A stretch of 34,365 bases of DNA from Candidatus Helarchaeota archaeon. Lineage in GTDB: Archaea; Asgardarchaeota; Lokiarchaeia; Helarchaeales; RDOG01. The translations under genes were made by a program, and so were the position numbers. The stretch spans positions 1-34,365 of the forward strand of contig JALGVI010000032.1 of the NCBI GenBank assembly GCA_029838215.1, written 5' to 3'. Positions 1 to 34,365 of the stretch are shown here, in pieces. Each line of letters opens with the position of its first letter. Positions within the stretch are counted from its first letter, which is position 1. The notes below the pieces were generated by a model that worked only from the letters and a program-made list of their open reading frames with translations, was not told where the DNA came from and made no database searches.

Positions 1-2
1 AT

Positions 3-239
3 GATTTAATCGTTGAACTTATTCCATTGGCCGAAATGTTTTTGAGAACGGGAAGCATCATGCGAAATAAAGGCACGCACTCGTTTCGAGAAGCACTTGG
101 AATGGAACCCGAACGCAAGATTTCTTCAAAAACTATTGAAGACATGAATAAATTATGTCAAAAAACGGGATTTTCCCAATTAATTAAGCAAATAAAGGAT
201 CGAAAGAACAAAGCAGGCAAAAGGAAGCACGTTTATTGA
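3..239 (+). CDS. hdrC: Heterodisulfide reductase subunit C-like, C-terminal part (5' truncated by window edge)
   Basis: Frame is open back to nt 3 (DLIVELIPLAEMFLRTG...). The tail REALGMEPE...KTGFSQLI resembles HdrC C-termini, and the stop overlaps the hdrB start. The Fe-S motifs lie outside the window. Confidence 0.6.
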   Translation, partial: DLIVELIPLAEMFLRTGSIMRNKGTHSFREALGMEPERKISSKTIEDMNKLCQKTGFSQLIKQIKDRKNKAGKRKHVY

Positions 240-1162
240 TTCCCCAGAAAAATATCAAGAAAAGCCGTCTTGAAAAGATTCCCACGGAAGGACCGGTTTT
301 CATCTTCCGAAGTTGTGTGGCAAATGAACTTTATCCTTTCATGGAATCATCTCTTCACGAGATCTTGGATTTACTGGACATCGAATGGATCGAATCAGAT
401 GATCAAGCATGTTGTGGAGGAGTATTTGAGAATTTTTCATCTGATCTAACAATAGCTGCAATAAATGCCATTAATTTCAGCGTGATGGAACAAAAGTCGA
501 AGAACGTCATCGTTTCTTGCAATGAATGTTATTCTTCCCTCCAGAACACGAAAGAATTCCTCGAAATATCAGAAAACAAAGCAAAGATTGATGCCCTGTT
601 ACGCAGTATTAATCGTTCAGTGAACAATAATCTTGAATTCTTTCATGTAATCGAGTTTTTTTATAAGAATCTTGAAAAAATCATCAGCAAGAAAAAACGT
701 GATTTGAGCAACCTTCGTCTTGTCGTGCACTACGGATGTCATTATATACGCACGCATCGACAGGAAATTTTGGATGATCCCGTGTTTCCTTTCATAATGG
801 ACAAAATTTTGAGTGCTTTAGAAATCCAAACCTTGGATTATACTGAAAAATCCCTTTGTTGTGGCATGGGCTACATCCAAAAGATGATCAATCCCGAATC
901 CTCACTTGAGATCAGTTATAAAAAGTTAAAAAGCATTGCGCAAGTTAAGCCCGATGCAATAGTAAACATATGTCCTGCTTGCATTAACGTCCTTGATAAC
1001 GCTCCAATTCTCATAGAAATAGAAAAAGATGAAGAATTTCAAATTCCAGTTATCCACGTGAATCAATTAATTGGCTTATACATGGGACTTGATCCAATAA
1101 CCGTTTTAGGACTTGGAAATCATAAAACCAGCACGGAAAATTTCTTAAAAAAAGTCACGTGA
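236..1162 (+). CDS. hdrB: Heterodisulfide reductase subunit B-like (two CCG domains)
   Basis: Two Cys-rich repeats: SCVA..ACCGG..SCNECY and HYGCHY..LCCGMG..ICPACI, plus a C-terminal IPVIHVNQLIGL typical of HdrB. Confidence 0.88.
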   Translation: MIPQKNIKKSRLEKIPTEGPVFIFRSCVANELYPFMESSLHEILDLLDIEWIESDDQACCGGVFENFSSDLTIAAINAINFSVMEQKSKNVIVSCNECYSSLQNTKEFLEISENKAKIDALLRSINRSVNNNLEFFHVIEFFYKNLEKIISKKKRDLSNLRLVVHYGCHYIRTHRQEILDDPVFPFIMDKILSALEIQTLDYTEKSLCCGMGYIQKMINPESSLEISYKKLKSIAQVKPDAIVNICPACINVLDNAPILIEIEKDEEFQIPVIHVNQLIGLYMGLDPITVLGLGNHKTSTENFLKKVT

Positions 1163-1269
1163 TTGATTTATTTTTAATGAATTATTTGAAAAATCAAATA
1201 TTTTCATTTCATAACCCCCTATTTAACTCATTTCTTGAAAAAACACCATCATTCATAAATTAGTCAAAT

Positions 1270-1290
1270 AATGTTAGTAACATTTATAAA
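1270..1290 (+). promoter_or_regulatory. Palindromic operator candidate overlapping a TATA box upstream of the ArsR-cdc48 unit
   Basis: Perfect inverted repeat AATGTTA-G-TAACATT (1270-1284) overlapping TTTATAAA (1283-1290), about 80 nt before the regulator start. Confidence 0.55.
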
Positions 1291-1372
1291 ATGACCATTG
1301 CCATTATTGTATTGAAGAACGAAAAACCGAGTCATTTAATGCCTTGGATCCTTTTTTACCTAGGATGTATGT

Positions 1373-1927
1373 ATGATGGACGTCGATGAATTTGAACTTC
1401 TAAGACTATTAGGAAATAAAACACGTCGAGAAATACTTGAGCTAATTTCAGAATCCCCCCGATTCCTATCGGATATATCCAAGGATTTGGAAATAGGGCA
1501 ACAGGCAATTCTCCGTCACCTTAGAGAACTCATGAGTTTCGGAATACTGGAAGAGATGAATGAGGTATTTGATGAATCGGGACAGAAAAAGGGTCGAAGG
1601 CGCAAATATTATAAAATATCAGAAAAACATAGGCGTCGAATCGTCATAGACATATCTCCAGATTGTTTTGACATTCATGATTTACCTTTTCTATCAAACC
1701 AAGATACCGAAACTAAAAATGAATATTGCAAGAATGCTAACGACATAATTTCGGAATATGAGGAATTTAAGGAAAATATCATGGGAATAGATAAAGTAAA
1801 GCGTTATGAGAAGATACTCGAATTTGAAAATAGATTAATGAAAGAAATAGAATGTTTAAATCATGCTCGAAGATTAAATGAAGAAATTCTTCGGGACCTT
1901 CAGGTTTTAAAAAGTCACGTTCTTTAA
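1373..1927 (+). CDS. ArsR-family wHTH transcriptional regulator, HSR1/Phr-like heat-shock repressor candidate
   Basis: LLGNKTRREILELI...SDISKDLEIGQQAILRHLRELMSFGIL...GRRRKYY is an ArsR wHTH, followed by a C-terminal coiled region. It lies directly upstream of cdc48, as for archaeal heat-shock regulators. Confidence 0.8.
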   Translation: MMDVDEFELLRLLGNKTRREILELISESPRFLSDISKDLEIGQQAILRHLRELMSFGILEEMNEVFDESGQKKGRRRKYYKISEKHRRRIVIDISPDCFDIHDLPFLSNQDTETKNEYCKNANDIISEYEEFKENIMGIDKVKRYEKILEFENRLMKEIECLNHARRLNEEILRDLQVLKSHVL

Positions 1928-1956
1928 ATCTTATTCTTTTAATTAATAGAATCGAA

Positions 1957-4236
1957 GTGAATGAAATGGTTGATGAAATACAATTACGCGTGCAATCAAT
2001 AGATGAAAAAAGTGCCATGAGATCATGGGTACGGGTAGATCCAGAAGTCTTCCCGAAATTGAAAATCTCAACGGGAGATATTATTCAGATACGGGGCAAA
2101 AAGACGACAGGAGCCATTGTAATCCCTGCCAAAAAAGAAGATGTAAACATGAACATCATTCGAATGGATGGCCTGATCAGGCAAAATGCTCAAGCAGGTA
2201 TTGGAGATATCGTAACTGTCGCAAAAATTAAGGTTCCAAAGGCTGAAAAAATTGTTTTGGCACCTGCTGCCGAAAATATCAGAGTAAGAATTTCGGGTGA
2301 TAGCATAAAAGGACATCTCATCAATAGACCCGTTAATAAAGGTGATATCTTAAGCGTATTTCGCCAACAGAGGCAACGTTCACAATCAATGCAGTTTTCA
2401 CCTCAATTTTTCGAAGAGTTTTTAACGGGAATGCGGTCTAAAAACCCATCAATGGGAGAAATTCGATTCAAGGTCATCCAGACAGTTCCCAATCAAATCG
2501 TTCAAGTAACGGGAAATACCAAAATTGAGATAAATTCTGAAGCCGTAACCTTACCGTCGGGTGTTCCGATTGTAACATATGAAGATGTTGGAGGTCTTGA
2601 AGACGCCATTCAAAGAATCCGGGAAATGGTTGAGCTTCCATTAAAACATCCCGAACTATTTTCGGCTTTGGGGATAGATCCTCCAAAAGGAGTTCTTTTA
2701 CACGGTCCTCCAGGAACGGGAAAAACCCTACTGGCAAAAGCCGTTGCAAATGAATCAATCGCAAATTTCGAGGTCATCAATGGTCCTGAAATAATGTCCA
2801 AATTCTATGGACAATCTGAAGAAACTTTGCGTAAAAAGTTCGAAAAAGCCGAACAAAAAGCTCCCAGCATCTTATTTATTGATGAAATAGATTCAATCGC
2901 CCCAAAACGGGAGGAAGTAACGGGTGAAGTCGAGCGAAGAGTCGTTGCCCAACTTTTAGGACTGATGGATGGTCTAAAAGGTAGAGGAAATGTCATAGTA
3001 ATTGGAGCTACGAATCGACCAAATGCATTAGATCCCGCACTTCGAAGACCCGGACGATTTGATCGAGAAATTGAGCTTCCAATGCCCGATAAAAAAGGAC
3101 GTAGAGAAATCTTACAGATTCACACGCGTGGAATGCCACTACACGAAGATGTCAACCTTGAAGAAATCATTAACATCACGCACGGATTTGTTGGAGCAGA
3201 CATTGCTGCACTGGCTCGTGAAGCCGCAATGTGTTGCTTGCGAAAAATTTTACCGGAATTAAACTTGGATGAGAGGTTCATTCCACAAGAAATCCTTGAT
3301 AAACTTCGAGTTTGCAGGGAGGATTTTTTGGAAGCACGCAAGCTTGTTGAACCCAGCACCCTCCGCGAAGTAATCATCGAAATACCCAACGTAAAGTGGG
3401 ATGATATCGGAGGACTTCACGATGTCAAGGAAAAACTTCGTGAAACAATAGAATGGCCATTAAAAACGCCAGATATTTTTAAAGAAGTGGGTATTCGTCC
3501 ACCTAGAGGCATTCTCTTGTTCGGACCTCCCGGTTGCGGAAAAACCTTGTTGGCGAAAGGTGTTGCCACAGAAAGCCAAGCAAACTTCATCAGCATTAGA
3601 GGACCGGAAGTATTTTCCAAATGGGTTGGAGAAAGCGAAAAAGCCATCAGGGAAGTATTCAGAAAAGCGAGAACTGCGGCACCATCAATCATTTATTTTG
3701 ATGAACTCGATGCAGTGGCTCCGAGGCGCGGTGCTTATTCGGGCTCGCAAGTCTATGAATCTGTTTTAAATCAAATTCTTTCAGAATTCGATGGACTTGA
3801 AGACCTTAAGAATGTAGTCGTTGTTGCATCAACAAATCGTCCTGACTTGATAGATCCCGCACTATTACGCCCGGGAAGATTCGATCAGTTAATTCTGGTG
3901 CCTGCTCCTAACCGAGAAAATCGAAAGGAAATTTTTAAAGTCCATACAAAACACATGAAACTCATTGATGATGTTGATATTGATAAGATCGTGGGTGATC
4001 TTGATGGATTTAGTGGTGCAGATATCGAAAATCTCATACGAGAAGCAGGAATGGAAGCAATTCGAGATGCAAAATTAAGTAATAAACCAATAAAAGGCGT
4101 GAACTCGATGCATTTTGAACGAGCTGCAAGAGCAGTACACGCAACCCTTACCCCAGACATCATCAAAAAATATGAAAACATGTATAAGACACTAAAATCC
4201 AAACGCGCTGCCGTAAAAGAATCGCACTATGCCTAA
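1957..4236 (+). CDS. cdc48: Cdc48/VCP (VAT) AAA+ ATPase
   Basis: N domain ([12 protein letters not shown]), two AAA modules with Walker A GPPGTGKT and GPPGCGKT, Walker B FIDEID and YFDELD, and [12 protein letters not shown] / LLRPGRFD. Ends in HYA. True start may be the ATG at 1966. Confidence 0.97.
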
Positions 4237-4297
4237 AAATTTCCTTTTTTTTAGATAAGTAAATTTTAAAAGACAATTTTTCAACTCGTTTTTTATC

Positions 4298-5512
4298 ATG
4301 GTGGAATTTATTCCCTTTCGGGCGTTTCAATACAATCTAAGGAAGATTTCGAAATTAGAAGATGTTATTGCCCCTCCTTATGATGTCATTAAGCCTGCAC
4401 AAGAACGAGAATTGAAGAAACACGTAAATAACATTACCCACGTTGACTTACCGATATCATATAAAAATGCCGCAAAGTTGTTAAACAACTGGATCAAAGA
4501 GAAGATCCTGATTCAGCCCGAAAAGAAAGCATTTTACATTTATGAAATTAAATTCCATAAAAATGATACGCCTTCGAAAATTCAAGGATTAGTTGGACTG
4601 ATAAAACCCGTCGATTTCTCTGAAAAAAAAATCCTACCTCATGAAATGACATTCCCAAAATGCATGGATGATCGAACGAAACTCTTAGAAAATACAAATG
4701 CCAATTTCGGTCCGATTTATTTGATCTATCAAGGCAATTCAAAATTGAGTACAATTCTGGCAGATCATTCAAATTCAAATCCAATTCTCTCGGTTACAGA
4801 TAGAGATGGGTTCATTCACACGATCCGAAAAATAGATGATCCTGGTAAAATTAACGATATTACTAGCGAGTTTAAATCCATTAAATTGATCATTGCAGAC
4901 GGACATCATCGTTATAAAACGGGTCTCCTTTATAGCAAGCAAAAAAATGGTTTAAAATATGTAATGTCCTTTCTCGTTGATATTCAAAATCCTGGGCTTC
5001 TAATCTTTCCAACCCATCGCATGATTAAATCCTTCAAGAATACCCCCGTGGATAAATTTCTCAAAAAAATCGAAGAAAATTTCGACATTCAAGAATTTAA
5101 AGATGATAAAGAGTTAATACATGATATAGAATCCTGTCAACGATTCCATGTCTTTGGTTTTATTCATGGACCGACCAAGAGTTTTTATAAATTTACTCTA
5201 AAGGCAAGCGTTGATCCAACAAAACTGATAAAAAAATCGCATTCAGATGAATGGAAAAAATTGGACGTTTCAATTCTTCATGAACTCATTCTAACGGATG
5301 AATTAAACTCGAATGGAAATATCACTTATGAGAAAAACGTTGAAAATGGAATCAATTCCATCAAGGATAATGAACATGAGGGAATCATCATTCTAAAACC
5401 CACGGAATTAGAAAGCATCCAAAAAATCACGGAATTTGGCGAAATAATGCCTCATAAATCCACGTATTTTCACCCAAAACCTTTAAGCGGACTTTTAATT
5501 TTTAAGAAATGA
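4298..5512 (+). CDS. DUF1015-family protein
   Basis: Family-typical motifs: FIPFRA, IAPPYDVI, ILPHEMT, IIADGHHRY, IFPTHR, C-terminal MPHKSTYFHPKPLSGL. Confidence 0.85.
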   Translation: MVEFIPFRAFQYNLRKISKLEDVIAPPYDVIKPAQERELKKHVNNITHVDLPISYKNAAKLLNNWIKEKILIQPEKKAFYIYEIKFHKNDTPSKIQGLVGLIKPVDFSEKKILPHEMTFPKCMDDRTKLLENTNANFGPIYLIYQGNSKLSTILADHSNSNPILSVTDRDGFIHTIRKIDDPGKINDITSEFKSIKLIIADGHHRYKTGLLYSKQKNGLKYVMSFLVDIQNPGLLIFPTHRMIKSFKNTPVDKFLKKIEENFDIQEFKDDKELIHDIESCQRFHVFGFIHGPTKSFYKFTLKASVDPTKLIKKSHSDEWKKLDVSILHELILTDELNSNGNITYEKNVENGINSIKDNEHEGIIILKPTELESIQKITEFGEIMPHKSTYFHPKPLSGLLIFKK

Positions 5513-5573
5513 TCTAGGAAAAAATAAAAAAGCACTAAAAGTATTTTTTCTATAATTTGTATTAATTGATAAG

Positions 5574-6365
5574 TTGGAAGAAAAAAACGTGTCTTTTGAG
5601 AAGATTTACGGCAAGGACCTCGTAACAATCGATAAAAATCAGCTAAAAAAGCCAATCTCTGTACACGGCATGCCCGGAATGGGAATGGCAGGGAAAAATG
5701 CTGTAGATTTATTTATAAAAGTATTACCGAATGTACGGAAAATACATGAGATATATTCATCGGCTTTCCCCAGTCACGTCGCCATTTTGAATGATGGTTC
5801 CATCAGACCTCCAAAAATAGATATCTATCTTGCGAAAAATCCCGAAGGAAATCATGATTTCATATTGGTTACAGGCGACTTTCAGCCAAGTAGCGCCACG
5901 GGTACGAATGTTCTTTCTTCTTACATCGTAAATTATCTAAACCAGTTAGGAATAACGCAAATCATTTCTTTAGCCGCAACACCTGTAGCGGCACCAAAAG
6001 AAAAACCAAAAGTATTCATGACTGCCACTTCAGACGATTTAATACCCCCGTTTCGTGAATTAGGCGTCAAGCCCTTTATCAAAGGAGTCATTACGGGAAT
6101 GAATGGAACGGTCCCTGCCATGGGAAAGCTTGAACACGACATGGATGGGGTCATCCTTTTATCAGAAACCTTTCCTCAATTCATGGAGGATGCTAAAGCG
6201 AGCGTTTCACTCGTTAGAATACTTGAATCATATTTATTACTTGAAGTGAATACCGAAGAACTTGAAGAAAAGGGAGAAAAAAATCTCAAGATCTACGAAA
6301 AAATGATGAATAAAAAACGAAAACAATCAAAACGTCGCGGACGAAGCGTGGGATACATAAGTTGA
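5574..6365 (+). CDS. PAC2-family proteasome assembly chaperone-like protein
   Basis: GMPGMGMAGKNAV, LVTGDFQP, GVITGMNG, LSET..DAKAS and a C-terminal GYIS match archaeal PAC2/Pba-type proteins. Confidence 0.82.
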   Translation: MEEKNVSFEKIYGKDLVTIDKNQLKKPISVHGMPGMGMAGKNAVDLFIKVLPNVRKIHEIYSSAFPSHVAILNDGSIRPPKIDIYLAKNPEGNHDFILVTGDFQPSSATGTNVLSSYIVNYLNQLGITQIISLAATPVAAPKEKPKVFMTATSDDLIPPFRELGVKPFIKGVITGMNGTVPAMGKLEHDMDGVILLSETFPQFMEDAKASVSLVRILESYLLLEVNTEELEEKGEKNLKIYEKMMNKKRKQSKRRGRSVGYIS

Positions 6366-6380
6366 AGAAGAGGGCTTGAA

Positions 6381-6872
6381 ATGCCAAATAAGATATTTCA
6401 AAACGAAGAATATCATGTTCAAATAGACTATTTACCCGAAAACTTCATCCTACAAGAACTTTCAGGAAACAAAGAAGAAGGCAAGATAATTTTTGAGTCT
6501 CGAGAAATCCTCGATGAATCCTATGGCGCATACATCAAATTTGAATATTCATGGAACACGATAGAATTTGATTTTCGACTTTCAGATGGTGATCTGATCG
6601 ACGAAATCGACAGGCAATATCAACGACTCAGAATAAACTCAATTGAGCGAAATGGAGAATATATTAACACGCACTATAATCAGTACATAACAGGTTCCAG
6701 AATTATCGTTCAAAAAGAGATTCAATACCCCACGGTAGAAATCAATGGTGTTTTCTACTGCGAACATTCTGAGAGACAATTCAATTATCGATTCATGATT
6801 TACCGTAAGATTTATGAAGAGTGGAAAAATACTCTTTTAGAAATCATTCATGCATTTAAATGCCATTTTTAG
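6381..6872 (+). CDS. Hypothetical protein, possibly PsbP/DcrB/Mog1-like fold
   Basis: 163-aa ORF in line with its neighbours. The N-terminal IDYLPENF strand-turn and C-terminal helix-strand (WKNTLLEIIHAFK) resemble the PsbP-like pattern. Fold call is tentative. Confidence 0.6.
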   Translation: MPNKIFQNEEYHVQIDYLPENFILQELSGNKEEGKIIFESREILDESYGAYIKFEYSWNTIEFDFRLSDGDLIDEIDRQYQRLRINSIERNGEYINTHYNQYITGSRIIVQKEIQYPTVEINGVFYCEHSERQFNYRFMIYRKIYEEWKNTLLEIIHAFKCHF

Positions 6873-7000
6873 CAAGCCATCGCGGAAATCGTCATCATCT
6901 CATTGATGTATTTCTAAATCAAAAAATTAAAATAAAAAAACACGCAAATAATTCTAACTTGCTGGAAATCATTTTACAAACTAAGAGATCGTGAAGATTT

Positions 7001-8344
7001 ATGCCAAAAAAGAGCAACCTCGAAACGGAAATGCTTGAAATACCAACTTCAACAGATTTTCCTAATGTAATGTCCCCTAAACGCATTTATTTCAGTAAAA
7101 TCAAGAATGGAACCAAATATCGCATTGGTAAGGGATTTAGCCTTAAAGAAATTAAGGCCGCCGCCATTCCGCTTGATATAGTCATGAAGTATAAATCACG
7201 AGTTCCAATTGATAGACGAAGAAAGACCCTTCATGATGAAAACGTTGCATATCTTGGAAAGTTATTTCGGGAAATATTAAAACAAAGGGAAAGCAGACTG
7301 GAAGAAATTAAAAAAATAGATAAAAAGAAAAAAGAACTAGTCAAAAACCTGACAAAAAGTCTTGGCATATCAAAAAAGGAAGCACTTGCAATTACAGAAG
7401 CGGGAGTTAAATCTGTTGAACAATTAGTAAATGAAGATCCAAAGGTTTTAGCTAAGGATTTAGGAATTAAAACAAGTGACGTTAACAAGTTAATAAAAGA
7501 AGCAAGGCGCGTGACAGTTCTTAAAGAATTGGAAGATGCAATTAAGAACTTGACCCAACTTAAATCAATAAATGCTTCAAAAGCTAAAGAATTGGCAGCT
7601 CTTGGAATCGTAAATATTGAGATTCTTGCAGAAGAAGTCCCTGAAGAGCTTGCAACAGAGATGGGCTATGCTGAAAAGATGACTTCAAACTGGATAAAAG
7701 AAGCCCGAGAAATGCTTGGATCTAAAACAAAGAAAAAAGAAATTGAAAGATTGAAGCCAGTTGCTAAAAAAGGAAAAAAGCATAAAGTCGAAGAGGCAGG
7801 ACTGAAAGACATCCTAAATAAACAGGAAATAAGAGCACTTGCAGATATTGAAGTAAAAACACTCAAGGATCTTGCAGAAGAAAACCCTGACGAAATTTCT
7901 TCGATTTTGGGCATAAATAAAAATATTACTCAAAAGTGGATAAACGATGCCAGACGGTTGCTGGGTCTCGAACTCGTTACGGAAGTAAAGAAACCTAAGA
8001 AGCAAAAATACGAAGAGATAGACCAGCTAATCGAAAAAAGTTTCGAAATATCCCTTGATTTAGAAGAGGAAGAAGAAATAAGTTCTGAAGAAATTAAAGA
8101 AACAATGGAAGAAATAAAAACCGTTGCTAAAAAAGTAGAAGACGAAAAAGATGAACTAAAAAAGACCGTTGCTTTGCTTGTTAAAGTACCCAGTCTGGGA
8201 AAAGCATCTGCTGAAAAACTGTATAAAGCAGGAGTTCGGACCATCGAGGATTTGATTCATGCAAACGCTGAGGAACTGGCAGAAAAAAGCAAGATTTCCA
8301 TCAAAAAGATTCAAGTTTTCATTGAAAATGCTTCAAATTTATGA
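7001..8344 (+). CDS. rpl13e: Ribosomal protein eL13 domain fused to four tandem (HhH)2 modules
   Basis: RIGKGFSLKEIKAAAI...VPIDRRRKTLHDENV is the eL13 signature. It is followed by four ~55-aa repeats such as VPSLGKASAEKLYKAGVRTIEDLIHANAEELAEKSKIS (RadA-N/NusA-AR-like HhH). Confidence 0.85.
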   Translation: MPKKSNLETEMLEIPTSTDFPNVMSPKRIYFSKIKNGTKYRIGKGFSLKEIKAAAIPLDIVMKYKSRVPIDRRRKTLHDENVAYLGKLFREILKQRESRLEEIKKIDKKKKELVKNLTKSLGISKKEALAITEAGVKSVEQLVNEDPKVLAKDLGIKTSDVNKLIKEARRVTVLKELEDAIKNLTQLKSINASKAKELAALGIVNIEILAEEVPEELATEMGYAEKMTSNWIKEAREMLGSKTKKKEIERLKPVAKKGKKHKVEEAGLKDILNKQEIRALADIEVKTLKDLAEENPDEISSILGINKNITQKWINDARRLLGLELVTEVKKPKKQKYEEIDQLIEKSFEISLDLEEEEEISSEEIKETMEEIKTVAKKVEDEKDELKKTVALLVKVPSLGKASAEKLYKAGVRTIEDLIHANAEELAEKSKISIKKIQVFIENASNL

Positions 8345-8381
8345 AAAAAAAGTAATGGAAAATAATTATTCTACTAATTTT

Positions 8382-9062
8382 TTATTTACTTTCTATTAAT
8401 TTTTTATATACTTCTTTCTTTTTGGCATCCATGGTCAAAAGCTCTCTCGGCGCATTTTCATCATCAATTTCATTTAAAATGTTCATCAGCATTTCTTTTA
8501 ATTCGTCCAACGTGGCATCCTCATGATACGCTTCTTTCAATAGACTCATTGCCTTGTTTTCATCGTTTCCTACAGCTATTGCTTTAACTTTAAATTTGGC
8601 TCCACTAGGTTCAATCAAATGAATGGATGGACCAGAAGAATCGATTCCCGCAAAAATAAGGCTTACACCAAAAGGTCTACCGCCAAATTGAGTAACTTGT
8701 TGCATTTTATTGCTAATTTTCCAAGCCAAAACATCGAGATCGGGATCTTCATTATAATACAGCCGCTGTACTTGAGCCTCAATTCGTGCTTGATTTATCA
8801 AAACTCTCGAATCGGCTAACAGACCCGAAAATGCTGTAAAAATAAATTCTTCAATTTGAAAAATTTTCTCATTATTCTCGTATAATGGATTAAAACTATT
8901 ATACTGTGATAGAACTACCACACCTGCATTTGACCGTGCAGCCAAAACAAGAGACCCGCGCTTCACGGCTTCTCGTGCATACTCTATCTGATGAATTCTG
9001 CCGTCAGGACTGAACATGGTAGCAATCCTGTCATACCCTCCTAACCGTCCAACATCAAACAT
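8382..9062 (-). CDS. psmA: 20S proteasome alpha-type subunit, divergent paralog
   Basis: GYDRIATMFSPDGRIHQIEYAREAVKRG, SGLLADSRVL, GGRPFGVSLIFAG. 226 aa with a degenerate C-terminal third. Confidence 0.93.
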   Translation of the reverse strand: MFDVGRLGGYDRIATMFSPDGRIHQIEYAREAVKRGSLVLAARSNAGVVVLSQYNSFNPLYENNEKIFQIEEFIFTAFSGLLADSRVLINQARIEAQVQRLYYNEDPDLDVLAWKISNKMQQVTQFGGRPFGVSLIFAGIDSSGPSIHLIEPSGAKFKVKAIAVGNDENKAMSLLKEAYHEDATLDELKEMLMNILNEIDDENAPRELLTMDAKKKEVYKKLIESK

Positions 9063-27490: not shown

Positions 27491-29407
27491 TCACATCTTT
27501 TCAGGTGTATTGATTCCCATTATTTGATTTAAACCAATTCGAAATACGATATTCACGCATTTCACGAGTGCTAAACGAGCGGCTCGGACATCTTCGGGAG
27601 CCTTTAGCACTTGACAGGTACGATAAAAATCGGAAAATTTATCTGCAAGTAACAATAAATATTCGGCTATTAAGTGAATGCTGAATGTCCTTTTAATTTC
27701 ATTTATTACTTCAGGAAACCGTGCAAGATGTAATATTAACGCTCTCTCTGCTGGCTGACCAAGTTTCTCTAAATTTTTTGGAACGATCTCTTCAGAAACC
27801 TTCTCCAAAATACCCCGAGTCCGCACGAACGCATATTGAATGTAAGGGCAGCTATTTCCTTCAAAATTGAGAACTTCATCCCACTTTAATATGATTTTCC
27901 GGTCCGTTTTGAATTTTGCAAGGTAATATTTGATTGCACCAACCCCAATCTTTTCTGCCAATTCTCGCTTGTAATCATCCGAAAAATCATCGTGCCTCTT
28001 GCTTACTTCATCATATGCAAGAGAGACGGCTTTATCGAGTGCCGCATCAGCATGAAATCCAATCCAAGTCCCTTTTCTGCCGGAAAATTTTTGATCGGGC
28101 AACCAAACATGTTCGAATTTTAAATGATGAGAATTTTGAAATTCTTTTTCGAATCCCAGAACTTTTAAGGCGTGAAACACGACCTGTTGCGGAAAATCTT
28201 GTTCCACCCCTATGACGTTAATGGCCTTGTCCGCAAAACCAAAACAGTCTCGAGGAATGCCCCCAGCACAAGTTTCCCAAAGCTCTTGCTCATTTGGTTG
28301 AATGGTTTTCAATCGATATGAGAATTGAGTCTTCGCAAGTCCGAGCTTAAAAAAATGAAACCCGATATCCCTACCCGTGTATGTTGTGACACCATTCGAG
28401 CGCACGATGATTTTATACGGCTTTTCTTGATTGGCAAACCGCTTTCCATATTCTCCCATGTTAACAACAATACAACCCTTATCAGGTCCTTCTGTGATCT
28501 TATAAACATTATTTGATTTAATAATTTGGTCTAAAACTTCATCGAAAAGACCACTCCGGATGATGTCACTTTCCCAAATTAATAGATTATAAAAAATATT
28601 CATTCTCCAAGCGGTTTCAAGTTGTCCCAGCACGGCGTTTTCAACAATATTTTGGGCTATACTTGCTTCCGGATCAATCTTTTCTTCCATCTTACGAATT
28701 ATTTCCTTAATTTCTTCTTCTTTCTCGGGGGTTTCTTCCAATTCCTTTGAGGCATCAACATATAACTTCCCAATCGTGAAGTCAATCTTTTCATCTTCCT
28801 TTGAAAGAACAAATTCCTTATTTGGAAGCGTTTTCCAAACCAATACGGCAATTTGGCGTCCAAGATCATCCATGTAATTCTCAACTTCTACATCATACCC
28901 ACAAAATCGAAAGACTCTACTGATCAAGTCACCAATTACAGCACATCGCATGGTTCCCATGTGAATTGGCTTATTAGGATTTGCAGATGTATGTTCAACT
29001 ATGACTTTCTTATTTTTTCCTTCCCACGTTCGTCCATAATCATTTTGATTCTCGAGAATCTCCTTGAAAACATCTGAAGCGAATCTTTCCCAATTCAGAA
29101 AATAGTTAATGTAGCCGTTACGTGCAATTTCGATCCTGCCAAGATAAGAAGCCGAATCGAGATTAAATTGTTTTTTAATGTCTTCTGCAATCTTTAAAGG
29201 TGCTTGCTTCATCTTTTTTGCAAGTGAAAATGCAACAGGAGAAGAAAAATCCCCAAGAGCCAAATCTGGCGTGGGAATGATGATTTTATTGACATTCATT
29301 TCATCGATAAAAGTAGAAACAGAACCCAATGCTGTTTTAAGCTTTGATAGTATCTCTTGTTTCACCCGTTCAATGGCATATTTCATCATGTCTTGCATCG
29401 CTCTCAT
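27491..29407 (-). CDS. argS: Arginine--tRNA ligase
   Basis: GDFSSPVAF, ARNGYINYF, EHTSANPNKPIHMG (HIGH-like), FSGRKG (KMSKS-like), FEGNSCPYIQYA, DALR tail. ATGA overlap with the upstream stop. Confidence 0.97.
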   Translation of the reverse strand: MRAMQDMMKYAIERVKQEILSKLKTALGSVSTFIDEMNVNKIIIPTPDLALGDFSSPVAFSLAKKMKQAPLKIAEDIKKQFNLDSASYLGRIEIARNGYINYFLNWERFASDVFKEILENQNDYGRTWEGKNKKVIVEHTSANPNKPIHMGTMRCAVIGDLISRVFRFCGYDVEVENYMDDLGRQIAVLVWKTLPNKEFVLSKEDEKIDFTIGKLYVDASKELEETPEKEEEIKEIIRKMEEKIDPEASIAQNIVENAVLGQLETAWRMNIFYNLLIWESDIIRSGLFDEVLDQIIKSNNVYKITEGPDKGCIVVNMGEYGKRFANQEKPYKIIVRSNGVTTYTGRDIGFHFFKLGLAKTQFSYRLKTIQPNEQELWETCAGGIPRDCFGFADKAINVIGVEQDFPQQVVFHALKVLGFEKEFQNSHHLKFEHVWLPDQKFSGRKGTWIGFHADAALDKAVSLAYDEVSKRHDDFSDDYKRELAEKIGVGAIKYYLAKFKTDRKIILKWDEVLNFEGNSCPYIQYAFVRTRGILEKVSEEIVPKNLEKLGQPAERALILHLARFPEVINEIKRTFSIHLIAEYLLLLADKFSDFYRTCQVLKAPEDVRAARLALVKCVNIVFRIGLNQIMGINTPEKM

Positions 29408-30249
29408 AATGTGATGAATTTCAGTCCTAAATTCTCATCAATCGTGAGAAATTGTGGAACTATTCCATACGTTATTGAACTAAATATTGAAACTAATTTT
29501 TGTTTAAAAAAGAATTTCGGTCGATCAAATGCTTCATGACTTCGCACGCAAAGATCAATTTGATTTACAGTCATGAACTCATCAAATACATCCCGTCCAA
29601 AGAAATAACCAATACCTCTAACTGACTGTGTGAACGTCCCCAGCGATTCCTTTGGATCGTTCCATTCTATTTGATCAAGAATGCCATTAACAAATATGTC
29701 CTTGATTCCTTTTGGAATTTTTTTGATCTCTTTTAAGGTAATGGTACGAGCGCCCGCGGGATCAATTGGAATTCCTCCGTGTAATAACAAAACGTTTGGT
29801 TTTCTAATCCGTAAAGCAACAGGCATTTCCGAAAAAACATCTTCATACAGGTCATAAACAGAAGTGTCGTTATCAAACAAAGTTTTTACCACGTTAAAAA
29901 AACCATAACTCTCATTCATTTCCCTCCATTCATGATTACCGCGCAGGAGAATCAATTTGTCAGGATATTCACGTTTTTTTTGAAATAAAAAATTCACGTT
30001 TTCAATCTGTCGTGGTCCACGATCTACATAATCACCCAGCGCTACGATTAGTAAATCTTCTTTTTTTAGAAAACGGTCCAAGATTTTCCTTGATACTTCA
30101 TAGTCACCATGAGTATCTCCCATAATCAGTACATTTTTTACGGAATCCAACTCAATTAGACTAGGCTCACGCCTAAATTCATTGACAACTTGAAGGGATT
30201 CATTCACGTCAAGAAGTTTCTTTCGCTCCACGTCGTTCATCGTCAGCAT
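29404..30249 (-). CDS. PPP-family Ser/Thr protein phosphatase (PP1/PP2A-like)
   Basis: GDTHGD, GDYVDRG, RGNHE, HGG, WNDP, FFG, VRSHE. Confidence 0.92.
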   Translation of the reverse strand: MLTMNDVERKKLLDVNESLQVVNEFRREPSLIELDSVKNVLIMGDTHGDYEVSRKILDRFLKKEDLLIVALGDYVDRGPRQIENVNFLFQKKREYPDKLILLRGNHEWREMNESYGFFNVVKTLFDNDTSVYDLYEDVFSEMPVALRIRKPNVLLLHGGIPIDPAGARTITLKEIKKIPKGIKDIFVNGILDQIEWNDPKESLGTFTQSVRGIGYFFGRDVFDEFMTVNQIDLCVRSHEAFDRPKFFFKQKLVSIFSSITYGIVPQFLTIDENLGLKFITL

Positions 30250-30262
30250 TTTCCAAGCTTAA

Positions 30263-31450
30263 CTAAATTCTATCTTCAATTAATTCTATGAGGTCCATTA
30301 CTTTTAATGACAATCCTTCTTTTTCAACAGCATCTTTCAAATTTCTCTTGCAAAAAGGACAGGTTGTTACCAAAACTTGCGCTTCCGTATCAAGGGCTTC
30401 GCTAATTCTCGAACTTGCAATTCGAATTGCCAAATCAGGATAAGCTGACTTTAGTCCCCCACCAGCACCACAACAAATCGATCCAAACTTAGTAGATCTC
30501 ATTTCAACAAGCTCGATCTGGGGAATGGACTTCAAAATACTCCGAGGACGCTCATAATTACTTTTTAAGGTGTTCCTCTTTGTGGAATGACAGGGATCAT
30601 GATACGTTACTTTTAAAGGAGTAAGATCTGAAAATCGAATTTTTCCGTTTTTTATCAAGTCTTCAAGTAATTCCAGATAATTTATAACCTTAAAATCAGG
30701 ATTAAAACGTGCATAATCATTTTCAAACGTTGCCTGACAACCAGGACAAGTAAACACGATCTTTTTAATGCCGAGCTTTTTGATTTTATTTATATTCTGT
30801 AGTGCTAACTTTTCAGCTTCCGAGATCTGTCCGGTTCTAAAAAGAGGACTCCCACAGCAATACTCATCACTTAAAAAAGTAAAATCCACATCATTCTCAA
30901 CCAATATCCGCGTGAAAGCTCGAGCAATCTCACTTGTTCGATATGCTGAAGTGCAACCCACAAAATATCCGAGTTCACTAAATTTATCGAAATTTTCTCT
31001 TGCAACATCACGCAAGAACTCGAATCTTTGATCTTCAGGTTCGTCATATGGATTTCTATTGTCCAAGGCATGTTTACTTAATGCCACGTGAACAGGAAGA
31101 CCTAATTCGTTATCCTGTAAATCGTTTCTAAAGATTTCGAAAATTTTTACGGTTTCAATTCCTGAGGGACAATGAGTTTCACAATTACCGCAAGTCGTGC
31201 AAGTAAAGAAAATTTCCGCCAAACGTGGCGTGAGCCTTAAATCTTTCTCGAGAACGCCTCTTAGCATTATCATCTTGCCTTTTGCAATAAATGATTCAAA
31301 ACCAGGAGTGTTTTCTCGGATTGGGCAGATAGAATGAGTATTATCTGTTTCACGGACCATTTCACGGCAATAGCTACAACGTGAGCAGGTGTAGATCTCT
31401 TCTTTAAACTCGAAAATTTTTAATTCTTTGATATTGTCCATGAATCCCAC
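30263..31450 (-). CDS. Fe-S oxidoreductase, GlcF/HdrD-like (2x4Fe-4S plus two CCG domains)
   Basis: CSRCSYC..CP, CTTCGNCETHCP, VGC..CCG..CPGC, HDPCH..CCGAGG..CPFC. Confidence 0.92.
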   Translation of the reverse strand: MGFMDNIKELKIFEFKEEIYTCSRCSYCREMVRETDNTHSICPIRENTPGFESFIAKGKMIMLRGVLEKDLRLTPRLAEIFFTCTTCGNCETHCPSGIETVKIFEIFRNDLQDNELGLPVHVALSKHALDNRNPYDEPEDQRFEFLRDVARENFDKFSELGYFVGCTSAYRTSEIARAFTRILVENDVDFTFLSDEYCCGSPLFRTGQISEAEKLALQNINKIKKLGIKKIVFTCPGCQATFENDYARFNPDFKVINYLELLEDLIKNGKIRFSDLTPLKVTYHDPCHSTKRNTLKSNYERPRSILKSIPQIELVEMRSTKFGSICCGAGGGLKSAYPDLAIRIASSRISEALDTEAQVLVTTCPFCKRNLKDAVEKEGLSLKVMDLIELIEDRI

Positions 31451-31452
31451 AC

Positions 31453-32693
31453 CTAACTTAGTTTTAAGAGACCACGATTCAAGATATTATTCGGATCAAG
31501 AGATTTTTTCAAATTTTTCATGAATTCAAAATAATTTTCACGATAGTGGTCTGCAATTCATATGCTTCTTTATTGCCTACGGGAATCGCAAAAGTCGGGA
31601 GGACGTCGATCGCGTTTTGACTGATAAAAGCATACCAAGCAGGCAGTACTTCGTGCTTTTGAATTCCTACAGCATGTTCTTTTAAAACATTCTGGAAAAA
31701 ATCAAAGAAACTTTTCGTTCTTTTGATCGGTAATTTATTACACGAAGCTCCAAAATTGCCCATTCGACCTGCAATCGGAAAAAAGTCATAGATTTGCTCA
31801 TCTAAAATCATTCTTGCAAAAGATTCATTAGTTTTTCTTCCACCGTGTTTCTCGTTTATTTTATCAAGTAACTCAACTTCCGCATCCACCAATTTTTCGG
31901 TAGGTCCTTCAACCTTGCCATAAAGTGGAAACGAAAGATCCGAAGCAAGCCGATAACTTGCCATCTCGTGAAGGCAACCGAGCAAATTATCAAGATTTTT
32001 ATAGCCGTATTGAATGAATCTCGTTACTTCAGGAGCGGGATATAGCTTGAATGAAACCTGTGTTTTGATTCCAAAAATTCCATTATCACCACAAAAAATT
32101 CCCGATGAATCAGGCCCAATGCCATAACGACAATGTCGAAACGCGCGCTTCAAAGCAGAAGAACCGGTGCGGATGATCTCTCCTGTCGGAATTACCACTT
32201 CCAATCCTAATAGGATATCACATGCCGAGCCATACTTTGCAGATCCATACATCACCGATGCCACAGATACGGCACCTCCAATAGTGCTTGAACGTCCGGG
32301 TCCAGGACCTACAAAACCGGTATACCAACCTCGTTTGTTTAATTCGCTTTCTAACTTGCTCCAAGTTATTCCTGCTTCGGCAGTTACGGACATCGAATCC
32401 TCATCAATTTCAAGGATTTCATTCATTCTTGTTAAATCTAGCAAGATGCCTCCGGGACTTAAAGGAACACCCATCATTACAAGAGAAGTCGCCGCGCCTC
32501 GAGGCCATATAGGCGTTTTCGTTTGATTGGCGGCTTTCACGATTTCAGCTACTTCTTCGGTAGTCCGCGGACGAACCACCATTTCTGCCAAATGACCCTT
32601 CTCAGGAGATGTATCCATTGAATATGCATATAAAGTTTCGACATCCGTCGCCACATAATCCGGACCGACAATCATAATTATTTCATCGAGCAT
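31453..32693 (-). pseudogene. FAD-binding oxidoreductase (GlcD/D-lactate dehydrogenase family), reading frame broken near 31557
   Basis: VVRP, PRGAATS, AEAG, STIGG, LEVVIPTGEII, GIFGI in the main frame (stop at 31518). The conserved terminus LKKSLDPNNILNRG is in another frame (31557-31453). Confidence 0.7.
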
Positions 32694-32825
32694 TTCTCAC
32701 AGGACCTCTATCATTCTTCAAAGAAACATGAAATTCAATCATTTATTGCAAATTGCCATCTTTCCTTGAATAAATTGATGGAAAAGTATAAAATTTTTGT
32801 TAAAAATTAATATCAAAAATCGATC

Positions 32826-33566
32826 GTGGTTAGGATGGAGAAATCGAATTTAAAAATAGCAAGCATACCAATGCAAGCACCATTATATGGAGCACCACCT
32901 TATATTTATCCCAGTGCAGAGTTAATTCAGGTAGTATTCAACGTGAACAGAAACGAAATTGAAAGCATCGTTCCAAATCCGTTGAAAATCGCAAGATCTC
33001 CAATGATAATGGCTTACGTGGCTTTTTTTCAAGATAGCACGGTTGGACCATATCACGAAGCCGCGGCATTTGTAGACGTCAAATTAAAAACGGAAAAAAT
33101 AAAGATAAGGGGTTGGTTTTGCACGAACATGTTTGTTGATTCTGACAGGGCCTTGACGGCAGGTCGAGAGATCTGGGGATTTCCGAAAAAATTGGCGGAA
33201 ATGTCCATCCGTGATAAAGACGGGTGCAAGATCGGTTTATTGAAACGAAATGGAAAAGAATTAATGAAAATTCAAGTCAAGCTCGAACACGAATTTGACG
33301 AACTTCCAATGGAAGCCTTCAACAACGTCATTAATTTAAAGCAAATTTTATCTCCAGATGGAAATTCTCTTGAATTATCAGAATTTGTCCTTTCGAGCAT
33401 GGAAATTAAACCAAAAAGAATGATGGGCGGTTCGGCTTCAATAGAATTCAATTGGTCAGAAGAAGATCCCCTCTATCTATTCGAACCAAAAACAAAACAA
33501 ACAGGTTTGCACGTGTTAGCTGACGGAATCCTGACAGCAGGAAGAGTCATTCACAAAAGAAAATGA
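32826..33566 (+). CDS. Acetoacetate decarboxylase family protein
   Basis: PLYGAPPY, VGPYHEAA and GREIWGFPKKLA (Schiff-base Lys motif of the ADC family). Confidence 0.88.
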   Translation: MVRMEKSNLKIASIPMQAPLYGAPPYIYPSAELIQVVFNVNRNEIESIVPNPLKIARSPMIMAYVAFFQDSTVGPYHEAAAFVDVKLKTEKIKIRGWFCTNMFVDSDRALTAGREIWGFPKKLAEMSIRDKDGCKIGLLKRNGKELMKIQVKLEHEFDELPMEAFNNVINLKQILSPDGNSLELSEFVLSSMEIKPKRMMGGSASIEFNWSEEDPLYLFEPKTKQTGLHVLADGILTAGRVIHKRK

Positions 33567-33571
33567 AATTT

Positions 33572-34189
33572 TTAATTAGATTTGATGAGTTCAAATCCCT
33601 TTTTAGTTATGGTTGCAATTTGAAGTGGACCGCCACTTGCAGTATCCCGTTTTCTTGCGGCATCAACGGCGGCTCTAACCAACTGAATGCCTTCTTCTAC
33701 CGTCATGTTAGGATGATATCGGTTTTCTAGAACACCAATGCCTACAACGCTTCCCGAGCCAACACTCGCAAATTTTTTCTCCTCCAATATCGAGCCAAAT
33801 GGGTCTAATGTATATAAATGAGGTCCAAAACGATCATATCCTCCCACGAGAAGCATGCTCAAATAAGGGAACATCCGGTTCTGGAAAAGAAGAACTGCGA
33901 CAAGCTGAACTGCAGATTTTACATCGATTTCTTTATTTAACTCTAATTTACGAATCCGAAGCAACGCTTGAAGCGTCCTCACGATCTGCTGACAATCTGC
34001 AACACCACCAGAAATTGTCATCCCAAGATTATCAAGTACCTTGAATAATTTAGTTGCTTCTTTGGATGCTACATAATAGCCCATCGTAGCTTGTGATTCA
34101 GTCGCAAGCACAACTCCATCCTTGCAAATAACACCCATGGTTGTAGTGCCTGTCTTTAAAAGCGTATCTTTCAGTTCCATTCTCATCAC
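33572..34189 (-). CDS. psmB: 20S proteasome beta subunit, canonical
   Basis: Short propeptide ending KTG/TTTMG, then ATESQAT, TKLF, SGGVAD, SVGSGS, RDTASGG. All catalytic positions are canonical. Confidence 0.96.
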   Translation of the reverse strand: MMRMELKDTLLKTGTTTMGVICKDGVVLATESQATMGYYVASKEATKLFKVLDNLGMTISGGVADCQQIVRTLQALLRIRKLELNKEIDVKSAVQLVAVLLFQNRMFPYLSMLLVGGYDRFGPHLYTLDPFGSILEEKKFASVGSGSVVGIGVLENRYHPNMTVEEGIQLVRAAVDAARKRDTASGGPLQIATITKKGFELIKSN

Positions 34190-34265
34190 GCATTATTTAT
34201 AATCTATTACACCGATCTTTTTTCTTTGGACAAACTTGGACAACATCGGTTAAGAATGTTTCCTA

Positions 34266-34335
34266 GCGTCTTCGTGGGGCGGATCGGCACGCCCCGGGCG
34301 TGCTGGTGAGTGTCAGGTGACTTCACGGAGCACGC
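34266..34335 (+). ncRNA. Candidate structured RNA element (leader or small RNA), family unknown
   Basis: 49 of 70 nt are G/C in an AT-rich window. A 14-bp outer stem and an 8-bp inner hairpin include four G-U pairs that favour the + strand. Confidence 0.55.
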
Positions 34336-34365
34336 GATAATAATGGTATTTCAATGCGATGTTTC

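What the first reader, a model, noticed from the sequence alone, without database searches (positions are those of the whole stretch)
7001..8344. Ribosomal protein eL13 carrying four HhH modules (447 aa)
Seen: an eL13 core (~7064-7270), a Lys/Glu helix, then four ~55-aa (HhH)2 repeats (~7346-7510, 7547-7714, 7799-7960, 8174-8341) with one basic and one highly acidic linker (LEEEEEISSEE), all in one uninterrupted frame. Known: archaeal eL13 is normally under ~100 aa. HhH pairs of this type occur in the RadA/Rad51 N-domain and NusA acidic repeats and bind nucleic acid or protein. An HhH fusion is known for eL32 in some euryarchaea. Inference: a long flexible multivalent arm on the large subunit that could tether ribosomes to DNA/RNA, RNA polymerase, other ribosomes or quality-control factors such as the nearby Cdc48.
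Basis: partly seen in the sequence, partly recalled or inferred. Interest (0 to 1): 0.75.

Follow-up and report, generated by a model that had tools for sequence, protein, structure and literature searches.

The report
Ribosomal protein eL13 with four-HhH tail
The only eL13 ribosomal-protein gene of this Helarchaeales (Asgard) genome really does carry four helix-hairpin-helix modules, the extreme of a previously undescribed series in which archaeal eL13 carries 0 to 4 such modules; what the tail binds is still unknown.

Summary
It is the only eL13 in the genome. All 7 genomes of the order (Helarchaeales, by record labels) have one eL13, always with 3-4 modules, so it is not an assembly chimera.

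The fusion itself is much wider than this lineage. Most Asgard families carry 1-2 modules on eL13. So do a few non-Asgard MAGs: Pyrohabitans, MAGs labelled Thermococci, Methanomicrobia or Methanobacteriota, and one Bathyarchaeia. Thermoproteota and Odinarchaeia eL13 are short and have none. Forms with 3-4 modules were seen only in Helarchaeales.

Modules are as conserved as the core, group by position, and keep a conserved charge pattern; the linkers are not conserved. The terminal module has the most canonical GhG hairpin.

Best reading: a solvent-side, partly flexible appendage of the large subunit. Its basic end modules contact nucleic-acid backbone and its acidic inner modules act as spacers or docking sites. 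The ligand is untested.

No description was found in the searched literature. NCBI simply names these proteins "ribosomal protein L13e". This is a new variant of a known kind, of moderate interest.

The parts
7001..8344 (+). Complete CDS of eL13-(HhH)2x4, 447 aa plus stop
   Evidence: The N-terminus aligns with orthologues from the first residues.
7076..7285 (+). eL13 core (aa 26-95) with the GxGFS...DxRR...N signature. Carries an 8-aa insertion shared only with P0002.
   Evidence: Foldseek matches to eL13 chains 9e6q_AH and 6p5i_AL.
7235..7363 (+). Long helix aa 79-121, including the Lys/Glu stretch aa 96-115. It lies within the aa 34-120 stretch matched by the Pfam L13e model (profile positions 56-143), so it is part of the eL13 family and not a new linker.
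   Evidence: AF2 model; Pfam match range.
7346..7516 (+). HhH module 1 (aa 116-172). Basic (net +3). First hairpin reads G-I-S.
7547..7720 (+). HhH module 2 (aa 183-240). Acidic (net -4), with a degenerate first hairpin. Joined to module 1 by a continuous predicted helix (aa 158-184).
   Evidence: Foldseek match to NusA, whose C-terminal part holds the AR repeats (8y5l_NA, E 4e-4).
7721..7798 (+). Basic linker (aa 241-266, net +7), predicted disordered
   Evidence: Basic in all orthologues that have module 3.
7799..7966 (+). HhH module 3 (aa 267-322, net -1). The first hairpin has lost two residues relative to the GIGK of the sister genus and family f29. Module 3 is absent in family f30.
7967..8173 (+). 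Acidic linker (aa 323-391, net -10). Partly disordered, poorly conserved and variable in length.
8174..8341 (+). HhH module 4 (aa 392-447, net +2). Canonical G-h-G-K...A-E-K-L hairpin (G398, G400, K401, E405, K406 invariant or nearly so). Closest to the single module of other archaeal eL13.
6381..6872 (+). 163-aa ORF with no Pfam family. Conserved neighbour of eL13 across the class Lokiarchaeia. PsbP/Mog1/DcrB-like fold. H98, C127 and H162 are invariant.
5574..6365 (+). PAC2-family gene. Lies upstream of eL13 in 4 of the 7 genomes of the order.

Best explanation
This is the genome's single large-subunit ribosomal protein eL13. Its eukaryote-like core and long helix anchor it on the solvent side of the 50S subunit. 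The C-terminus carries an array of four RadA-N / NusA-AR-like (HhH)2 modules.

The array is a Helarchaeales-specific expansion of an older archaeal eL13-HhH fusion. Other lineages carry 0, 1 or 2 modules.

Proposed mechanism (inferred, not shown):
- The array is a surface appendage with a stiff proximal pair (HhH1-HhH2) and two flexible linkers.
- The basic modules, above all the canonical terminal HhH4, make sequence-independent backbone contacts with double-stranded nucleic acid. The most likely ligand is rRNA or another RNA at or near the ribosome.
- The acidic inner modules with degenerate hairpins, and the charged linkers, serve as spacers or protein-docking surfaces.

My odds: identity and architecture about 0.95; appendage under selection about 0.85; nucleic acid as the ligand of the end modules about 0.4.
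For: Identity:
- eL13 HMM and PDB matches.
- Core residues G43, G45, S47, E50, D71, R74 and N81 are invariant across 24 Asgard eL13.
- Fold matches to solved eL13 chains.
- It is the only eL13 in this 94%-complete genome.
- Every one of the 7 genomes of the order has one eL13, always the long form.

Not an artefact:
- The same architecture is found on independent contigs up to 1.48 Mb long.

Selection:
- Modules are 40-46% identical across the order, against 48% for the core and 17-33% for the linkers.
- Modules cluster by position, not by genome.
- The charge pattern is conserved: acidic inner modules, a basic linker before module 3, an acidic linker before a basic last module.

Series across archaea:
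- 0 modules in Thermoproteota and Odinarchaeia.
- 1 in Jordarchaeia, family f2 and others.
- 2 in f13, f17, f19 and f20; 3 in f30; 4 in f1 and f29. Pfam confirms L13e plus HHH_5 in f2, f13, f17, Pyrohabitans and a MAG labelled Thermococci.

Nucleic-acid reading:
- HhH4 keeps the canonical G-h-G-K hairpin in all orthologues.
- HhH4 is the module that the non-Asgard single modules resemble most: 33-61 bits against at most 33 bits for the other three module profiles.
- The nearest families and folds are DNA-binding HhH domains: RadA N-domain, Pol beta/lambda, Hel308, Topo V.

Architecture:
- AF2 gives helical modules at pLDDT 80-93, with disordered segments at aa 240-270 and 322-362.
Against: - No binding was measured or modelled.
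- The tail as a whole is about neutral (net -1) with acidic blocks, unlike typical rRNA-embedded extensions.
- Two of the four modules have degenerate hairpins. The best structural match of the HhH1-HhH2 pair is NusA, whose AR1-AR2 repeats, from prior knowledge, bind proteins.
- The resemblance of single modules to HhH4 may only reflect closeness to the generic HhH consensus.
- 23S rRNA length does not track module number in the 5 genomes compared.
- The Pfam eL13 score is only just above the cut-off, and the NCBIfam equivalog cut-off is not reached.
Confidence: 0.5

Rival explanations
1. The tail is mainly a protein-protein adaptor that recruits factors to the large subunit, as the NusA acidic repeats recruit partners. 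Candidates are proteostasis or assembly factors encoded nearby: the PAC2-family protein, the conserved 163-aa PsbP/Mog1-like protein, Cdc48 or the proteasome.
For: - HhH2 and HhH3 are acidic with degenerate hairpins.
- The best fold match is NusA, over 150 columns; the NusA AR profile hits weakly.
- The 163-aa ORF stays linked to eL13 across the class despite changes of order and strand. It has a fold shared with chaperones and adaptors.
- PAC2-eL13 adjacency is seen in 4 of 7 genomes of the order.
- A proteasome beta gene lies next to eL13 in family f13.
Against: - Gene neighbourhood alone is weak evidence. Linkage of ribosomal and proteasome genes in archaeal superoperons is long known without a shown physical link (my own knowledge).
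- The terminal module is a canonical nucleic-acid-type HhH.
- The NusA AR profile scores 19.9 bits, far below its cut-off of 48.15.
Confidence: 0.2
2. The tail tethers ribosomes to a membrane or to each other through HhH-HhH pairing. The membrane partner would be the paralogous HhH-didomain membrane protein (DUF4332 plus 4 TM segments) present in the order.
For: - In four of the other six genomes of the order (f29 and f30), the closest paralogue of HhH1-HhH2 (30-35% identity, E 1e-11 to 1e-15) is followed by 4-5 predicted TM segments. A fifth (G201, f29) shows the same layout, but its frame runs to a contig end. The f29 forms add a C-terminal HhH pair.
- (HhH)2 domains are known dimerisation modules in XPF-ERCC1 and Hef (my own knowledge).
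Against: - No interaction test was possible.
- In this genome and in G206 the paralogue is a short soluble didomain with no TM part.
- Shared domains may simply share a ligand.
Confidence: 0.08
3. The tail binds genomic DNA and holds ribosomes at the nucleoid or at transcribing RNA polymerase.
For: The nearest HhH families are all DNA-binding. Tandem (HhH)2 arrays bind DNA in topoisomerase V (8df7).
Against: eL13 sits on the solvent face of the large subunit in the eL8/eL13/eL15/eL36 cluster on domain I (PMC4671574), far from the mRNA path. Only two modules are basic. There is no supporting genomic context.
Confidence: 0.1
4. The gene is an assembly or annotation artefact, or the extra modules are a neutral repeat expansion without function.
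For: Reads could not be inspected. The linkers vary in length, including a KEKPKE-type repeat expansion in one orthologue.
Against: - The architecture recurs in 7 genomes and in several metagenome contigs.
- Modules are conserved as well as the core and by position.
- There is no DNA-level repeat and GC is uniform across the gene.
Confidence: 0.04

Closest known systems
Archaeal/eukaryotic ribosomal protein eL13 (Pfam PF01294; NCBIfam PRK12277)
   Same: Core signature, fold and the long helix after the core. Sole copy in the genome.
   Different: Crenarchaeal eL13 is 65-112 aa with no tail. Eukaryotic eL13 has helical extensions but gave no HhH alignment. This protein adds about 330 aa with four (HhH)2 modules.
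Single- and double-module eL13-HhH of other Asgard lineages and a few other archaea (annotated only as 'ribosomal protein L13e')
   Same: Same fusion, same order of parts. The last module resembles HhH4.
   Different: They carry 1-2 modules, often with strongly basic linkers. Here there are 4 modules, with acidic inner modules and alternating charged linkers.
Haloarchaeal eL32 with an HhH extension (NCBIfam PRK12766)
   Same: A large-subunit r-protein fused to an HhH module (weak hit to profile positions 7-51).
   Different: A different r-protein. The matched profile positions place the HhH near the N-terminus, and only one matched stretch was seen. Not homologous as a fusion.
NusA C-terminal acidic repeats AR1-AR2
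   Same: Two (HhH)2 modules, as in the HhH1-HhH2 pair here. Best Foldseek match is a NusA chain.
   Different: Bacterial transcription factor. The profile score is below its cut-off. No NusA core is present.
Tandem (HhH)2 arrays of Methanopyrus topoisomerase V, and the RadA/Rad51 N-terminal domain
   Same: Module type. In Topo V, a multi-module array that binds DNA backbone.
   Different: No catalytic domain here. The array hangs on a ribosomal protein. Two modules are degenerate.

Membership tests
Ribosomal protein eL13 (PF01294 / PRK12277) | Profile match above the curated cut-off | tested here: inconclusive
   Pfam gives 25.1 bits against a cut-off of 24.9, and 26.9 bits in the genome scan. 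The NCBIfam equivalog gives 43.7 bits against a cut-off of 96, with E 1.6e-11. Orthologues in the order score 33-45 bits.
Ribosomal protein eL13 (PF01294 / PRK12277) | Conserved core signature G-x-G-F-S ... D-x-R-R ... N | tested here: met
   G43, G45, S47, E50, D71, R74 and N81 are invariant in 24 Asgard eL13. The motif aligns to eL13 chains in the PDB.
Ribosomal protein eL13 (PF01294 / PRK12277) | Core fold like solved eL13 | tested here: met
   Foldseek probability 1.00 to 9e6q_AH (60 columns, 30% identity) and 0.98 to 6p5i_AL. The core has pLDDT 77-88, but the first 40 residues are low.
Ribosomal protein eL13 (PF01294 / PRK12277) | Is the cell's eL13 (no other copy) and resides in the 50S subunit | tested here: inconclusive
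   A single copy was shown in the genome and across the order. Physical presence in the ribosome cannot be tested here.
(HhH)2 domain (Pfam HHH_5, PF14520) | Profile match and five-helix module with two hairpins | tested here: met
   E 7.8e-23 in 4 stretches. AF2 helices are as expected for each module. Fold matches to the RadA N-domain with rmsd 1.1-1.2 over 51-54 columns.
(HhH)2 domain (Pfam HHH_5, PF14520) | Canonical G-h-G hairpin used for backbone contacts | tested here: inconclusive
   Met in HhH4 (L-G-K, conserved). Partly met in HhH1 (G-I-S). Not met in the first hairpins of HhH2 and HhH3 of this protein.
(HhH)2 domain (Pfam HHH_5, PF14520) | Binds nucleic acid | not testable with these tools
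   Needs EMSA or a structure.
NusA acidic repeat (TIGR01954) | Profile score above cut-off, with NusA domain context | tested here: not met
   19.9 bits against a cut-off of 48.15. There is no NusA N-terminal, S1 or KH domain. The resemblance is structural only.
RadA/Rad51 recombinase | ATPase core following the N-terminal HhH domain | tested here: not met
   Only profile positions 7-59 of 316 match, four times. The score is 66 bits against a cut-off of 259.

The most novel reading that the evidence does not exclude
The HhH array is a docking device. It would pair with the paralogous HhH-didomain membrane protein (DUF4332 plus 4 TM) of Helarchaeales, or with HhH modules on neighbouring ribosomes. 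That would give these Asgard archaea membrane-attached or clustered ribosomes through a large-subunit surface protein, an independent analogue of ER-bound ribosomes.
Probability: 0.06. Interest if true: 0.9.

Novelty: new variant of a known kind. Interest (0 to 1): 0.5.

Why it matters
Ribosomal proteins are usually treated as invariant markers. Here a large-subunit protein carries a lineage-variable number (0-4) of nucleic-acid-type modules in the archaea closest to eukaryotes.

If the tail binds RNA, DNA, a membrane protein or assembly factors, it would be a specialised ribosome appendage in Asgard archaea. It would also give a protein counterpart to their supersized rRNA expansion segments.

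The single-module form occurs in the same class as the window's genome. From my own knowledge that class includes cultured Lokiarchaeia, so the question should be open to experiment by ribosome cryo-EM.

There is also a practical point. eL13 length heterogeneity, and annotations such as 'DUF4332 protein' or 'flap endonuclease-like nuclease' given to fragments, can mislead marker-gene and annotation pipelines.

Tried and rejected
- Read-level junction check: the look-up of sequencing runs listed no run, DNA or RNA. No read-laying run was possible, so there is no evidence on expression.
- Complex prediction of the full eL13-HhH against the 163-aa neighbour gave no verdict (score 0.00). This is not evidence either way.
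- The search for homologous proteins restricted to shorter proteins returned one fragment only.
A 5-sequence alignment worked.
- Test of co-variation between rRNA expansion segments and module number. 23S lengths were 3467 and 3159 nt (4 modules), 3182 (1 module), 3086 (2 modules) and 3088 (0 modules). An 82-84-nt insertion is shared by the two 4-module genomes, but a 54-nt one is present in a 1-module genome and none in a 2-module genome. With five genomes this gives no usable trend and I dropped it.
- Module phylogeny: deep forks are unresolved with 55 columns, and the careful search did not finish. I used only the clustering by position within the order.
- The bacterial-type promoter/terminator scan was uninformative for an archaeon.
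- Literature searches found no description of the fusion: eL13/L13e with HhH, Asgard, fused or extension; DUF4332; Asgard ribosome structure; and the Asgard r-protein cluster paper. PMC5995209, on the structural diversity of r-proteins, is not held.
- Assembly chimera and neutral repeat expansion were considered and rejected (see rivals).

Full report
**1. The observation**

The window holds one uninterrupted frame at 7001-8344 (+) that encodes 447 aa.

- Pfam finds Ribosomal_L13e at aa 34-120 (25.1 bits, cut-off 24.9) and HHH_5 in four stretches (E 7.8e-23).
- NCBIfam finds the L13e equivalog at aa 30-94 (E 1.6e-11, below its cut-off). It also gives repeated matches to the first about 55 positions of RadA, and weaker ones to the HhH parts of Hel308-type helicases, topoisomerase I, Pol IV, the NusA C-terminal repeat and haloarchaeal L32e.
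- The best PDB sequence matches are eL13 chains from eukaryotic ribosomes and from Pyrobaculum calidifontis.
- A profile built from the four repeats places them at aa 116-170, 183-237, 268-319 and 393-445.
- Segment charges match the description: core +11, HhH1 +3, HhH2 -4, basic linker +7, HhH3 -1, acidic linker -10, HhH4 +2.
- There is no DNA-level tandem repeat in the gene and the GC content is even across it.

**2. Is it the real eL13, and is it real at all?**

The window lies on contig C85 of a 3.6-Mb, 94%-complete genome. That genome has this one eL13 match and no other.

All seven genomes of the same order have exactly one credible eL13, in open frames of 368-492 aa. Named records place the order in Helarchaeota/Helarchaeales, for example Hel_GB_A at 392 aa with four modules.

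The same architecture is present on independent contigs of up to 1.48 Mb, so an assembly chimera is very unlikely. Reads could not be examined.

Across 24 Asgard eL13 the core residues G43, G45, S47, E50, D71, R74 and N81 are invariant.

**3. Structure**

An AF2 model built from 14 orthologues has mean pLDDT 76. It shows:

- a small core (aa 40-78);
- a 43-residue helix (aa 79-121), which lies inside the stretch matched by the Pfam L13e model and therefore belongs to the eL13 family;
- HhH1 (aa 125-170) running through one continuous helix (aa 158-184) into HhH2 (aa 192-239);
- a disordered basic linker;
- HhH3 (aa 274-321);
- a largely disordered acidic linker containing a helix;
- a helix (aa 363-393) leading into HhH4 (aa 401-446).

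Foldseek against the PDB returns a NusA chain over 150 columns (8y5l_NA, E 4e-4). It also returns topoisomerase V with its tandem (HhH)2 domains, RadA N-terminal domains (rmsd about 1.1-1.2 over 51-54 columns), and eL13 chains 9e6q_AH and 6p5i_AL.

**4. Distribution**

I scanned 201 genomes of the phylum with the L13e model, then extracted the ORFs. A core-pattern scan of named genomes gave 61 more loci. Together they show a series:

| Lineage | eL13 length | HhH modules |
|---|---|---|
| Thermoproteota (Sulfolobaceae, Desulfurococcales, Aeropyrum and others) | 65-112 aa | 0 |
| Infirmifilum (Thermoproteota) | 157 aa | 0 |
| Most Bathyarchaeia | 68-112 aa | 0 |
| Odinarchaeia | 99-124 aa | 0 |
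| Jordarchaeia, family f2 of the window's own class, f5, f7, f8, f10, f16, f22 | about 145-217 aa | 1 |
| f13, f17, f19, f20 | 213-335 aa | 2 |
| f30 (same order as the window) | 355-366 aa | 3 |
| f1 (the window's family) and f29 | 392-489 aa | 4 |

One module also occurs outside Asgard: in Pyrohabitans jungbluthii, in MAGs deposited as Thermococci, Methanomicrobia or Methanobacteriota (labels not verified), and in one Bathyarchaeia.

Pfam independently confirms L13e plus HHH_5 in representatives of f2, f13, f17, Pyrohabitans and a 'Thermococci' MAG.

An exhaustive profile search of 1.84 billion representative proteins found 16 proteins at E <= 1e-30. Only about five of them are full-length clusters of the 3-4-module form. 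NCBI names these 'ribosomal protein L13e [Candidatus Helarchaeota archaeon]'.

The fusion is therefore old and widespread. The four-module array is the lineage-specific part.

**5. Evidence of constraint**

- Across the order the modules are 40-46% identical to the window's protein. The core is 48% and the linkers 17-33%.
- In a tree of 110 modules, the modules of f1 and f29 group by position (m1, m2, m3, m4) and not by genome. The array therefore predates the radiation of the order. Deeper forks are unresolved.
- The charge pattern recurs in all orthologues: acidic inner modules, a basic linker before module 3, and an acidic linker before a basic last module.
- HhH4 keeps a canonical G-h-G-K...A-E-K-L hairpin in every orthologue. 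The first hairpins of HhH2 and HhH3 are degenerate in this protein.
- Single modules of non-Asgard eL13, and of f5, f8 and f10, score best against the HhH4 profile. This suggests the extra modules were added between the core and an ancestral terminal module. Closeness of HhH4 to the generic consensus is an alternative explanation.

**6. Mechanism**

*Shown:* it is the sole eL13; the tail is conserved and modular; part of it is predicted to be flexible; the end modules are of the nucleic-acid-binding type.

*From the literature:* in yeast, eL13 belongs to the eL8/eL13/eL15/eL36 cluster on domain I of the large-subunit rRNA, on the solvent side (PMC4671574). Asgard rRNAs carry supersized ES9 and ES39 (PMC7594248; PMC9834061).

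*Inferred:* the tail projects from the solvent face. The basic HhH1 and the canonical HhH4 contact double-stranded nucleic-acid backbone, most plausibly rRNA or another RNA near the ribosome. The acidic HhH2 and HhH3 and the linkers act as spacers or docking surfaces.

A simple co-variation between 23S rRNA size and module number was not seen in five genomes. The near-neutral net charge of the tail argues against a fully rRNA-embedded extension.

**7. Rivals**

- Protein adaptor in the style of the NusA acidic repeats.
- A membrane or inter-ribosome tether through HhH-HhH pairing.
- A DNA tether.
- An artefact or a neutral repeat expansion.

Two context observations bear on the first two rivals.

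First, the 163-aa ORF at 6381-6872 stays next to eL13 across the class. It is upstream in f1, downstream in f2 and divergent in f3. It folds with high confidence (pLDDT 88) into a PsbP/Mog1/DcrB/Eag-like fold and has invariant H98, C127 and H162. A PAC2-family gene precedes eL13 in four genomes of the order. Cdc48 and the proteasome alpha and beta genes are in the window.

Second, the closest paralogue of the HhH1-HhH2 pair in the order is an HhH didomain followed by 4-5 predicted TM segments. This holds in f29 and f30, although the G201 frame runs to a contig end. In f29 there is also a second HhH pair at the C-terminus. In this genome and in G206 the paralogue is a short soluble didomain; in this genome it lies beside the eS26 gene.

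**8. Novelty**

No paper in the searched library describes an eL13-HhH fusion. A review table lists eL13 only as present or absent per phylum (PMC9932298).

The proteins are in public databases under generic names. The finding is therefore a new variant of a known kind: an r-protein with an accessory domain, here a tandem (HhH)2 array.

Noticed in passing
window 6381-6872 (+); also L033 917-1390, L047-L050, L052, L053, L097: A 163-aa ORF with no Pfam family stays linked to the eL13 gene across the class Lokiarchaeia despite changes of order and strand. AF2 gives pLDDT 88 and a PsbP/Mog1/DcrB/Eag-chaperone-like fold. H98, C127 and H162 are invariant, with C161 in 8 of 9 sequences, which may form a metal site. 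It is a candidate eL13 partner or chaperone; the complex prediction gave no verdict.
   Followed up: partly
window 1957-4236, 5574-6365, 8382-9062 (-), 9063-9770 (-): eL13 sits in a proteostasis-themed neighbourhood: Cdc48, a PAC2-family gene, and the proteasome alpha and beta genes. PAC2-eL13 adjacency recurs in 4 of 7 genomes of the order. In family f13 a proteasome beta gene lies divergently next to eL13 in all loci seen.
   Followed up: partly
L039 1489-3018 (G203), L041-L044; G000 contig C146 (L040 1528-1953): A family with an N-terminal HhH didomain resembling the eL13 tail's HhH1-HhH2, followed by 4-5 predicted TM segments. In f29 it also has a C-terminal DUF4332/HhH pair. In the window's genome it is only a 141-aa soluble didomain, divergent from the eS26 gene.
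   Followed up: partly
G000 contig C165:55169-58635 (L128): The genome's 23S rRNA is 3467 nt long. It has two insertions, about 251 nt and 96 nt, in regions where a sister genome and three other Asgard genomes have none. These may be introns. An 82-84-nt insertion is shared with the sister genome, and a 54-nt one is present in a family f2 genome.
   Followed up: partly
L023 (G146, family f8), minus strand: A single in-frame TAA separates an 82-aa eL13 core ORF from an ORF that begins with an HhH module. This could be a split gene, a nonsense mutation, a sequencing error or read-through. Other f8 genomes have either fused 148-179-aa forms or 68-aa core-only forms.
   Followed up: no
phylum scan, families f6, f15, f23: No eL13 match in 0 of 21, 0 of 7 and 0 of 10 genomes of three Asgard families, some of them closed genomes. 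This agrees with the review table that lists eL13 as absent in Heimdallarchaeota. The family names could not be verified.
   Followed up: no
L053 (f3, 314 aa), L054 (f3, 231 aa), L060 (f18, 211 aa), L062 (f28, 216 aa), L055 (f17, 334 aa): The eL13 C-terminus is a hot spot for other appendages. f3, f18 and f28 have long tails with no detectable HhH. f17 has an extremely acidic tail (net about -66) between and after two HhH modules.
   Followed up: partly
L085 (DATKTP010000259, labelled Deferrimicrobium) and L116 (DKAT01000070, labelled Spirochaetia): Contigs in bacterial MAGs carry archaeal eL13 genes. L085 matches the order-level Helarchaeales genome G202 in length (489 aa), module coordinates and blast hits. 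These are probably mis-binned contigs.
   Followed up: no
window 8369-8413: A 22-nt direct repeat (2 copies, 91% match). It spans the gap between the convergent eL13 and proteasome alpha genes and runs into the 3' end of the proteasome alpha CDS (8382-9062, minus strand). It may be a shared termination region.
   Followed up: no
window 11120-13408, 13422-14213 (-), 14364-15278: Three sizeable ORFs (762, 263 and 304 aa) have no Pfam match at E <= 1e-5. Hydrogenase maturation genes HypD (17866-18963) and HypF (20934-23285) and an arginyl-tRNA synthetase (27491-29407, minus strand) lie further along.
   Followed up: no

Follow-up and report, generated by a model that had tools for sequence, protein, structure and literature searches.

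The stretch of DNA analysed here (hereafter the window) comprises 34,365 nucleotides of contig JALGVI010000032.1, from a Candidatus Helarchaeota archaeon. It contains a gene in which a core of ribosomal protein eL13 is followed by four copies of a two-hairpin (HhH)2 module. The features of this gene, in window coordinates, are as follows.

7001–8344, forward strand: eL13-(HhH)2x4 gene, 447 aa, a single uninterrupted 447-codon frame
7058–7276, forward strand: eL13 core, residues 20–92, net charge +12, assigned by HMM, structure and motif
7235–7363, forward strand: predicted continuous helix, residues 79–121, from the eL13 core into module 1, pLDDT about 83–91
7337–7516, forward strand: (HhH)2 module 1, residues 113–172, net charge +4, no GhG
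7538–7717, forward strand: (HhH)2 module 2, residues 180–239, net charge −3, no GhG
7718–7789, forward strand: basic flexible linker, residues 240–263, net charge +9
7790–7963, forward strand: (HhH)2 module 3, residues 264–321, net charge −3, shortened hairpin
7964–8164, forward strand: acidic linker, residues 322–388, net charge −10, poorly conserved (19% mean identity to relatives)
8165–8341, forward strand: (HhH)2 module 4, residues 389–447, net charge +2, hairpin S-L-G-K

The N-terminal part had been identified as eL13 from the letters alone, and profile, motif and fold all uphold this. Residues 34–120 reach the gathering score of Pfam PF01294, Ribosomal_L13e (25.1 vs 24.9 bits; 26.9 bits in a genome-wide search), and the core retains all of the G, G, F, S, E, D, R and N residues of the invariant G-x-G-F-S-x-x-E, D-x-x-R and N positions. 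The NCBIfam archaeal L13e equivalog, PRK12277, matches residues 30–94 (E = 1.6e-11) with 43.7 bits, short of its 96-bit cut-off; that cut-off is reached by 0 of 400 Asgard genomes and so excludes Asgards generally. When the ORF was searched against PDB sequences the top matches were eL13s, and a profile built from Asgard eL13 cores matched P. calidifontis eL13 with E = 8e-18. The predicted core superposes on the same protein (9e6q_AH; Z 5.9, rmsd 1.9 over 54 residues), and structure searches also matched it to archaeal and eukaryotic eL13 folds. eL13 is single-copy, with one match in each of seven Helarchaeales genomes, among them the source genome (94% complete), where a second, short eL13 was looked for and none was found. 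Core sequence motif, fold and one copy per genome are common to this protein and to archaeal and eukaryotic eL13s. The Helarchaeales form differs from the eukaryotic one in having neither its N-terminal ~50 residues nor its C-terminal ES9-binding helix, and carries four folded (HhH)2 domains instead. The ORF belongs to the eL13 family and, judged from sequence and predicted fold, serves a Helarchaeales archaeon as its working eL13; the core of the protein would bind 23S rRNA within the large subunit, into which it is presumably incorporated.

The core clears the Pfam cut-off only narrowly and falls short of the one for the NCBIfam equivalog, as might be expected if the ORF were an assembly chimera, an objection raised in the preliminary description, or a non-ribosomal protein merely holding an eL13-like piece. 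However, an identical gene is present in two further metagenome assemblies (JGI 3300033148 and 3300033149), in which the upstream 3 kb flanks differ by 6–7 bases. The same architecture, with 3–4 modules, was found in all seven Helarchaeales genomes searched and in eight database homologues, labelled Ca. Helarchaeota or Helarchaeales. G+C content is even across the core-module junction, and the gene is the sole eL13 found in its genome. On the evidence of the other assemblies and the Helarchaeales relatives, the fusion is not a chimera, and both of these readings are largely refuted and in our view extremely improbable.

Modules, linkers and predicted structure

HHH_5 matches four stretches of the ORF (E = 7.8e-23), and our own (HhH)2 profile places them at residues 113–172, 180–239, 264–321 and 389–447, with 0 matches in a reversed-ORF control. 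The four modules share 25–32% pairwise identity (z 4.4–10.5 relative to shuffled sequences). The preliminary description had read four repeats of the RadA N-domain and NusA acidic repeat type after the core, in one frame, separated by one basic and one acidic linker. Both profiles recover these repeats at coordinates that agree with the earlier ones within about 10 nt, with a difference of 9 nt at the start of module 4, the basic (+9) linker and the acidic linker are present, the latter with a stretch of net charge −12 containing LEEEEEISSEE, and profile and structure matches back the assignment to the RadA/NusA type. In searches of the PDB with the module profile, NusA AR2 was the best natural match (E = 3e-11), followed by the RadA N-domain (E = 6e-11), and topoisomerase V was also matched.

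An AlphaFold2 model of the full protein has a mean pLDDT of 76 and a pTM of 0.42, so the orientation of its domains is uncertain. Each module adopts the five-helix, two-hairpin fold of about 60 aa (Z 8.4–9.7 for modules 2–4, Z 5.2 for module 1). Module 3 superposes on the yeast Rad51 N-domain (Z 8.9, rmsd 1.7) and module 4 on NusA AR2 (Z 8.4, rmsd 2.2); the best Foldseek match of the model was NusA. A single-sequence fold of module 2 (pLDDT 60) was left out of the analysis. Modules 1 and 2 are joined by a predicted continuous helix, as in the NusA AR1-AR2 tandem, and modules 3 and 4 come after low-confidence linkers, a layout that predicts an arm that is rigid next to the ribosome and flexible towards its far end. 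A long, flexible, multivalent arm had been proposed earlier; the multivalent tail stands, and in the model flexible linkers serve modules 3 and 4 only, modules 1 and 2 being carried on continuous helices.

Several known systems resemble this array in part. E. coli NusA AR1/AR2, a tandem pair, is the closest natural solved relative by profile; its repeats, part of a transcription factor, are strongly acidic, whereas the eL13 modules are near neutral and the terminal ones usually carry GhG. Consistent with this difference, the ORF scores 19.9 bits against the 48.15-bit cut-off of the NusA acidic repeat model TIGR01954, its modules are not strongly acidic, and S1 and KH domains are absent. The RadA/Rad51 N-terminal domain has the same five-helix (HhH)2 fold, but the eL13 modules are repeated, come with no RecA ATPase domain and have a degenerate hairpin in internal copies. 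The Methanopyrus topoisomerase V array and the C-terminal repeats of topoisomerase I (PRK14973) are likewise (HhH)2 arrays appended to a core protein; those arrays sit on DNA enzymes, whereas that of eL13 sits on a ribosomal protein and is split by charged linkers.

Fusions of HhH to eL32 and to bL21 are already known and annotated with NCBI models. Halobacterial eL32 (PRK12766) carries the same module type on a large-subunit protein, and our profile matches residues 12–55 of H. marismortui eL32 (1jj2_X, E = 1e-6), which confirms the eL32 precedent invoked earlier. There the host protein is another one and the module is N-terminal and single; Thorarchaeia eL32 has up to four N-terminal copies. 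Module members also match the bL21 fusion models (PRK12278, E about 2e-4), again models of a ribosomal protein, and the part matched is presumably a C-terminal HhH-like appendage. The bL21 fusion is bacterial, involves a different ribosomal protein and has a single appendage. In the literature searched, which covered few subscription papers, no description of the eL13-HhH fusion, its Asgard spread or its repeat series was found; the combination of eL13 and HhH is visible in public automatic annotation.

We then compared the hairpins. The GhG hairpin is typical of nucleic-acid-binding HhH motifs and contacts the phosphate backbone. The modules of the source protein read GIS, SIN, a shortened loop and SLG, and none has a complete GhG. 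Module 4 of the other 14 Helarchaeales-type homologues has one (14/15 terminal modules in total), as do only 5/43 internal Helarchaeales modules. Terminal modules elsewhere carry GhG in 15/19 Lokiarchaeales, 4/4 Jordarchaeia, 6/6 Sifarchaeia (both modules) and 12/13 Methanofastidiosia sequences; the counts are 12/12 for Thor eL32 modules, 10/13 for RadA N-domains and 0/16 for Thor eL13 modules. Identity by module position is 40–45% among relatives, as compared with 49% for the core and 19% for the acidic linker, and the modules group by position in a tree. Module 3 is missing from both 3-module Helarchaeales relatives, and in some relatives the basic linker has grown into Lys/Glu/Pro repeats. 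The near-invariant module columns are core Leu and Gly, fold-determining residues only, and column conservation revealed no invariant surface patch on the modules. The net charge of the modules is near neutral, and that of one linker is strongly negative.

Distribution of the module on eL13 and other proteins

A search of 400 Asgard genomes recovered an eL13 core in 285; four families, probably Heimdallarchaeia, are almost wholly without one. Among 122 Asgard eL13 genes read, which were picked as top matches and for diversity and not at random, 89 carry 1–4 modules; they come from 17 of 25 families, one of the 17 via a likely contaminant contig. Repeat number was expected to vary across Asgards, and it does: copy number ranges from 0 to 4, with repeated losses even inside Thorarchaeia and Lokiarchaeia. 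Helarchaeales have 3–4 modules (four in five genomes, three in two). A single module is present in 22/22 genomes of the largest Loki family, in 32/41 Thorarchaeia genomes (33 counting a frameshifted copy) and in Jordarchaeia and Baldrarchaeia; Hermod-, Freya- and Sifarchaeia have two, and the Odin and Njord families none. Because they carry this module, most Asgard eL13s examined are 145–490 aa long; the earlier figure for archaeal eL13, normally under ~100 aa, is right for many TACK archaea and wrong for most of these Asgards. About 40 eL13 loci labelled TACK archaea have 0 modules. In the class containing Methanofastidiosia and Theionarchaea, eL13 is present (L155, L195–L219), although a review table gives none for Euryarchaeota, and one module was found in 14/25 eL13 loci. 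Forms longer than 787 aa were not found in our search, which is weak evidence. The Helarchaeales form is the high end of a widespread trait. A phylogenetic tree of the modules, at a length of 60 columns, does not separate single from multiple fusion origins.

Lineages without the module often have Lys-rich eL13 tails. Among module-less eL13s (L261, L264, L096 and L083), that of L. ossiferum has a short helical end, that of Harpocratesius a tail that weak leads suggest is a winged-helix-like domain, that of genome G038 RNase H1 N-like repeats (E = 5.7e-5) and that of family f25 a domain of no recognised type. In Bathyarchaeial and Thermoprotei tails (L145, L146) there is an RGLT motif, which we take to resemble the eL15 C-terminus. 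Protein P0071 (792 aa) has an eL13 core at its extreme C-terminus (residues 724–790). Likely contaminants are the 2.8 kb contig in another family (L094, G079) that carries an eL13 of Sifarchaeia type (86% identical) and the contigs bearing archaeal eL13 in two bins labelled Bacteroidia (L148, L149). IcmE/DotG-type repeat proteins that matched the eL13 profile were discarded as false positives.

The eL13 tail is an expansion of the (HhH)2 module, which in Asgards is a mobile accessory domain. We found the module fused to Thor Rpo6 (L280:1441–2094), on a Loki FKBP26 isomerase (L303:1492–2625), on Thor TopoVI-A (L287), on a zinc-ribbon/gelsolin protein of the source genome (L011:817–1677) and on membrane proteins; RadA paralogues have extra copies. 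The source genome also encodes a free two-module protein (C146:9042–9464), adjoining an eS26-like gene in the same family. In orthologues from the other two Helarchaeales families (loci L328–L333) the pair heads a multi-pass membrane protein, to which one family adds a DUF4332 tail. On eL32 there are 1–4 N-terminal copies in Thorarchaeia (four in L240:416–1747, three in L241, two in L251) and one C-terminal copy in Jord and Freya; the Thor eL32 expansion is independent of that of eL13 and affects a second ribosomal protein. We considered whether eL32 carries the module whenever eL13 lacks it. This is true in two Thor genomes and false in Odin, two other Thor genomes and others, and both proteins carry it in Jord, Freya and many Thor. 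What a 2026 paper (PMC13257274) termed a helix-loop-helix fragment, a helical piece at the N-terminus of Thor Rpo6, is probably the same module.

This breadth bears on two readings of the tail. The module may have accreted near-neutrally, as a small domain, stable and soluble, that shuffling has placed at the ends of abundant proteins, where it would serve at most as a solubility or spacer tag and have no specific partner. Its occurrence N- or C-terminally on many unrelated proteins and also as a free pair, the losses and 0–4 copies seen even within Thorarchaeia and Lokiarchaeia, the viability of L. ossiferum without it and the restriction of good conservation to fold-determining residues all suit such an origin. 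Nonetheless, the module is retained in 22/22 genomes of the largest Loki family and 32/41 Thor genomes (33 with the frameshifted copy), copy number is fixed per lineage, about 350 extra residues per ribosome are costly, and conservation by position nearly matches that of the core; we consider accretion unlikely. A still more doubtful proposal is that the module is a shared Asgard docking tag on eL13, eL32, Rpo6, FKBP, gelsolin and membrane proteins. If it were, ribosomes might be linked to one another, to membranes and to the actin system, a form of pre-eukaryotic ribosome positioning in which eL13 repeat number would set avidity.

Gene neighbourhood and tethering

Upstream of eL13 lie genes for a heat-shock-type regulator, Cdc48 (three genes upstream), DUF1015, PAC2 and a hypothetical protein, and eL13 converges on proteasome alpha and beta genes. 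The proteostasis cluster, with a Phr-like heat-shock regulator, Cdc48, DUF1015, PAC2 and the convergent proteasome pair, spans 1373–9770 of the window; in relatives the cluster adds Hsp20-like and thioredoxin-like genes. Three other Helarchaeales share the synteny of regulator, Cdc48 and PAC2, and a fourth shares that of PAC2. This synteny, Cdc48 adjacency included, is absent in two 3-module Helarchaeales and in nine genome neighbourhoods read outside the order, and the downstream proteasome pair was not seen in six other Helarchaeales neighbourhoods. A functional link to Cdc48 was rejected: its adjacency is an order-level, inherited synteny that does not track the module.

The tail had been suggested to tether ribosomes to DNA, RNA polymerase or the nearby Cdc48. 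A specific tether to chromosomal DNA, to polymerase or to Cdc48/proteasome is, in our estimate, very unlikely. The modules share their fold with the DNA-binding RadA/Rad51 N-domains and the polymerase-binding NusA AR2, Thor Rpo6 bears the same module, and Cdc48 and proteasome genes lie close by; the gene adjacencies, however, fail to follow the module, as described above. Known contacts between polymerase and ribosome are on the small subunit, whereas eL13 is on the large one. Tethering to DNA is doubtful in view of the incomplete GhG hairpins of the source protein and of the reported spatial separation of DNA and ribosomes in Loki and Heimdall cells (PMC8776820).

Two further ORFs of the window were noted. 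A 163-aa protein without a Pfam family (6381–6872, forward strand) adjoins eL13 here, in genome G001 and in two Lokiarchaeales including L. ossiferum, and atlas searches gave leads to DcrB/DUF3805-like folds. A 762-aa ORF (11120–13408, forward strand) has no Pfam match. A bacterial promoter/terminator scan of the window, a type of scan not applicable to archaea, gave chance-level results.

The ES9 region and possible roles of the tail

The ribosomes of Asgards are the best stand-in for the pre-eukaryotic ribosome, and it is their enlarged rRNA segments that have drawn attention so far. The folded domains on most Asgard eL13s examined are an elaboration on the protein side, at the end where eukaryotic eL13 binds ES9; in human eL13, the C-terminal helix binds ES9L (PMC10665555, PMC7988564). 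In three Helarchaeales the ES9 region measures 120, 122 and 128 nt and has a branched predicted structure; Helarchaeales combine the longest eL13 tail with an enlarged ES9. Its position in the source genome is as follows.

Contig C165, 57783–57904 (locus L340), reverse strand: ES9 region of the 23S rRNA, 120 nt, predicted branched

In other Asgards the region measures 29–41 nt (nine genomes), 92 nt (two Lokis) and 176 nt (a Sifarchaeon). The last (L352, G307) is the largest here by our own anchors, in a gene that spans 4.8 kb with an intron possible; ES9 of up to 103 nt has been reported with that study's own boundaries (PMC7594248). ES39 is not enlarged relative to Odin in two full-length Helarchaeales 23S genes. 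A 92-nt ES9 goes with 0 modules in L. ossiferum and a 38-nt ES9 with 2 modules in Freyarchaeia. With Helarchaeales counted once, ES9 length and module number gave rho 0.47 (p 0.10; Fisher p 0.56), and general co-evolution of the two was rejected as a rule, size and number being uncoupled across lineages. The one Asgard ribosome map found is that of L. ossiferum at 11.7 Å (PMC9834061), in which the module could not have been seen because the species lacks it.

We tentatively favour, at somewhat less than even likelihood, an arm on the surface of the large subunit near ES9 that makes weak, multivalent contacts with RNA. Modules 1 and 2, on their continuous helices, would lie on the solvent-facing side of that subunit, at the site where ES9 meets the C-terminus of eukaryotic eL13. 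Weak, sequence-independent contacts with exposed RNA, be it the enlarged ES9, other surface rRNA or the RNA of neighbouring ribosomes, may come from the basic linker and the terminal module. Such a tail would protect or stabilise the surface of the ribosome and contribute avidity, and core translation would not depend on it. An RNA-contacting arm is consistent with the retention of GhG in most terminal modules, as in RadA N-domains, with position-specific conservation of 40–45% and clustering by position, with the human eL13 helix on ES9L considered together with the enlarged Helarchaeales ES9, and with the Lys-rich or RNase H1 N-like tails of module-less lineages. Several observations argue against it: no module of the source protein has a complete GhG, which is also rare in internal Helarchaeales modules (5/43) and absent from Thor eL13 (0/16); the modules are near neutral and one linker strongly acidic; ES9 size is uncoupled from module number; the module also occurs on membrane proteins, gelsolin and FKBP isomerase; and the orientation of domains is uncertain (pTM 0.42).

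Docking of proteins and near-neutral accretion are close rivals of the RNA-contacting arm. In the former, the tail would be a platform like the NusA acidic repeats that brings partner proteins, other modules or, as a holdase, unfolded nascent chains to the surface of the ribosome, with repeat number tuning avidity. With the module profile, no natural PDB entry scores better than NusA AR2, which is level with the RadA N-domain (E = 3e-11 vs 6e-11); NusA is the best Foldseek match of the model, and NusA acidic repeats mediate heat-induced oligomerisation and have chaperone activity (PMC3731644). Internal and Thor modules are neutral to acidic and without GhG, as suits protein contacts, but most terminal modules retain it. 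The module's occurrence on Rpo6, FKBP26, gelsolin, TopoVI-A and membrane proteins also points to docking, although no partner was identified and the modules show no invariant surface patch. Similarly, the five 4-module genomes cluster the gene with PAC2, four of them with Cdc48 and the heat-shock-type regulator shown, yet a single inherited event probably accounts for this cluster, which other module-bearing lineages lack. Complex prediction with two terminal-module copies and a 63-row alignment scored 0.00 and was counted neither for nor against binding. Protein docking is possible, if on the unlikely side; it and RNA contact can both hold, for different modules.

The module is a small, expressible unit of 60 residues that occurs naturally in 0–4 copies and in GhG-plus and GhG-minus forms, which makes its function directly testable. 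Knowing that function might also account for the HhH appendages of eL32 in halobacteria and of bL21 in bacteria; should the module prove inert, it would be a clear example of domain accretion on core machinery.

The 23S rRNA gene of the source genome also has two strain-specific insertions in conserved parts, at C165:56281–56540 (about 250 nt) and 55636–55740 (about 96 nt), both on the reverse strand; they are absent in G001 and are probably introns.

Follow-up and report, generated by a model that had tools for sequence, protein, structure and literature searches.

A ribosomal protein eL13 with four helix-hairpin-helix modules encoded by a Candidatus Helarchaeota archaeon

Helix-hairpin-helix domains of the (HhH)2 type classically hold B-form DNA, and RNA binding by domains of this type is uncommon. 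Several (HhH)2 domains can occur on one chain, as in Methanopyrus topoisomerase V, an enzyme on which twelve of them are tightly packed. A module of the same kind forms the N-domain of RadA/Rad51, and the E. coli transcription factor NusA, which is not a ribosomal protein, carries a tandem of acidic five-helix (HhH)2 repeats, AR1 and AR2 (1u9l, 2jzb, 8y5l), that bind lambda N and the RNA polymerase (RNAP) alpha-CTD according to the titles of the PDB entries. Among ribosomal proteins, haloarchaeal eL32-HhH is a fusion in which a single HhH module stands at the N-terminus.

Extensions of ribosomal proteins usually stabilise the subunit by docking on rRNA or on other proteins. Canonical eL13 lacks HhH domains and comprises 70-110 aa in its short Thermoproteota forms, 157 aa in the solved chain 9e6q AH of P. 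calidifontis and about 200 aa in eukaryotes, in which N-terminal and helical C-terminal extensions stand in place of HhH. There are also eL13-HhH proteins of 130-340 aa, with one or two modules, in other Asgard archaea, some Bathyarchaeia and a class to which a MAG with the label Thermococci belongs; these join the same core, through a Lys-rich linker, to their HHH_5 module or modules at the C-terminus. Databases already label eL13-HhH proteins as 'ribosomal protein L13e' or 'helix-hairpin-helix domain-containing protein'. A description of the archaeal eL13-HhH architecture was not found in the full-text literature, with subscription journals outside this coverage, and we do not claim that it is undescribed. 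Yeast eL13 sits at rRNA domain I on the solvent side, where it clusters with eL8, eL15 and eL36 (PMC4671574). The one Asgard ribosome map that was found is an 11.7 Å subtomogram average that is silent on eL13 (PMC9834061).

The window analysed here, a stretch of 34,365 nucleotides from a Candidatus Helarchaeota archaeon, contains a single uninterrupted open reading frame (ORF) of 447 aa plus stop, which begins with ATG at 7001 and ends at 8344 on the plus strand. A preliminary description had read it as eL13 followed, in one frame, by four (HhH)2 modules, and the ORF and its Pfam and NCBIfam matches bear this out: the protein is almost certainly the organism's only large-subunit eL13 orthologue, bearing four conserved (HhH)2 modules (R1 to R4). 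For its tail we infer, with a probability of about 0.5, the role of a multivalent tether that is anchored on the ribosome and holds duplex nucleic acid, proteins or both. The features of the locus are as follows.

5574 to 6365, plus strand: PAC2-family gene, upstream of the eL13 gene
6381 to 6872, plus strand: gene for a 163-aa protein with no Pfam family and with invariant His/Cys columns
7088 to 7282, plus strand: eL13 core (aa 30-94), motif G-x-G-F-S...E...D-x-R-R...N, from PF01294, PRK12277 and alignment A1
7235 to 7363, plus strand: Lys/Glu-rich long helix (aa 79-121) between the core and R1, AF2 pLDDT 81-91
7364 to 7516, plus strand: HhH module R1 (aa 122-172), with HHH_5 at 7349-7510
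7517 to 7564, plus strand: 16-aa connector between R1 and R2, predicted by AF2 as one unbroken helix that links the two
7565 to 7720, plus strand: HhH module R2 (aa 189-240), net charge -5, first hairpin degenerate
7721 to 7798, plus strand: linker between R2 and R3 (aa 241-266), basic and disordered, net charge +7, pI 10.2, AF2 pLDDT 52-56
7799 to 7966, plus strand: HhH module R3 (aa 267-322), mildly acidic
7967 to 8176, plus strand: linker between R3 and R4 (aa 323-392), net charge -10, pI 4.5, with LEEEEEISSEE, partly helical
8177 to 8341, plus strand: HhH module R4 (aa 393-447), terminal and basic, best HHH_5 stretch at residues 392-438

The identity of the N-terminal part had been made to depend on a match to the eL13 model, and this match passes its threshold narrowly: Pfam Ribosomal_L13e (PF01294) scores a marginal 25.1 bits against a gathering threshold of 24.9 over residues 34-120. 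The same model reaches 26.9 bits at this locus in a six-frame genome scan and 31-44.5 bits with orthologues of the same order. NCBIfam PRK12277 matches residues 30-94 (window about 7088-7282) with an E-value of 1.6e-11, its 43.7 bits lying below the equivalog cut-off of 96 for a model of 83 positions; the missed cut-off weakens an annotation-pipeline call and leaves homology to eL13 intact. The window protein keeps every residue that is invariant in alignment A1 (21 sequences), namely G43, G45, S47, E50, D71, R74 and N81. Chains of solved ribosomes are recovered by phmmer (7olc_LL, E 1.4e-4; 9e6q_AH, E 4.8e-4), and the A1 family profile finds solved eL13 chains of P. calidifontis (1.1e-17) and of eukaryotes (1e-16 to 1e-12). 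Foldseek with the AF2 model returns mammalian eL13 (6p5i_AL) at a probability of 0.99. The core is homologous to that of canonical eL13, and the two probably share the same large-subunit anchoring site. A second, short eL13 was sought in the genome, which is 94.3% complete, and two HMMs and the window protein as query found this one locus.

Could the fusion be an artefact, either an assembly chimera or a short eL13 and a separate HhH-repeat gene mis-called as one protein? The marginal HMM score is the point in favour of such an error, which is nevertheless hardly credible. Three to four positionally orthologous modules occur in all seven sampled genomes of the order (Helarchaeales/Helarchaeota), which are independent assemblies, making a chimera very unlikely; full-length homologues of 416-473 aa have the same architecture, which also recurs on numerous metagenome contigs that are independent of each other and differ in source. 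The junction between the long helix and R1 is conserved in length and sequence, and the genome has no other eL13. There is no DNA-level repeat under the four modules and the GC content is even along the ORF (0.32-0.37); the modules are old, diverged duplications and not an assembly or repeat artefact.

The module boundaries given in the preliminary description (7346-7510, 7547-7714, 7799-7960 and 8174-8341) agree with a six-frame genome scan with HHH_5 (PF14520), which places them at 7349-7510, 7544-7711, 7829-7954 and 8174-8314; two of the modules exceed the cut-off alone and two fall below it. On the whole protein, HHH_5 gives an E-value of 7.8e-23 and 81.2 bits against 27, in four stretches, and R1 to R4 can be aligned with each other. 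Among orthologues, mean pairwise identity is 0.61 in the core, 0.44-0.51 in the modules and 0.19-0.35 in the linkers.

The proximal and distal halves of the tail differ in how freely they vary. The Lys/Glu helix is of constant length (36-40 aa) throughout the order, and the connector between R1 and R2 has the same length in 17 of 17 aligned proteins; its helix is modelled at residues 158-184 of the full AF2 model and at 54-80 of a model of R1-R2, with a pLDDT of about 95. Confidence is about 90 over residues 100-240 and low within the linkers. The linker between R2 and R3 ranges from 21 to 120 aa across orthologues, and that between R3 and R4 from 14 to 96 aa with a mean pairwise identity of 0.19. 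One variable tail linker among the order's orthologues is a tandem KEKPKE-type repeat. The contrast of one basic and one acidic linker that had been claimed is confirmed by their net charges. According to these models, the helix, R1 and R2 would form a rigid stalk, with R3 and R4 on linkers of very variable length. The long flexible arm that was originally proposed therefore holds for the R3 and R4 linkers, where length variation and low model scores agree with it, and not for the stalk-like proximal half, so the whole tail is not a single flexible arm.

The hairpins have diverged as well. A canonical GxGK hairpin is retained in R4 alone, where G398, G400 and K406 are invariant in alignment A2 and K401 nearly so; R1 keeps it in part, R2 has it in a degenerate state, and R3 has lost it in the window's subclade, in which a two-residue deletion removed the GIG of the first hairpin (A2 columns 393-400). 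Family f30 lacks R3 altogether. Within the order, R4 has a net charge of 0 to +8, and R2 and R3 are acidic in every orthologue.

A different account of this tail is that it is a structural extension, in which all modules would dock on the ribosome's own rRNA, for instance at enlarged helices or expansion segments, or on ribosomal proteins close by, giving the large subunit added stability, in the manner of the long C-terminal extension of eukaryotic eL13. This would be the usual role of such extensions, and it is in keeping with the fixed lengths and high model confidence from the core through the helix to R1 and R2, with the long large-subunit (LSU) rRNA of the genome (3467 nt) and with the enlarged ES9 and ES39 of Asgard LSU rRNAs (PMC7594248). 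We nonetheless regard it as unlikely. Among close relatives, the linkers that precede R3 and R4 differ in length by a factor of five to seven and include the tandem repeat mentioned above, which is a poor fit to fixed docking sites, and module number shifts between families without a known matching change in rRNA. The additional 251 and 96 nt by which the rRNA of the window genome is longer may represent introns, and the sister genome, likewise with four modules, has an LSU rRNA of 3159 nt. A dependence of module number on rRNA size is unsupported in the two genomes compared (the order's other five are without a complete LSU rRNA); the same observation, that rRNA length does not follow module number, counts against the tether.

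That the modules are of the type found in the RadA N-domain and the NusA acidic repeats, as first proposed, is a point on which NCBIfam and structural matches agree. In AF2 models, they adopt a five-helix, two-hairpin (HhH)2 fold with an rmsd of 1.1-1.7 Å to the RadA N-domain and 1.4 Å to NusA AR1. The RadA/Rad51 N-domain is closest in sequence: RadA is the top NCBIfam match, in four stretches, and structural alignments give 35-39% identity to the modules. The likeness stops at this domain, since NF003301 is matched in its N-domain part only (66 bits against 259), no Rad51 Pfam match is found and the protein is without the recombinase ATPase core; three separate RadA paralogues are encoded in the genome. 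These three, together with Hef/XPF, Hel308 and UvrC, are DNA-transaction enzymes and make up the other HHH_5 proteins identified in the genome. Matches to topoisomerase V are weak (Foldseek E 0.07-0.4; 8df9, 8df7, 2csb, 4gfj). The eL32-HhH precedent that had been cited is real: in PRK12766 (238 positions), both the RadA N-domain and R4 correspond to positions 4-60, and ordinary eL32 corresponds to positions 108-229. It concerns a different ribosomal protein, and the window protein matches only the HhH part of this model, at 15.3 bits against 239; the genome's eL32 is a separate frame of 150 aa.

In structure R1 and R2 are best matched by NusA, and the likeness goes no further, as the NusA repeat model TIGR01954 reaches 19.9 bits against a cut-off of 48.15. 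R1 superposes on AR1 (1u9l) with a VIA Z of 12.2 and an rmsd of 1.4 Å over 70 residues. For R2, Z is 11.1 to the Pol-theta helicase-like domain 5 and 9.5 to NusA AR2 in the entry with the RNAP alpha-CTD (2jzb), and the best match of the R1-R2 tandem is NusA from a complex that couples transcription to translation (8y5l, E 3.6e-5). These matches invite the view that the tail is a protein-recruitment platform, its modules acting in the way of NusA acidic repeats or of XPF/ERCC1-type HhH pairs and binding RNAP subunits, other factors with HhH domains, quality-control or proteasome components, or the HhH modules of neighbouring ribosomes, and so coupling ribosomes to transcription or clustering them. 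The acidic R2 and R3 with their degenerate hairpins would suit this role, as would the slightly acidic average charge of single-module forms, the 141-aa stand-alone tandem-HhH paralogue encoded in the genome, and the PAC2 and proteasome genes near eL13 in several families. The relative orientation of R1 and R2, however, departs from that of NusA (rmsd about 11 Å over 141 columns), a common fold is no proof of common function, and the gene neighbourhood is inconsistent: proteasome genes beside eL13 are retained neither in the sister genome nor in families f29 and f30. A protein-recruitment platform is a somewhat unlikely reading.

In the tether that we favour, the conserved core would anchor eL13 in the 50S, as eL13 does elsewhere, and the long helix with R1 and R2 would make up a stalk of fixed geometry from which R3 and R4 are suspended by charged linkers that are free to vary in length. 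The canonical phosphate-binding hairpin of R4 and the Lys-rich linker would most likely grip the duplex backbone with no sequence preference, candidate targets being rRNA helices, mRNA or DNA near the ribosome, and nucleoid DNA. The inner modules, which are acidic and degenerate, would more likely be spacers or sites of protein or HhH-HhH docking, like the NusA acidic repeats. Module number (0-4) would be tuned per lineage, with the maximum seen in the window's order.

Several comparisons point towards nucleic acid as a ligand of the tether, among them the GxGK of R4, the likeness to RadA, the DNA enzymes that share HHH_5 in the genome, and the position of GxG hairpins, which are present in 53% of terminal and 9% of inner modules (113 and 69 modules). 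The matches to AR1 and AR2 (Z 12.2 and 9.5) and the acidity of R2 and R3 would instead suggest protein docking, and by analogy the best structural matches argue against a nucleic-acid tether, given that the NusA acidic repeats bind proteins rather than nucleic acid. The charge pattern is not general: terminal modules have a median net charge of 0, and single-module forms one of -2, by which a generally basic terminal module is rejected; hairpin retention is the one trait that differs, and the basic R4 is limited to the window's order. The marginal Pfam score (25.1 against 24.9) and the missed PRK12277 cut-off (43.7 against 96) also weigh against this reading.

The neighbouring genes were considered for possible partners. 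The nearby Cdc48 had been offered as one, a tie that conservation does not support; the neighbours that are kept are the PAC2-family gene, which families f1 and f29 likewise have upstream of eL13, and the gene of the 163-aa protein, which forms a conserved pair with eL13 within the class. A predicted complex of full eL13 with this neighbour scored 0.00, a value that counts neither for nor against binding. A more far-reaching proposal, which we hold to be quite improbable, is that the HhH arm is a built-in coupling device, anchored in the 50S, that would hold translating ribosomes on DNA, on the machinery of transcription or against one another, with module number setting the avidity of each lineage and the presumably co-transcribed 163-aa His/Cys protein as a new ribosome-associated partner.

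If the tail protrudes and binds DNA, RNA or proteins, it would represent a new way to position or couple archaeal ribosomes, and cultured species with one module would then offer cryo-EM and binding assays something definite to aim at. A tail that does no more than pack on rRNA would be one more example of accretion at the ribosome surface.

The fusion is not peculiar to this genome. Within the phylum, families differ in the number of HhH modules that eL13 carries, which is 0, 1, 2, 3 or 4, and one-module forms also occur outside it, in some Bathyarchaeia and in the class with the 'Thermococci'-labelled MAG. In Lokiarchaeia, a class with cultured members, the main family sampled has the one-module form. 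Since one-module fusions are common among Asgard archaea and certain archaea of other groups, the four-module protein is an expanded variant. The three- to four-module state is seen only in the window's order, and the C-terminus of the window protein has been lengthened by serial gain of (HhH)2 domains of the RadA-N-domain/NusA-AR type. The terminal module of the one- and two-module proteins clusters with that of the window protein in the module tree; the latter differs in its four modules, the modelled rigid tandem of R1 and R2, and the acidic linker. The expectation that archaeal eL13 is normally under about 100 aa holds for most sampled Thermoproteota and fails for the phylum itself, in which the protein is mostly 145-300 aa because one or two HhH modules are already present.

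A search for longer fused forms of eL13 (784-2235 aa) found none, which is weak evidence, and a word-based search for shorter forms found one protein only. Matches of 800-2236 aa to the eL13-core profile are spurious, being bacterial IcmE/DotG-type proteins with AGFSAxELK repeats. The eL13 C-terminus is a recurrent site of tail growth, a hot spot that has received from zero to four domains of a nucleic-acid type by lineage, with the highest number in this order: modules were duplicated independently in family f17, and families f3, f18 and f28 have tails of other kinds. The alternative tail of family f3 has no match among PDB sequences and the Atlas, and shows a weak Pfam match to the RNase H1 N-terminal domain (20.5 bits against 21).

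The eL13 gene of the window is a single ATG-start frame without interruption, and the preliminary description of it as an eL13 that carries four HhH modules was confirmed by the ORF, by Pfam and NCBIfam, and by scanning all six frames of the genome for HHH_5, which puts the modules in agreement with the positions first proposed. The gene and its modules, here named R1 to R4, are as follows.

7001-8344, forward strand: eL13 with four HhH modules, 447 aa
7349-7510, forward strand: HHH_5 module R1
7544-7711, forward strand: HHH_5 module R2
7829-7954, forward strand: HHH_5 module R3
8174-8314, forward strand: HHH_5 module R4

In Pfam, Ribosomal_L13e matches residues 34-120 with 25.1 bits (gathering score 24.9) and HHH_5 is matched in four stretches (E 7.8e-23); in NCBIfam, the archaeal L13e model matches residues 30-94 (E 1.6e-11, under the equivalog cut-off), and the top match of the protein is the RadA N-terminal part, four times. 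R1 to R4 can be aligned with one another. GC is even along the ORF and no DNA-level repeat was found within it, so the modules are old duplications. The proposal of one basic and one acidic linker was also borne out, with a net charge of +7 between R2 and R3 and of -10 between R3 and R4, where the run LEEEEEISSEE lies.

The window protein alone matches the eL13 chains of solved ribosomes (7olc, E 1.4e-4; 9e6q chain AH, E 4.8e-4), the second being from Pyrobaculum calidifontis (bioRxiv 10.1101/2024.11.12.623245). In an alignment of 21 eL13 cores from across the phylum, the window protein among them, G-x-G-F-S, E, D-x-R-R and N are invariant, and a search with the profile built from it recovers the eL13 of P. 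calidifontis (1.1e-17) along with dozens of eukaryotic chains of the family (1e-16 to 1e-12). The AF2 core superposes on mammalian eL13 (6p5i_AL, Foldseek probability 0.99). The genome (3.6 Mb, 94% complete) was searched for a second, short eL13, a possibility raised earlier, with two HMMs and the window protein as queries, and the fused locus was the sole one found. Together these results identify the window protein as the eL13 orthologue rather than an additional paralogue accompanying a short eL13. Bacterial proteins of the IcmE/DotG type (P0012, P0014, P0020 and similar; PDB 7muc, 9ngw) also score highly with the core profile, and were set aside as false positives, since the AGFSAxELK repeats they contain resemble the GFSLxELKxAG motif.

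A protein search at near length returned eight relatives of 276-473 aa, of which seven are full-length at 416-473 aa and share the architecture of the window protein, the eighth being a 276-aa partial; source names on three of the eight point to Helarchaeales, Helarchaeota and 'Lokiarchaeota' MAGs, and one of these is already titled 'ribosomal protein L13e'. The fusion is present in all seven genomes of the window's order, with four modules in families f1 (that of the window) and f29 and three in f30. Because the fusion recurs independently in relatives, an assembly chimera is very unlikely as its source, and an artefact of any kind is extremely improbable. In an alignment of 17 orthologues, the modules are positionally orthologous, and the helix, R1, a 16-aa connector and R2 are constant in length; the linkers preceding R3 and R4 span 21-120 and 14-96 aa. 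Mean pairwise identity is 0.61 in the core, 0.44-0.51 in the modules and 0.19-0.35 in the linkers. The R2-R3 linker of one f29 protein (L037:1414-2889, genome G202) consists of about eleven tandem repeats of the KEKPKE/KEKVKEEKP type (120 aa, net +16), which shows that this linker evolves freely.

Across 201 genomes of the phylum, eL13 frames range from 70 to about 450 aa. The survey comprised a Pfam L13e scan of these genomes, followed by Pfam on ten representatives and a local module HMM, and gave the following distribution by family (f labels denote families of the phylum).

HhH modules on eL13 by family
No module: f3, f18, f21, f27, f28, part of f8
One module: f2, f5, f7, f9, f10, f16, f22, part of f8
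Two modules: f13, f17, f19, f20
Three to four modules: the window's order only

Source names of the fused proteins include Jordarchaeia/Freyarchaeota, Odinarchaeota and Promethearchaeota. Three fused genes of 202-204 aa beside the 163-aa gene treated below (L136-L138; genomes G019, G030, G065) were missed by the Pfam six-frame scan, so the Pfam model undercounts eL13 in the window's class. Beyond the phylum, single-module eL13 occurs in some Bathyarchaeia MAGs, and eL13 of 70-110 aa without HhH in most Thermoproteota sampled. In the class holding a MAG labelled 'uncultured Thermococci archaeon' (L065/L068, G209; L151-L160), eL13 was found in 33 of 81 genomes, and at seven of ten inspected loci it bears one HhH after a Lys-rich linker; according to a 2023 review, eL13 is not found in Euryarchaeota (PMC9932298).

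In the module tree (65 columns, deep forks unresolved), modules of the window's order cluster by position and the f17 pair branch together as sisters (SH-aLRT 97), which indicates an independent duplication in f17. The f3 tail is a different repeat of about 40 aa in two copies, and the tails of f18 and f28 are of yet other kinds. One f3 protein from the window's class (L056:898-1848, reverse strand, G165; 317 aa) has no HhH and a long Lys/Pro-rich spacer, and its motif, …EETGKxAIWRGKESxVYKxWLAKKK, occurs twice. Its match to the duplex-binding N-terminal domain of RNase H1 is sub-threshold (20.5 against 21 bits, Pfam), and its tail had no match in PDB sequence or Atlas searches. Given the lineage-varying modules, the f17 duplication and the other tails, the eL13 C-terminus is a recurrent site of tail growth.

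The precedent cited earlier, an HhH fusion in eL32, holds: positions 4-60 of NCBIfam PRK12766 match R4 as well as the RadA N-domain, positions 108-229 match ordinary eL32, and the model is above cut-off in one control genome. Reviews of archaeal/eukaryote-specific ribosomal proteins and of Asgard biology give presence and absence of eL13 with HhH tails unmentioned (PMC9932298, PMC12993045), and our literature search, its coverage excluding subscription journals, found no published account of the architecture. As far as found, it is widespread in sequence databases and apparently undiscussed; the four-module form appears to be an expanded variant of it, limited to the window's order.

AF2 models the full-length protein (mean pLDDT 76) with a confident core and a helix at residues 79-121, one continuous helix linking R1 to R2, low-confidence linkers (243-264 and 329-361), and a second long helix that runs into R4. 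Modelled alone, R1-R2 reach pLDDT 90.6, and their top Foldseek match is E. coli NusA in 8y5l, a complex that couples transcription to translation (E 3.6e-5 over 141 columns). With an rmsd of about 11 A over the tandem, R1 and R2 are oriented to each other differently from the NusA pair, and the protein falls short of the NCBIfam threshold for NusA repeats. Taken singly, modules superpose on the RadA N-domain with 1.1-1.7 A (35-39% identity). With VIA-align, R1 matches NusA AR1 (Z 12.2, 1.4 A over 70 residues), and R2 matches domain 5 of the Pol-theta/Hel308 type (Z 11.1), NusA AR2 (Z 9.5) and the Rad51 N-domain (Z 8.3). It is doubtful that the tail serves protein recruitment or ribosome pairing.

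The canonical hairpin is kept in full only in R4, where G398, G400 and K406 are invariant and K401 nearly so among the 17 orthologues; R1 retains part of it, that of R2 is degenerate, and in the window's subclade a deletion of two residues has removed the GIG of R3. Proteins of the order have a basic R4 and acidic R2 and R3. More widely, a GxG hairpin is found in 53% of 113 terminal modules versus 9% of 69 inner ones; net charge does not separate these two sets, and single-module forms are slightly acidic. The other identified HHH_5 proteins of the genome are DNA-transaction enzymes (three RadA paralogues, Hef/XPF, Hel308, UvrC), with a stand-alone tandem-HhH protein and two unassigned frames as exceptions. 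We infer, with a probability of about one half, a best-supported model in which the helix, R1 and R2 would form a fixed stalk and R3 and R4 would be borne on flexible charged leashes; R4, together with the Lys-rich linker, would be a non-specific binder of duplex nucleic acid, and the degenerate acidic modules may be spacers or docking sites. The stand-alone protein (G000:C146:9042-9464, L141:1465-1887; 141 aa, two HhH modules of HHH_5 and Cdd1/DUF4332 type) is the closest R1-R2 paralogue, with about 30% identity over eL13 residues 94-242.

Yeast eL13 sits on the solvent side, in the eL8/eL13/eL15/eL36 cluster at rRNA domain I (PMC4671574). A purely structural tail that docks on rRNA is improbable. 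The sole Asgard ribosome map found, an 11.7 A subtomogram average, was read in terms of ES9/ES39 (PMC9834061; ES background in PMC7594248). The LSU rRNA of the window genome measures 3467 nt (G000:C165:55169-58635, L119) versus 3159 nt in the sister genome (G206:C5:105496-108654, L120). The extra length sits in two insertions, one of 251 nt near position 2105 and one of 96 nt near 2902, which may be introns or expansion segments.

The neighbouring genes are as follows.

1957-4236: Cdc48, upstream of eL13
Between Cdc48 and the PAC2-family gene: DUF1015 gene, upstream of eL13
5574-6365, forward strand: PAC2-family gene (proteasome assembly chaperone type), upstream of eL13
6381-6872, forward strand: gene of a 163-aa protein, upstream of eL13
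8382-9770, reverse strand: proteasome alpha and beta, downstream of eL13 and convergent

The suggested tie to the nearby Cdc48 gains no support from conservation of the neighbourhood. Neither the sister genome nor f29 and f30 retain the proteasome adjacency; proteasome beta adjoins eL13 divergently in 11 of 11 f13 loci (within L010-L030). In f1 and f29 (L034, L035, L037), eL13, or the 163-aa gene followed by eL13, is closely preceded by the PAC2-family gene. Homologues of the 163-aa protein, for which no Pfam family was found, occur in 65 of the 81 genomes of the window's class; the gene is directly upstream of eL13 in f1, and in f2 it is the next ORF, 37-150 nt downstream of the fused eL13 on the same strand, at 17 of 18 fetched loci (L121-L138), with further instances noted at L034, L056, L058 and L062. 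The two form a conserved gene pair in the class, and the 163-aa protein is a candidate ribosome-associated factor. Because H98, C127 and H162 are invariant and H122 and C161 nearly so, its alignment columns suggest a putative metal site.
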